Shown: positions 1 to 64,000, counted from the first letter of the stretch. The stretch is DNA of 64,000 nucleotides from an uncultured delta proteobacterium (GCA_963775425.1 CAVZJB010000012.1:64001-128000); one strand, 5' to 3'. Program-made: numbers and translations. Notes: generated by a model not told the origin, from the letters alone.

Positions 1-2
1 TC

Positions 3-3000
3 TCGGTCGCGCAGGACAGCGTCGTCGTCGACACCGCCGACCCCGTGGGCACCGTGGCCATCCTCGATCCCGAAGGCAACGCCGACGGCTTCGCCAACAC
101 CGCCAACGTCACCGTCGCGCTCACGCTCCCCGGCGAGGACACGGGCACCGCGCAGATGGCGGTGCGCGAGGCGGCCACGCTCGACTGCACCAGCGGCGCG
201 CTCTCGTACGAAGCGTTTTCGTCCACCAAGGCGCTCGTGCTCGCCGGCGGCCAGGGCCTCCGCACCGTCAGCGCGTGCTTCAAGGACGCCGCGGGCCGCG
301 TGACGCCGGCGGCGTCGGTGGCGCACGCGAGCATCACGCTCGACACCGTCGCGCCCGCGGGCGTGCTCTCGGTGGCCGAGGGCTCCGTCGTCGGCGGCAC
401 GCACTTCGTCAACACCGAGAACGTCACGGCCGTCATCTCGGGCACCTCGCCCGACGTCGTCGGGCTCGCGGTGTCCACGAGCGCGCTCAACTGCGCCACC
501 GCCACCTACGGGCCGTTCTCCGCTGCGACGCCGGTGACGCTGTCGATCGGTGAGGGCGACAAGACCATCAACGCCTGCCTCGAGGACGGCGCCGGGCTCA
601 CCACCGCGCTCACCACCCAGGTGCGCCTCGACACCACCGCGCCGGCCGGCACGCTCACGCTCGACGGCGGCGCCGACTACACGGCAGACCGCAACGTCGA
701 CATCAACGTCCAAAGCGGCGAGGCCGACCTCGCGCTCAAGATCCCCGCCACCGACTGCACGCCGCCGTTCAACGTCTCGCCCTTCGACGGCGACGAGACC
801 CGCACCGCCACCATCGCCGGCAGCGAGGGCACGCGCACCCTCGGGGCCTGCCTGCGCGATCCCGCGGGCAACACCACGTTCCTGTCCGACGCCATCAACC
901 TCGACCTCACGCCGCCGGTCGGCATCTCCGCCACCTGCGCGTCCTGCCTCGTCGACAACACCACCGGCACGCCGGCGTTCTTCACCGCCGGCACCGACGT
1001 CGACGGCGACAGCGTCGTCGACGCCGCCGTGCTGCTCGGCAACGTCGAGGCCGTGGACCCGAACGCCAACGGCTTCGTCCAGAGCGTGGTCGCGCGCGTG
1101 GACCTCAACGGCGACGGCGACTTCGCCGACACCGTCGGCGGCGTCCCCGAGACGCAGATCGAGGCCTACGACTCCTTCGTCCCCGTGCGCCTCGGCAGCG
1201 CCGACGGCCCCTACGCCGTCCACATCTCCTTCGTGGACGCCGCCGGCAACGAGAGCCCCGAGCTCGACTTCGACACGAGCTCGCCCACGCCCAATCCGCT
1301 CGTGGTCAACCTCGACCGCGCGCCGCCGTCGGCCGGCACCACGTTCACCGTCAACGGTCGCCTCGGCGACGGCACCACGTCGACGGCGCGCACCGTCACG
1401 CAGAACGTCACCGTGGCGTTCGGCCTGCCCGTCGGCAACGACGTCGTCGCCGCCATCGTCACCGAGGGCGGGAGCTTCGCGGGCCTCTCGCCGCGGCCGC
1501 TCGCCGACGTCCTCGGCAACCCCTTCGTCCTGTCGAGTGGCGACGCCACCAAGACGCTGCACGCGCGCCTCTTCGATCGCGCGGGCAACGCCACCACCCT
1601 CACCGCCGCGCCGGCCATCATCCTCGACACCACGCCGCCCGTGATCCTGTCGTTCGCGCTCTCGGACGCCACCTCGGGCAGCACCACCACCTCGGACAAG
1701 CACGTCGTCAACGCCACGCAGAGCGTGGTCAGCGAGACGGGCTTGCAGATGCGCATCCTCACCCCCGACAACCCCGACGACAACGCCGGCGAGGTCTTCG
1801 GCGCGTTCGCGGGCACGGCCTCGGTCGACGTCGCGGGCGCCGCCGGCGCCGACGGCCAGAAGTCGGCCGTGCTGCAGGTGCGCGACCTCGCGCGCAACCT
1901 CGCCACCGCCAACGCCACCATCGCGGTCGACACCGTCGCCCCCACCATCGCGTCCGTGACGCTCGCGAGCGGCGCGTCGTCCACGCGCAATCTCTCCGTC
2001 CAGCTCAACGTCGACGGCGCCGGCGCCACACGCATGCAGGTCACGGTGCGCGACACCGACGCGTCCACGTCCACGGCCGGCCCGGTGACGGCGTTTCAGC
2101 CGCAGACCCTCGTCACGCTCCCCGCCGGCGACTGCGCCGACGGCTGCAAGCGCGTCGAGGTCACGCTGTTCGACGACGCCGGCAACCCGTCGTCGGTCGG
2201 CTTCGACACCATCAGCCTCGACACCGTCGCGCCTTCTTCCGTGGCGCTGTCGCTCGCGGCGGGAGGCGCGGTCGTGAACAAGCAGACCACGGCCGTCACG
2301 CTCACGTTCACCACCGGCGTCACCGAGGCCAAGGAGGTCGCGCTCGGCGAAGGCATCGACTGCGCCACCGCCTCGTACGCGGCGCTCACCGCCACGAGCC
2401 CCGACACGTCCAAGACGGTGACGCTGACCGCGGGCGACGGCACCAAGACGGTGACGGCGTGCTTCCGCGACGCGTCCGGCAACATCGCCACCGCCGCCGA
2501 TCAGATCGTCCTCGACACCACGGCCCCCGCGGGCATCAGCATCGCCCTCGACGGCGGCGCGGCCAAGACCAACCTGGTCGCCGGCGTCCCCGTCCAGGTG
2601 GTGTTGCCGCCCGGGCTCGTCGACGTCACCGGCATCGCCCTGGCCGACCGCACCGGCACCACGGCGCTGGCGTGCGCCTCGGCCACGTATGTCCCCTTCA
2701 CCGGCGCCGCCACGGTGAGCTTCTCGAACGCCGCCAACCAGCAAAAGCGCGTGGAGGCGTGCTTCGAGGACGCCGCCGGCAACCGGAGCGGCTCCTCGGT
2801 GAGCGACGCCATCACGCTCGACACCACGCTCAACGCCGGCTCCATCACGCTGAGCCTGGCCGGCGTCCCCAGCCAGCAGTTCACGCGCATCCAGACCATC
2901 GGCGCGACCATCTCCGGGATGAACGCGGAGGCCGTCCGCAAGGTGGAGCTGTCCGAGCTCGGGACCTTCGCCGACGCCACCGCCATCGCGGTGGCGGCCG

Positions 3001-5733
3001 GCACCGACAGCATCCTGCTGCCGTTCACGCTGTCCTCGGGCGACGGGAACAAGACCGTCCACCTGCGCGTCACCGACGACGCGGGCAACACCAACAGCGC
3101 CGTCACCGACACCATCGTGCTCGACACCACGCCCCCGAGCGCCCCTCGCTTCAACAACACCTCGGTGCTCGTGAACGGCAGCGGCTCGGTCACCATCAAC
3201 GCGCTGGCCACGCAGGCGGCCGACACCGGCTCCGGCCTCCGCTCACCGCGGCCCTACGACCTCCCCGAGGTGAGCTCGTCCAATTGCACGGCCTCGGGCA
3301 TGAGCTTCGTGTCGGGCAACTGCGAGTGGAACGGCACCACGCCGTTCACCATCAACGCCTCGCTGCTCGGTGAGGGCGAGACCCGCTTTCATGTCCACGC
3401 CGTCGACAACGCGAAGAACGCCAGCACTGATGACGTCGTCATCATCACCAAGGACAGCGTGGCGCCCTCGCCGGTCAGCCTCGACGAGGCGATCCCCGGC
3501 GATCGCCAGATCTCGCTGTCGTGGTCCGTCCCCGGCGGGCTCCCGCCCGACGTCGCCGGGTTCCACGTCCACTACCAGGTGAACCCGGGGACCTCGGTCT
3601 TCAACTGCCCGAGCGCGCTGCCTTACGACGGTGACTTCGCCGCGCAGGGGCTCTCCCCCATCGACGTGGGGCTGAGCTTCGGCTTCCAGCTCACAGAGCT
3701 CAGCAACGACATCCCGTTCTGCGTCGCCGTCACCGCGTACGATCACGCGGGCAACGAGATCACGTCCGGTTTCGGCCCCGTCTCGGTCACGCCCTACGCC
3801 GTGGCGCCCACCTTGCGCGCGGACCTCACCGCTGCGCAGATGGGCACCGGCACCAAGGTCGGCGCCGTCGCCGCGCGCGACGGTCTGCTCTACGTGGCGT
3901 CCGCCGGCGCGCCGCTCGTCGTGATGGACGCCGCCGACGACGCGTGCTTCGACGTCACCGATCCCACCGCCTTCGCCACCTGCACGCACCGCATCGCGGG
4001 CGTCGGCAACCTGGTGGATCCGCGCGACATCGCCGTGTCCGGCACGGTGGTGTTCGTCGCGGACGCGGGCTTCGGGCAGGGCTTGCGCGTCTTCCGCGTC
4101 AACGACGGCTCGTCCATCACGGAATTCGGGTTCTCGCCGCTGCAGAGCGTCGGGGGGTTCTCGCTCGGAGACGCCAAGTCGCTCTCGGTGCAGGGCAACA
4201 CGCTCGCCGTCGTCTCCGACTTCGGCGTCGGCCTCCTCAACCTCGACACCGTGTGGTCGAACGCCGCGCCGACGCTGTTTTCGTCCATCACCGCCAACTC
4301 CGTCACCGGCAAGGGGGTGGGCGTGGACATCCAGGGGAACCGGCTGGCCATCGGCGGCAGCAACGGCCACAACCTGTGGGACATCACCAACCCGGCGAGC
4401 CCGGTGGAGGTCACCACCGACTGCAGCGCCTCCACGGGCTTGCTGCGCGCGGCCAAGCTCGCCGGGCGTACCTTCTACTTCGTCGGCGTCGACAACACGC
4501 TCTACTCCTGCGACACGTTCACGGGGTTGGAGCGGTCGAGCGCGTCCACGGAGAGAGCGCACATCGCGCTCCTCGGGCCGTATCTGGTCACCACCGGCAG
4601 CGGCGCCCTCGAGGTCATCGACGCGTCCGATCGCACCGACATCCGCTTCATCGGGCGTGATGACTCGGGCGGGTTCGGCGACATCGATCTCGGTCCCCTG
4701 GCGGTCGACAAGACGCGCGCCTACTGGGCCACCGGCGTCGGCAGCGACCTCCGCGTGGTCGACTTCACCCGCGTCCGCGCGCTGGAGCAGGCCGATCAGG
4801 AGGGCAACCTCGAGGGCGACAACGCGTCCACCCTCCTCGGCGACGCGTACGTCAACGACATCAGCGACGTCGCCCACGTCCAGCGCTTCGGAGTGCAGAT
4901 CGACGCCAGCGGCTCCGGCGTCGGCATCAACGATCTCGTCGAGGAAAACGGCATCGTCATCGCGCTCAGCACGGGACACATGCGGCTGGAGACGCGCTCG
5001 TCGAACGGCGGACTCACCTCGCCCTTCGTCGTCGCCACCGCCGCCAGCGGGACGTCGGCCACGGTGGCCTCGGCGGTCCTGCGCTGGCCGTACCTCGTCA
5101 CCGTGGAAGACGGCGCGAGCGTCACGGTGCGGAGCTACGACCTCACCACCTGGACCTCGTCCGTGGGGCCGACGCTCCGATCCACCCAGACCATCCCCGT
5201 CACCGCCGGCGTCCGGCTCACCAAGTCGTCCATCTCGTACATGCGCGGCTCGATCTACGTCGGCGTCGGCGACTTCAGCGGCTCCGACGCGGCGCGCGGC
5301 GTCTACCGCATCCCCTTCAACGAGGCGAGCGGCGGCACGCTCAGCACGGCGCAGCCAGGTCCTGTCCGACACGTCCGGCGTCATCGGCCTCTCGCGCCAC
5401 GGGTACCGCATGCTCTTCTGGAAGCACGGCGGCGTGCTCCAGGTGCAGAACTTCCCCACCGCCACATGGAGCGCGGGGAACATCCTCGTGACGTCCGTGA
5501 CCGCCGGCGGCGTCGACGACCCCTCGCCGCGCTCCGTGGGCAACACCGTGTACTTCCCGCGCTCGTCGAGCGTCGGCGTCGTCCAGCTCGACTACGACAC
5601 CGACGGCTTCGCCACCGGCGCGCGCCAACGCATGCAGTTCCCCGGCTCCATCATCGAGGGCGTCGAGGTGGCCGGCGACCGCATGCTGATCAACGAGCAC
5701 GCCCGCCCGCTGATCCTCGTCAGCGTCCGCTGA
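3..5733 (+). CDS. Giant surface/secreted protein (5'-partial): tandem Ig-like repeats, fibronectin type III domain, C-terminal LVIVD-like beta-propeller region; apparent frameshift near 5350
   Basis: Frame is open from position 3. Recurrent 'D.AGN...LDT.AP' Ig-like repeat ends; FN3-like 'PGDRQISLSWSVP...VAGFHVHY...VAVTAYDHAGNE'. After ~5350 the sensible sequence continues in the 4657..5733 frame (QVLSDTSGVIG...LILVSVR*). Confidence 0.8.
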
Positions 5734-5739
5734 CGGCGC

Positions 5740-6708
5740 TCAGCGCTCGCCGCGGATGCGCAGGGCTTCGAGGACGAGGTCGGGGCGGTCCGACTGCGGG
5801 ACGTCGAGGCCCTGGTCGAGGACGGGGTTGTAGTCGGCGTCGCCGCCGAGGTTGGCGAGGACGTCGATGGTGAAGACGTCGGTGAGGACGCGGGTGCCGC
5901 GGTCGTGGACCACGGCGAGCCCTTCGTCGAGCTCGTCGAGGTGGAGCTCCACGAGCGCCGGCAACCGCGGCGCGAAGTGGTCGAGCTCGGTGCCGACGGC
6001 GGCGACGGTGTCGGGCCGGTTCATGAAGTGCAGGTTCGGCTCGAGGGCGAGCGCGGCGTCGATCTTGTCCACGCTGCTCGTGTCGAAGATGGCCCAGTCG
6101 ACGGCGTCGGCGTCCTCGATGGCCTGAACGAGCCCGGCGACGTCGTCGGTCTTGTTGGCGTCCACGAGCACCACCACGCGCTCGCGGCAGGTCTGCAGGA
6201 TCTCTTCGAGCGTCGGCACCTTGTCGCAGGAGAAGTCGCCTGGGAGCCCCTTGTCCTTGATGTGCAGCGCGCGGACCTCGTCGAAGGTCATCGCCGCGAC
6301 CTCGCCCGTGCCGTCGGTGGTGCGGTCGACGGTGGGGTCGTGGATGTTGACGAGGACGCCGTCGCTCGTGGGCCGCGGGTCCGTCTCGACGAAGTCGACG
6401 CCGACGGCGATGCCGGCGCGGTACGCCGACAGCGTGTCCTCGGGCGCGATCAGCCCGAGCTGGCCGCCGGCGCCGCGGTGAGCGGAGACCTGGCGGGTGC
6501 GGCACGACGGATCGAGCGCGCAGGCGACGGGCACCGGGCTCGCGCGCGCGGGCAGCCGGTCGCCGTTCGGCCCGAGCGAGCTGCAGTCGAACGCGCTTGG
6601 GTCGACGTGCACGACGTCGCCCGGGCCGGCGTCGGGCGCGCCGTCGACGGCCGGCGCGCACGCGGCGCAGGTCGCGATGACGAGCCAGGCGGCGCCGCGC
6701 CGGCTCAC
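5740..6708 (-). CDS. Glycerophosphodiester phosphodiesterase family lipoprotein
   Basis: 'SAHRGA...APEDTLSAY...VETD...TSDGVLVNIHDPTVDRTTDGTG' GDPD signature; GTG start at 6708 followed by a lipoprotein-like leader. Confidence 0.85.
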   Translation of the reverse strand: MSRRGAAWLVIATCAACAPAVDGAPDAGPGDVVHVDPSAFDCSSLGPNGDRLPARASPVPVACALDPSCRTRQVSAHRGAGGQLGLIAPEDTLSAYRAGIAVGVDFVETDPRPTSDGVLVNIHDPTVDRTTDGTGEVAAMTFDEVRALHIKDKGLPGDFSCDKVPTLEEILQTCRERVVVLVDANKTDDVAGLVQAIEDADAVDWAIFDTSSVDKIDAALALEPNLHFMNRPDTVAAVGTELDHFAPRLPALVELHLDELDEGLAVVHDRGTRVLTDVFTIDVLANLGGDADYNPVLDQGLDVPQSDRPDLVLEALRIRGER

Positions 6709-6805
6709 GCGGGGAGCGCCTCGGATCGGCGACCGGAGGGAGCGGCCGCGCTTGATCGCCGCGGCGTCGTCGGCGTCTCGCGCGTCATCCCGTCGATGCG
6801 CCGGG

Positions 6806-8891
<2,086 letters not shown>

Positions 8892-9025
8892 GGGGCACCC
8901 CGGTGCCGACACGTTATCGGCGGAGCCCGAGAGCACCCGCAGGTGTCTCGTTCCGCGGCACGGCAAGCGAGGGATTCTTTCTGCCCAAAGAGATTCGCGG
9001 ATCGGAGGGAGGAGCGGCCGGCGCG

Positions 9026-9583
9026 TCAGCGGGCGGACGACCAGTCCGCCGGGTACGTGACATAGAAGAGGCGCGTCTTGTGCGGCGTGTTGAAGACGAT
9101 GGCGCTGCCCTTGGGGATGTAGACGACGTCGCCGGCACTGGCCTCGACCACGCGGCCCTCGATGTGCACGTGGAGCACGCCCCCGAGGACGAGGTCGATC
9201 TCGTCGTACTCGAGCTTCCATGAAAACGCGTCCGCGCGCGAAAACGCCATGAAGCCCGCGGTCATCGGCGCGCGGTCTTTGCCGGTGACGACGTCGAGCA
9301 GCCCGACGTTCTTGCCGGCGCCGGCGGGCGCGAAGCGCTCGAGCCGCACGCTCTCCCCGCGCACCACCACCACGCCCGACGCGTCCACGCTTCGTTCGCC
9401 GCCGCCGCCGCTCGCCTCCGCGAGGTCTTCGCCCTCGGCGCTCGTGTCGATGACGACGCCGAGCTCCCGCGCGCGCGACCACGCGCTCGGCGTCACCACC
9501 GTGCTCGCCGGCGGCGCGCCAATCCTCCGGCGCCCGGCGGCGTACTGCTGCGCGACGACCTCGTCGGTGACGACCCTCTTCAC
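9026..9583 (-). CDS. eutQ: EutQ-like cupin protein
   Basis: '[15 protein letters not shown]' N-terminus and 'PMTAGFM...[16 protein letters not shown]...[15 protein letters not shown]...FYVTYPADW' match EutQ. Confidence 0.8.
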
Positions 9584-9680
9584 CCCGCCCGCGTACCTCC
9601 GGCCACCGCCGGCGGCAAGGCATGCGCGCCGGGCCAGACCCCGAGGCGCGCGTGGCCGCCCCGCGCTAACGTGCGCGGCC

Positions 9681-10238
9681 ATGGCGCGCGAAGTCTTCGT
9701 CTCCACCGACGTCGAGGCCGACGGTCCGATCCCCGGCCCGCACTCGATGCTCTCGTTCGCCTCCGTCGCCTTCGACGAGGACGGCGCCGAGCTGTCGTCG
9801 TTTTCGCGCAACCTCGACACGCTCGCTGGCGCCGCCGGCCACAAGGACACCATGGCGTGGTGGGAGACGCAGAGGGCGGCGTGGGAGGCGTGCCGCAAGG
9901 ACACGGTGCCCCCCGAGGCGGCGATGAAGGAGTACCTCGCCTGGCTCGACGGGCTGCCCGGGCGCCCCGTGTTCGTCGCCTATCCCGCCGGCTTCGACTT
10001 CATGTTCGTCTATTGGTACCTGATGCGCTTCGCGGGCAAGTCGCCGTTTTCGCACTCCGCGCTCGACATCAAGACCTACACGATGTGCACGCTCAAGCTT
10101 CGCTTCCGCGAGAGCACCAAGCGCAACATGCCGCGCCGCTGGTTCCCCGCGGTGAAGCACAGCCACGTCGCCCTCGACGACGCGCGCGAGCAGGGCTTGC
10201 TGTTCATGGCCATGCGCGAGGAGCGCCTGCGCGGGTGA
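9681..10238 (+). CDS. DEDD-family 3'-5' exonuclease
   Basis: 'STDVEADGP', 'YPAGFDF', 'HVALDDA' ExoI/II/III-like motifs. Confidence 0.8.
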
Positions 10239-10352
10239 CGCGGCGTCCTCCCGTCGTCGTCGGTCATCGATCCGAGACGTGACGCGGGACACTCCCACCG
10301 GTGGGATGCCCGAGATCAACGAATTCCGCCGAAGCGCCATCATCGACGGGCG

Positions 10353-12311
10353 ATGCAGCGGTACCAGATCTATGGGCGGTTGGCGGCGGGCGCGATGGGC
10401 GAGGTGCTCCTCGCCCGCGAGCGCAGCCGCGCCGGCCGGCTCGTCGCCGTCAAGCGTATGTTGGTGCGCAGCGACGAGGCGACCACGCAACTCCTCGAGG
10501 AGGCGCGCGTGTGCGCGACCGTGGCCCACCCCCACGTGGTCGGCGTGCTCGACGTCGGCGCCGACGAGGACGGGCCGTTCCTCGTGCTCGAGTACGTGCA
10601 CGGCGCCACGCTCGGCGCGTTGGCGGATCGGGCGGTGGCGGGCGGCGAGCTGTTGCCGGTGGAGGCGGTGGCGCGCGCGATCCACGACGTCGCCCTCGGC
10701 CTCGCGGCGGCGCACGACGCCGGCGTCGTGCACCGCGACGTGAAGCCCTCGAACATCCTCGTGTCCCTCGAGGGACAGGCGCGCGTCGCCGACTTCGGCA
10801 TCGCGTACGCCGCCAAGCGCCTGGTGGCGCCCACCGAGGCGGGCTTCGTCCGCGGCACGCTGCGCTACATGTCGCCCGAGCAGCTCGAGGCCAAGGACGT
10901 CGGCGCGGCGAGCGACCAGTTCGCGCTCGGCATCGTCCTGTGGGAGGCGCTCGCGGGCGCGCCGCTGTTCTACGCGCTCGGCGACCACGACGTCGACGTC
11001 GCGCGCAGGGTGCTCTCGGGCCGCGTGCCGCCGCTGCGCTCGCTGCGTGACGACGTGCCGCGCGCGCTCGAGGCCGCGGTGCTGCGGATGCTCGCGCGCC
11101 GCCCGGGGGATCGCTTCCCGAGCTGCGCGGCGGCCGCGGCGGCGCTGCGCGCGGCGTTCGACGCCGCCGCCTTCGAGCGCGCGCAGGAGGGCCTCGGCGG
11201 CGTGGCGCGGCTGCTGGTGGGGCGCGAGACCGATCGACGGCTGGCGCGGCTGACGGAGCGGACGGCGTTCGACGTCCCTTCCATCCACGCGCTGAACACG
11301 GCGGTGGAGGCGCCGACGCTGACGTCCGTTCCGCGGCCCGTGCGCGACGACGCACCGCGGACGCTCCCGCCGATCGACGAGTCGGTGACCTCCCGCGATC
11401 TGCCGACGGCGCCCACGCGCAAGGCGCGACGCAAGACGCCGCAGGCGAGCCCGCTGCCTGAGCTCGACGTCGACACGCACGCCCCGACCGCGGCCTTCGC
11501 CGTGCCTTCGTCCCCGCGGCGGGCGTCCCCGCGGCGGGCGTCGCCGCCGGCCAAAGACGACGGCGCGCCGGACGCCGGCGCCGTCGCGTCCGCCGACGAC
11601 ACCCCCACGGGCGCCTTCGCCGCGGCGACGGCGTCCACGGGAGTGCGCCCCGCGCGCGCCGCCCGCTGGCCCGTCGCGGCCGCGGTCGTCGCCGTGGTGG
11701 CGGCCGCGTGCGCGTCCTGCGTGGCGGTGCTCGCGACGACGTCGCGCTCGCCCGGCGCGGCCGTCGACGCGCCGGCGATCGTCGAGGTGCCGCGGATAGC
11801 CCCCTACGCCGATCCCGACGGGCGCGCCGCGCAAAGCCCGCCCATCGCCGATCACGCCGTCGCCGATCACGTCGTCGCCGACCACGGCGTCGCCGATCAC
11901 GCCGTCGCCGATCACGGGGCCGTCGACGACGGCAGCGCCGCGGCCCCCGCAGAGAGCGCGACGCCCGTATCGACAGGCCCGTCGCCGTCCTCGGCGCGAC
12001 ACGCGGCGCGCAGGGCAAGCGAGCTCCCCGAGCGCGCCGGGGCCCGGCGGGCGCGCGCGCGCGCCGTCCGCTTCGCGGGCGCCCGCGAGCCGCACCTGGT
12101 GCTCGCGGTCGACGCGTCGATGCGCGCGAGCGCGCAGCAGCGCCTGCGCGGATGCCGCCTCGCGCGCTCCGTCGTCGGCGTCGTCCGCGCGCGGCCCCAC
12201 GGCGTCGCGGTGACCAGCCAGCCGCGCAACGAGTGCGTGGAGCGCGCGCTCGCGCACGCCCTCCGCGGATTCAAGGGCGACGTCGAGCCCTACCAGATCG
12301 ATCGGGATTGA
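10353..12311 (+). CDS. Serine/threonine protein kinase with low-complexity linker and TM segment
   Basis: VAVK, HRDVKPSN, DFG, GTLRYMSPEQ, SDQFALG motifs. Confidence 0.92.
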   Translation: MQRYQIYGRLAAGAMGEVLLARERSRAGRLVAVKRMLVRSDEATTQLLEEARVCATVAHPHVVGVLDVGADEDGPFLVLEYVHGATLGALADRAVAGGELLPVEAVARAIHDVALGLAAAHDAGVVHRDVKPSNILVSLEGQARVADFGIAYAAKRLVAPTEAGFVRGTLRYMSPEQLEAKDVGAASDQFALGIVLWEALAGAPLFYALGDHDVDVARRVLSGRVPPLRSLRDDVPRALEAAVLRMLARRPGDRFPSCAAAAAALRAAFDAAAFERAQEGLGGVARLLVGRETDRRLARLTERTAFDVPSIHALNTAVEAPTLTSVPRPVRDDAPRTLPPIDESVTSRDLPTAPTRKARRKTPQASPLPELDVDTHAPTAAFAVPSSPRRASPRRASPPAKDDGAPDAGAVASADDTPTGAFAAATASTGVRPARAARWPVAAAVVAVVAAACASCVAVLATTSRSPGAAVDAPAIVEVPRIAPYADPDGRAAQSPPIADHAVADHVVADHGVADHAVADHGAVDDGSAAAPAESATPVSTGPSPSSARHAARRASELPERAGARRARARAVRFAGAREPHLVLAVDASMRASAQQRLRGCRLARSVVGVVRARPHGVAVTSQPRNECVERALAHALRGFKGDVEPYQIDRD

Positions 12312-12455
12312 TTCCCCGGGCCGCGCCTTCGTGCCGCAGCCCCGTGTCGGCGGCGCGTCGTTCGTCCCCGGCGCGACGCGGCGGCTGAGCCACTCTGAGG
12401 CAATCGTTGCGACCGATACGATTTTCGTCAGGGCGTCCGTTAGCATCGTCGTCCG

Positions 12456-13274
12456 ATGCTCACCCTCGCGCTCCTCGCCTCGCTGGCGGCACCGGTGGTG
12501 CGCGTCGCCGTCGAAGGCGACGATCCGGTGGTGGGCTTCGTGCGCGCGCGGCTCTCCGCCGCCGGCCTCGCCCTCGTCGAGCCCAACCAGGCCGACGTGC
12601 GCGTGCGCCTGCGCGTCCTCGAGCACGGCGGCATCCACGTCGTCGTCGAAGACCGCCGCGGCGTCCTCGTGGACCGCGACCTCGACGGTGACGAGCCCCA
12701 GGTCGCCGCGTGGCTCGCCGTGCGCGACGCCGTCGAGCGCGTCGACGTCAGCGCGCCGCCGCCCTCCACGCAAAAGCCCGCCCCGCTCCCCGTCGCCGTC
12801 GACGTCCTCGCCGGCGCCGCCCCCGACGTCGGCCTGTCGTCGACGTCGTTCTTCCCCGTCGCGCTCGTCGTCAGCGCGCGCTGGCCCGTGGTCCCCCACC
12901 TCCGCATCGTCGCCGACGCCGGCTACGCCGTCGGCTTTTCGTCGGGCGTCGTGCTCCACAGCCTCCCCGTCCGCTTCGGCGCCGAGGCCACCGGCGGCGA
13001 CGACGTCGAGTGGTCCGCCGGCGCGCGCGTCTCCACCACGCCGAGCCTGGCGGTCTCCGGCTCGCGCGCGGGTGGCGGCGTCGGCGCCGCCGTCGCCGCG
13101 TACGGCCGCGTCGCGTTCCCGCTCGGGCGCGTGCTCGGCCTCGACGCCGCCGCCGTCGTCGAGGCCGGCCTCGAGTCCAAGCTCGTCCGCGAGGTCGTCG
13201 TCACCGACGCCGGCACGCGCCAGGAGCCCCTGTTCGCCGCGCCCGTCTCCGTCGGCGTGGAGGTGCGCCTGTGA
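12456..13274 (+). CDS. Hypothetical secreted protein (possible outer-membrane beta-barrel C-terminus)
   Basis: Signal-peptide-like start, alternating beta-strand pattern ending VSVGVEVRL; typical high-GC codon usage. Confidence 0.6.
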   Translation: MLTLALLASLAAPVVRVAVEGDDPVVGFVRARLSAAGLALVEPNQADVRVRLRVLEHGGIHVVVEDRRGVLVDRDLDGDEPQVAAWLAVRDAVERVDVSAPPPSTQKPAPLPVAVDVLAGAAPDVGLSSTSFFPVALVVSARWPVVPHLRIVADAGYAVGFSSGVVLHSLPVRFGAEATGGDDVEWSAGARVSTTPSLAVSGSRAGGGVGAAVAAYGRVAFPLGRVLGLDAAAVVEAGLESKLVREVVVTDAGTRQEPLFAAPVSVGVEVRL

Positions 13275-13283
13275 GACGTCCTG

Positions 13284-13289
13284 TGTCAA
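13284..13289 (-). promoter_or_regulatory. -35 element (TTGACA) at the IS110 right end; forms a junction promoter with CAACCT (14766-14771, minus strand) at 17-bp spacing on circularisation
   Basis: Minus-strand circle junction reads TTGACA-caggacgtctcattgga-CAACCT. Confidence 0.65.
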
Positions 13290-13312
13290 CCACCGCGCTG
13301 CGTCACGCCATC

Positions 13313-14518
13313 TCAGGCGGCGAGCGCGGCGGCGCGGCCGTGAAGGGCCGGGTCGTACGGGACGCGGGCTTTCCAGCACGCGTACAGCACCCGGAGCCAC
13401 GCACGAGCGAGGATGCGGGTCGCATGCGGGTGGTCGTGGCCGCGAGCGCGGGCAGCGTCGTAGAGGGCGGCGGCCCATGGCGAGCTGTGTCGCGAGTTGT
13501 CGGCCCAGAGGGTCACGGCGGAGCGCAGGTGCTTGTTGCACGCCCACCGGAACGCGACGCCGACGTGCTTGCCGGACGCGAACGTTACGGGGCACACGCC
13601 AGCCTCGGCCTCGAGGTGCTCGTGGCTGTCGAAGCGCGCGCGCTCGTCGCCGAGCTCGCTGAGAATCTGCGCGGCGTTGATGCGTCCGCTGCGCGGAAAC
13701 GACATCACGATGTGCCCGTCGGGGTGCGCCTCGACGGCGTGTTCGACGGCGGCGTTGAGCTTCTTGAGACGTGCGACGACGATGTCGAGGACCGCGACGA
13801 GGTGCTGCACGGCTTCCCCCTTCGCCTCGGCCTCCATCTCGCCGCACTTGCCGCTGGGCGCACCTCGCAAGCGGCCCAGGAGCTCGGCGACGTCCCTGCG
13901 ACCGGAGTAGTGGTTGCGCGCCAGGAACGCTTCGAGCCGCTTCTCGCCGACGCGCTCGGCGTGCTGCGGTGTCGGGTACCTCCCGAGGAACGCCAGCGCG
14001 ATGGGCGAGTCGATGTCGCGGAAGATGCACGCGGCGCCGGCCCAGAAGCTCTCAACGAGCGCGCGCAGCTGGTTCGCCAGTGCAACCCGCTCGGCAACGA
14101 GGTCGCCGCGTGCGCGAACGAGGGCACGCAGCGCCTTCGTCTCGTCTCCGAGCGGCGTGAGCGTCTTGAAGCGATGCCCATCGGTGCGCAGCAAGTCTGC
14201 CAGCAGGTAGCTGTCGCCGGGGTCGCTCTTGGCGCCAACGCTCGAGTAGCGCGGACGCGTCGCTTTCACGACGTTCGGGTGAATCGGCACGACGTGGAAT
14301 CCCGCATCGACCAGCGTGTCGACGACGAGCCCCGTCGGCCGCTCGATGGCGATGCGCAGCGGCGCTTCCTCAGTGAACCTACGGAGCTTCGCCACAGCGC
14401 CGGTGAGACCCTCCTCGGTGTGCTTGACGACGAGGCGGAGCACGACGCTGCCCTTGTCGTCGATGACGCAGACGGCGTGTTCGTTCGCCGCCCAATCCAA
14501 ACCTGCAAAGTACGACAC
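13313..14518 (-). CDS. IS110-family DEDD recombinase/transposase
   Basis: 'FAGLDWA', 'IAIE', 'KSDPGDSYLLA', 'AGVCPVTFASGK', 'ILARAWLRVLY'; AAGGAGG RBS upstream of GTG 14518. Confidence 0.95.
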   Translation of the reverse strand: MSYFAGLDWAANEHAVCVIDDKGSVVLRLVVKHTEEGLTGAVAKLRRFTEEAPLRIAIERPTGLVVDTLVDAGFHVVPIHPNVVKATRPRYSSVGAKSDPGDSYLLADLLRTDGHRFKTLTPLGDETKALRALVRARGDLVAERVALANQLRALVESFWAGAACIFRDIDSPIALAFLGRYPTPQHAERVGEKRLEAFLARNHYSGRRDVAELLGRLRGAPSGKCGEMEAEAKGEAVQHLVAVLDIVVARLKKLNAAVEHAVEAHPDGHIVMSFPRSGRINAAQILSELGDERARFDSHEHLEAEAGVCPVTFASGKHVGVAFRWACNKHLRSAVTLWADNSRHSSPWAAALYDAARARGHDHPHATRILARAWLRVLYACWKARVPYDPALHGRAAALAA

Positions 14519-14544
14519 GACGGACCTCCTTGTTGCGGTACCGT

Positions 14545-14760
14545 CCCCCGGGCTGGGAGCCTTGATCGGTTGCTCATTGACAGGCGCTCCGTCGTCGTCA
14601 GCAAACATCGTCGGGCGCAACGTCCTGTAGCCGCTTCAAGGCTCCCGGCTTCGTCGAGGGGGCGGGTCTCACAGGGGCCGTTCACCGGCAAGCGAGCGCG
14701 GCCCTCCCCGACGAAGCCCGGGAGACGGCGCCGGGAAGATCGCTCAACCCGTCACCGCGG
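14545..14760 (-). ncRNA. Putative IS110 bridge RNA (target-binding and donor-binding loops); ends approximate
   Basis: Perfect stems 14647-14656/14709-14718 and 14555-14565/14636-14646 enclose segments matching the target (14668-14675, 14691-14695) and the element ends (14620-14628, 14573-14579). Confidence 0.8.
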
Positions 14761-14775
14761 CGTAGAGGTTGTCCA

Positions 14776-15303
14776 ATGAGCGACGACGTCGACGCCGTCG
14801 TGCGCGCCCACGGCCCCGACGTCTGGCGGCTGCTCAAGCGCATCTTCGGCCAGCACGCCGACGTCGACGACACCTTCCAGCAGGTGATGCTCGAGGTCGT
14901 GCGCGCGCTGCCGTCCTTCCGCGGCGACAGCGAGTTGTCGACGTGGATCCACCGCATCACGCTCAACGTGGCCTACCAGCGCATGCGGCGCGGCTACCGG
15001 GGTGTCGAGGTCGACCTCGACGAGGCCGGCGTCGCCGTGGCCGACGTCGACGTCGAGGGGCAGGTGGCCGACGCCCAGACCGCGCGCCGCCTCTACGAGA
15101 GCCTCGAGGCGCTGCCGCCCAAGAAGCGCATCGCCGTGGTGCTCCACGACGTCGAGGGCCTCACGCTCAAGGAGATCGGCGAGCGCCTGGGCATCCCGTT
15201 GCAGACCGTGGCGTCGCAGCTCCACTCCGGGCGGGCGATGCTCGCCGAGGCGCTGTTCGTCCAGGGCGAAAACCGCGCGCGCGCGAAGGGGGGCGAGCGA
15301 TGA
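14776..15303 (+). CDS. ECF RNA polymerase sigma factor
   Basis: 'DVDDTFQQVMLEV...FRGDSELSTWIHRITLN' (region 2); 'LPPKKRIAVVLHDVEGLTLKEIGERLGIPLQTVASQL' (region 4). Confidence 0.93.
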   Translation: MSDDVDAVVRAHGPDVWRLLKRIFGQHADVDDTFQQVMLEVVRALPSFRGDSELSTWIHRITLNVAYQRMRRGYRGVEVDLDEAGVAVADVDVEGQVADAQTARRLYESLEALPPKKRIAVVLHDVEGLTLKEIGERLGIPLQTVASQLHSGRAMLAEALFVQGENRARAKGGER

Positions 15304-16446
15304 CGCGCTCCTGCGCCGACGTGCGCGCGCTGCTCGGGGGCTACCTGCACGGCGACGTCGCCCCGCTCGAGCGCACCCTCGTGGAGGCGCACCTCGCCCG
15401 CTGCGCGTCGTGCGCGTCGGTGAAGGACGCGCTCGCGGAGGGGCTCCGCGCCGCGCGCATTGGAGCCCGCGATCGACGTCGAGGGCCTCGTCGCGCTGGT
15501 CAGGGCCGCGCCGTCGTCGACGCCGCCGCTCGGCGTCCCCCTCGACGACTCCCTCGGCGTCTCTCTCGACGTCTCCCTCGACGACGTGCCTGGGCGGTCC
15601 CCGCGCCTCCGGCGCGCGCGCCCGTCGCGTCGCTGGGCGTTCGCCGCGGCGCTGGCGTCGGCGTCGGCGCTCGCCGCGTCCTTCGTTGTCGTCGCGCCGC
15701 GCATGCACGCCACGCCGCCCGTGAGCGCCGCGGCGCCGCCCGCGCTGTCGTCGCCCGCGCTGTCGTCGCCCGCGCCGTCGTCGGCCGCGCCGTCGTCGGC
15801 CGCGCCGTCGTCGGCCGCGCCGTCGTCGGCCGCGCCGTCGTCGCCCGCGCCGGAGAGGGCGGCGCTCCCCGCGCCGCACGACGCGCTCGCGCGCCGCGAC
15901 GTCGGCCCGCGCGCGCCGCGCACGCCGTCGCACCACGCCCACCGCGCGCCGCGCGCGCGCCCGCGCGCCACGCCCCCCGACGACGATGGTGGCGCGCGCC
16001 TCGCGCTCGCGACGCCGCCCGCGCCGGCGCCGCCGGAGGCCGCCCTGCGGGAGGCCGGGCTCGACGAGCTGCTGCCGTTGCTCGACGAGGCGGCCCGTCT
16101 CGGGCGCAACGGCGACGGCGTCGAGGCGCTCGCCCGCTATCACGCGCTGGAGTCCGACCCGCGCTTCGCCCGCCACGTCGACCTCATCGCCTACGAGCGC
16201 GCGCGCCTGCAGGGGCTCGTGCTCGGTGACGTCGACATCGCCCGCGCCGAGCTCGCGCGCCTCGCCGCCGAGGGCGCCGGCCACGTCGCCGACGAGGCCG
16301 CGCTCACGCGCTGCGAGGTGGAGCGCACGCGCGCCCCGTGCGCGGCGCTCACCTGCCTCGACGACGTCGCGCACAGCGGCCGCGGCGCCGCGAGCGACGC
16401 CGCCCACCTGCGCGCCCGTTGGGCCGCGTCTTGCCCCGGACGGTGA
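15300..16446 (+). CDS. zf-HC2 anti-sigma factor with TM segment and TPR-like C-terminus; apparent frameshift near 15460
   Basis: 'MTRSCADVRALL...EAHLARCASC' zf-HC2 motif with ATGA overlap to the sigma stop; continues in the 15460..16446 frame. Confidence 0.78.
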
Positions 16447-16551
16447 CGACGCGCGTTGGTGTGAGGTCGAACTTTGCAAGAGATGCGCCGGAGCGTTTCA
16501 AGGTGAGGCGCTCCGCAGGGACGCGGGCGACGCGCCGGGCGCTTCCCTACG

Positions 16552-17919
16552 ATGGCGAGCGTGCCGTGCTCGCCCGCCCCTGTGTGGAGGAGACCGCTGC
16601 GCCCTCGCAGCGCGGCACGGGTATCGGGCGGCCTCCTGGTCGCTGCGCTGGTGTCGTCGACGCTCGCGTGCCGCCAGGAGATCGATCTGCGCTCGCGCAC
16701 GCGCCTGCGCGCACCGCCGGCGGGGACGCTGCCGACCGTCACCGCGCCGCGCTTCGAGGTCCTCGACGACGACGCGTTCAGCGACGGCGCGCGCTCCGGG
16801 ACGCTGTTCTTCCATGACGGCACCCTCTGGCTCGGCCCGTCCGCCGACGGGCGCCGCGCGCTGCGCTACGACCCGGTCGGCGACGTCCTCGGCGACGTGA
16901 AGTTCTCCATCACCGGCGATCTCGGCTCGGGCAGCAACGCCTCCGGCTCGCCGTACCCCTCGTTCGGCACCGAGGGCTGCCACCCGAACACCGACGCGTG
17001 CGGCCCGGACAACGAGACCGGACCGGTCCTCCTGAACAGCGCCGTGATCGACGGCGCCGAGACGCTCATCGCCGTCGGCGGCAAGGCAGGAGGTGGCTTG
17101 CACGACCTCTACGTCGGCTCCCTCGTGAACGACGTCGCGAGCTTCTCCTTCTTCGACCTCGGCGCCGCGATCGGCAGCCAGGCCAAGGGCGTGTCGTTCG
17201 CGCAACCGCACGGAGGGCACCTCGCGCTCGGCCTGCGCGACCACGGCGCCCACGCGCCGCACATCGTCGATCTGGTGCACGTGCGCCCCGGCGGCGTCGC
17301 CGGCCCCGGTGACATCGACGACCTGCACGGCAACGGCATCGGCGGCGGCCGCGCCATCGACAGCATCCGCGCCGTCGGCGACGTCGCCTACGCCGCCACC
17401 GGCGCCGTCATCGCCCGCAGCGATCGCGGGCTCGACGACCCCGGCTGGGTCGACGCCACGCCCGCGGGCTTCGGCGACGCGGAGTCGCTCGACGTCGACG
17501 GCGCTTCGGCACAGCCGCTGCGCGACCGCGCGGTGCCCGCCTTCGCCACCCTCGACGACGTCGTCGCGTTCGGCCGCAACACCGTCGGCGGGCCGCAACT
17601 GTGGACGTGCCCGCGGCTGTCGTGCGGCGCGGGCGACTGGAGCATGGTGTCGCTCCCCGGCGAGCGCGTGAGCAGCCTCGTCGGCACCGGCGCGACCATG
17701 GTGCTCACCGTCGACGACGCCGCGGGCGCCCAGGTGTTGATCAGCTTCGACGGGCGGCGCTTCGCCACGCTCGACGGCGTCGACGGCCTCGGCACGCGCG
17801 TCCTCGCCACCGCGGCGGCGCGCCTCGCGGGCGACGCCTGGCTGTACGCGCTGGTCGCCGATGACGACGGCCCCGCGCGCCTGGTGCGCGTCCTGCTCCC
17901 GAGCGCCGACGCCGGCTGA
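16552..17919 (+). CDS. Hypothetical lipoprotein (start uncertain)
   Basis: Lipobox-like 'LVSSTLAC'; high-GC3 codon usage; beta-rich sequence. Confidence 0.65.
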   Translation: MASVPCSPAPVWRRPLRPRSAARVSGGLLVAALVSSTLACRQEIDLRSRTRLRAPPAGTLPTVTAPRFEVLDDDAFSDGARSGTLFFHDGTLWLGPSADGRRALRYDPVGDVLGDVKFSITGDLGSGSNASGSPYPSFGTEGCHPNTDACGPDNETGPVLLNSAVIDGAETLIAVGGKAGGGLHDLYVGSLVNDVASFSFFDLGAAIGSQAKGVSFAQPHGGHLALGLRDHGAHAPHIVDLVHVRPGGVAGPGDIDDLHGNGIGGGRAIDSIRAVGDVAYAATGAVIARSDRGLDDPGWVDATPAGFGDAESLDVDGASAQPLRDRAVPAFATLDDVVAFGRNTVGGPQLWTCPRLSCGAGDWSMVSLPGERVSSLVGTGATMVLTVDDAAGAQVLISFDGRRFATLDGVDGLGTRVLATAAARLAGDAWLYALVADDDGPARLVRVLLPSADAG

Positions 17920-17929
17920 GCGCGCCTCG

Positions 17930-20089
17930 TCAGCCGCCGAGGAAGATGCAGCTCCCGCCGGAGGAGCAGATCATGCCCTCGCAGCAGGCGCGGTGGTCGT
18001 CGCAGGACTCGCCGGCCTGCGCGCACTCCGAGGTGAGGCAGCGGGCGGTGCCGGTGCCGTCGTCGACGCAGAGGCCCTGACAGCAGTCTGCGTCGAGCTG
18101 GCAGATCTGGCCGTCGTCCGCGCACACGGAGCCCGGCGGCAGGCACTGCAGTTGGCCGCTGCCGTCGTCGACGCAGTTGAGGCCGTCGCAGCAGTCGGCG
18201 TCGGCGGCGCAGACGTCGCCGGTGAGCGCGCACGCGTCGTCGGGCGGCACGCACTGCGCGACGCCGTTCACGGGACGGCAGAGGCCGTCGCCGCAGCAGG
18301 CGGCGTCGGAGTCGCACAGGCCGCCGGTCTCCGCGCAGGGCTTGGGCGCGAAGAACGACGAGAGGTTCTCGCTGTCCTCGCTCTGGCCGGGGAGCCAGAA
18401 CGCGGGGTGCGACGGGTCGACGCCGCTCGACGGGTCCGCGGTCTCGTCGACGGCGGCGACCCAGACCTGCGGGCGGTCCTGACCGCGGATGTGATGCCCG
18501 TAGTCGCGCCGCGAATAGAAGGCGATCCACATGTAGCCGCCCTCGACCTTGGGGTTGAACGTGGGCGCGTAGCCCGAGTGCGAGGGGTTCGCGCGCTGGA
18601 GCATCACGCGCGGCGCATCGCCGCTTGGGTCCGCCGCCGACGCGAGCATGAGGTCCGCGGGCGTGGTGGAGCGCGACGCGGTGCCGAACGCGAACGCCAC
18701 GAGGCGCCCGTCGGGCGAAAACGACGGGAAGTAGATGGTGGCGCCGTTGCCGGGCACCAGGGTGCGCACGTTCGAGATGGTGCGCGCGACGGGGTCGACG
18801 TCGGCGACGTCGAGGTCGCTCGAGTTGAAGTCGATCTCCCAGCCGGGCACCGCGCCGTCCTGGCGGATGTTGGCGGCGAAGGCGAGCTGGGTGCCGGTGG
18901 GCGAGAAGCTCGGCTGCGACGCGTCGATGCCGAGGTCTGTGAAGCCGGGCACGACGCCGCCGGTGACGCCGTCGCGCAGCGTGAGGCGGTTTTGGAAGTT
19001 GGTGACGAGGAGCGAGCCGTCGGGGTTGAGCGCCGAGAAGTTCCAGGCGCGCCCGGGCTCGTCGAGGAGCACCGGCGTCCCGTCGGCGCCGATGACGCCG
19101 CCGGCGCCGTTTCCGCCGTTGTAGGTGAAGCTCATCTTCTGCCCGTTGGCGGACAGCGAGTGGCAGGCGCGGCAGCCGGTGTCGGCGGGATCCTGCGAGG
19201 GGATGGCGAGGTCGATGGGGTCGAGGCTGTCGGCGTCGATGCGCACGATGCGGCCGCGGTCCACGGCCCAGTAGTAGACGGTGGACGTGAGGTCCGCGGC
19301 GGCGAGGTTCACCGTGATGGTGCGCCGGGCGATCTCCTGGCCGGGCCCGTCGGTCTCCTCGACGGTGAGCGTGAAGCTCGCGCCCACGTGGGCGAGCAGG
19401 AAGCGCCGCCATGCGTCCGCCGACGGCACCGCCTCGTTGGCGTCGGTGTAGATGTCGAGCGAGCCGAACGCGCCGGAGAGCGCGAGGTGCGCGCGCGCGT
19501 GGCTCTTGTCCCACTGCACGTCCATGGGCGCGAGGTTGGCGGGGATGACGACGCCGTCCTCGGGGTACAGCAGCGACAGCGGCGTCGACGACACCGCGCC
19601 CGTAAAGTCGCCGGGGCTCGAGGCGCCGCCGGCGGTGATGACCTCGTGCAGGTGCACGGACACCGTGGTGGTGCCCTCGAGACCGCCGGCGCGCGCGCGC
19701 ACGAGGCAGTCGCCGGCGCGCTCGCGTGAGGGCGTGAACAGGCCGGTCTGATCGACGGTGCCGACGGCGGTGTCGAGGCTGCCCCAGAACGCGCCCGGCG
19801 CCGGCGTCTGCGCGCCCGCGTCGTCGACGAGGAACGCCTGGAGCTGCTGCGTCTCGGCGCCGCCCACGGTGGCGTCGAGCACCGGGTGGTCCGGCGTGAT
19901 GACGAGCGCGACATAGTGCGGCCCGGGGTCTCCCTCGCCCTCGCCTTCGCCCTCGCCTTCGCCTTCGCCCTCGCCGGCGACGTCGTGGCCGGGGCCCTTG
20001 TGCGCGCCGCCGGGCTTGTCGGCGCAGCCGTCGCAGGACATGGAGAGGAACGGGATTGCGAGCACGAGGGGGAGAGCGCGCAGGAGCAT
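17930..20089 (-). CDS. TolB-like/PD40 beta-propeller lipoprotein with GE linker, Ig-like domain and Cys-rich repeats; paralogue of 6806..8891
   Basis: MLLRALP...SCDGC leader; CRACH motif; QPSFSPTG and FPSFSPDG; several C-x5-CC repeats; ends CIFLGG*. Confidence 0.85.
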   Translation of the reverse strand: MLLRALPLVLAIPFLSMSCDGCADKPGGAHKGPGHDVAGEGEGEGEGEGEGEGDPGPHYVALVITPDHPVLDATVGGAETQQLQAFLVDDAGAQTPAPGAFWGSLDTAVGTVDQTGLFTPSRERAGDCLVRARAGGLEGTTTVSVHLHEVITAGGASSPGDFTGAVSSTPLSLLYPEDGVVIPANLAPMDVQWDKSHARAHLALSGAFGSLDIYTDANEAVPSADAWRRFLLAHVGASFTLTVEETDGPGQEIARRTITVNLAAADLTSTVYYWAVDRGRIVRIDADSLDPIDLAIPSQDPADTGCRACHSLSANGQKMSFTYNGGNGAGGVIGADGTPVLLDEPGRAWNFSALNPDGSLLVTNFQNRLTLRDGVTGGVVPGFTDLGIDASQPSFSPTGTQLAFAANIRQDGAVPGWEIDFNSSDLDVADVDPVARTISNVRTLVPGNGATIYFPSFSPDGRLVAFAFGTASRSTTPADLMLASAADPSGDAPRVMLQRANPSHSGYAPTFNPKVEGGYMWIAFYSRRDYGHHIRGQDRPQVWVAAVDETADPSSGVDPSHPAFWLPGQSEDSENLSSFFAPKPCAETGGLCDSDAACCGDGLCRPVNGVAQCVPPDDACALTGDVCAADADCCDGLNCVDDGSGQLQCLPPGSVCADDGQICQLDADCCQGLCVDDGTGTARCLTSECAQAGESCDDHRACCEGMICSSGGSCIFLGG

Positions 20090-20138
20090 GCGCCCCTCAT
20101 GCCGCCCGCGCGCGTAGGACAAAAGGGGGATCTCCGCG

Positions 20139-20705
20139 ATGGGGTACAAAGGGGAGGTGACGCCGGAGACGCTCGCCAGGATGTGCCCGGGGCTGCCCCT
20201 CGACAAGGCCCGCGCGGTCGCGCCGCACCTCGACCAGGCGATGGAGGAGGCGGGCATCGACACGCCCGCGCGCCAGGCGGCGTTCATCGCGCAGGTGGGG
20301 CACGAGAGCGGCAACTTCAAGTACAGCGAGGAGATCGCGAGCGGCGCCGCCTACGAGGGCCGCCGCGACCTGGGCAACACGCACCCCGGCGACGGCGTGC
20401 GCTACAAGGGCCGCGGCTACATCCAGCTCACCGGGCGCGCCAACTACGAAGCCGCCGGCCGCGCCCTCGGCCTCGACGTCGTCAACCACCCCGAGCTCGC
20501 GGCGCAGCCGCACAACGCCGCGCGCATCGCGTGTTGGTATTGGAGCTCGCGCGGCCTGAACGCCAAGGCCGACGCCGGCGACTTCGACGGCATCACCCGC
20601 GCCATCAACGGCGGGGTCAACGGCAAGGCCGACCGCGACCGGCGCTACCGGCTCGCCCTCTCCGTGCTCGCGCCCGGCGACGCCGATCCCGAAGAGTCCC
20701 TATAG
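20139..20705 (+). CDS. Glycoside hydrolase family 19 (chitinase/lysozyme-like)
   Basis: 'AAFIAQVGHESG', 'YKGRGYIQLTGRANY', 'ITRAINGGVNG..DR'. Confidence 0.92.
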   Translation: MGYKGEVTPETLARMCPGLPLDKARAVAPHLDQAMEEAGIDTPARQAAFIAQVGHESGNFKYSEEIASGAAYEGRRDLGNTHPGDGVRYKGRGYIQLTGRANYEAAGRALGLDVVNHPELAAQPHNAARIACWYWSSRGLNAKADAGDFDGITRAINGGVNGKADRDRRYRLALSVLAPGDADPEESL

Positions 20706-20894
20706 GGACAATTCCTTGGCGACCCGCAGGATTATCCCGAAACGGATAGTTTGCTTTGTCATGCGTGAATGATCCGTAAAGCTCTCGCTCGCGGGGCTGC
20801 GCGTTGCGCACTCGCGGAGTCTTGCCGCGTCGCCGCCTGCCGCCGCGCGGACCACGAGGTCAAGGCTCGCGTCGTTCCACGCTTCGTCGAGCGT

Positions 20895-21464
20895 CTACCT
20901 CAGGTTGAAGAACGACTCCTTGCCGAGGTGGGGCAGGACCTTCTTCGCCAGGGCATCGAGGTCTCCGTGGCCGAGGGGCCACGACCAGCCGCCGTCGCCC
21001 CGGTATGTCATCCGCTCGACATGGAACCCGCGGCGGCCCGCGTCGTCGAGGACGAAGCGGACGACGGGCAGGTAGCGCCCACGAAGCAGCCAATCCTCGC
21101 GCCCGCCCCGGAGGCCGAACGGCGAGAGCGCCTCCAGGTCGATGGTGAGCCGCTCCGGCTCGAAGACGACGAGCGCCTTGTCCTTCTCGCTCGCCTCGAC
21201 CCGATACGCGGTGAGCCCGAGCGCGGCGAGCTCGCGGCGCACCGACTCCTCCTCGTCCGCCAAGAGGACGCGCGCGCGGCATTTCACCAGGCTCACCACC
21301 GCGCTCGCGACGCTCTCCGTCACCTCGTAGCCTTCGGGCACCGCGCCGAGGGCGCCCTCGCCGACGTCGCGCGCGAACACGTAGCGAGGCTTGCCGTTCT
21401 TGCTGCGGCGCTCGTGCAGGTAGAACGTGACGCCCTTGCGGTTGGTGTGGCTGAACGGCGTCAT
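20895..21464 (-). CDS. Hypothetical protein
   Basis: Clean 189-aa ORF with typical codon usage (MTPFSHTNRKGVTFYLH...). Confidence 0.7.
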   Translation of the reverse strand: MTPFSHTNRKGVTFYLHERRSKNGKPRYVFARDVGEGALGAVPEGYEVTESVASAVVSLVKCRARVLLADEEESVRRELAALGLTAYRVEASEKDKALVVFEPERLTIDLEALSPFGLRGGREDWLLRGRYLPVVRFVLDDAGRRGFHVERMTYRGDGGWSWPLGHGDLDALAKKVLPHLGKESFFNLR

Positions 21465-21661
21465 GCGGCACCGCGGTCGGGCGGAAGCGCGCCGGCGATC
21501 TCATCGACGTCGTCGAGGTGCCGTGGCACCTCGAGGAGCTCGGGCCATAGCGTCTCGTCTTCCTTCGCGCGCTGAAGACGGGCTGCATCCATCAGGGGAA
21601 GCTCGGCCAGTGTGTCGAGCCCTGCAAGAGGGCGCGCGGGATGCGCTCCAGCTCAGGGTCC

Positions 21662-21807
21662 GCGCGAGCGCGCCGCGTTGGTGCGCGCGAGGCTATGCGA
21701 GAGACCAGGGAATCCGTACGGCCTCGATGTCCGGGCGCTGTCCCGCGACTCAGCGATCGAACGAGCGCCGGGCGCACCAACGACGACGCGCTCGCGGGTC
21801 ACGCCGG
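21662..21807 (+). repeat. ~146-bp repeat, copy A (inverted relative to 39284..39431); internally palindromic
   Basis: Aligns with the reverse complement of 39284..39431, including an identical ~54-bp block TTGGTGCGCGCGAGGCTATGCGAGAGACCAGGGAATCCGTACGGCCTCGATGTC. Confidence 0.9.
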
Positions 21808-21901
21808 TTTCACGGGACGTTGCCGACGATGAGAGGGGTCGGCGGGCGCGCTGACGTCACCGAAGCGCCGCGCGGCAGAGCTCCGGCCGCGCCCAAGCGG
21901 T

Positions 21902-23014
21902 GTGCAACAAATGTTGCAGTTGACCCCCGACGGCGCGTTCGGCGAGCGTCGGTCGCTGGGGGACAAGCTGGCCAAGCGAGACAAGCACGGCGCGCTCGCG
22001 AACACGGTGCGCCTCATCCAGCTCCTGCGCGGGAGGAGGCGAGGGTTGCGGGTGCGCCGGCTCGTCGACGAGCTCGGCGTGGGCCGGTCGAGCGTGTACC
22101 GCTACCTCGCGAGCCTCGAGCAGGGGCAGGTGCCGATCCGCCGGGAGAACCGCAACGGCGAGGCGTGGGTGGTGCTCGACGAAGTCGCCGGGGACCTCAC
22201 CGACGAGCAGCTCTGGGCGATCGCCGTCGCCCGCAGGCTCCTGCGCGGCCTCGAGGGCACGCCGGTCGCCACGGCGCTCGATCGCCTGGTGGCAGGGGTG
22301 GGCGACGTCAAGCTCGACGTCCGGCCGCCGGCGCCCCACGACAGCGTCGTCGCCGCCCGCGTCATCGACGCCATCCGCCGCCGCCGGCGCCTCGCGATCC
22401 GCTACCGGGGGCTGCGCGACGAGGAGCCCCGCGAGCGGGTCATCGAGCCCGTCGGGCTGCACGTCGCCGCGGGCGCCTGGTACCTCACCGCCTTCGACGT
22501 CGGCGCCGACGAGCCGCGCACGTTCAAGCTCGCCCGGTTCACGTCGGCGGCGGTGACGTCCGAGCGCGTGGCGGAGCGCGACGTCGACGTCGAGCGCATC
22601 TACGCGCAGAGCGTCGCCGTATGGTGCGGCGACCCCGTCGCCGTCGCCGTGCGCTTGACCGGCGAAGCGGCGCGGTTCGTCGACGAGTATCCGCTGCATC
22701 CGCAGCAGGTCGTCGAGCGGGACGGCGACGGCGTGGTCGTCCGCGCGACGGTCGCGGGCCTCGAGGAGGTGACGCGGTGGGTGCTCCGCTGGGGCCGGAG
22801 CGCGCTGGCGCTCGAGCCCCGGGCCTTGGTGGCGCGGGTCCGCTCGGAGATCGACGGCGCCGCGGCCGCCTACGGCGCCGGGTCGTCCGACACGTCCGGA
22901 CACGAATCGCCTGAAGCTGCACTTGTGCCGGGGAGGCTCGCCTCCAGCGCCAACAGGGCGACCGACATCTTGGGGGCGCGTGCCACGCGCACCGGGAGGA
23001 GACATTCGTCGTGA
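21902..23014 (+). CDS. HTH-WYL-WCX transcriptional regulator (true start probably further downstream)
   Basis: HTH 'LVDELGVGRSSVYRYLASLE'; WYL 'IRYRG...RERVIEPVGL...WYLTAFD...RTFKLARF'; WCX 'HPQQ...WVLRWG...LEP'. Confidence 0.9.
   Translation: MQQMLQLTPDGAFGERRSLGDKLAKRDKHGALANTVRLIQLLRGRRRGLRVRRLVDELGVGRSSVYRYLASLEQGQVPIRRENRNGEAWVVLDEVAGDLTDEQLWAIAVARRLLRGLEGTPVATALDRLVAGVGDVKLDVRPPAPHDSVVAARVIDAIRRRRRLAIRYRGLRDEEPRERVIEPVGLHVAAGAWYLTAFDVGADEPRTFKLARFTSAAVTSERVAERDVDVERIYAQSVAVWCGDPVAVAVRLTGEAARFVDEYPLHPQQVVERDGDGVVVRATVAGLEEVTRWVLRWGRSALALEPRALVARVRSEIDGAAAAYGAGSSDTSGHESPEAALVPGRLASSANRATDILGARATRTGRRHSS
21903..21918. promoter_or_regulatory. Perfect inverted repeat TGCAACA-AA-TGTTGCA, candidate operator at the WYL gene 5' end
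   Basis: AT-rich dyad in very GC-rich DNA, immediately followed by TTGACC. Confidence 0.5.
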
Positions 23015-23171
23015 CGGGGCAGTCTCACGGCTCGTTAGGGAGAGCTCAGGCACCGGGTTGCTCATCGCTGCCACGCTGCCCGGAGCTCGTGGGTGTCTGC
23101 GCGACAGCGCTCTATGCGCCGACAGGGTCGGTCTATACGGGGGAGCTGGTGACGCAGCCCCTCATGACCGT

Positions 23172-23720
23172 CTATTTCGTCGAGCCACTCCGCACGCCCG
23201 ACGGCGACGCCTCTCGAATAAGCTGCCCGTGGGCGAAGTCTGAGGCGAGCACGATGCGTGCGCACGCAGCAGCGTCCGAGCTGGCATCGTGGTGTACGAG
23301 CGCAATCGAGAGGTGCGCGCAAACCGTTGGCAGCCGCGCGTCCGGGAGCACCCACGTGTTCCGCGCAAGCTCCGCAGTGCAGAGCCATGGGAGACGCGGT
23401 GGAGTGACTCCCGCGCGCGCGCACAAGGTCCAGAGCACACGCCGATCGAACGCTGCGTGGTGGGCCGCGACAAACCGGGCACCGACAAGGAGCGGCGCCA
23501 GCCGGTGCCACGCGTCAACGAACGGGCCCGCTTCCTCGAGCGTCGCGCGCGGAGGGGCAGGAAGGGCGTGGCGACGAGGCCAGCGGTGCGGGGTGAATAT
23601 CTCGGTGCGCGGCTCTTCCACGTTGCGGTGCTCGACGCGAGCGATGGCCACGCACCACGCCGTGTCGGCGTGCAGCGAAAGAGTCTCGAAGTCGATCGCG
23701 ACAAACGCATCCATCGACAT
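23172..23720 (-). CDS. DEDDh 3'-5' exonuclease (DnaQ/epsilon-like), divergent from cas3
   Basis: 'FVAIDFET', 'AHHAAFD', 'HHDASSDAAACA'. Confidence 0.82.
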   Translation of the reverse strand: MSMDAFVAIDFETLSLHADTAWCVAIARVEHRNVEEPRTEIFTPHRWPRRHALPAPPRATLEEAGPFVDAWHRLAPLLVGARFVAAHHAAFDRRVLWTLCARAGVTPPRLPWLCTAELARNTWVLPDARLPTVCAHLSIALVHHDASSDAAACARIVLASDFAHGQLIREASPSGVRSGSTK

Positions 23721-23761
23721 CAGTCTGCACGAACGCGGCGCGCGCCGCTGCGGAGGCCCTT

Positions 23762-26392
23762 GTGCAAGGAGTGCCTGACGCATTCTGGGGGAAGCTTTCG
23801 CGGGACGAGCCTCCCTCGTGGCACCCGCTAGAGGACCACTGTGCGGATGTGGCAGCCGTGTGCGCGGCATTGCTCGAGCTCCCGATCTGGCGCCGCCGAT
23901 TTGCGCGCCACGCTGGATGGGACGTCCTTGATGACGTGACGGTCGCGCGGCTGGTGGTGCTCGCGGCACTTCACGACATCGGCAAGCTGAACCTCGGCTT
24001 TCAGGCGAAGGGACGACCCGATCTTGGTGTGCCAGAGCGCGGGCACGTCGTCGAAGGCTTCGGAATCCTGCACAAGGGATCGGACGAGGCATTCACGGCG
24101 CTCGGCGCTGGTGCGCTCGACGCGTGGGGCGCCGCCGTTTCCGATCTGTTCGAGGCGAGCATAGCGCACCACGGGCGGCCACCAGAGCCGACCTCGATCG
24201 ACTTTCAGCAGGCATGGTGGGCTGCGCGCGGCGGTCTCGCTCCCCTCGCCGGCCTGCGCGACCTACGCGCGCGGGTCGAGTGCTGGTCACCGCTCGCGTT
24301 CAAAACCGACGGGCGCGAGTTGCCGGATGCGCCAGCGTTCACGCACGCGTTCGCCGGGCTCGTCATGCTCGCAGATTGGCTCGGCTCGGATACCCGCTTC
24401 TTCCCGTACAGCGAGCAGCGGAGCGACGATCCCTCGGCGCGGTTTTCCTGGGCACTCGTGCGCGCGCGTACGGCGCTCGCCGAGACCGGCATCGCAGTCG
24501 AGGGGGCGCGCAAGGGGCTCAGCCGGCGTGACACCTTCAGTGCCGTAAGCGAGCACGCGCCGAACGCGGCACAGCGCGCATTGGCGAACCTGCCTTTGCC
24601 GGTAACCGATTCGAGCAGCATCTGTGTGCTCGAGTCGGAGACCGGCTCGGGAAAGACCGAAGCGGCGCTCGCGCGTTTCGTCACATTGTTCGCCGCCGGC
24701 CTCGTCGATGGGCTCTACTTCGCGCTACCCACGCGGACGGCAGCGACGCAGATTCACGGGCGCGTGGTGAAAGCGGCGCAGCGCGCGTTCGCGTCGCCGC
24801 CGCCCGTGGTGCTCGCGGTCCCAGGGTATCTGCGCGTCGACGACGTCGCCGGGCGACAACTGGCTCCCTTCCAAGTGCTCTGGCCGGACCAAGACCGCTT
24901 TCGGTTTCGAGCGTGGGCCGCGGAGCAGCCGAAGCGCTTCCTCGCAGGCGCCATCGTCGTCGGCACCATCGATCAGGTGCTGCTCTCTTCGCTACAGGTC
25001 GGCCACGCGCATCTGCGCGCGACCGCACTGCAACGACACCTGCTCGTTGTCGACGAGGTGCACGCATCGGATGCGTACATGACGCGCATTCTCGAGGAGG
25101 TGCTCGCGCATCACGCCGCGGGCGGCGGGCACGCCCTGTTGCTGTCGGCCACGCTCGGCGCGGAGGCGCGGTCGCGCTTGCTCTCTCCCAACGCAGGCTT
25201 CTCACTCGCTCGGCCGTCGCTCGCAGAGAGCATCGATGCACCGTACCCGGCGCTGACGTGCGCGGGAGCACACGTGGCATCCATCGTCCACGATGGGCGC
25301 GTCCGCGATGTCGAGGTTCGGCCTACGCCGTTGCTCGAGCATCCCAATGCGGTGGCGCAGGCCGCGCTCGAGGCAGCGGCGGAAGGAGCCAAGGTTCTGG
25401 TCCTGCGCAACACCGTGGCGGACTGCCTCGAGACGCAGGCCGGGCTCGAGGCGTGCGCGCAGGCGACTGGCCATGAGGATCTGCTCTTCTCGTGCAGAGG
25501 CGTGATCGCTCCTCACCACGCTCGCTACGCGCGCGCCGATCGCGTCGCGCTCGACGAGGCGATCGAGGCGCGCTTCGGCAAGGCCAGACCGGAGGGTGGT
25601 TGCGTCGTCGTCGCCACGCAGACGGTGCAGCAATCGCTCGATCTCGACGCTGACGTCCTGCTCACCGACCTGTGCCCGATGGACGTGCTCCTCCAGCGCA
25701 TCGGCCGCTTGCATCGGCACGAACGCATCCGTCCCGCGGGGTTCAACGGCGCCATCGTTCATCTTCTGGTGCCTGGGTCTCGCGATCTCGGCGCGCTCAT
25801 TCGGAGCGATGGGCGCGGGAGCCACCACCATGGGCTCGGCTCGGTTTACGACGACCTGCGTGTACTTGAGGCAACGTGGCGGTGCGTCGAGCGCACGCGG
25901 AACTGGACAATCCCGCACCACTGCCGACGCCTCGTCGAGCAGAGCGTGCATAGCGATGTTCTAGCGGAGATCGTGCGCGAGCTCGGAGGCGTGTGGGCAC
26001 TGCATGCACAGAGCATCCTCGGAGGCGTCAGCGGCCAAGCGCGTATCGCCGAGCTTGGCCTCGTCGACCGGACGAAGCCTTACGCGGCGATGCCGTTCGC
26101 GAGCGATCGAAAGATCCAGTCCAGGCTCGGGGAGAGCGATCGCCTAGTTTCGTTTGCGACAGGTTTCGTCGCACCTTTCGGCGACAAGGTCGACACGTTG
26201 TCGCTGCGGGCGGCGTGGGCGCGTGGGGCGGGGACGGATGAGACCGAGGCGACGGACGTGGAGCTGCTGGCGAGCGGCGGGGCGCGGTTCATGTTCGCCG
26301 ATCGGCGCTTCGTGTATGACCGTCTCGGTCTGCGCCCGCACGAGGAACCACAGATCGCGCCAACAATCAGAGGGGAGGACGACGATGCCTGA
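23762..26392 (+). CDS. cas3: CRISPR-associated HD nuclease/helicase Cas3
   Basis: HPLEDHCADV and LHDIGK (HD domain); ETGSGKT, DEVH, SAT, QRIGRLHR (SF2 helicase). Confidence 0.96.
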   Translation: MQGVPDAFWGKLSRDEPPSWHPLEDHCADVAAVCAALLELPIWRRRFARHAGWDVLDDVTVARLVVLAALHDIGKLNLGFQAKGRPDLGVPERGHVVEGFGILHKGSDEAFTALGAGALDAWGAAVSDLFEASIAHHGRPPEPTSIDFQQAWWAARGGLAPLAGLRDLRARVECWSPLAFKTDGRELPDAPAFTHAFAGLVMLADWLGSDTRFFPYSEQRSDDPSARFSWALVRARTALAETGIAVEGARKGLSRRDTFSAVSEHAPNAAQRALANLPLPVTDSSSICVLESETGSGKTEAALARFVTLFAAGLVDGLYFALPTRTAATQIHGRVVKAAQRAFASPPPVVLAVPGYLRVDDVAGRQLAPFQVLWPDQDRFRFRAWAAEQPKRFLAGAIVVGTIDQVLLSSLQVGHAHLRATALQRHLLVVDEVHASDAYMTRILEEVLAHHAAGGGHALLLSATLGAEARSRLLSPNAGFSLARPSLAESIDAPYPALTCAGAHVASIVHDGRVRDVEVRPTPLLEHPNAVAQAALEAAAEGAKVLVLRNTVADCLETQAGLEACAQATGHEDLLFSCRGVIAPHHARYARADRVALDEAIEARFGKARPEGGCVVVATQTVQQSLDLDADVLLTDLCPMDVLLQRIGRLHRHERIRPAGFNGAIVHLLVPGSRDLGALIRSDGRGSHHHGLGSVYDDLRVLEATWRCVERTRNWTIPHHCRRLVEQSVHSDVLAEIVRELGGVWALHAQSILGGVSGQARIAELGLVDRTKPYAAMPFASDRKIQSRLGESDRLVSFATGFVAPFGDKVDTLSLRAAWARGAGTDETEATDVELLASGGARFMFADRRFVYDRLGLRPHEEPQIAPTIRGEDDDA

Positions 26393-27947
26393 GATGATTC
26401 ATGATTTGCTGAACGAGCCAATACTGTCGTGGCGCGATGCGAAAGGCACGATCGCAAAGACCACGCTGCCTGGACTACTTGCGCGGCTCGGCGACGGCGC
26501 CTGCGTCGACTTCCCGCGCACACGCCCGCACCAGCACCACCCATGGGCAATGTTCCTGACGCAACTCGCGGTGCACGCGCTGAAGAAGGGTGGCGCGATC
26601 GATCCGCGGCAGAGCGAGCGATGGTGGCGCGAGCACCTGCTGGCGTTGTCTGGCGGGGCGGCAGAGGCGTGGCATCTCGTCGTCGAGGATTTGACGAAGC
26701 CGGCGTTTCTCCAGTCGCCGGTGCCCGAGGGCGCGTTGGTGAAGAAGGCCAAGGCGGGCAAGAAGGGCGCTCCGTGGGAGATCATTGCGCACGCCGACGA
26801 GCTCGATGTTCTCGTGACGAGCAAGATCCACGACGTGAAGGAGGGCGTCGTGGCGCGCGAAGATCACGAAGAGTGGGTCTATGCACTCGTTGTTGTGCAG
26901 ACGACGCAGGGCTATCCGGGCCGCGGCTATAATGGCGTCGCCCGCATGAACGGCGGCTACGGGAATCGTCCGCGCGTCGGCCTCTCACCGGGGTTGGATC
27001 CATCGCGGCGCTTCACCCGCGACGTAGCAGTGATGCTCGATGAGTGGCCGAAGCTGACGAAGGATCGCGGCTTCGCTGACGCAGGCGCCGGCGTGGTTTG
27101 GCTCCTGCCGTGGGACGGAGTGAAGTCGCTGGCGTTGACGGAGTTGGCCCCGCACTTCATCGAAATCTGCCAACGCCTGCGCTTCGAGCACGGAGACGAC
27201 GGCGTTGCAGCGCGGCGAACGACCAGCGAGCAGCGGAGGTGCGCGCCCGAGGTAGATAAGGGCGATGTCGGCGATGTTTGGATTCCTGTCGACGTCGCCG
27301 AGGCGAGCGCGTTTACCGCCGGCCCGTCCGGCTTCTCGTACGACAAGCTCGCCGCGCTGCTCTTTCACGACGGACATCGCGCCGCGCCGGCACAGGAGGC
27401 GCGCCCTGGCGACACCGACGTCATGTGGCTCGTGGCGTCCGCCCTCGCGCGCGGTCAGGGCAAGACTGAAGGGGTGCACGAGCGCCGATTGCGGCTCGTC
27501 GAACCCTTGCGAAGGCGCCTCGCCCAACGCGAAACGCGCGAGGCGCTTGCGACCCGCGCAAAGGAGCGGGTGGCGCGCGCCAAGCACCTCCGCTCGAAGG
27601 TTCTCTACCCGGCGCTTTGCCAGCTCGCTCGCGGAGACGAGGTACCGAAGGACGACTTTGGCGATCGAGTCGACGAAGTGTTCTTCGCTGAGCTGTTCGG
27701 CCACGTCGATGCCGACGACAAGGCGGCCAAGATGGCGTGGGACGTGAAGCTGCTCGTGCTTGCCCAGGCAGAGCTCGACCGAGCCATCGAGATGTGGCCG
27801 CTGCCCGACGCGCGCCGCTATCGCGCGGTGAGCGCGGCGACCGGCATGTTCGGCGGCTGTGCGCGCAAGCAAGCGCCCGACGCCTGGGCCGCGCTTCACG
27901 CGCGTGCCGACTATGACACCCAACAACCGACGGGAGACGTGGGATGA
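26385..27947 (+). CDS. cas8e: Type I-E large subunit Cas8e (Cse1/CasA)
   Basis: Position after cas3; 'HDLLNEPILSW', 'RPHQHHPWAMFLTQLA', 'PAFLQ', 'RMNGGYG.RP', 'ARGQGKTEG.HER'. Confidence 0.85.
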   Translation: MPEMIHDLLNEPILSWRDAKGTIAKTTLPGLLARLGDGACVDFPRTRPHQHHPWAMFLTQLAVHALKKGGAIDPRQSERWWREHLLALSGGAAEAWHLVVEDLTKPAFLQSPVPEGALVKKAKAGKKGAPWEIIAHADELDVLVTSKIHDVKEGVVAREDHEEWVYALVVVQTTQGYPGRGYNGVARMNGGYGNRPRVGLSPGLDPSRRFTRDVAVMLDEWPKLTKDRGFADAGAGVVWLLPWDGVKSLALTELAPHFIEICQRLRFEHGDDGVAARRTTSEQRRCAPEVDKGDVGDVWIPVDVAEASAFTAGPSGFSYDKLAALLFHDGHRAAPAQEARPGDTDVMWLVASALARGQGKTEGVHERRLRLVEPLRRRLAQRETREALATRAKERVARAKHLRSKVLYPALCQLARGDEVPKDDFGDRVDEVFFAELFGHVDADDKAAKMAWDVKLLVLAQAELDRAIEMWPLPDARRYRAVSAATGMFGGCARKQAPDAWAALHARADYDTQQPTGDVG

Positions 27948-28483
27948 GCGAGACCACACTTGAACGGCCGAGCGACGACGAACTCGTTCACCGCCTCGCT
28001 GCCGCGCTCGCCCAGGATGTCGGACGGCTCACGAGCGGCGACGTCGCCGCGCTACGGCGCATGGACCCGCGCCGCATCGACGCCGCCGGGTTCTGGAAGC
28101 TCGAGGCGCTCTTCCTCGAGGGTGTGCTCAAAGGGGAAGCGTATGCGCGCGCTCGACAAGAGACCCGCTGGGCAGCCGTGATGACCGGTCTCGCCGTGCT
28201 CGGACCGCTCCATCGCAGAGGAGCACGGCTCGGCGACGCGCTGCGCGCTGCCGGCCTCTCCGAGGTGCGTTTTGTGCGTCTGCTGCGGGCGGACGAGGAG
28301 ACGCTGCTCGACGAGCTTCCTTCGCTCGCGCGCCAGCTCGCGGCCAAGGGCACCGCGGTGGATTGGGCGGACGCCGCCCGACTGCTGCTCGTCGACGATA
28401 GAGACAGTGAGCGCGCCGAGCGTCACCGCCGCGCGCTCGCACGCGACTACTACCGAGACCCCGACACCAAGCCTTCGGCCTGA
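27944..28483 (+). CDS. cse2: Type I-E small subunit Cas11 (Cse2/CasB)
   Basis: 'GDVAALRR', 'SEVRFVRLLRA', 'VDWAD', 'LARDYY'. Confidence 0.9.
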   Translation: MSETTLERPSDDELVHRLAAALAQDVGRLTSGDVAALRRMDPRRIDAAGFWKLEALFLEGVLKGEAYARARQETRWAAVMTGLAVLGPLHRRGARLGDALRAAGLSEVRFVRLLRADEETLLDELPSLARQLAAKGTAVDWADAARLLLVDDRDSERAERHRRALARDYYRDPDTKPSA

Positions 28484-29735
<1,252 letters not shown>

Positions 29736-29739
<4 letters not shown>

Positions 29740-30491
29740 CACGCGTGCTCTTGCTGCGCCTCGACGCGCCGCTCGTCGCGTTCGGCGCGACGATGGTCGA
29801 CCAAAATGGAGTCGTGCAGCGGTTCCCGGCGCGCTCGCTTTTGACGGGGTTGTTTGCGAACGCGCTTGGCTGGGAGCACAGCGAGCACCAGAAGGCGCAG
29901 CGACTCCAAGCGCGCGTGCGCTTCGCGGCCCGCATCGACCGAGCCGGCGCAGCGCTCGTCGACTACCAGACCGTTGATCTCGGTCTGCCGTGGATGGATC
30001 CAGAACAGGCCGGGTGGACGACGCGCGGGCGCATCGCGGAGCGCGGTGGCGCTAGCAGCAAGGCAACGCACATCCGCTATCGGCATCACCGCGCCGATAG
30101 CGTTCATACCGTCGCCGTTGAGCTGGCCGGCGAGGACGACCCGGACGTCGAGGCCATGGCCGCGGCGCTGCGCGCACCCGCAAGGCCGCTGTTCATAGGC
30201 CGGAAGGCGTGTCTACCGGGAGCGCCGCTCGTCCTTCGCGTTGTCGATGCAATCAGCGCGCTCGCAGCGCTGGCGGCCGAGCCGCGACTCGTGTTGCGGC
30301 GGGGTGACAACGGCGCGCTGCTCGCGTGGTGGGACGAGGCGCTCGGCACCGAAGCGCAAGGCGTGCTCGGGCCGTTTGAGCCCGTCGTCGTCACAGACGA
30401 ACGAGACTGGCAGAACCAAATCCACGTAGGCCGGCGCTTCCTGACGCACGGCCGCGTTGACCCACCTCCTCCAGAGGCTCGCAATGCCTGA
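29736..30491 (+). CDS. cas5: Type I-E Cas5 (CasD)
   Basis: 'LLLRLDAPLVAFG...P.RSLLTGLFANALG', 'DYQTV', 'PARPLFIGRKAC'. Confidence 0.93.
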
Positions 30492-31254
30492 GAAGCTCCA
30501 TCTCGTGAAGATCCCGCTGCGCGCCGCTGCCCTGGTTCACATCGCGGAGCGCCGCGGCATCCCCTTGCGCGAGCTCGACGACGGTTACCTCGCCCACTGC
30601 CTGCTCACCGAGCTGTGGCAGGCGGAAGCGCCAACGCCTTTTCATCTGAAGGGGGCTGCTCTGAAAGGAGAAGGCGCTCGCGGCCGCGGGGTCATCGACG
30701 TGTGGGGTTACACCGGGAAGTCCGCCGAGGACCTCGCAGCCCATGCACGCGACTTCGGCGACCCCGTGCTGCTCGACGCAATCGATGGCGGACCGGCGTC
30801 GATCGCGAGCAAGGAGATGCCGCGCTTCGAGGTCGGGCGCCGCGTGGGTTTTCTGCTGCGCGCGTGCCCTGTGGTTCGGACAAAGAGCCCGCGCGAGCCC
30901 GGCCGCTCACGCGAGGTCGACGCATTCATCGCCGCTTGCACCAAGCACGAGGACGAGACGGTGGAACGCGAGCGCGTCTACGTCGACTGGCTGCGCGAAC
31001 GGCTGAAGGACAAGGGTGTGACCATCGAACGGCTCGCGCTCGCGGGCTTCTCCCGCGAGCGCCTGGTTCGCCGCACGCAAGGCGAACCGCGTGCGGCTAA
31101 AACCCTCGAACGGCCCGATGCACGGTTCGAGGGCGACCTGTGCATCGAGGATGCCGATGCCTTCACTGCGCTTCTTCGGCACGGCGTCGGCCGCCACCGT
31201 GCATTCGGCTTTGGGATGGTCGTCGTCGTACCGCCGGGGAACGGATGGTTCTGA
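30484..31254 (+). CDS. cas6e: Type I-E Cas6e (Cse3/CasE)
   Basis: C-terminal G-rich loop 'LLRHGVGRHRAFGFGM'; position in operon. Confidence 0.92.
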   Translation: MPEKLHLVKIPLRAAALVHIAERRGIPLRELDDGYLAHCLLTELWQAEAPTPFHLKGAALKGEGARGRGVIDVWGYTGKSAEDLAAHARDFGDPVLLDAIDGGPASIASKEMPRFEVGRRVGFLLRACPVVRTKSPREPGRSREVDAFIAACTKHEDETVERERVYVDWLRERLKDKGVTIERLALAGFSRERLVRRTQGEPRAAKTLERPDARFEGDLCIEDADAFTALLRHGVGRHRAFGFGMVVVVPPGNGWF

Positions 31255-32135
31255 AGGGCCGCCTCGGCCTAGAGACCGCACGCGTGCCTCACGCCGACCG
31301 GCACGGATGCATCTCGCTGAAGCGCGGCAACCTCTATGTTGAGGACGGCACGCTGCGCTTCAAGGCGGCGGGAGATGGCGATCTCGAGCCAGGCGACTAC
31401 GGCCTGCCGTTCCAGACGATCAGTGTCTTCTTTCTGGGGCCCGGCACGACGGTGAGCCACGATGCGCTTCGCCTCCTCGCGCGCCACGGGACGGCCCTGG
31501 TGGCAACAGGCGAGGACGGCGTGCGCTTCTACGCCTCGATGCCGTTTGGCGCTGATGCGTCAAAGCTCGCGCGCCGACAAGTTGAGCTCTGGGCGGACGC
31601 GCGGAAGCGTGTTTCCGTTGCGCGACGCATGTACGCGTGGCGCCTCGGCGAGGTTCTGCCGTCGACGGACATCACGGTTCTTCGCGGCATCGAGGGAGCG
31701 CGCGTCAAGACGATGTACAAGGCCCTGGCGCAGCAACACGGCATCGCATGGCAAGGACGCCGATATGACCGCGACGATCCAGAGGCGACCGATCGCGTAA
31801 ACCAGGCACTCAACCATACGGCGACGGCGCTGAGAGCCGCGGCGATGATCGCCGTTGCTGCGACATCGACCATCCCGCAGCTCGGCTTCATCCATGAAGA
31901 CTCGGGTAACGCATTGCCCCTCGACATCGCCGACTTGTATCGGGAGGCGGTGGCGTTGCCCGCCGCGTTTATCGCCGTCAAGCGCTTCGAGCAGCGACCG
32001 CACGAGCCGCTGGAGCGGCACGCGCGGCGGGCTGCAGGCCGCATGCTTTCAGATGAGCACGTCATTCCCGCGATGATCGACAAGTTGCACGACCTATTCG
32101 GCAGTCCCGCATCTGGAAGCGACACCGCAACATGA
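31245..32135 (+). CDS. cas1: Cas1
   Basis: 'LGPGTTVSHDALRLLA', 'LRGIEGARV', 'NQALN', 'LGFIH...DIADLY'. Confidence 0.96.
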   Translation: MVLKGRLGLETARVPHADRHGCISLKRGNLYVEDGTLRFKAAGDGDLEPGDYGLPFQTISVFFLGPGTTVSHDALRLLARHGTALVATGEDGVRFYASMPFGADASKLARRQVELWADARKRVSVARRMYAWRLGEVLPSTDITVLRGIEGARVKTMYKALAQQHGIAWQGRRYDRDDPEATDRVNQALNHTATALRAAAMIAVAATSTIPQLGFIHEDSGNALPLDIADLYREAVALPAAFIAVKRFEQRPHEPLERHARRAAGRMLSDEHVIPAMIDKLHDLFGSPASGSDTAT

Positions 32136-32449
32136 GCATGACGGTCGTGGTCACGCGAAACGTCCCGGAACGCTACCGAGGGTTCCTCGCGTCGTGTATG
32201 CTCGAACTCGCTCCAGGCGTGTACACCTCGCCGCGCATGACGAGAGCCATTCGGGAGCGGGTCTGGAACGTCTGCATCGAATGGTGCGGTCTACTGCCCC
32301 TTGATGGCGCGGTCGTAATGACATGGCGCGACCGGAGGGAGACTGGTGGCCAGGGGGTACTCACCCTTGGAGTTCCGCGAATGGACATCCGCGAGCACGA
32401 CGGTCTCAGGCTCGTCCGTCGCGACCTCCCTTCTCTGAAAACTGAATAA
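32132..32449 (+). CDS. cas2: Type I-E Cas2
   Basis: 'VVVTRNVPERYRGFLASCMLELAPGVY...RERVW'; no DnaQ fusion. Confidence 0.95.
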   Translation: MSMTVVVTRNVPERYRGFLASCMLELAPGVYTSPRMTRAIRERVWNVCIEWCGLLPLDGAVVMTWRDRRETGGQGVLTLGVPRMDIREHDGLRLVRRDLPSLKTE

Positions 32450-32509
32450 ACGGAGGCGGCGAGCAGCGCGGCTTGCACTCCCCTCCAAATTCGTCAACCC
32501 TGAGACAGA
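32450..32509 (+). promoter_or_regulatory. Short CRISPR leader
   Basis: 60-bp, less GC-rich gap between the cas2 stop and the first repeat. Confidence 0.6.
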
Positions 32510-35500
32510 GGCTCCCCCGCGCTCGCGGGGATGGACCCATCGTCGGTGCGCTCGACGACGAAGCGGTGACGGCTCCCCCGCGCTCGCGGGGATGGACCCT
32601 ATGCGGACAGACGAAGACGACGTCGACGGCAGGCTCCCCCGCGCTCGCGGGGATGGACCCCAGCGGGGGCCGCCGACGTGCTCATGATCTGGGCTCCCCC
32701 GCGCTCGCGGGGATGGACCCGTTCACGCAAGGTTGATCTCTAAACGGAGTCTGGCTCCCCCGCGCTCGCGGGGATGGACCCGACCGCGCGACGTGCGCGA
32801 TCCCGTCGGCCGTGGCTCCCCCGCGCTCGCGGGGATGGACCCCCTTTCGCGCTGATGAAGCCGGTGAAGAAGACGGCTCCCCCGCGCTCGCGGGGATGGA
32901 CCCTCAGGCGACCGCCCAGGCGGCCATCGAGGTACGGCTCCCCCGCGCTCGCGGGGATGGACCCGCGGGCCCCACGGCTGGCCGCTGTGGTCGTGGGCTC
33001 CCCCGCGCTCGCGGGGATGGACCCTGACGCTCTCGACGCCGTCGGGCTCCGCGAGCGGCTCCCCCGCGCTCGCGGGGATGGACCCGTCGCCGCATCGATG
33101 TCGATGTCGCTCACGGCGGCTCCCCCGCGCTCGCGGGGATGGACCCCACGCGCCGCGGAGGTCGAGGCGCGGGCGCGCGGCTCCCCCGCGCTCGCGGGGA
33201 TGGACCCATCGCCTATGGCACCTACGAGCTCAAAGGCGAGGCTCCCCCGCGCTCGCGGGGATGGACCTGCAGGGCATTGACCGAGGGCGTGCCCGTCGAG
33301 GGCTCCCCCGCGCTCGCGGGGATGGACCCGACGCTCTCGACGCGTCGGGCTCCGCGAGCGGCTCCCCCGCGCTCGCGGGGATGGACCCTGACGCTCTCGA
33401 CGCCGTCGGGCTCCGCGATCGGCTCCCCCGCGCTCGCGGGGATGGACCCCCAACCGTAGCCGCTCGACGGGTGGTGCGCTGGGCTCCCCCGCGCTCGCGG
33501 GGATGGACCCCTTCGGCTTCGACGGCCGGATCGCCGAAGTCCGGCTCCCCCGCGCTCGCGGGGATGGACCCCTCTACGGCGCGAACCTCTACGGCGCGAA
33601 CCTGGCTCCCCCGCGCTCGCGGGGATGGACCCGCTGCCACTTCGTCGCGGATGCCCTTGATGCCGGCTCCCCCGCGCTCGCGGGGATGGACCCCTCGTAT
33701 CGCGCAGCTTCGAGCTCACCGCCATGGCTCCCCCGCGCTCGCGGGGATGGACCCATCGGACGTGCCACTGCGGCGGTCCGAGTTGGCTCCCCCGCGCTCG
33801 CGGGGATGGACCCGCCGCAGGCGGAGGTGCTCGGGCCACGCGGAGGCTCCCCCGCGCTCGCGGGGATGGACCCATGGAGCCCAAGGTGTTCGTCGAGACG
33901 TTGCTGGGCTCCCCCGCGCTCGCGGGGATGGACCCGCCTTGCGATACTGGCGGGGCGCAATGATCGCGGCTCCCCCGCGCTCGCGGGGATGGACCCTCAT
34001 CGATGCAGGCCGACCGCTCGCAACGCCTGGTGGCTCCCCCGCGCTCGCGGGGATGGACCCTGCCTCGACGTCGGCGGGCGACCACGACGAGCGGCTCCCC
34101 CGCGCTCGCGGGGATGGACCCGACCACGGCATCCCGTTCTGCAGCGAGACGCCGGCTCCCCCGCGCTCGCGGGGATGGACCCGCGGCCGGCGACAAGCTC
34201 AAGGGCGTGCTGCGGGCTCCCCCGCGCTCGCGGGGATGGACCCAGGCCAGCCTGCTGCAGCCAGAGCGCCATCGGGCTCCCCCGCGCTCGCGGGGATGGA
34301 CCCGGCGCGCGACCTCGGGCCACGCCTCTGCCACGGCTCCCCCGCGCTCGCGGGGATGGACCCTCACCGTCAAGAGCGCGGGCGGCCTCGCGTCGGCTCC
34401 CCCGCGCTCGCGGGGATGGACCCTCATGACGTCCGTCCGCGCATAGCCGTCGAGGCCGGCTCCCCCGCGCTCGCGGGGATGGACCCGCGCGCGAGAGCTG
34501 CCCGCCACGGTCCCCATCGGCTCCCCCGCGCTCGCGGGGATGGACCCGATGACGGCAGCGAGGCGTGCGGCCGATTCCGAGGCTCCCCCGCGCTCGCGGG
34601 GATGGACCCAGCGGTACCGTCGGATCTCGTCGTCGCGCATCTGGCTCCCCCGCGCTCGCGGGGATGGACCCCGCGCGCCGCCGAGGTCGAGGCGCGGGCG
34701 CGCGGCTCCCCCGCGCTCGCGGGGATGGACCCTGCACCGCCTCAGTGGCCACCGTCCGACTCCTGGCTCCCCCGCGCTCGCGGGGATGGACCCGTGGGCG
34801 AGGCAAGCGTGAGGCATATGTGGCGCGGCTCCCCCGCGCTCGCGGGGATGGACCCTCGACGTCGAGGTGCTGGAAGCCGTCGACCACGGCTCCCCCGCGC
34901 TCGCGGGGATGGACCCACCGGCGAGGTCGCGGACTCGACGGGCACGCCGGCTCCCCCGCGCTCGCGGGGATGGACCCATCGACGAGCCCGCCGCCGATTC
35001 TGCTCGGGCTCCCCCGCGCTCGCGGGGATGGACCCCGCACGCCATTACGAGACCGAGGCCCGATTGTGGCTCCCCCGCGCTCGCGGGGATGGACCCCCCG
35101 CCCTCGACGGCATCAAGGTCCGATTCCGGGCTCCCCCGCGCTCGCGGGGATGGACCCCACTTCGGCACAATGACCGGTGGTCCCGCCTGCGGCTCCCCCG
35201 CGCTCGCGGGGATGGACCCTGACGCTCTCGACGGCGTCGGGCTCCGCGAGCGGCTCCCCCGCGCTCGCGGGGATGGACCCCGATTCGGCGATGTACCGGT
35301 GGCCATCCGAGTCAGGCTCCCCCGCGCTCGCGGGGATGGACCCCAGCAAGACGGAGCGCCCGCGACCAGACACCGGGCTCCCCCGCGCTCGCGGGGATGG
35401 ACCCTGCGTGGCATGCACGACATCCTCGGGATTGCGGGCTCCCCCGCGCTCGCGGGGATGGACCCTTCGTGGTGTGCGCGGCAGACGGCGCGCGAGTGGC

Positions 35501-38500
35501 TCCCCCGCGCTCGCGGGGATGGACCCCGCGTGTCGAGGATCTCCGGCACCGCCCGCGGGGCTCCCCCGCGCTCGCGGGGATGGACCCATCAGCGAGCACG
35601 TCGCGCTCGACGACGACGCGGCTCCCCCGCGCTCGCGGGGATGGACCCCATCCGAGCAAGTGGGCCGTCGGGGGCATGTAGGCTCCCCCGCGCTCGCGGG
35701 GATGGACCCGGCGCCTCCTCCATCCGCCGCGGCATGACGACGGCTCCCCCGCGCTCGCGGGGATGGACCCGCCTCGTGGAAGAGGTCACTCATGCTGTCG
35801 ACGGCTCCCCCGCGCTCGCGGGGATGGACCCGGGGTCGATGCGGCGCCAAGCCGCTGCATCTGATGGCTCCCCCGCGCTCGCGGGGATGGACCCGCGGTG
35901 TCCACGGTCGTCGACGCACCGCCAGGCTCCCCCGCGCTCGCGGGGATGGACCCCTCCTCGGCGTCAGCGATGCGCCTGGGCAGCGGGCTCCCCCGCGCTC
36001 GCGGGGATGGACCCACGACGACGTCGCCGACGGCATGCTCGAGCACGGCTCCCCCGCGCTCGCGGGGATGGACCCGCGAGGACGTCCTCGGGGCTGGCGT
36101 TCGCGATGGCTCCCCCGCGCTCGCGGGGATGGACCCAGCGCGGCGCCGTCCTGCGTGCACTTCTCGCTTGGCTCCCCCGCGCTCGCGGGGATGGACCCAC
36201 GCGCAGGCGCGCGTCTTCACGTGACGCAGGCTCCCCCGCGCTCGCGGGGATGGACCCGGTGCCGCTGCTACCCGGGCTCGACTCCGCGGCGGCTCCCCCG
36301 CGCTCGCGGGGATGGACCCGTTGCGGGGTCGCCCTCGAGCCGGCGCGGCGGGCTCCCCCGCGCTCGCGGGGATGGACCCGACGGCGCAGTCGACGGCCCG
36401 CCGTCGTCGCAGGCTCCCCCGCGCTCGCGGGGATGGACCCGCGCGTAGCCCCACACGTCGACGCGCTGCTGCGGCTCCCCCGCGCTCGCGGGGATGGACC
36501 CGCGGCGAGGGCCTCGTCGACGCCGATGTACGTCGGCTCCCCCGCGCTCGCGGGGATGGACCCGGCGACGGCAGTGGCGTCTGCGGCTCCCAGTGGGCTC
36601 CCCCGCGCTCGCGGGGATGGACCCCGGCGGCGACCCGCCTCGCGCGCGGTGTGCTGGGCTCCCCCGCGCTCGCGGGGATGGACCCCCGGGTGGCATGACT
36701 GCGAGCTACGCGCTAGGGGCTCCCCCGCGCTCGCGGGGATGGACCCCCACTGGAGATCGCGCCGATCATGTTGGCATCGGCTCCCCCGCGCTCGCGGGGA
36801 TGGACCCTATGAAGGCGGACCCTATGAAGGCGATCTTCTTGGCTCCCCCGCGCTCGCGGGGATGGACCCGTGATCACGATGAATCTCGAGGGCACCGCGC
36901 TGGCTCCCCCGCGCTCGCGGGGATGGACCCGTGTTGAGCGACGTGACAAAGGCTGTCACCGGGGCTCCCCCGCGCTCGCGGGGATGGACCCCTCGCCAAG
37001 CAAACGCGCTCTCGCGCTCGCGAGGCTCCCCCGCGCTCGCGGGGATGGACCCCTCGCCATGGAGGCTTCATGAACCCAGCACGTGGCTCCCCCGCGCTCG
37101 CGGGGATGGACCCCCGGAGCCGAGGAGCGGCGAGGCGGTGTTCAGGGCTCCCCCGCGCTCGCGGGGATGGACCCGCGCGCTCACCCGCGTACTCCGCGAT
37201 GTAGATGGCTCCCCCGCGCTCGCGGGGATGGACCCGGCGGCAAGGCGCCCAGCCTCGTCGACGATGGGGCTCCCCCGCGCTCGCGGGGATGGACCCCGAG
37301 TGCGCGCCGTGCTCAAGCGGGATCCAGTGGCTCCCCCGCGCTCGCGGGGATGGACCCACGTGCTGGTTACGTATTGGTCCTGCCCTTCGTGGCTCCCCCG
37401 CGCTCGCGGGGATGGACCCGCGACGCCCGAGGCGCCGCCACCGGCAGCTTCCGGCTCCCCCGCGCTCGCGGGGATGGACCCCTCGAGCGCCGTCGTAGAC
37501 TTCGCCTTGATGGGGCTCCCCCGCGCTCGCGGGGATGGACCCATGTCGAAGCTCCTTCGATCGGAGCAGCGGAAGGCTCCCCCGCGCTCGCGGGGATGGA
37601 CCCGCACAGGCGATCGCCGGCCTGGCCCCGCTCCTGGCTCCCCCGCGCTCGCGGGGATGGACCCAGTGGAGGGTACGGCGACACATGGATCTTCCCGGCT
37701 CCCCCGCGCTCGCGGGGATGGACCCGTCGAGCTCGATCCCGCGACGGTGGCCAAGCTGGCTCCCCCGCGCTCGCGGGGATGGACCCAAGGCGGCGCAGAT
37801 CGCGCACTCGCTCGCCCTGGCTCCCCCGCGCTCGCGGGGATGGACCCCACGCCCCACACCGGGATGCCGCAGCCGTTGGGGCTCCCCCGCGCTCGCGGGG
37901 ATGGACCCGAATCTCGGACCTTGAGCGAGCGATCTTTCGCGGCTCCCCCGCGCTCGCGGGGATGGACCCGCGCCCGCCGCGCCCGCGCCCGGCGGCATCG
38001 CGGCTCCCCCGCGCTCGCGGGGATGGACCCACATCCGGGGCAAGGCCCTCGTCGGTGCGGCGGCTCCCCCGCGCTCGCGGGGATGGACCCATCGTTTGCT
38101 TTCCCGACTGCGGCCTGATCGGGGCTCCCCCGCGCTCGCGGGGATGGACCCAGGGGCTCGCCGCGCAGAAGTTCGCGGAGGCGGGCTCCCCCGCGCTCGC
38201 GGGGATGGACCCTTCGCGCGCTTCTCGCGGAAGATCATCTCCGCGGCTCCCCCGCGCTCGCGGGGATGGACCCGTCCAGGTCGACCACTTCGACGCGAGC
38301 TCCGCGGCTCCCCCGCCCCCGAGCCCGCGAGCTCGCCGGTCACGACCGGGGCTCCCCCGCGCTCGCGGGGATGGACCCTTCGAGTCCGCGCTCTTCATGG
38401 TCGACCTCGGGGCTCCCCCGCGCTCGCGGGGATGGACCCGGAGCGACGAGCTGGCGAAGGAGCGGGACGCCGGCTCCCCCGCGCTCGCGGGGATGGACCC

Positions 38501-38926
38501 GTGGCCGGCCCCAACGCACGGGCCTGGGCGCCGGCTCCCCCGCGCTCGCGGGGATGGACCCAACGCCGCCGAGGCGCTTGGCCGCGTCCTTGAGGCTCCC
38601 CCGCGCTCGCGGGGATGGACCCTTCGCGGCCAGGTTGTCCGCGGTCGCCTGCGCGGCTCCCCCGCGCTCGCGGGGATGGACCCCCGACAGGGACGCCAAC
38701 GTCCGCGGCCATGTGGGCTCCCCCGCGCTCGCGGGGATGGCCCCCGGGGAAAGACCCGAGCGCATCGCCGGTCTGGGCTCCCCCGCGCTCGCGGGGATGG
38801 ACCCGCTGACCTCTTGGCCGCCGCCGGTGAGAAGCTGGCTCCCCCGCGCTCGCGGGGATGGACCCCCGAGCAGGCCGAGCCCGAGCCCGATGCGAATGGC
38901 TCCCCCGCGCTCGCGGGGATGGACCC
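32510..38926 (+). CRISPR. Type I-E CRISPR array, 29-bp repeat GGCTCCCCCGCGCTCGCGGGGATGGACCC, ~106 repeats / ~105 spacers (mostly 32 nt, range ~29-35)
   Basis: Hand-counted tandem repeats with ~61-bp period; CCCCGC/GCGGGG hairpin typical of I-E; adjacent to cas2. Confidence 0.99.
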
Positions 38927-39074
38927 GATCGAGCGTGTGTCCTCGGCGCTCGGCGTGACGCCGCTCCCGGAGATCCTTTCCCCGCTGCGCGTGAAGCGGA
39001 ATCAAGTCGTGAAGCCCGGCGAGCTCGAGAAGCACGTCGAGCTGCTCGCTCGGCGCGTCGGTGACGACGGCGCG

Positions 39075-39205
39075 ATGCGCCAGGCCGTCGCGGCCGGTGT
39101 ATCGGGAGCTCGTGTCGTGGTGCGAGACGTACTTGCGGATGGAGCTGCCGGGCTCGCTGTTGTTCGCGGCGGTGCGCTACCTCACGAACCACCAAGACGC
39201 GCTCA
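39075..39205 (+). pseudogene. IS66-family transposase (TnpC) fragment
   Basis: 'SRPVYRELVSWCETYLRMELPGSLLFAAVRYLTNHQDAL' resembles the IS66 'P.S.L..A..Y..N....L' segment. Confidence 0.6.
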
Positions 39206-39283
39206 TCGACCGCGACTCGACTCGCAAACCGACACGTCGCCGGCGCGACGCGGGGCGCCGTGATGCCCGCGCCCTCGTGCGGG

Positions 39284-39431
39284 CCGGCGCGAGCCGCGAG
39301 CGCGTCGTCGTTTGGTGCGCCCGGCGCTCGTTCGATCGCTCAGTTTCGGGACAGCACCTCGACATCGAGGCCGTACGGATTCCCTGGTCTCTCGCATAGC
39401 CTCGCGCGCACCAAACGCGGCGCGTTCGCGC
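39284..39431 (-). repeat. ~148-bp repeat, copy B (inverted relative to 21662..21807)
   Basis: Reverse complement matches copy A with about a dozen differences. Confidence 0.9.
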
Positions 39432-39816
39432 TCCCCTGCACGCCGTCCGGGCCGAGGCTCTACGGCGCGCGTCGAGGCGGTGCTCAGGATGGACCCCGCG
39501 TGCGCGCCCGGGGCGCGCGGCTCCAGCAGCGGGAGCGGGAACGGCGAGCGGGAGCGTGGACGGGCAGCGCGTGCGACTCGCGGTCACGGTCGCGATCCCC
39601 TCGCCGTGACCGTGTGCACGTGAGCCGCACGCGCTTGCCGTACAGTGCGCCAGGCAAAGCCTGGTCAAGGAGGATGCGATCCACTTCATTGACATGGATT
39701 GGTTGCGAGAGGCGTTCAGGCGCACCCTCGCAATCTAGAATCGAATCTCTCCACTCGCTCGACGCCCTACGTCGACGTCACAGTCGTTCGTCGTCGGCGC
39801 GCGCCGCAGCGTCGCC

Positions 39817-41013
39817 CTACGCCGGGCTCGCCCGCCGGGGCGCGCGCTCGAGGAACGCGAGGTGGACGACGAGCGACGGCACCGCCAGCGCGAGGAAGAC
39901 GATGGCCATCGTCGCGTCGGGCCGATGGTGCAGGACGCTGGTGGCGAGCGTGCTGAGCGACGCGATGCCCATCTGCAGCGCGCCGAGCATCGCCGACGCC
40001 GAGCCGGCGATGGTGCCGAAGGGCTTCATGGCCCCGGCGGTCACGCTCGGGACGATGAGGGCGATGCCGAAGAACACGAACATGATGGGGAACAGCGTCG
40101 TCCAGATGGTGAGCACGTGCGCCCACGCGGCCGCGCCGAGGGCGAGGGCGCCGACGATGACGGCGATGATGCCGAGCAACGACACGCGGTCCCCGGGCCA
40201 GCGCGCGGTGAGCCGCCCGCCCGCGAGGGAGCCGGCGGCGAACGCGCCGGCCACGCCGATGGCGATGAGCGCGAAGAAGAAGAACGAGAACATGTCGAGG
40301 GCGCGCGCGAGCGCCGGCGCCTCCGCGAGGCAGGCGTAGACGATGCCGACGGCGGCGCCGTTTTGCCACGCATAGACGCGAAAGTCGCGGTTGCCGAGGA
40401 GCGTGCGCGCGGTGCGCGCGAGGGTCGCCGGCTGTAACGCGGTCTCGTGCTTGTCGACGAGCGTCTCTTTGAAGCGCGCCCACACCAGCACGAGCATCAC
40501 GCCGCCGAGCACCAATACGGCGACCATGCTCGCGCGCCAGCCGACGTGGGGCCCGAGCAGGCCGCCGACGAACGGGCCGGCGCCGGGGGCGAGCGCGTAG
40601 GCGAGGTTGATGCGCGCGTACACACGGCCGCGCTCCTCGTCGGGCCACGCGTCGCGCACGGCGGCGAACACGATGACGCCGCCGGCGCACGCGCCCACGC
40701 CCTGGACCACGCGCGCCGCGAGCAGGAACGGCAGCGTCGGGCTCACGGCACACAGGAGCGATCCGAGCACCAGGAGAGACGCGCCCACGAGCATCACCGG
40801 CCGGCGGCCGTACTTGTCGGACAGCGGCCCGTAGAACAGTTGCGCCAGCGCGTAGCCCGCGAGGTACGTCGTCATCGTGAGCTGCACGGCCGAGTACGGC
40901 GCCCCGAACGCCTCGGCCATGCGCGGCAGCGCCGGCGTCACCTCGGTGTCGCCGAAGGGACCGACGGCGACCATCCATGCCAGCACGAACAGCGAAGGAC
41001 GGACGGTACGCAC
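39817..41013 (-). CDS. Bcr/CflA-family MFS drug efflux transporter
   Basis: 'PALP', 'QLFYGPLSDKYGRRPV', 'ARVVQGVG', 'AGSASAMLG'. Confidence 0.9.
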   Translation of the reverse strand: MRTVRPSLFVLAWMVAVGPFGDTEVTPALPRMAEAFGAPYSAVQLTMTTYLAGYALAQLFYGPLSDKYGRRPVMLVGASLLVLGSLLCAVSPTLPFLLAARVVQGVGACAGGVIVFAAVRDAWPDEERGRVYARINLAYALAPGAGPFVGGLLGPHVGWRASMVAVLVLGGVMLVLVWARFKETLVDKHETALQPATLARTARTLLGNRDFRVYAWQNGAAVGIVYACLAEAPALARALDMFSFFFFALIAIGVAGAFAAGSLAGGRLTARWPGDRVSLLGIIAVIVGALALGAAAWAHVLTIWTTLFPIMFVFFGIALIVPSVTAGAMKPFGTIAGSASAMLGALQMGIASLSTLATSVLHHRPDATMAIVFLALAVPSLVVHLAFLERAPRRASPA

Positions 41014-41103
41014 CCGGGGAGCCTGCCGTCTCCATGACGCGCGCGCCAGAGTCGGAGATGCCCACGAGGGACGGACCCGGCAGCGCGGTCCGTCGCCCGG
41101 CGA

Positions 41104-42552
41104 TCAGAAGTCGAGGTGGATGTGGTCCGTCTCGAAGTTGCGAGCGCCGCCGTGCTTGTTCGCGATGCGCTCGATCTCGGAGGCGCTGCCGACGTTCAGG
41201 TCCAGGTCGACGGCGGTGCCGCGGTAGTGGTTCGAGCCCGGCGAGTGCGAGCCGCCGGTCAGGGCGTTGATCTGGATGTGCCCGTGCTTCGCCATGTCCA
41301 CGAGCGCCTTCATCAACGACAGCTTGGGCTTCACGTGCCCGCCCGTGGCGGGGACGAACGCCTTCTCGCCGCGCGCGAGGCGCTCGATGTTCTTCCGGTC
41401 CGAGCCCGTCGACAGCCCCGACCAGAACGAGACGTTCTTCGAGTGGAGCAGGAACTGCGCGCAGCCCTTGACGGTGTTGGTCTTCGGCGCCCGCTTCGCC
41501 TTCCACGCCTTGCGGATGGACTTCAGCGTCGACGAGCCCACGCCGGAGCCGACGCCGCCGAGGTGCTTTCGGCGGCGAAACGCGTCCACGGCCTTCTGCG
41601 TGTTCTTGGTGTACTTGCCGTCGACGCTCCCCGGGTGAAAGCCGAGGTCCTTGAGCAGCTTCTCCGTCTTCTTCACGGCGTGGCTGTGCTCGCCGATCGT
41701 CTGCGGCGGGCTCGTGCCGTTCCTGGCCTCGAGCGTCGCCTTCTTGAGCTTGTTCCAGGTGTGCGTGTCCACCTCGCCGGTGACCGGCAGGCCGCTCCTG
41801 CGCTGGAATTGCTTCAGCGCGCCCGCGGTGCGCGCGTCGAACTTGCCGTCGGTGCTCTTGGGGTCGAAGCCGGCGGCGCGCAGGTGCTTTTGCACGATGG
41901 CGACGCTCTTGCCGTTGGTCCCGACACCGAAGCCACGCGACGCTTTCTGCGCCACGCGCCGGTCGTCGCGGGCGCGGGCGGCGGTCTTTTTGACGCGGGT
42001 GTGGAAGGGGTCGTGGTTGAGCTTCTTGTTCTCCTCGTCGAGGAGCTTGCGGCCCGCCTTGCCGATGAGCCCGCGGTTCACCTTCTTGCCCTCGTCGCGC
42101 TTGAAGGCGCGAACGGCGGAAGCGGTCTTGTTGTCGTAGACGCCGTCGGCGCGGCCGGCGTCGTAGCCGAGGCGCTCGAGCTGCTTCTCGGTCTTCGCGA
42201 TGCGCGCGCTGCGCTGACCAGGCGCCATCACGCCCTTCTTCTTGTCCTTGGCCGCCGTGCGCATGGCGTGGAGCGTGTGCGCGTCGAGGGCGCCTGTGGC
42301 GTGCAGGCCGGCCGCCTTCTGGAAGCTCTTCACCTCCTGCTCCGTGCGCGCCGTGAAGTGCTTGTCGGCGGCGCCGTGATGGAAGCCGAGCTCCTTCAAC
42401 AGCTTCTCGCCGGCCTTGGTGACGTTCTTTCCGTCGAACTGGTCCTGCAGGACCTCGAGCTGCGTCTGCAGGTCGTCCGCGCCGGGGACGGCGCCGGCGC
42501 CCGTCGAGGAGGTGCGCGCGGGGGCGGTGCTGTCGATGGAGCGGATGGGCAT
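41104..42552 (-). CDS. Peptidoglycan-binding repeat protein with C-terminal M15-like Zn peptidase domain
   Basis: Four PG_binding_1-like repeats (L..LG....DG.Y...T..AV..FQ); C-terminal 'SNHYRGTAVD...DHIHLDF'. Confidence 0.82.
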   Translation of the reverse strand: MPIRSIDSTAPARTSSTGAGAVPGADDLQTQLEVLQDQFDGKNVTKAGEKLLKELGFHHGAADKHFTARTEQEVKSFQKAAGLHATGALDAHTLHAMRTAAKDKKKGVMAPGQRSARIAKTEKQLERLGYDAGRADGVYDNKTASAVRAFKRDEGKKVNRGLIGKAGRKLLDEENKKLNHDPFHTRVKKTAARARDDRRVAQKASRGFGVGTNGKSVAIVQKHLRAAGFDPKSTDGKFDARTAGALKQFQRRSGLPVTGEVDTHTWNKLKKATLEARNGTSPPQTIGEHSHAVKKTEKLLKDLGFHPGSVDGKYTKNTQKAVDAFRRRKHLGGVGSGVGSSTLKSIRKAWKAKRAPKTNTVKGCAQFLLHSKNVSFWSGLSTGSDRKNIERLARGEKAFVPATGGHVKPKLSLMKALVDMAKHGHIQINALTGGSHSPGSNHYRGTAVDLDLNVGSASEIERIANKHGGARNFETDHIHLDF

Positions 42553-42716
42553 GGCGCGGCCTCGGGGTGCGTGTATGTGGGGCCTTATCGGGACGAGGAG
42601 GAGCCCGAGCCGTCGTCGGATCTGCGTCGGTTGGATGTCCGACGGGCCCTCCCACAGCCCGACGTCGTAGGCCGCTGGAACGACGTCACGCCGGCGCATC
42701 AGCCCGATAACGGGGC

Positions 42717-43562
42717 ATGGCCATCCGCGGCTTCACCGGGAACGACAGCCTCAGCCCCAAGCCCTCGCGGCTGCCCGTCGACGTGCGGCCCGCGCTGCCG
42801 CCGCGCGACCTCCACAAGGGGGACCTCATGCCGGACGTGGGGGTCAACACCCCCGGATCCGGCAACGACACGCTCTTCCCGACCCGCCCCGTGACGGATC
42901 CGCCGCTGCCCGGGGAGACCCCGCCGGGCGACACGAACCCGGGCGGGACGCTGGATCCCCCGATCGTGCGTCCGCCCCTCGACCCGCCGGGCGGCACCGG
43001 TGACCCGCCCGCGCGCCCGCCCTTCCAGCCCCCGACGACCGAGCCGCCCCCGGTGATCCACACGGCGCCGCCCCCGCAGGCGCAGCAGCTCGCGGCCCCG
43101 CCGCAGAAGCTCGGGCCGCTCGGCGCGCTCGAGAAGCGCTTCGACGGCACCGCGGCCAACCTCGAAGGCGAGCGCCTCTTGAAGCAGCTCGGCCTTCACC
43201 CCGGCACCGTGGACAAGCACCTCACCGCCAACACCGTCGTCGCGGTGAAGCAGTTCCAGAAGTCCGTGGGCCTCAAGCCCACGGGCGCGCTCGACGCGCA
43301 CACGTTGAAGGCGATGCGCAAGGCCGCCAGGCTGAAGCACAAAGGCGTCCAGGCGCGCGGTCAGCACAGCAAGGCCATCAAGGCCACCGAGCGCCGCTTG
43401 AAGCACCTCGGCTACAAGGTCGGCAAGGTCGACGGCACCTTCGACAAGAAGACCGCCGAGGCCGTGCGCGAGTTCAAGAAGGACGAGGGCATGAAGGTGC
43501 GGCGCGGCATCCTCGGCGCGCACGGCCGCAAGCTCCTCGCCGAGGAAGCGAAGAACAACTGA
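42717..43562 (+). CDS. Pro-rich peptidoglycan-binding domain protein, no catalytic domain seen
   Basis: Two PG-binding repeats closely similar to the divergent neighbour. Confidence 0.82.
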   Translation: MAIRGFTGNDSLSPKPSRLPVDVRPALPPRDLHKGDLMPDVGVNTPGSGNDTLFPTRPVTDPPLPGETPPGDTNPGGTLDPPIVRPPLDPPGGTGDPPARPPFQPPTTEPPPVIHTAPPPQAQQLAAPPQKLGPLGALEKRFDGTAANLEGERLLKQLGLHPGTVDKHLTANTVVAVKQFQKSVGLKPTGALDAHTLKAMRKAARLKHKGVQARGQHSKAIKATERRLKHLGYKVGKVDGTFDKKTAEAVREFKKDEGMKVRRGILGAHGRKLLAEEAKNN

Positions 43563-43565
43563 CGC

Positions 43566-44396
43566 ATGCGCGTCCTCGCTGTCATCGTCGTGCTCATCGC
43601 GCCCCTCGCGTGCCCCGCGCCCGCGGCCGGCGAAGGTGAAGGCGAGGGCGAAGGCGAAGGCGGGCCCGACGTCGACGAGAGCGAGCCCAACGACGGCGCC
43701 ACCGACACCGAAGTGAACGACCTCGCCGTGGGCGCGATCATGCACGGCGCCATCGGCAGCGCGTCCGACGTCGACATCTTCCGTGTCGACACCACGCCGG
43801 GCGCGCTCTACCGCGTGACCCTCGACGTCCCCGCGGGCTCGCCGCTCGATGGCCACCTCACCGTGCTCGACGCCGGCCGCGGCGGCGGCGCGCCCGGCGC
43901 GGACTACGTGCGTCTGGAGCGCGCCCCCGACGGCCCGACGGCGGCGCTGTCGTTCCTCGCGTTCGGCGAGGGCGGACATCTGGTGGTGGTGCGCGACGCG
44001 CGCGCCGTCGACGGAGCCCCCGAGGGCGGCGCCGCATACACCTACGCCCTCACCGTCGGCGAGGTCGCGCCCGCGCCCGCGACGCTCGCGTTCCCGGGCA
44101 CGTTGAGCGACGCGCTCGACGACGTCGGCGGCGTGAAGCTCTACGCGTTCACCGCGAACGCCAACGCCGACTTCACCGTGGACCTCAGCGCCGACGGGGA
44201 CCTCGACGCGCGCCTGTTCGTCTACGCCGACAGCGAGCGGGACTGGGTGGCGCGCAACGACGACCGCTCCGCGGGCGACGTGAACCCCTTGCTCGACGCG
44301 TTCTTCCCCGTCGGCGGCTCGATGCTGCTCGTGGTGGAGAGCGCCGCCGAGAGCGCGACGGACCTCGGCTACACCCTCACGACGACGGGGAACTGA
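43566..44396 (+). CDS. Lipoprotein with GE linker and PPC-like domains
   Basis: 'PLACP' lipobox, GEGEGE, 'ESEPND', 'DVDIFRV', 'ARNDD'. Confidence 0.75.
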   Translation: MRVLAVIVVLIAPLACPAPAAGEGEGEGEGEGGPDVDESEPNDGATDTEVNDLAVGAIMHGAIGSASDVDIFRVDTTPGALYRVTLDVPAGSPLDGHLTVLDAGRGGGAPGADYVRLERAPDGPTAALSFLAFGEGGHLVVVRDARAVDGAPEGGAAYTYALTVGEVAPAPATLAFPGTLSDALDDVGGVKLYAFTANANADFTVDLSADGDLDARLFVYADSERDWVARNDDRSAGDVNPLLDAFFPVGGSMLLVVESAAESATDLGYTLTTTGN

Positions 44397-45651
44397 CGGG
44401 CTCGGGCGTCGGCGGGGTCCGCCTGCCGAGCGCCACGCGCAGCGCCGGCGGCGTGATGATGGTGGTCAGGATGACCATGATGACGATGGCGGAGAACACC
44501 GAGGGCGTGACGACGGCGACGCCGCCCACGGTCATGGTGAGGCCGACATTGGCGAAGATGAGGCCGACCTCGCCGCGCGGGATCATGCCGACGCCGATGG
44601 TGAAGCGGCTCAGCCGCGAGGCGTCCTTGGGCTTGAGCGCCGTCAAGCTGCAGAGCTGCTTGCCGACGACGACCGCGAGGGTGAGGAGCGCGGCGAGCGC
44701 AAGGATGCCGGGGTCGGCGAAGACGGTGAGGTCGGTCTTCATGCCCATGAGCACGAAGAACACGGGCACGAAGATGGAGCTGATGGGCGCCACCAGCTCC
44801 TCGAGCTTCTGCTCGCCGCGGGTGGTGAAGTCCACGTAGTGGATGTCCTCGAGGATGAGGCCGGCGGCGAAGGCGCCCACCAGCGGGGCGAGGCCGATCG
44901 CGTCCGCGGCCCACGCGAGCACGAAGCAGATGGACAGGCCGGTGGCGAGGAGCACGCTGCGCGCGCGCAGCTTGGACGCGAGCTGGAAGAAGCGGCGCGA
45001 CAGCAGGACGCCGAGCGCGATGGCGCCGATGAGGAACACCGCAGCCTTGACGACGACGAAGCTGATGGAGAGCGCCGACGGGCTCACGCCGGTGTCTGCG
45101 GCGGCGATGAGACCCGAGACCACGGCGAGCAGGATGAGGCCCTGCACGTCGTCGATGACCGCGGCGCCGAGCACCACGCGTGCCTCGGTGGTGTTGATGG
45201 CGGAGAGGTCCTTCAGCACGCGTGCCGTGATGCCGACGCTGGTGGGGCAGAGGGCGGCCGCGATGAAGACGTTCGCGTAAAACGAGCTGTGCGGCAGCAG
45301 CAAGATGCACACGACGTAGCCGAGCCCGAAGGTGGTGATGACGCCGACGGTGGCCACCAGCAGCGCCGAGAGCCCGACCTTCATCATCTGCGAGACGGTG
45401 GACTCGAGGCCCACTTCGAACAGCAGGATGATCACGCCGAGGCGCGCGAAGATGTCGAGCGTCTGATCGGTGCCGATGGCGGTGAAGGCGTCGATGCCCG
45501 CGAGGTGGAGGTTGCCGATGACGACGCCTGCGAGCAGCTCGCCGAGCACCGGCGGCTGTTTGAGGCGCACCGCGATGTCGCCGCCGAGCTTGGCGCACCC
45601 GAGGATGATCGCGAGGTAGAGGACGAGGACGGCGACGGGGTCGTGATGCAC
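44377..45651 (-). CDS. Cation:proton antiporter (CPA2/Na+/H+ exchanger)
   Basis: 'PPVLGELLAG', 'LLFEVGLES', 'TSVGITARVL', 'GAAVIDD', 'GMIPRGEV'. Confidence 0.93.
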   Translation of the reverse strand: MHHDPVAVLVLYLAIILGCAKLGGDIAVRLKQPPVLGELLAGVVIGNLHLAGIDAFTAIGTDQTLDIFARLGVIILLFEVGLESTVSQMMKVGLSALLVATVGVITTFGLGYVVCILLLPHSSFYANVFIAAALCPTSVGITARVLKDLSAINTTEARVVLGAAVIDDVQGLILLAVVSGLIAAADTGVSPSALSISFVVVKAAVFLIGAIALGVLLSRRFFQLASKLRARSVLLATGLSICFVLAWAADAIGLAPLVGAFAAGLILEDIHYVDFTTRGEQKLEELVAPISSIFVPVFFVLMGMKTDLTVFADPGILALAALLTLAVVVGKQLCSLTALKPKDASRLSRFTIGVGMIPRGEVGLIFANVGLTMTVGGVAVVTPSVFSAIVIMVILTTIITPPALRVALGRRTPPTPEPVSSPSS

Positions 45652-45729
45652 GCGTCGACCGTACCAGAGGTCCGCCCGCACGCGCGCGTGAGCGCTCCGA
45701 CGGCGCCGCCGGTGACGACTCGCGCGCCT

Positions 45730-47430
45730 TCAGGGCGCGAGGCCGCCGGGGGCGACGAAGCTGACGTCGCCGGCGTCGGGGATGGCGCCGCCGTCGAGCA
45801 TGTCGAGCAGGCCCGCGTCCTGGAGCAGCGACGCGTCCTCGGGGCGCACGGCGGCGGCGCGCACGCGGCCGGGCGACATCTCCTTCACCTCGAGGACGAG
45901 CGGGAGAGCGGTGGTGAGCGCGCGCCCCTGCAGCGCCTCGGCAAGCGCGGCGGCGTCCTTGTCCTCGACGTGGAGCACCGCGCGTTCGCGCGAGTAGACG
46001 ACGAGGGTGGAGGCCGGCAGCGCGTCCTTCAGCGCTTCGAAGGCGACGAACGTGGGCACGCCGTCGAGCTCGACGTCGACGCCCGTGCGCTCCGCCACGA
46101 CGCCGGCGTCGCCGGGGCTCGCGGCGACGCCGGCGTCGGATGAAGCGCCGAGGTCGCGCCACCAGCCCGGCCTGGTCACGGTGGCGACGAGGAGCGCTCC
46201 CGCGACGGCCGCCAGGAGCGCGCCGGCGGCGAGCCGTCCCCACGACGACGGCGGCGGCGCCGGCGCGAGCGACGACGGCGCGGGCGGCGACGGCAGCGAC
46301 GGCGCGGGCGACGACGCGTGCGGGGGAGAGGGCGCGGGCGACGACGGCGCGGGCGACGACGGCGCGTCCGGGGGAGACGGCGCGTCCGGGGGAGACGGCG
46401 CGTCCGGGGGAGACGGCGCGTCCGGGGGAGACGGCGCGACCACCGGCGATGCCGCCGCGCGCCGCTCGTCGACGGTGCGCGCCGGCGCCGCCGCCGGGGC
46501 CGACAGCGCCGCCGGCGGCGCGGCGCGCGCGCCCTCGGGCGAGAGGCGCGCGGCCTTGAGGGACGCGATGGCGTCGATGACCACCTGCGCGCTCGCGGGG
46601 CGATCCTCGGGGTCGCGCGCCATCAGCGATTGCACGAGCGCGGCGGCCTCGGGCGAGACGTCCACGAGCGCGCCCGCGAGCGACGGCGGCGCCTCGTTGA
46701 GCTGGCGCACGACGACCTTCATCGGCGTCGGCGCGGGGAACGGGTGCTCGCCGGCGAGCAGCTCGTGCCAGAGCACGCCGAGCGCGTACAGGTCCTGGCG
46801 CGGGCTCTCCGGCGCTCCCTCGGTCGCCTCCGGCGCCGTGTACCCCGGCGTCCCCACGAAGCCGCCCTCGCGCGTGAGGTGCTCGTCGATGAGGTCGGGG
46901 TCGTGCGGCTTGGCGAGCCCGAAGTCGAGCACCTTGGCCGCCACCGCCCCCGTCGTCGTCGCGCTCTGCCGGGGGAGGATGACGTTGTCGGGCTTGAGGT
47001 CCCGGTGGACGACGCCCGCGGCGTGCGCGCGCGCGAGCGCCGAAGCGACGGCCTCGATGATGGGCAGCGTCTCCGCGAACGTGAAGCGCTTCTTGCGCTT
47101 GAGCGCGGCGCGCAGCACCTCGCCGTCGACGAACTCCATGGCGAGGAACAGCGAGCCGTCCTCGGTGCGGCCGAAGTCGTGCACGGTGACGATGCATGGG
47201 TGCCCAAGCGACGACACCGCCTTGGCTTCACGCTCGAAGCGCTTCTGCATCACCGGGTCGGCGGCGGCGTCGCGCCGGATGATCTTGAGCGCCACCGTGC
47301 GCCCCAGGCCCTCCTGCACGGCCTGGTACACGACGCCCATTCCGCCCCGTGCGATTTTGCGCATCACCGTGTAGCGACCGGCGACGGTGCTGCCGAGCAA
47401 CGGGTCTGGCCCCTCGACCTTGGTGTCCAT
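45730..47430 (-). CDS. Serine/threonine protein kinase with Pro-rich linker and TM segment
   Basis: GGMGVVY, VALK, HRDLKPDN, DFG, GTPGYTAPE. Confidence 0.93.
   Translation of the reverse strand: MDTKVEGPDPLLGSTVAGRYTVMRKIARGGMGVVYQAVQEGLGRTVALKIIRRDAAADPVMQKRFEREAKAVSSLGHPCIVTVHDFGRTEDGSLFLAMEFVDGEVLRAALKRKKRFTFAETLPIIEAVASALARAHAAGVVHRDLKPDNVILPRQSATTTGAVAAKVLDFGLAKPHDPDLIDEHLTREGGFVGTPGYTAPEATEGAPESPRQDLYALGVLWHELLAGEHPFPAPTPMKVVVRQLNEAPPSLAGALVDVSPEAAALVQSLMARDPEDRPASAQVVIDAIASLKAARLSPEGARAAPPAALSAPAAAPARTVDERRAAASPVVAPSPPDAPSPPDAPSPPDAPSPPDAPSSPAPSSPAPSPPHASSPAPSLPSPPAPSSLAPAPPPSSWGRLAAGALLAAVAGALLVATVTRPGWWRDLGASSDAGVAASPGDAGVVAERTGVDVELDGVPTFVAFEALKDALPASTLVVYSRERAVLHVEDKDAAALAEALQGRALTTALPLVLEVKEMSPGRVRAAAVRPEDASLLQDAGLLDMLDGGAIPDAGDVSFVAPGGLAP
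46367..46438. repeat. 18-bp coding tandem repeat (~4 copies, encoding SPPDAP) in the kinase linker
   Basis: GGCGCGTCCGGGGGAGAC units visible; ends approximate. Confidence 0.75.
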
Positions 47431-47524
47431 GCGGCGCACACGATAGCCCAGCGCGGCGCGGAGGCAGCGTCGCCCGGAAACGGCGCGCGCCGCGGGCGCT
47501 CGACGGATATGCAACAATCGCCCT

Positions 47525-48658
47525 GTGCGCGTGCTCGTTCCGGCGCTGTGGGCGATCGTGCTCGGCGGCTCGTCGGGCTGCTCCCCCGCTCCGCTCGCGT
47601 GCGCCGGCGCCGGGGACTGCCCCGCGGATCACCCGGTGTGCGCCGCGGACGTCTGCGTGGCCGCCGGCGCCTCCGAGGGAGACAGCGAGGGAGACGGCGA
47701 GGGGGACGGCGAGGGGGACGGCGAGGGCGACGGCGAGGGAGACGGCGAGCCCTGTCCCGGCGACCGCGACGGCGACGGCTTCGGCTCCGGCTGCCCGCTC
47801 GGCGACGACTGCGACGACGCCGACGCCACCGTGCACGCCCTCCTCGTCGTCGCCGCCGACGGCGACGGCGACGGCGTCACCACGGGCGAGCCCAAGAGCG
47901 TCTGCACCGACGGCACGCCCCCCGCGGGCTACGCGCTGCAAAAGGGCGACGACTGCAACGACACGGACGCGCTCGTCTTCACCCGCGTCACCGCGGCCGC
48001 TGACGCGGACGGCGACGGCGTCACCGCCGGCGCGCCCGTCACGCTGTGCACCGACGGCACGCTCCCCGACGGCTTCGCCGCGCCCAACCCCGAGGACTGC
48101 GACGACACCGACCCGAGCGTCTTCACCGCCGTCAGCGCCGCCACCGACGCCGACGGCGACCTGGTCACCTTCGGCCCCGCGAAGAGCCTCTGCACCGACG
48201 GCTCCATCCCCGCCGGGTTCGCGCCGCCGAACGGGCAGGACTGCGACGAGACCAACCCCGCGGTGTCGACGGGCTGCGGTACGTGCACCACGCGCCCCTT
48301 GGGCGGGCGCACCTTCGTCGCGTGCAGCGACGCGCGCGACCACGGGCCGGCGCAGACGGCGTGCCACGGGCACGGCGCCGGCTTTCAGCTCGCGTCGATC
48401 CACTCCGCCGACGAGGCCGCGTTCGTCACCGAGACGCTGGCGCAGCTCGGCCTCACCAACCGCGTGTGGATCGGGCTGAGCGAGGGCCCCGAGCGCTGGG
48501 ACGACGGCTCTCCCTTCGACTTCTCCGGCTTCCCCGGCGGCGCCGGCAGCGGCACCAACGGCGCCGAGAACTGCGTCAACATCACCGGCACCACCACGTG
48601 GGACGACGACGACTGCAGCGGGCACCAGTTCCCGTACTTGTGCGCGACGCCTCCCTGA
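47525..48658 (+). CDS. Lipoprotein with D.DGDG/DCDD metal-binding repeats and C-terminal C-type lectin domain
   Basis: Repeated 'D.DGDG...C...DCDDTD'; lectin 'LASIHSADE...VWIGL...W.DGS...ENCV...WDDDDC...YLC'. Confidence 0.85.
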   Translation: MRVLVPALWAIVLGGSSGCSPAPLACAGAGDCPADHPVCAADVCVAAGASEGDSEGDGEGDGEGDGEGDGEGDGEPCPGDRDGDGFGSGCPLGDDCDDADATVHALLVVAADGDGDGVTTGEPKSVCTDGTPPAGYALQKGDDCNDTDALVFTRVTAAADADGDGVTAGAPVTLCTDGTLPDGFAAPNPEDCDDTDPSVFTAVSAATDADGDLVTFGPAKSLCTDGSIPAGFAPPNGQDCDETNPAVSTGCGTCTTRPLGGRTFVACSDARDHGPAQTACHGHGAGFQLASIHSADEAAFVTETLAQLGLTNRVWIGLSEGPERWDDGSPFDFSGFPGGAGSGTNGAENCVNITGTTTWDDDDCSGHQFPYLCATPP

Positions 48659-48941
48659 AGAGCCGGCAGAAAATCGGGCGCGGCCTTCGGGCGCCGGCCC
48701 ATCGCTGGTCACGGGGCGTCGGTCGGCGGGCAGCGGTTGCAGGAGGCGCCGGATGCATCACGACAACACACGGATCCACGCGAGGTCGCTGGAGCTCATC
48801 CGCGTCGTCGCGATGTCGCCCGAAGCCGACGCCTGACGACCGCGCCCGCGAACCGATTACCGGCGACCGATCGCCGATTCGCTGCCACCCCTTGAGTCAC
48901 GCCGCGTGCGCGGCCGCACACCGCCGTGTTAAAGCACGCGC

Positions 48942-50174
48942 ATGGCGTCGTCGGAGCTGACATCGAAGAGCGGGCGCGCGTGGTTCCTCGTCGTGGTGGC
49001 GGCGCTCGGCTACTTCGTCGACATCTACGACCTGCTGCTGTTCGGCATCGTCAGGAACCCCTCGCTCATCGACCTCGGCGTCCCCAAGGCCGAGCTCCTC
49101 GACAAGGGCGTGACGCTGTTGAACGCGCAGATGGGCGGCCTGCTCATCGGCGGCATCCTGTGGGGCATCCTCGGCGACAAGCGCGGGCGCTTGAGCGTCT
49201 TGTTCGCCTCTATCTTCCTGTACAGCGCCGCCAACATCGCCAACGGCTTCGTCACCAGCGTCGGCCTCTACGCCCTGCTGCGCTTCCTCGCCGGCGTCGG
49301 CCTCGCCGGTGAGCTCGGCGCGGGCATCACCATCGTCAGCGAGACCATCCCCAAGGAGCTGCGCAGCGTGGCCACCGCCCTCGTCGCCGCCGTCGGCATC
49401 GCCGGCGCCGTCTGCGCGGCCTTCGTCGGCGACCTCACCGGATGGCGCGTGGCGTACTTCGTCGGCGGCGGCCTCGGCGTGGTGCTGTTGCTCTTGCGGG
49501 TGGGCGCGTTCGAGTCGGGGCTGTTCGCGCGCGTGAAGAGCCTGTCGGTGTCGCGCGGGAACTTCGCGATGCTGTTTTCCACGCCGGACCGTTTGCGGCG
49601 CTATGCGTGCGTGGTGCTGGTGGCGCTGCCCATCTGGTACGCGGTGGGCATCCCGGTGCTCCTGTCGCCGGAGATCGGCAAGGCCATGGGGATGACCGAG
49701 GTGCCCAAGGCCGGCACCGCCATCCTCGTGTGCTACGCCGCGCTCGTCGTCGGCGACCTCGGCAGCGGCCTGCTGTCGCACGTGATGAAGACCCGCAAGC
49801 GCGTGCTCGCCATCTTCGTGGCGCTCACGGCGGTGGCGGTGATCGTGTACTTCCTCGCCGCGGGGACCTCGCTCACGGTGTTCTACGGGTGCTGTGCGTT
49901 CATCGGCCTCGCCACCGGCTATTGGGCGGTGTTCATGTCCACGGCGGCGGAGCAGTTCGGCACCAACCTGCGCGCCACGGCGACCACCACGGCGCCGAAC
50001 TTCGTGCGCGGCATGCTGGTCCCGATGACCCTGAGCTTCAAGGCGCTCAAGCCGTCGCTCGGCGTCATCGAGGCCGCGGCGGTCACCGGCGCCGTCGTGT
50101 TCATCATCGCCGGCGTGGCGTTGGCGTTCCTCGACGAGACCTTCGGCCGCGACCTCGACTTCCTCGAAGAGTGA
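48942..50174 (+). CDS. MFS transporter
   Basis: 'ALGYFVDIYDL', 'GILGDKRGR', 'GLAGELG', 'EQFGTNLRAT'. Confidence 0.92.
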   Translation: MASSELTSKSGRAWFLVVVAALGYFVDIYDLLLFGIVRNPSLIDLGVPKAELLDKGVTLLNAQMGGLLIGGILWGILGDKRGRLSVLFASIFLYSAANIANGFVTSVGLYALLRFLAGVGLAGELGAGITIVSETIPKELRSVATALVAAVGIAGAVCAAFVGDLTGWRVAYFVGGGLGVVLLLLRVGAFESGLFARVKSLSVSRGNFAMLFSTPDRLRRYACVVLVALPIWYAVGIPVLLSPEIGKAMGMTEVPKAGTAILVCYAALVVGDLGSGLLSHVMKTRKRVLAIFVALTAVAVIVYFLAAGTSLTVFYGCCAFIGLATGYWAVFMSTAAEQFGTNLRATATTTAPNFVRGMLVPMTLSFKALKPSLGVIEAAAVTGAVVFIIAGVALAFLDETFGRDLDFLEE

Positions 50175-50181
50175 CGCGCGC

Positions 50182-50589
50182 TCAGCGGCGCGGGGTGGCG
50201 CGCTTGCGCGTCGGCGCCGGCGTCGGCGTCGACGCGGCCGGCGGCGCGCCCGACAGGGGGACGAGGTGCTCTTCGAGGAGCTCGAGGGCCTCGAGCGAGC
50301 GATCGAGCTCGCGTTGCGCGCTGCTCTCGACGCCGTCGCGCACGGCGAGCGGGTGGAGCGCGCGGGCGCGGGCGCGATACGCCTCGCGGACGTCGGCGAG
50401 GGTGGCGTCGCCGGCGAGGCCGAGGGCGGCGTAGGCGCCGGCGAGGTCGAGCGGGGGCCCGCTGAAAGCGAGCTCGTCGGGGCCGCTCCCCGCGCGAGCG
50501 TCGTCGTCGTCGCGCGGGTCGCCGAAGGTCTCCTTCAGCTTGTCGCGCAACGCTTCGCCGGCGCCGAGGACCTTGTCGAGGATCGCCAT
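50182..50589 (-). CDS. Small J-domain-like protein lacking the HPD motif
   Basis: 'AYAALGL..DATLADVREAYRARARALHPL'. Confidence 0.6.
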   Translation of the reverse strand: MAILDKVLGAGEALRDKLKETFGDPRDDDDARAGSGPDELAFSGPPLDLAGAYAALGLAGDATLADVREAYRARARALHPLAVRDGVESSAQRELDRSLEALELLEEHLVPLSGAPPAASTPTPAPTRKRATPRR

Positions 50590-50616
50590 TGCGTCAGCCT
50601 CCCAGGGCGCCGCCCG

Positions 50617-51684
50617 TCATGACCCGAAGAACGCGCGCACGCTGGCCCAGTCCGACTGCGCGACGACGGCGACGGCGGTGACGGCGAGGTTGATGAGGCC
50701 GAGCGGGATGAGCCACGACCACGAGAAGCGCATGAGCTGGTCGTAGCGCAGCCGCGGGATGGTGGCGCGCACCCAGACGAAGAGGAACAGGAAGAAGATG
50801 ACGCCGAGGAGCACCCACCACGGCCCCGGCAGGAAGCCGAAGGGGCCGCCCCAACCGCCGAGGAACAGCGTTGTGCACACCGCGCTCACCGTGATCATGC
50901 CCATGTACTCGGACATCATGAACATGCCGAAGCGGAAGCCCGAGTACTCGGTGTGAAAGCCCGCGACGAGCTCGGTGTCGGCCTCGACGAGGTCGAACGG
51001 CGCGCGGTTGGTCTCGGCGAACATGCCGACGACGAACAGGAAGAAGCCCACCGGCTGCAACAGCACCAACGGCACGTGGTGCGCGTACTGCCACTCGACG
51101 ATGCCGCGCAGCGACATCTGGCCGGTGATCATCACCACGCCCACGAGCGACATGCCGAGCACGATCTCGTAGCTCACGAGCTGCGCCGCGCCGCGCAGCG
51201 CGCCCAGCAGCGAGTACTTGCTGCCCGACGACCAGCCGCCGATGACGATGCCGTACACACCGAGCGAAGCGACGCCGAGCAGGTAGAGCACGCCGACGTT
51301 GAGGTCGGCGATCCACATCTGCACGGTGCCGATGCCGGGGATCGAAAACCGCGGCCCCACCGGCACCACCGCGAACGCGGCCATGGCCGCGAACACCGAG
51401 ATGGCCGGCGCGAGCTGATGGAGGAAGCGGTCCGCGGTGCTCGGGACCGTGTCTTCCTTGAAGAAGAGCTTGATGCCGTCGGCGATGGGCTGGAACAGGC
51501 CGAACGGGCCGGCGCGGTTGGGGCCCTTTCTCACCTGCATCAGCGAGATGACGCGGCGCTCGAACAGCGTGGTGTACGCCACCGCCGTCAACAGCGCGAC
51601 GATGAACACCAGCGACAACACGACGAAGTAGACCCAGTTGGCGAGGCTGAAGCCGAGGATCTGGGTCTCGTAGAACCAGCTCAT
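50617..51684 (-). CDS. nuoH: NADH-quinone oxidoreductase subunit H
   Basis: 'ERR...Q.RKGPNRAGPFGLFQPIADGIKLFFKED', 'AETNRAPFDL.EA..ELVAGFHTEYSG', 'PRLRYDQLM'. Confidence 0.96.
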   Translation of the reverse strand: MSWFYETQILGFSLANWVYFVVLSLVFIVALLTAVAYTTLFERRVISLMQVRKGPNRAGPFGLFQPIADGIKLFFKEDTVPSTADRFLHQLAPAISVFAAMAAFAVVPVGPRFSIPGIGTVQMWIADLNVGVLYLLGVASLGVYGIVIGGWSSGSKYSLLGALRGAAQLVSYEIVLGMSLVGVVMITGQMSLRGIVEWQYAHHVPLVLLQPVGFFLFVVGMFAETNRAPFDLVEADTELVAGFHTEYSGFRFGMFMMSEYMGMITVSAVCTTLFLGGWGGPFGFLPGPWWVLLGVIFFLFLFVWVRATIPRLRYDQLMRFSWSWLIPLGLINLAVTAVAVVAQSDWASVRAFFGS

Positions 51685-53672
51685 GACACCACCTGCAGCC
51701 GCCCGCGGCGCGGCTTGGGGATCCGCTTGAACAACGCGGCGCCGCTGCCCGTGAGCGCGCCGGCGAGGTGCTCGCGCAGCCGCATCAAGTCGGGCGGCAC
51801 GTCGACGCCGACCTCGGCCGCCAGGCGCGCGAGGGCGAGCCAGTCGGCGACGGCGCCGTGCTGCTTGTGACCCGCGGGTGACGCGCCCGGAGGCACGCCG
51901 GCGGCGTCGAAGTGCTGCGCGCGCCCCTCGAGGTTGGTGAACGAGCCCGCCTGCTCGTAGGGGTGCGCGAGCGGCAGCACGACGTCGACGAAGGGATCGA
52001 CGTCGGGCCCGCCCTCGTGCTCGAGGTCGGGCAGCGCATGCGCCAACCACACCGCCCGCGCCTGCCCCGGCGACACGGTGGGCTCACCGACGACGACGAG
52101 CGTGTCGAAGCCGCGCTTGTCGGCGCGGGCACCGAAGATCTCGTGGGCGCCGCGGGCGTTCACGAACGTCGCCGGCGCGCCGACGACGCCGAAGATCTCG
52201 CCCTCGGTGGCGCCGCTCGGCGACGGCACCGGCAGCTCGAGGAGCCCGGCCAGCTTCTCGAGGAGCGGCCGCGCCTCCGGATCGCGCGCGAGCTGCTCCG
52301 AGAACAGGAGCGTGGCGGGGCGCGCCTTGAGGTCGGCGCCAGCGCCCGCGCCTCGTTCGACGTCGTCGACGAGGCGGGCGAGCGCGGCCTTGAGGTCGGC
52401 GGGGGCGGCGCGGATGAAGCGCTGCGCGTCGCGGGCCATGCCGCCGTTTTCCGGCCCGTTGGTCTCGTTGACGACGACGAGCTTGGCGCCGCCGGGCCCC
52501 GCCGCCGTGGGCGCCACGGCGCGGTGGATCCACAGGCCGAGCATCGGGATCTCGGCGGTGACGTCGAGGCCCACCACGACGATGCTCTTGCTGATGGCGA
52601 TGTCGGCGATGCGGCCGGCGAGCGGCCACGGCGATGACGGCGTCACCCACGCGTCGCTGTCGCCGAGGAGCGCGAGCGCGCCCATGGCCTCGTTGGTGAC
52701 GGTGGGGGCGGCGACGAAGCCGGTGCGCCCCTTCTTCATCATCGCGCCCGCGCGCGCGAGCGCGTCGGCCCACGAAGCCGGAGCGAGCTTGCCGTCGTCG
52801 CCGCGCACCAGCGGGCGCGAGAGGCGCTCGCCGCGCTCCTGCGGGACGGTGCCGAAGCGCGTGGCGTCGCTGATCCACGCGTCGTTCACCTCGAGGTTCT
52901 CGCGGGGACGCACGCGCAGCACGCGGCCGTCGCGCGTGTCGACGACGATGTTGGAGCCGACGGGGTCGTCGCAGGCGATGGAGTCGGTGTGCTCGAGGTC
53001 CCACGGGCGCGCGCGGAAGCGGTACTGCCGCGAGGTCAAGGCGCCGACGGGGCAGATGTCGATGGTGTTGCCCTGAAACGGCGAGTCGTAGGTCTCGCCG
53101 GGGAGGACGCCGATCTCGCCGTAGCCGCCGCGGTCGATGACGGCGAGGGCGCGGTCGCCGGGGATCTCCTCGTGGAAGCGCACGCAGCGGTAACAGAGGA
53201 TGCAGCGCTCCTTGTCGAGGACGATCTTGTCGGACAGCTCGAACGCCTTGTCCTTGTGCCGCTTGTCCTCCTCGAACTTCGACTCGCCCGCGCCGTAGCC
53301 GAAGGTGTTGTCCTGCAGCGGGCACTCGCCGCCCTTGTCGCAGACGGGGCAGTCGAGGGGGTGGTTGGCGAGGAGCAGCGCGATGACCGACTGCTGGCCG
53401 CCCTTGGCCATGTCGCTTTGCGTGTGCACGATCATGCCCTGGCCGACGGGCGTGGTGCACGCCGTCTGCAGCCGCGGCATCTTTTCGATCTGCACGAGGC
53501 ACATGCGGCACGCGCCGACGGGCTTGAGCTTCTCGTGGTAGCAGAACACGGGGATGTGGATGCCCGCCTGACGCGCGGCCTCGACGAGGAGCGTGCCCTT
53601 CTTGGCGGTGACCTCTTCGCCGTTGATGGTGAGCGTCACGCTGTCGCTCGGGGGCGCCGTCGTCGTGGTCAT
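51681..53672 (-). CDS. nuoG: NADH-quinone oxidoreductase subunit G
   Basis: 'FCYH...GACRMCLV', 'NHPLDCPVCDKGGECPLQ', 'RCILCYRCVRF', 'DICPVGALT'. Confidence 0.93.
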   Translation of the reverse strand: MTTTTAPPSDSVTLTINGEEVTAKKGTLLVEAARQAGIHIPVFCYHEKLKPVGACRMCLVQIEKMPRLQTACTTPVGQGMIVHTQSDMAKGGQQSVIALLLANHPLDCPVCDKGGECPLQDNTFGYGAGESKFEEDKRHKDKAFELSDKIVLDKERCILCYRCVRFHEEIPGDRALAVIDRGGYGEIGVLPGETYDSPFQGNTIDICPVGALTSRQYRFRARPWDLEHTDSIACDDPVGSNIVVDTRDGRVLRVRPRENLEVNDAWISDATRFGTVPQERGERLSRPLVRGDDGKLAPASWADALARAGAMMKKGRTGFVAAPTVTNEAMGALALLGDSDAWVTPSSPWPLAGRIADIAISKSIVVVGLDVTAEIPMLGLWIHRAVAPTAAGPGGAKLVVVNETNGPENGGMARDAQRFIRAAPADLKAALARLVDDVERGAGAGADLKARPATLLFSEQLARDPEARPLLEKLAGLLELPVPSPSGATEGEIFGVVGAPATFVNARGAHEIFGARADKRGFDTLVVVGEPTVSPGQARAVWLAHALPDLEHEGGPDVDPFVDVVLPLAHPYEQAGSFTNLEGRAQHFDAAGVPPGASPAGHKQHGAVADWLALARLAAEVGVDVPPDLMRLREHLAGALTGSGAALFKRIPKPRRGRLQVVS

Positions 53673-53716
53673 GGGGGCGGTCTTATGTGGGAGCGCGTCT
53701 CCGTCAAGCCCCGTGC

Positions 53717-55756
53717 TCAGGCGGACAGGACGAGGCCGCGGGATCCGTCGACGCGCACCCGCCGGCCGTCCGCGAGCGCGCGCGTGCCGTCGACGGTGCC
53801 AAGGACGGCCGGCACGCGGTACTCGCGCGCGACCAGCGCGGCGGGGGACAGCGCGCCGCCGGTGTCGACGACGACGGCGGCGGCGCGCAGGAAGAGGGCG
53901 GTCCACGCCGGCGTCACCCGCGGCGCCACCAGCACCTCGCCGGGCAGCAGGCGCGGCCAGTCCTCGGGGCCGCGCAGCACGCGCACGGCGCCCTCGGCGA
54001 CGCCGGCGCTCGCGGCGACGCCGCGGAGCAGCGGCGCAGCGCCACCGCCACCGTCGCCGTCGCCGTCGAGGTCGAGGTCGAGGTCGAGGGCGAGGGCGCG
54101 GCGCGGCGGCGGCGCGCGCCACGGGGGCGCGGCCGCGCGTCCCTGGGCGCGCGCGGCGGCGAGCGCGCGGGTCAAGGACGGCGCGACGCGGCGGGCGAGG
54201 GCGGCGCGCACCTCGTCGGCGGTGAGGTGGAGGACGTCATCGGCGCCGTCGAGGGCGCCGACGGCGACGAGGCGGCGGCCGAGCTCGAGGCGCGCGGCGT
54301 GGATGGCCGGCAGCCCGAGGCCGAGGAGCGCGCGCGTGTCCTCGCGGACGCGCGGCAGGTGGCGCGCGTGGGCGAGCGTGCGGCGATACAGCGTGCGCAG
54401 CGGCGGGGCGATGGCGTCGTCGGCGTCGGCGTCGGCGTACGTGCGCGCGGCCTGCGGCGCCGTCGGCGGCCCCGCGGCGAGGGCCCGCACGGCCGCGAGA
54501 GGGATCTCGGGCGCCGCGCGGAACGACGGCGCCGTCGCGGTGAAGGGGCCGCCGCAGCCGCGGTGGCCGTGCTCGTCGAGGAACGCGCGGAAGGCGGCGA
54601 GGAACGCGCGCCCCGGCTGGCTCTGCGCGAGCGCGCTCACGAGGCGCGCCGGCTCGGTCGCCGAGAACGCGCGCCGTAAGGACGGCTCCGCGCGCACGCG
54701 CGCCGCGAGCTCCTCGAGGCCGCGGTTCATGGCGAGCGTAAGCGTGTCGCCGCCGCCGGCGACGAGCTCGGCGAAGCGCGCGCGCTCTCCGGCGGCGAGG
54801 AGGAGGATCCACAGCAGCGCCGCGTCGCGCAGCGCCGGCGGCAGGTAGCGTCCGCGCAGCGTCGCGACGCGGAGGCCGACGGCGTTGGCGTCGTCGATGA
54901 CGGCGAAGAGCTCCTCCGGCGACGCGCGCGCGAAGTCCTGGCGCTCGAGGCGGTGCGCCCGTGCGCGCACCTCGTGGACGAGGGGGTCGTCGAGGAGCGT
55001 CGCGGGATCCACCGCTCGTGTGCGCCACAAGGACAACAGCGGCCGCCACAGGACACGCACCGTCGGGCGCACCGGCAGCGCGGCCTTCATGCGCGTCACC
55101 ACGCCCTCCTGCTCCTCGAACAGCTCGTCGACGTCGAGCGCGCGGCCACCGAACGGCGCGACGGTCGCCTCGACGAACGCGGAGAACAGGCGCGGGGCGC
55201 CGTCGGCGTCGACCGGAAAGGGGCGCTCGGGGAACAGCTCTTCGCACAGCGCCGCCCGCCAGCGCGCCGCACGTTCGCGCGCGCGGGCGATCGCGCGGAC
55301 GCCGACGCGGCCCGCCGCGGGCGCGCCGCGCGCGCGTCTGCCTGCGCGCCGCGCGGCCCCGACGACGACGACGTCGAGGCCCTCGCCGTCGACGACGCCG
55401 CGCAGCGCCCGGTCGTGCACGGCCTCGTCGCTCCACCACGAGGCCCACGCCCGCCGGAGGCCGTCGACGCCCGCGTCGCCGGCGGCGGCGCGCACGGCGT
55501 CGTCGACGGCGCCGGGGAGCGGCGCGGTGAGGAGGCGCGCGCGGGCCTCGGCGGCGACCGCCGCGAGGCGCGGATCGCCGGCCTCCAGCACGCGCATCTC
55601 GTCGACGAGGGCAGCGATGCCCGCGGCGCGCGCGGCCTCGCGGTACGCGTCCGCGGAGACGCGCACGGCGGCCGGGGCGGCGCGTCGTGCGCGCAGGCCG
55701 ACGGCACGCGCGCGGGCGCCGACGGGTGATGCGAGGGGGGCGACGAGCGCGCGCAT
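53717..55756 (-). CDS. PEP-utilising enzyme/rifampin-phosphotransferase-like protein, degenerate
   Basis: C-terminal mobile domain 'GVAASAGVAEGAVRV...PGEVLVA...TPAW...GGALSPAALVAREY..PAVLG'; 'FLDEHGHRG' middle domain; reduced N-terminus. Confidence 0.75.
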   Translation of the reverse strand: MRALVAPLASPVGARARAVGLRARRAAPAAVRVSADAYREAARAAGIAALVDEMRVLEAGDPRLAAVAAEARARLLTAPLPGAVDDAVRAAAGDAGVDGLRRAWASWWSDEAVHDRALRGVVDGEGLDVVVVGAARRAGRRARGAPAAGRVGVRAIARARERAARWRAALCEELFPERPFPVDADGAPRLFSAFVEATVAPFGGRALDVDELFEEQEGVVTRMKAALPVRPTVRVLWRPLLSLWRTRAVDPATLLDDPLVHEVRARAHRLERQDFARASPEELFAVIDDANAVGLRVATLRGRYLPPALRDAALLWILLLAAGERARFAELVAGGGDTLTLAMNRGLEELAARVRAEPSLRRAFSATEPARLVSALAQSQPGRAFLAAFRAFLDEHGHRGCGGPFTATAPSFRAAPEIPLAAVRALAAGPPTAPQAARTYADADADDAIAPPLRTLYRRTLAHARHLPRVREDTRALLGLGLPAIHAARLELGRRLVAVGALDGADDVLHLTADEVRAALARRVAPSLTRALAAARAQGRAAAPPWRAPPPRRALALDLDLDLDGDGDGGGGAAPLLRGVAASAGVAEGAVRVLRGPEDWPRLLPGEVLVAPRVTPAWTALFLRAAAVVVDTGGALSPAALVAREYRVPAVLGTVDGTRALADGRRVRVDGSRGLVLSA

Positions 55757-55829
55757 GTCACAAGCGTGGCAACTCGACGCGCGCGAATCACGGCGCGGGG
55801 CTCCGGCCGTTCGTGGTATTGCGCACCGG

Positions 55830-56414
55830 ATGGGCTACCTCGACACGATCAACCGCGTCATGACGGGGAACTACGACAACGCGTCCGAGGAAGAGCGCAA
55901 AGCTGCGGCCAAGGAAGTCATCACGGTGTGTGCGGCCGCGGCGAGCGCCGTGACCATCCAGCCGTTTCCGGTGGCGGACGTCGTCTTGATGAGCCCCATC
56001 CAGATCGCCATGGTGCAGGCCGTCGGCAAGGTCCACGGGTACAAGCTCGAGAAGAAGGCCATCCTCGAGATCATCTCCACGTTCGGCGCGTCGCTGGTGG
56101 CGCAAAACGTGATCATGGCCGCGGCCAAGCTCGTGCCGGTGCTCGGGTCCATCGTCGCGATGTCGATGGCGTACGCGCTCACCTACGCCATCGGCGAGGT
56201 CAGCGACCACTACTTCAAAAACGGCAGGAGCGTCAGCTCGTCGGAGCTCAAGGACCGCTTCAATTCCGTCTACAAGGCGAAGAAGGCGGAGCGGGAGAAG
56301 GCCGGCAAGTCCCTCAAAGACAAGCTCGAAGCGTTGAAGAAGGCGCGCGAGCAGGGCGTGCTCTCCGAGGAAGAATTCGAAAAGAAGAAAGAAGAAGTCC
56401 TTTCGGGGTTTTGA
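55830..56414 (+). CDS. DUF697/YcjF-like protein with C-terminal SHOCT domain
   Basis: 'QPFPVAD...IQIAMV...LVPVLGS...TYAIGEV...YF'; 'LEALKK.REQGVLSEEEFEKKK.EVL'. Confidence 0.8.
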   Translation: MGYLDTINRVMTGNYDNASEEERKAAAKEVITVCAAAASAVTIQPFPVADVVLMSPIQIAMVQAVGKVHGYKLEKKAILEIISTFGASLVAQNVIMAAAKLVPVLGSIVAMSMAYALTYAIGEVSDHYFKNGRSVSSSELKDRFNSVYKAKKAEREKAGKSLKDKLEALKKAREQGVLSEEEFEKKKEEVLSGF

Positions 56415-56417
56415 GCC

Positions 56418-58322
56418 ATGGAGCTCGCAGAAGCCGTCAAGAAGCTCGACGACGCCGACAAGGCCGTGCGCGACGACGCCATGGGCGTGGTGCTGAAGGC
56501 CAAGGCCGGCGCCGTCCCTCACCTCGTCGACGCGCTCGGCATACCGGGCGCGCCGGTGAAGAAGATCGCGCTCCTGCTCGCGGCGCTCTCCGCGCGTGAG
56601 GGTCTGCCGCGCTTGTACGAGCTGCTCGACAAGGGCGTGCTCGACGTCGACGCGCGCGCGGTGGTCGCGCGTGCCTTCGGCGAGCTCCTCGACGGCCGCG
56701 ACGCCTTCGACGCCACCGCCAAGCGCGCGCTGCTCGGGCTCTCTCGCGACCCGCACGCCACCACGCGGCAGCTCGCGGTGAAGGCCATGAAGAAGGTCGG
56801 CGACGCCGAGTGCGTCTCGCGTCTGAAGGAGATGGCCGCCGCGGACCGGGACTCGGCCGCGCGCTCGGCGGCCGCCGCCGCGGTGCCGGGGGAGCCGCCG
56901 CTGCCCGAGGAGGGCGGCCTCGCCGTCGACCTCGAGGCGCTCGTGGCGGCGCAGCAGGCCTCGGCGGGGCAGGGGCCGTTTGACGAGGACGCGCCCAGCG
57001 GTCCGTTCGCGCCGCTCGTGCTCAAGCTGCGTGACCCGCGCTGGCCGGTGCGCAACGCCGCCGTCGAGGAGGCGGTGCAGGCGGGCAAGGACGCGGTGCC
57101 GTCGCTCCTCGAGGTGCTCGCCGGGCGTTGGGTGTCCGCGAAGATCGGCGCCGCGCAGGCGCTGGCCCGCATCCAGGCGCCGGACGCGGCGCGCGCGCTC
57201 CTCGACGTCGCCGTCCGGCCGGCGCGGTCCGACGACGAGCGGGAGCTCCGGCCCATCGCGCTCAAGGCGCTGGCCAACTCGCTCACCGGCGGCGAGGAGG
57301 ACATGGCGCAGCCGCTCCTGCCGCTCGTGAAGGACGATGATGCGTTCGTGCGCGCCGGCGCCCTCCTCTGCCTCGGCCGCCTCGCCGATCGCGTCGGCGC
57401 CCGCGCCGCCACCCTCGCGCTCACCGATCCGCACGAGCACGTGAAAGAGGCGGCGGCGGTGGCGCTCTCCGAGGGCGTGCGCGAGGAGGACCAGGACCTG
57501 GTGCTGCCGCTCCTCGCCATCCTCGGCGGGATGCCGTCGCCGACGGTGGCCGTGCGCGAGGCCATCCTGCTGGCGCTCGCGCGCATCCACGTCGACGATC
57601 CCGCCACGCTCCTCCGGCTGCGCCACCGCGTGCGCCCGAGCGTCCTCGGCCTCACCTCGAGCCTGCGGCGCACGGCCATCGCAGTGCTCGAGCGGTGCTA
57701 CGGCGAGGACGATCCGCCGCCCACCGGCGTCGTCGACGACGTCCTCGGCCGCCTCGCCGACGACCACCCCGAGGTGCGCCTGCTCGCCGCGAGCTTCCTC
57801 GCCACGCACCTCGAGCCGGGGATGACCGGCGCGGTGGAGAAGCTCGAGGACGCGCTCGACCGCGCGGAGACGCCGGTGTCGCTCTTGAGCCTCGAGGCGT
57901 TGAGGCGCCACGACACCGGCAAGGCCCGGCGCGCGCTCGAGGCGGCGTGCGAGGACCCCGACGAGGTCGTGGCGTCGCGGGCCAAGGAGCTGCTCGAGGG
58001 GTTCGCGCCGTCGACGCAGGAGTGGACGGCCGCCGTCGTCGCGCCGTCGATCGTCGCGCCGTCGATCGTCGCGCCGTCGACCGTCGCGCCGTCGATCGTC
58101 GAGCCGTCGATCGTCGAGCCGTCGATCGTCGAGCCGTCGAGGCGGGTCCGTCCGCTGCGCGCGGGGGAGGGCAGCGGCGACGTCGTCGAGGCGAAGGACG
58201 CGGCCGTGCCGTCGTCGGGGAGCCTCAAGGAGCGGCTGTTGGCCACCGAGGCGCTGCCCGAGGAAGAGCGCGCGCGCGCGCGCGCGGCGGTGCTGGCGTC
58301 GTTCACCGAAGAAGGCTCTTGA
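56418..58322 (+). CDS. HEAT-repeat protein
   Basis: Multiple 'L.D....VR..A..AL' repeats. Confidence 0.85.
   Translation: MELAEAVKKLDDADKAVRDDAMGVVLKAKAGAVPHLVDALGIPGAPVKKIALLLAALSAREGLPRLYELLDKGVLDVDARAVVARAFGELLDGRDAFDATAKRALLGLSRDPHATTRQLAVKAMKKVGDAECVSRLKEMAAADRDSAARSAAAAAVPGEPPLPEEGGLAVDLEALVAAQQASAGQGPFDEDAPSGPFAPLVLKLRDPRWPVRNAAVEEAVQAGKDAVPSLLEVLAGRWVSAKIGAAQALARIQAPDAARALLDVAVRPARSDDERELRPIALKALANSLTGGEEDMAQPLLPLVKDDDAFVRAGALLCLGRLADRVGARAATLALTDPHEHVKEAAAVALSEGVREEDQDLVLPLLAILGGMPSPTVAVREAILLALARIHVDDPATLLRLRHRVRPSVLGLTSSLRRTAIAVLERCYGEDDPPPTGVVDDVLGRLADDHPEVRLLAASFLATHLEPGMTGAVEKLEDALDRAETPVSLLSLEALRRHDTGKARRALEAACEDPDEVVASRAKELLEGFAPSTQEWTAAVVAPSIVAPSIVAPSTVAPSIVEPSIVEPSIVEPSRRVRPLRAGEGSGDVVEAKDAAVPSSGSLKERLLATEALPEEERARARAAVLASFTEEGS
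58036..58140. repeat. 15-bp coding tandem repeat (~7 copies, IVAPS/IVEPS) in the HEAT protein
   Basis: GTCG(C/A)GCCGTCGATC units visible; similar 15-bp arrays at ~11845-11915 and ~15740-15850. Confidence 0.75.
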
Positions 58323-58334
58323 AGAGGTCGAGGG

Positions 58335-59387
58335 ATGCCGCTGTTCGACATCACGTCGGGGATCAAGGCCCGCTACAAGACGGGGGCCATGCCGCCGGCG
58401 GCGTACGACATCATGAAGAAGATCGTCGTCACGTTCGCCAAGCGCGGCTACGCCGTCGACTGGCGCGAGCAGAGGCCGCCCGAGCGCGTGGTGGCCAGGC
58501 TCACCGACAAGGACGGCACGGATCTGCTGGCCGAGGTGGACGTCGTCGACGAGGGGACGCTCACCCGCTGCGACGTCCACATCCACGGCCACGTCTTCCT
58601 CGGGGGGCTGCTCGGCCGGTTGGTGTCGGCGAGCACCATCCAGAGCCGCGCGCAGGACAAGATCAAGGAGCTCCTCGACGAGCACTTCGCCGGGCAGCCC
58701 GCGAAGCACGCGCCGGCTCCGGCGGGCTCGGTGCCGGCGCCCGCCGGCGCCGCCGCCGCGCGCGCGCGCCCCGCGGGCGGGCCCCCCGCGGGCGCTCCCA
58801 GCGCGCGCCACGCCGTGACGCCGACGGCCCCGCCCCCCTCGAAGCCGGCGCAGGGTGAGACCTGGCAGGCGCTCTCGGAGGGGGTGCTCGCCGGGAGGCC
58901 GGCGCCGGAGCCGGCGGTGATCATCCGGCGGGCGGCGGCGGCGGCAGGCGCCCTCGGCGACGCCATGCTCATCCAGTTCGTGCAGCTCGCGCTCGTGCAG
59001 GCGCTCGCGTGCAGCCGCGGCAACAAGCTCGACAAGGCCGCGGCCGCGCAACTGCTCGCGCGCATCGCCCCGTCGCCGGCGCAGGTGGAGATGGCGTCGT
59101 CGGCCAAGGGCAAGCTGGGCGGCACCCACGCCGCCTACGCGCTCACCGCTGCCCTCGGCGAGGTCGCGCTCCGCTCGTTCGACGACGACGCCCCCGGGGA
59201 CGAGGCGCTGCGAGACCTCTTCGGCGCCGCCTTCGAGCGCGTCCGCGGCGAGCGCGTCGCCGCGCAGAGAGACGGCAGCTCGTCCGTCGTCGAGCGCTTC
59301 GCGCAGGTGCAGGAGGCGTACGACGCGGACCTCATCAGCGAGGCGGAGATGCTCGTCCTCAAGGAGCGCGTCCTCGCCACCGGCTGA
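58335..59387 (+). CDS. Hypothetical protein with Pro/Ala linker and C-terminal DUF697/SHOCT-like remnant
   Basis: 'AAYALTAALGEV' and 'DLISEAEM..LKERVL' echo the 55830 protein. Confidence 0.65.
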   Translation: MPLFDITSGIKARYKTGAMPPAAYDIMKKIVVTFAKRGYAVDWREQRPPERVVARLTDKDGTDLLAEVDVVDEGTLTRCDVHIHGHVFLGGLLGRLVSASTIQSRAQDKIKELLDEHFAGQPAKHAPAPAGSVPAPAGAAAARARPAGGPPAGAPSARHAVTPTAPPPSKPAQGETWQALSEGVLAGRPAPEPAVIIRRAAAAAGALGDAMLIQFVQLALVQALACSRGNKLDKAAAAQLLARIAPSPAQVEMASSAKGKLGGTHAAYALTAALGEVALRSFDDDAPGDEALRDLFGAAFERVRGERVAAQRDGSSSVVERFAQVQEAYDADLISEAEMLVLKERVLATG

Positions 59388-59488
59388 GGCGGGGGCAAGC
59401 GGCCCCGGCGCCGGCGAGGCCTCGACGACGTCGTCACTGCGCTTGACACACGCGCGTCCTCTCGCGATTCCTCACCGAGGAGGTGGAG

Positions 59489-60862
59489 ATGACGTCGCAC
59501 ACCGTTGAGAAGATCGCACCGGGACCCAAGGGCAGCTTTGTCTTCGGCAGCCTCTCGCAGATGAGGCGCGACGCGCTGCATTTCCTCGCCGGATCCGCGC
59601 GCGACTACGGCGACATCGTGAGGCTCGACCTCGTCGAGACCGTGCACCTCGTCAACCACCCCGACTACATCCAGCACGTCTTGCAGGACAACCACACCAA
59701 CTACGAGAAGGGCTTCCTCTACGGTCGCCTCAAGGTCCTCGTCGGCAACGGGCTGCTCACCAGCAACGGCGATTTCTGGCTGCGCCAGCGCCGCATCGCC
59801 GCGCCCGCGTTCCACAAAGATCGCCTGGCCGCCCTGCACGACGTGATGGTCCGCCGCACGCAGCAGATGCTTGACGAGTGGCAACGGCACATCGACGCGA
59901 ACGAGGTGTTCGACGTCGCCGCCGAGATGATGCGGCTCACGCTCGGCATCGCCGGCGAGACGCTGTTCGGCGTCGACCTGCTCGAACAGGCGGAGGAGGT
60001 CGGGGAAGCCGCCGCCGACGCGCTCGAGATCTTGAACCTCCGCGGGATGTCGTTGCTCGTCCTGCCCATGGCCATCCCGACGTCGCAAAACCGCCGCCTC
60101 GCACGCGCCATCAAGACCCTCGACGACGTCGTGAACGGCGTCATCCGCGAGCGCCGCGCCGCTCCCGCGGGTGGTCCCCCCAAGCACGACTTGCTGCAGA
60201 TGCTGATGGATGCGAGGGACGGCGACACCGGCGAGGGCATGACCGACGAGCAACTGCGCGACGAGGCCATGACGCTCCTGCTCGCGGGGCACGAGACCAC
60301 CGCGCGCGCGCTCGCGTGGACCTGGTACCTCCTGAGCCAGCACCCGTTCGTCGAGCGGGCCTTGCACAAGGAGGTGGCCGACGTCCTCGGCGGGCGCGCG
60401 GTCACCGTCGACGACCTCGCCAAGCTTCCGTTCACCGAGAGCGTGGTGAAGGAGGCCCTCCGCCTCTATCCGCCCGCCTGGATCTTCGAGCGCACGGCCA
60501 AACAGGACGACGTCATCGGCGGCTTTCACATCAAGAAGGGCAGCACGGTGATGATGTCGCCCTGGGTGATGCACCGGCACCCGCGGTACTGGGACAACCC
60601 CGACGCGTTCGACCCCTCGCGCCACACAGCGCCGGACGCCGCCAAGCGGCCGCACTTCGCCTACTTCCCGTTCGCCGCCGGGCCACGCATGTGCATCGGC
60701 TGGCACTTCGCGATGATGGAGCTCGTCACCGTCGTCGCCACCGTCACGCAGCGGGTGCAGCTCACGCTGGCCCCCGGGTTCGAAGCCGTGCCCGAGCCGA
60801 CCATTACGCTGCGGCCCGCCGACGGCATGAAGATGTCGGCCAGGCGCGTCGCGTCCACCTGA
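59489..60862 (+). CDS. Cytochrome P450
   Basis: AGHETT, EALR (ExxR), FDPSR, 'PFAAGPRMCIG' heme Cys. Confidence 0.95.
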   Translation: MTSHTVEKIAPGPKGSFVFGSLSQMRRDALHFLAGSARDYGDIVRLDLVETVHLVNHPDYIQHVLQDNHTNYEKGFLYGRLKVLVGNGLLTSNGDFWLRQRRIAAPAFHKDRLAALHDVMVRRTQQMLDEWQRHIDANEVFDVAAEMMRLTLGIAGETLFGVDLLEQAEEVGEAAADALEILNLRGMSLLVLPMAIPTSQNRRLARAIKTLDDVVNGVIRERRAAPAGGPPKHDLLQMLMDARDGDTGEGMTDEQLRDEAMTLLLAGHETTARALAWTWYLLSQHPFVERALHKEVADVLGGRAVTVDDLAKLPFTESVVKEALRLYPPAWIFERTAKQDDVIGGFHIKKGSTVMMSPWVMHRHPRYWDNPDAFDPSRHTAPDAAKRPHFAYFPFAAGPRMCIGWHFAMMELVTVVATVTQRVQLTLAPGFEAVPEPTITLRPADGMKMSARRVAST

Positions 60863-60906
60863 GGCGCCGGGTTGAAATTGCGCGGTGCGTTGGGCATCCC
60901 GACGCC

Positions 60907-63543
60907 ATGAGCGGAGCGAAGTTCGTCGTCCTGAAATTCGGTGGCACCAGCGTCGCCACGGCGGGGCGCTGGAAGACCATCCTCGACGAGGCCAACAAGC
61001 GCGTCGCCGCGGGCGAGAAGCCCGTGTTGGTCTGCTCCGCCATCAGCAAGATGTCGGACGCGCTCGAGCGCCTCGTCGACGAGGCCGTCGCCGGCCGGCA
61101 CGAGCCCGCGCTCGCCCGCGTGCGCGCCCGGCACGAGGAGCTCGCGCGCGATCTCGGCGTGGACCTCGAGGCCTGCGTCGGCGAGGAGCTCAAGGAGATC
61201 GAGCGGCTCGCCGTCGGCGCCTCCCTGCTGCGCGAAAAGAGCGTGCGCCTGGTGGCGCGCACCATGGCGATGGGCGAGATCCTCTCCACCAAGCTCGGCG
61301 CCGCCTTCATGAACGCGCAGGGGCTCGCCACCGAGTGGGTCGACGCGCGCACCTGCTTCGTCTCGGTCGACGACCCGCTGCGGCCCGAGGCGGGCAGGGT
61401 GCTCTCCGCCGTCGTCGGCGACGACAAGGACCCCGCGCTCCAGGCGCGCTTCGCCGCCGCCGGCGCCGCCTGCATCCTCACGCAGGGCTTCATCGCGCGC
61501 GACAAAGACGGCGGCACCGTCCTCCTCGGCCGCGGCGGCTCCGACACCTCGGCCGCGTACTTCGCCGCCAAGCTCCACGCCGCGCGCTGCGAGATCTGGA
61601 CCGACGTGCCCGGCATCTTCTCCGCGGATCCGCGCGTCCTGCCCGGCGCCATCCTCGTGAAGGCCGCGAGCTACGGCGAGGCGCAGGAGATCGCTTCGAT
61701 GGGTGCGAAAGTGTTGCATCCACGCTCCATCGCGCCCTGCCGCAAGAACCGCGTGCCCATGCAGATCCGCTGGACCGACCGCCCCGACATGGAGGGCACG
61801 GTCATCGAGAAGAGTGAGCGCACCGGCGAGGGGCAGGTGAAGGCCATCTGCCACAAGCGCGGCATCACGCTCATCTCCATGGAGACCCAGGGCATGTGGC
61901 AGCAGGTCGGCTTCCTCGCCGACGTCTTCCAGTGCTTCAAGGCGCGCGGCTTGAGCGTCGATCTCGTCTCTACCAGCGAGATGAACGTCACCGCGTCCCT
62001 CGACGCCAGCGCCAACACCCTCGACGCCGCGACCCTCGACGGCCTCGCCAAGGACCTCGGGCGCTTCTGCCGCGCCAAGGTCATCCCCGCGTGCGCCGCC
62101 GTCAGCCTCGTCGGGCGCCGCATCCGCGCCATCCTCCACCAGCTCGGCCCGGTGCTGAGCGTGTTCGAGGAGCACAAGATCCACCTGGTGTCGCAGGCGG
62201 CCAGCGACCTCAACCTCACCTTCGTCGTCGACGAAGACCAGGCCGAGCGGCTGGTGCGCTCGCTGCACGCGCTGTTGTTCCTGCCCGGCAAGCTGCCGGC
62301 GCAGACCTTCGGACCGCAGTGGCGCGAGCTGTTCGAGGGGCCTGCGTCCACCAAGCCGGTGGCCGCGCACGTCCCCTCCTGGTGGCGCCAACGCAAAGAC
62401 GAGCTCGTGGCGTTGGCCAAGGCGCACAGCCCGCTGTACGTCTACGACGAGGGCACCCTGGACGACGCCATCGCCGCGGTGCAGGCGCTGTCGTCGGTGG
62501 ATCGCGCGTTCTACGCGCTCAAGGCCAATTCGCACGTCGACATCCTGAGAAAGATGGAGGCGGCCGGGCTCGGCTTCGAGTGCGTCTCCATCGGCGAGCT
62601 CGAGCATGTCCGCAACGTCTGCCGCGGCATCGATCCGCAGCGGCTCCTCTACACGCCGAACTTCGCGTCACGCGCAGAGGTCCAGCAGGCGCTGGCGCTC
62701 GACGTCGACCGCGGCGGCGTCCGCGTCACCGTGGACAGCGTGTTCGCGCTCGAGCGCTGGGGAGAGCTGTTCAGCGGCCGCGACATCTTCCTGCGCCTCG
62801 ACCCGGGGGCCGGCCGCGGCCACCACGAGTACGTGAGGACCGGCGGCCAGCAATCCAAGTTCGGCATCGCCGCTGCCGACCTCGACAGGCTGCCGGCCCT
62901 CGTGGACAAGGCCGGCGCCACCGTGGTCGGCCTGCACGCCCACTCGGGCTCGGGGATCCTCGAGGCGGACGCGTGGGCGGAGGTGGCCATGTTCCTCGCC
63001 GACGCCGCCGAGCGCTTCCCCGCGGTCGGCATCCTCGACGTCGGCGGCGGCCTCGGCGTCCCCGAGAAGCCCGGCCAGGCGGCCCTGGACCTCGCCGCTC
63101 TCGATTCGTCACTCACCAAAGTGAAGAAGGCACGGCCCCGCTTCCAGCTCTGGCTCGAGCCCGGGCGCTTCCTGGTGGCGCGCGCGGGCGCGCTGTTGGC
63201 GCGGGTGACGCAGGTGAAGCACAAGGGGCCGCTGACCTTCGTGGGCGTCGACGCGGGCATGAACGCGCTCATCCGGCCCGCGCTCTACGGCGCATATCAC
63301 GAGATCGTGAACCTCACCCGCCTCGACGAGCGGACGGCGCAGACGGCCACCATCGTCGGCCCCATCTGCGAGACCGGCGACGTGCTCGGCCACCAACGCC
63401 GCATCGCCACGGCGCGCGAGGGTGACGTGATGCTCATCGGAACCACCGGGGCCTACGGGCGCTCGATGTCGTCGCGCTACAACCTCAGGGAGCCGCCGCC
63501 GGAGCTGTTCCTCCCAAGAGCCCCGCGCGCTGCCACCACTTGA
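60907..63543 (+). CDS. Bifunctional aspartate kinase / diaminopimelate decarboxylase
   Basis: 'VLKFGGTSV', 'LGRGGSDTSA', 'IWTDVPG', ACT domains; then 'YALKAN', 'SKFG', 'HAHSGSG', 'DVGGG', 'EPGR', 'GPICETGD', 'GAYG'. Confidence 0.95.
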   Translation: MSGAKFVVLKFGGTSVATAGRWKTILDEANKRVAAGEKPVLVCSAISKMSDALERLVDEAVAGRHEPALARVRARHEELARDLGVDLEACVGEELKEIERLAVGASLLREKSVRLVARTMAMGEILSTKLGAAFMNAQGLATEWVDARTCFVSVDDPLRPEAGRVLSAVVGDDKDPALQARFAAAGAACILTQGFIARDKDGGTVLLGRGGSDTSAAYFAAKLHAARCEIWTDVPGIFSADPRVLPGAILVKAASYGEAQEIASMGAKVLHPRSIAPCRKNRVPMQIRWTDRPDMEGTVIEKSERTGEGQVKAICHKRGITLISMETQGMWQQVGFLADVFQCFKARGLSVDLVSTSEMNVTASLDASANTLDAATLDGLAKDLGRFCRAKVIPACAAVSLVGRRIRAILHQLGPVLSVFEEHKIHLVSQAASDLNLTFVVDEDQAERLVRSLHALLFLPGKLPAQTFGPQWRELFEGPASTKPVAAHVPSWWRQRKDELVALAKAHSPLYVYDEGTLDDAIAAVQALSSVDRAFYALKANSHVDILRKMEAAGLGFECVSIGELEHVRNVCRGIDPQRLLYTPNFASRAEVQQALALDVDRGGVRVTVDSVFALERWGELFSGRDIFLRLDPGAGRGHHEYVRTGGQQSKFGIAAADLDRLPALVDKAGATVVGLHAHSGSGILEADAWAEVAMFLADAAERFPAVGILDVGGGLGVPEKPGQAALDLAALDSSLTKVKKARPRFQLWLEPGRFLVARAGALLARVTQVKHKGPLTFVGVDAGMNALIRPALYGAYHEIVNLTRLDERTAQTATIVGPICETGDVLGHQRRIATAREGDVMLIGTTGAYGRSMSSRYNLREPPPELFLPRAPRAATT

Positions 63544-64000
63544 GGACGAGGGCGGCGCTCTCGGCGGGCCGCTCGATCATCGGGGCGTGACCGGTCTCCC
63601 TCATGACGACGACGTCGTGGCCGGGGAGGCGCGCGCGCCACAGCGGGACCACGCTCGGGTCGATGAGCCGGTCGGTGTCGCCCCACACGACGAGCGTGGG
63701 CGGCTCGAGCTTTTCGACCTCGCCCTCGATGGGCTTGTCCTTTTTGTGGATGTCGGCGCTGATCTTCTTGGCCATCTCGTAGCCGGCCGCGGCTTCGGCG
63801 GCGAAGTGCGCCTTGAGGAAGTCGGGGATGGCGGGGGGCTTCACGAACGACATCTTCATGAGGCGGTCGAAGCCGGCGGCGTCCTTGATGAGGAGCGGTT
63901 CGTTGCCCTGCTTGGTGAGGGCGTCCATGGGGCTCGGCTTGGGCGACGGGATGCCGCTCGGGTCGAAGAGCACCAGCGACTCGACGTCGCCGGGGTGGGC
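63485..64000 (-). CDS. Alpha/beta hydrolase (5'-partial)
   Basis: 'PTLVVWGDTDRLID...ETGHAPMIERP'; frame runs off the window end. Confidence 0.85.
   Translation of the reverse strand, partial: AHPGDVESLVLFDPSGIPSPKPSPMDALTKQGNEPLLIKDAAGFDRLMKMSFVKPPAIPDFLKAHFAAEAAAGYEMAKKISADIHKKDKPIEGEVEKLEPPTLVVWGDTDRLIDPSVVPLWRARLPGHDVVVMRETGHAPMIERPAESAALVLKWWQRAGLLGGTAPAAAP

Follow-up and report, generated by a model that had tools for sequence, protein, structure and literature searches.

A predicted IS621-type bridge RNA in the left end of an IS110-family insertion sequence from a G+C-rich genome

In 2024, Durrant et al. (PMC11208160) and Hiraizumi et al. (PMC11208158) described the bridge RNA and the recombinase of IS621 from E. 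coli. In the sections of these papers drawn on here, bridge RNAs are predicted in 85.7% of the catalogued IS110 elements (founding paper, PMC11208160), and a “handshake” rule is given for IS621, by which a dinucleotide of the RNA complements the non-cognate, not the cognate, DNA (PMC11208160, PMC11208158). The same kind of RNA goes by the other name “seekRNA” (Siddiquee et al. 2024, PMC11187229). The locus described in this study resembles the IS110-type seekRNAs, as they appear in the part of that paper used here, in its non-coding region upstream of the gene, in joined ends that would create a promoter, and in a predicted short RNA that matches both target strands; it is unlike the IS1111-type elements of the same source, whose RNA lies downstream and has its guides in the opposite order. 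Because bridge RNAs are predicted in so large a share of the catalogued IS110 elements, an IS621-type bridge RNA is an already known kind of molecule, expected by specialists and no surprise to them. What the locus adds is a bridge-RNA recombinase of well-described anatomy, apparently active, from a genome of 71.9% G+C, with a protein very distant from that of IS621 and a readable, slightly different guide geometry; natural variants of this kind help to define the essential features of bridge systems.

Very probably, in our view, an intact IS110-group insertion sequence has its left non-coding end at positions 14545-14780 (minus strand), and an IS621-type bridge RNA is encoded there. The anatomy of the region, a conserved fold, the covariation of guides with both target and donor, intact catalytic residues and recent copying carry this reading. 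All positions are those of the window, the whole 64,000-nucleotide stretch of DNA that was analysed, in which the DNA around the element is very G+C-rich. The element and its gene are placed as follows.

13276..14780, minus strand: IS110-family insertion sequence, 1505 bp with one CTCA copy counted; four identical full copies with divergent flanks
14777..14780, minus strand: CTCA of the left junction (core CT plus CA), from copy comparison
13272..13275, minus strand: CTCA of the right junction; on the plus strand TGAG, which holds the upstream-ORF stop TGA (13272-13274)
13313..14518, minus strand: recombinase gene; likely start GTG at 14518-14516, 6 nt after AGGAGG at 14530-14525

The ends of the element were set independently of the guides, from four full copies and one partial copy in the same genome. 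Along their roughly 1.5 kb, the full copies are 100% identical to one another. In gene sense, all five copies start with CTCATTGG... (the same start is also given as CTCATTGGACAACC...), and the four full copies share the terminus ...ACAGGACGT (also given as ...TTGACACAGGACGT), beyond which the flanks differ. The right flanks read CTCACAG(G/C) in 4/4 full copies, and the part that the left flanks of the five sites have in common before CTCA is (C/T)G alone. The left end, 262 nt long and non-coding, lies upstream of the gene; the right end is 37 nt, and a short core stands at both junctions, which is the layout of the IS110 group. Every property of an IS110-group element that could be tested was found in this one. 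Since the four full copies are 100% identical and lie at different sites, the copying was recent; in other words, the insertion sequence is an intact and recently active member of the IS110 family. An empty site was not recovered, the upstream gene being found in 0 of the 30 relatives searched. The truncated fifth copy (L005, G000:C18:86450-87382) keeps the left 933 bp, which hold the bridge RNA region and codons 1-226 of the gene, and it lies away from the contig ends.

For the protein analyses, the 402-codon translation of 13313-14521 was used. It matches the Pfam families PF01548 (N-terminal RuvC-like DEDD; 1.5e-32) and PF02371 (C-terminal Tnp; 2.3e-14), and it scores 183.1 bits, against a cut-off of 140, with the NCBIfam equivalog model NF033542, “IS110 family RNA-guided transposase”. 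Residues D9, E60, D100 and D103 (402-residue numbering) are invariant in 8/8 aligned proteins. S316, within FASGKH, is aligned with the YESGSS stretch of IS621, which presumably holds the catalytic S241, and a serine occupies this position in 7/8 aligned proteins. The solved IS621 protein is a distant match (E = 3.8e-7), chiefly over the C-terminal domain; the ISCro4 transposase (PDB 9t56), a second solved IS110-family recombinase, compared by protein only, matches the C-terminal domain as well (E = 9.7e-7). Judged from its sequence, the protein is an IS110-family RNA-guided transposase of the DEDD/Ser type, with an open frame and intact catalytic residues.

The first-pass annotation of this DNA had read the non-coding end as a bridge RNA with two perfect stems and all four guide segments. 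The parts of the RNA, as they stand after folding and comparison with homologues, are listed here.

14545..14760, minus strand: predicted bridge RNA region; its 5' end is placed from the candidate -10 box; fold z = -6.25, conserved structure
14701..14715, minus strand: outer stem of the target-binding loop, 5' strand; pairs with 14650-14663, with a bulged conserved A at 14705
14691..14699, minus strand: left target guide GCGCUCGCU; its last two bases are the core CU, and the linker U follows at 14690
14677..14689, minus strand: distal hairpin of the target-binding loop, GCCG-GUGAA-CGGC; 4 pairs, 99.6% of cells paired, 3 compensatory
14668..14674, minus strand: right target guide CUGUGAG, complement of CTCACAG; covariation at target positions 12-14
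14666..14667, minus strand: handshake guide AC of the target loop, complement of donor positions 6-7 (GT)
14650..14663, minus strand: outer stem of the target-binding loop, 3' strand; all 14 pairs with compensatory changes
14636..14646, minus strand: outer stem of the donor-binding loop, 5' strand; perfect 11 bp with 14555-14565
14621..14628, minus strand: left donor guide ACAGGACG, identical to the element right end 13284-13277; variable positions covary
14584..14618, minus strand: distal stem-loop of the donor-binding loop, with a GCGC...GCGC base of 4 bp, 100% paired and almost invariant
14573..14579, minus strand: right donor guide CAAUGAG, complement of the left end CTCATTG; covariation at positions 12-14
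14571..14572, minus strand: handshake guide CA of the donor loop; its C complements the target G just before the core
14555..14565, minus strand: outer stem of the donor-binding loop, 3' strand; pairs with 14636-14646

Both stems are exact: 14647-14656 is the reverse complement of 14709-14718 over 10 bp, and 14555-14565 is that of 14636-14646 over 11 bp. The loop motifs also lie, on the minus strand, where the annotation had put them (TCGCT at 14695-14691, CCTGTGAG at 14675-14668, ACAGGACGT at 14628-14620 and CAATGAG at 14579-14573), and their order, left target, right target, left donor and right donor guide (LTG-RTG-LDG-RDG), was borne out as the published one, in two stem/internal-loop modules. 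Each module, the target loop coming first, runs through an outer stem with a bulged conserved A, a 5' guide, a linker, a hairpin, a 3' guide, the handshake bases and the closing stem strand. The single-sequence fold of 14522-14780 (minus strand) has an energy of -140.2 kcal/mol, against -109.9 +/- 4.9 kcal/mol for 200 shuffles (z = -6.25), and none of the 200 was as good as the native sequence.

Two scans of contigs from one genome per species yielded 84 related loci from many phyla, with 45-67% protein identity; in the second scan, the best 80 of 396 relatives were kept. A conserved G(A/G)GCGCC anchor was present in 83 of the 85 left ends (our own included), 81 of them had enough upstream DNA, and 72 were distinct. 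In the resulting alignment (A2, 71 distinct rows), the consensus comprises 32 pairs in seven helices; 94.9% of the alignment cells are paired, against 33.5-45.6% after sliding the 3' partners by 1-3 columns, and compensatory changes occur in 24 of the 32 consensus pairs, three of which belong to the outer stem of the donor loop and likewise show such changes. The covariation score of 0.503, against 0.176 for shuffled alignments, was reached by 0/500 shuffles. These figures lend strong support to a predicted two-loop fold that is maintained by compensatory changes across the homologues. The guides covary with their partners in three of the four cases.

Rfam 15, searched over 13000-15200, returned no family, with eight sub-threshold chance matches only (E 0.52-9.6); within the RNA region there was one sub-threshold match, COG2908 at 13.7 bits, on the opposite strand. 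Among the sequencing runs listed for this DNA none is of RNA, and the nine DNA entries each contain 0.09 or less of the sampled words. The two loops resemble each other at window position 14705 and A2 columns 23, 54-55 and 104-105: each has a bulged A in the 5' strand of the outer stem, and in each a conserved GA precedes the 3' strand of the distal hairpin. Such pseudo-symmetry is reminiscent of the flipped-out A residues of IS621, as far as the consulted sections go (PMC11208160, PMC11208158). Upstream of the target loop, the single-sequence fold alone gives a possible 5' stem-loop, CGGG...CCCG, at 14752-14731 (minus strand).

Set beside IS621 as presented in the parts of PMC11208160 and PMC11208158 used here, the locus shares a DEDD plus Ser recombinase, a long left and a short right end, a target loop followed by a donor loop, 5' guides that read as the DNA top strand and 3' guides complementary to it, a left target guide of 9 nt followed by one linker base and a hairpin, a handshake dinucleotide behind each right guide, a probable CT core, and a candidate -35 box in the right end. 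It differs in its right guides, which are continuous and 7 nt long for target and donor alike, whereas those of IS621 are of 4 nt and of 9 nt pairing discontinuously. Moreover, the left donor guide stops before the core here, pairing up to donor position 6, the CA after the core is nearly fixed (hence a shared CTCA), and the natural pairing of the left target half is weak.

The guide columns were taken from the homologue alignment, and the matches of our own element were compared with 20000 dinucleotide shuffles of 14545-14780. Of these shuffles, 339 contained the right-target match of 7 nt, 98 the 8-nt copy of the right end (left donor guide) and 129 the 7-nt complement of the left end (right donor guide); none contained all three. 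Among the homologues, the right target guide agrees with the right flank at positions 12-14 in fractions of 0.98/0.89/0.77, against 0.72/0.39/0.44 for permuted pairings (57 unique pairs), and the observed values were reached by 0/2000 permutations; over the same 57 pairs, the signal is absent from position 15 on. A column-by-position scan of 37 pairs gave z = 5.6-7.7 at three right-guide columns. The guide covaries, and its place stands as first annotated; the 8-nt length does not, the guide being 7 nt (CUGUGAG) and the extra 5' C showing no covariation. Other registers between target loop and target, off-diagonal or with bulges, were also considered, and the full scan of the 37 pairs left the three right-guide columns only.

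For the donor guides, the element ends were located by guide-independent motifs, and single-candidate loci only were used, which dropped 34 loci for the right end. At its two variable positions, the left donor guide agrees with the right ends in fractions of 0.91/1.00, against 0.48/0.58 when permuted (22 unique pairs). Its match and its covariation held, and the 9 nt first ascribed to it shrink to 8, since the ninth base agrees at the chance level (0.50 vs 0.52). The right donor guide CAATGAG, annotated as the reverse complement of the left end CTCATTG, was confirmed in full: the match is beyond chance, and the guide covaries with left-end positions 12-14 (0.97/0.97/0.95 vs 0.51/0.71/0.70; 39 unique pairs).

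This covariation also bears on another account of the structured left end, namely that it guides nothing and merely serves the recombinase mRNA as a leader or binds protein as an end, and that the matches come from shared ancestry. The left end does lie directly upstream of the recombinase gene, so that co-transcription is possible, and the donor guides are fairly conserved, with 10 and 9 distinct sequences among the 72 left ends. Nevertheless, the guides change together with the matching positions of ends and flanks while permuted pairings between elements fail, and the right flank is host DNA, which cannot share ancestry with the element. Because the guide covariation has already been seen, we regard the leader-only account as wrong and give it hardly any credence.

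Further bases follow the right guides and fit the handshake rule. AC stands after the right target guide in 71 of the 72 left ends and complements the GT that terminates every right end; C stands after the right donor guide in 70/72 and complements the invariant G before the target core, target position 7 being G in 5/5 of our own sites and in all 47 relatives' sites. In other words, the handshake bases pair with the non-cognate DNA, and neither pairs with its own DNA; as these positions are invariant, the agreement is one of sequence fit and carries no covariation.

The left target guide pairs weakly with natural left flanks. It is a 9-nt variable block between a conserved GCC and the 1-nt linker with the hairpin; it is the most variable segment, with 55 distinct sequences among the 72 left ends, and it ends with CT in 68/72. 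Its placement thus agrees with the first-pass annotation, whereas the TCGCT match on which that placement had been based is, taken alone, at the chance level (4953/20000 dinucleotide shuffles). Over 47 unique pairs, agreement with the left flanks is 0.11/0.34/0.45 at positions 1-3, against 0.13/0.26/0.33 permuted, which is not significant; at positions 4-6 it is 0.43/0.51/0.72, against 0.29/0.31/0.53 (p = 0.0125, 0.0005 and <0.0005). The core and position 7 always match. A shift of the register by 1-3 nt lowers the mean match from 5.55 to 1.6-2.4 of 9.

An alternative register, GGCCGCGCU, lies one repeat unit upstream and ties with the chosen one on our five left flanks (29/45 each, by hand tally). 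It was rejected because the 9-nt variable block of the homologues abuts the linker and hairpin and ends with CT in nearly all of them.

The genome contains 212 CTCACAG sites, against about 766 expected from base composition, and four of them are occupied. The five left flanks of our own copies match the left guide at 4, 6, 3, 3 and 3 of the seven non-core positions; among the 92 free CTCACAG sites with G at position 7, the mean is 3.05 of 7, and six match at 6/7. No CTCACAG site in this genome matches the left guide at 7/7. It may be that natural recognition of the left half is loose; otherwise, the copies seen here would occupy sites that are second-best. These numbers also bear on a narrower reading, in which the bridge RNA is real, the left target guide contributes little, and the choice of target rests on the right guide, the core and the preceding G, with a specificity of about 8-10 bp, not 14. 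What our own sites have in common is G-CT-CACAG alone, the left-flank covariation is weak, and agreement with the left guide is no higher at occupied sites than at many free ones; in addition, a preprint, in the part drawn on here, speaks of “half-match” recombination for IS621, although the context there is donor-arm recognition and off-target insertion. On the other hand, the left block is the most variable of all and still lies above permutation at positions 4-6, all nine non-core target positions matter for IS621 in the portion of PMC11208160 used here, and five own sites are too few for testing this reading. We hold it to be a serious possibility, though less likely than not.

The first-pass annotation had also proposed a 4-bp CTCA shared at the junctions. 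The sharing is real (14780-14777 and 13275-13272, minus strand), and CTCA is shared in nearly all relatives; an exchanged core of CT(C) is more likely than one of all four bases, given the analogy with IS621 and a natural variant, L102, in which the target has CTCC and the element CTCA. With CT as the core, the conservation of CA would have a different cause, taken up below with the placement at gene junctions. Three relatives, L025, L027 and L029, use GT(C/T)A instead, and their right target and right donor guides end in AC, not AG; their left target guides end in GT (L027 and L029) or GC (L025). Such changes in the guides of core variants are consistent with pairing to the core.

The right end may also supply part of a promoter.

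13284..13289, minus strand: TTGACA, candidate -35 box in the right end, which faces the left end only in the circular form
14766..14771, minus strand: CAACCT, weak candidate -10 box, 17 nt after the -35 box across the joined ends; 2/6 matches to TATAAT

Of 40 unique junctions, 32 have TTGACA in the right end, and the hexamer ends 8 nt short of the core. In the left end, 16-18 nt further downstream, the best candidate for a -10 box agrees with TATAAT at only two positions in 18 junctions and at three in 14. A scan of both strands of the integrated copy gave 0 promoter-like sites; it also gave one terminator-like site, located within the hairpin of the donor loop, where chance alone would give 0.7 such sites over the scan. 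The conserved TTGACA and the promoterless integrated copy fit, without proving, a promoter that would be rebuilt on circularisation.

It might be argued from the missing promoter-like site, and from the truncation of one of the five copies, that the window holds a relic that is no longer active. Yet four full copies are identical throughout, the reading frame is open with its catalytic residues intact, and a promoterless integrated state is just what the IS621 model leads one to expect; a relic is accordingly a very improbable explanation.

For an active element, the following course can be proposed. By analogy with IS621, the excised element would join its ends, which would put the conserved TTGACA of the right end beside the left end and allow the left end to be transcribed. 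The RNA would fold into a target-binding and a donor-binding loop, the DEDD/Ser recombinase would bind it, and strands would be exchanged at the shared CT, the presumed cleavage site; the AC and CA after the right guides would fit the published handshake with the other DNA. A system of this kind may be reprogrammable.

The position of the target with respect to genes is a separate matter. IS621 targets repeat elements; the targets here differ in being gene junctions. On the strand opposite the recombinase gene, the target reads NNR-TGA-G, or equally R-TG-AGC-G, and in the window it joins the following features.

12456..13274, plus strand: upstream ORF, which ends in the target TGA; GC3 0.99 in that frame, no Pfam family
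14765..14778, plus strand: GAGGT (14765-14769), a 6-nt spacer and ATG (14776-14778), a Shine-Dalgarno-like arrangement facing outward into the ECF sigma gene, of putative function
14776..15303, plus strand: ECF sigma factor gene, with its start codon inside the IS end; GC3 0.99 in frame

The product of the ECF sigma gene matches Sigma70_r2 with residues 9-73 at model positions 2-68. Before the insertion, the upstream ORF and the ECF sigma gene would have overlapped in GTGA, and two genes at such an RTGA overlap are probably translationally coupled.

The same arrangement recurs in the relatives. ACCT is conserved in the left ends, and both right guides end with (A/G)UGAG (66 and 68 of the 72 left ends), so that, on the gene strand, every element end carries an RTG that follows the conserved AGGT at a distance of 6 nt. 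The RTG frame supplied by the IS has the top GC3 in 38/44 loci (binomial p = 5e-13 vs one third), and in 33/44 it either runs without a stop for 100 codons or more or is still open where the locus ends, after 60 or more. Among the 35 RTG frames of at least 60 codons, 26 have a Pfam match at E <= 1e-5; in 17 of those 26, the match begins at model position 1-4 and no later than residue 36, as expected of true N-termini. At 54 unique sites, the original start codon was ATG in 43 and GTG in nine; the frame ending in TGA has the top GC3 in 34/54 and in 29 is additionally open for at least 60 codons. Where both flanks are long enough (36 loci), a downstream gene is seen in 29, an upstream gene in 23 and both in 20. 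The insertions of the relatives are always antisense to the two co-directional genes. It is thus solidly established that most relatives are placed exactly in the RTGA stop/start overlap between co-directional genes.

Within our own genome, a simple frame test finds the pattern in the window copy only (1/5). The open frames at the other four copies are short (18-51 codons), their frame 0 does not have the highest GC3, and a stop-to-stop survey of the computed empty sites is ambiguous in this G+C-rich genome. Three relatives, L092 (272-637, minus strand), L046 and L081, appear to be intragenic, with Pfam matches starting at model positions 362/472, 70/252 and 172/323, and they lie in frame at an internal RTGAGC.

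We see an even chance that the partly fixed guides of this clade (...RUGAG in both right guides and ...GCU in the left target guide) direct a gene-sparing docking in one orientation, which splits an operon and leaves both frames intact. The duplicated CTCA would leave the upstream TGA in place, and the left end would give the downstream gene an RTG and an AGGT at 6-nt spacing. The docking may be an adaptation, and the Shine-Dalgarno-like motif and start codon that the element supplies may be used. If confirmed, this docking habit, with the restoration of the start codon, would show an RNA-guided element evolving low-cost landing sites, and it would also bear on annotation because the start codon of the neighbour gene would lie inside the IS.

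Elements of the IS900/IS901/IS116 type insert between the ribosome-binding site and the start codon. The present element is like them in being of the IS110 family and in inserting beside start codons in a specific orientation, and unlike them in that its crossover falls within the RTGAG of a stop/start overlap, where the terminus of the element takes the place of the start codon. Among the papers listed in the literature search, none deals with IS110 elements docking at a start codon or overlap; the predicted bridge RNAs and targets catalogued with PMC11208160 and PMC11208158 may already include this clade.

Past the ECF sigma gene, at about 15300-16450 on the plus strand, the frame of an ORF at 14769-16229 contains the N-terminus MTRSCADVRALLGGYLHGD...HLARCASC, which is anti-sigma-factor-like. 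An ORF at 15460-16446, in a different frame, carries a short tandem peptide repeat, PALSS/APSSA, of about eight units.
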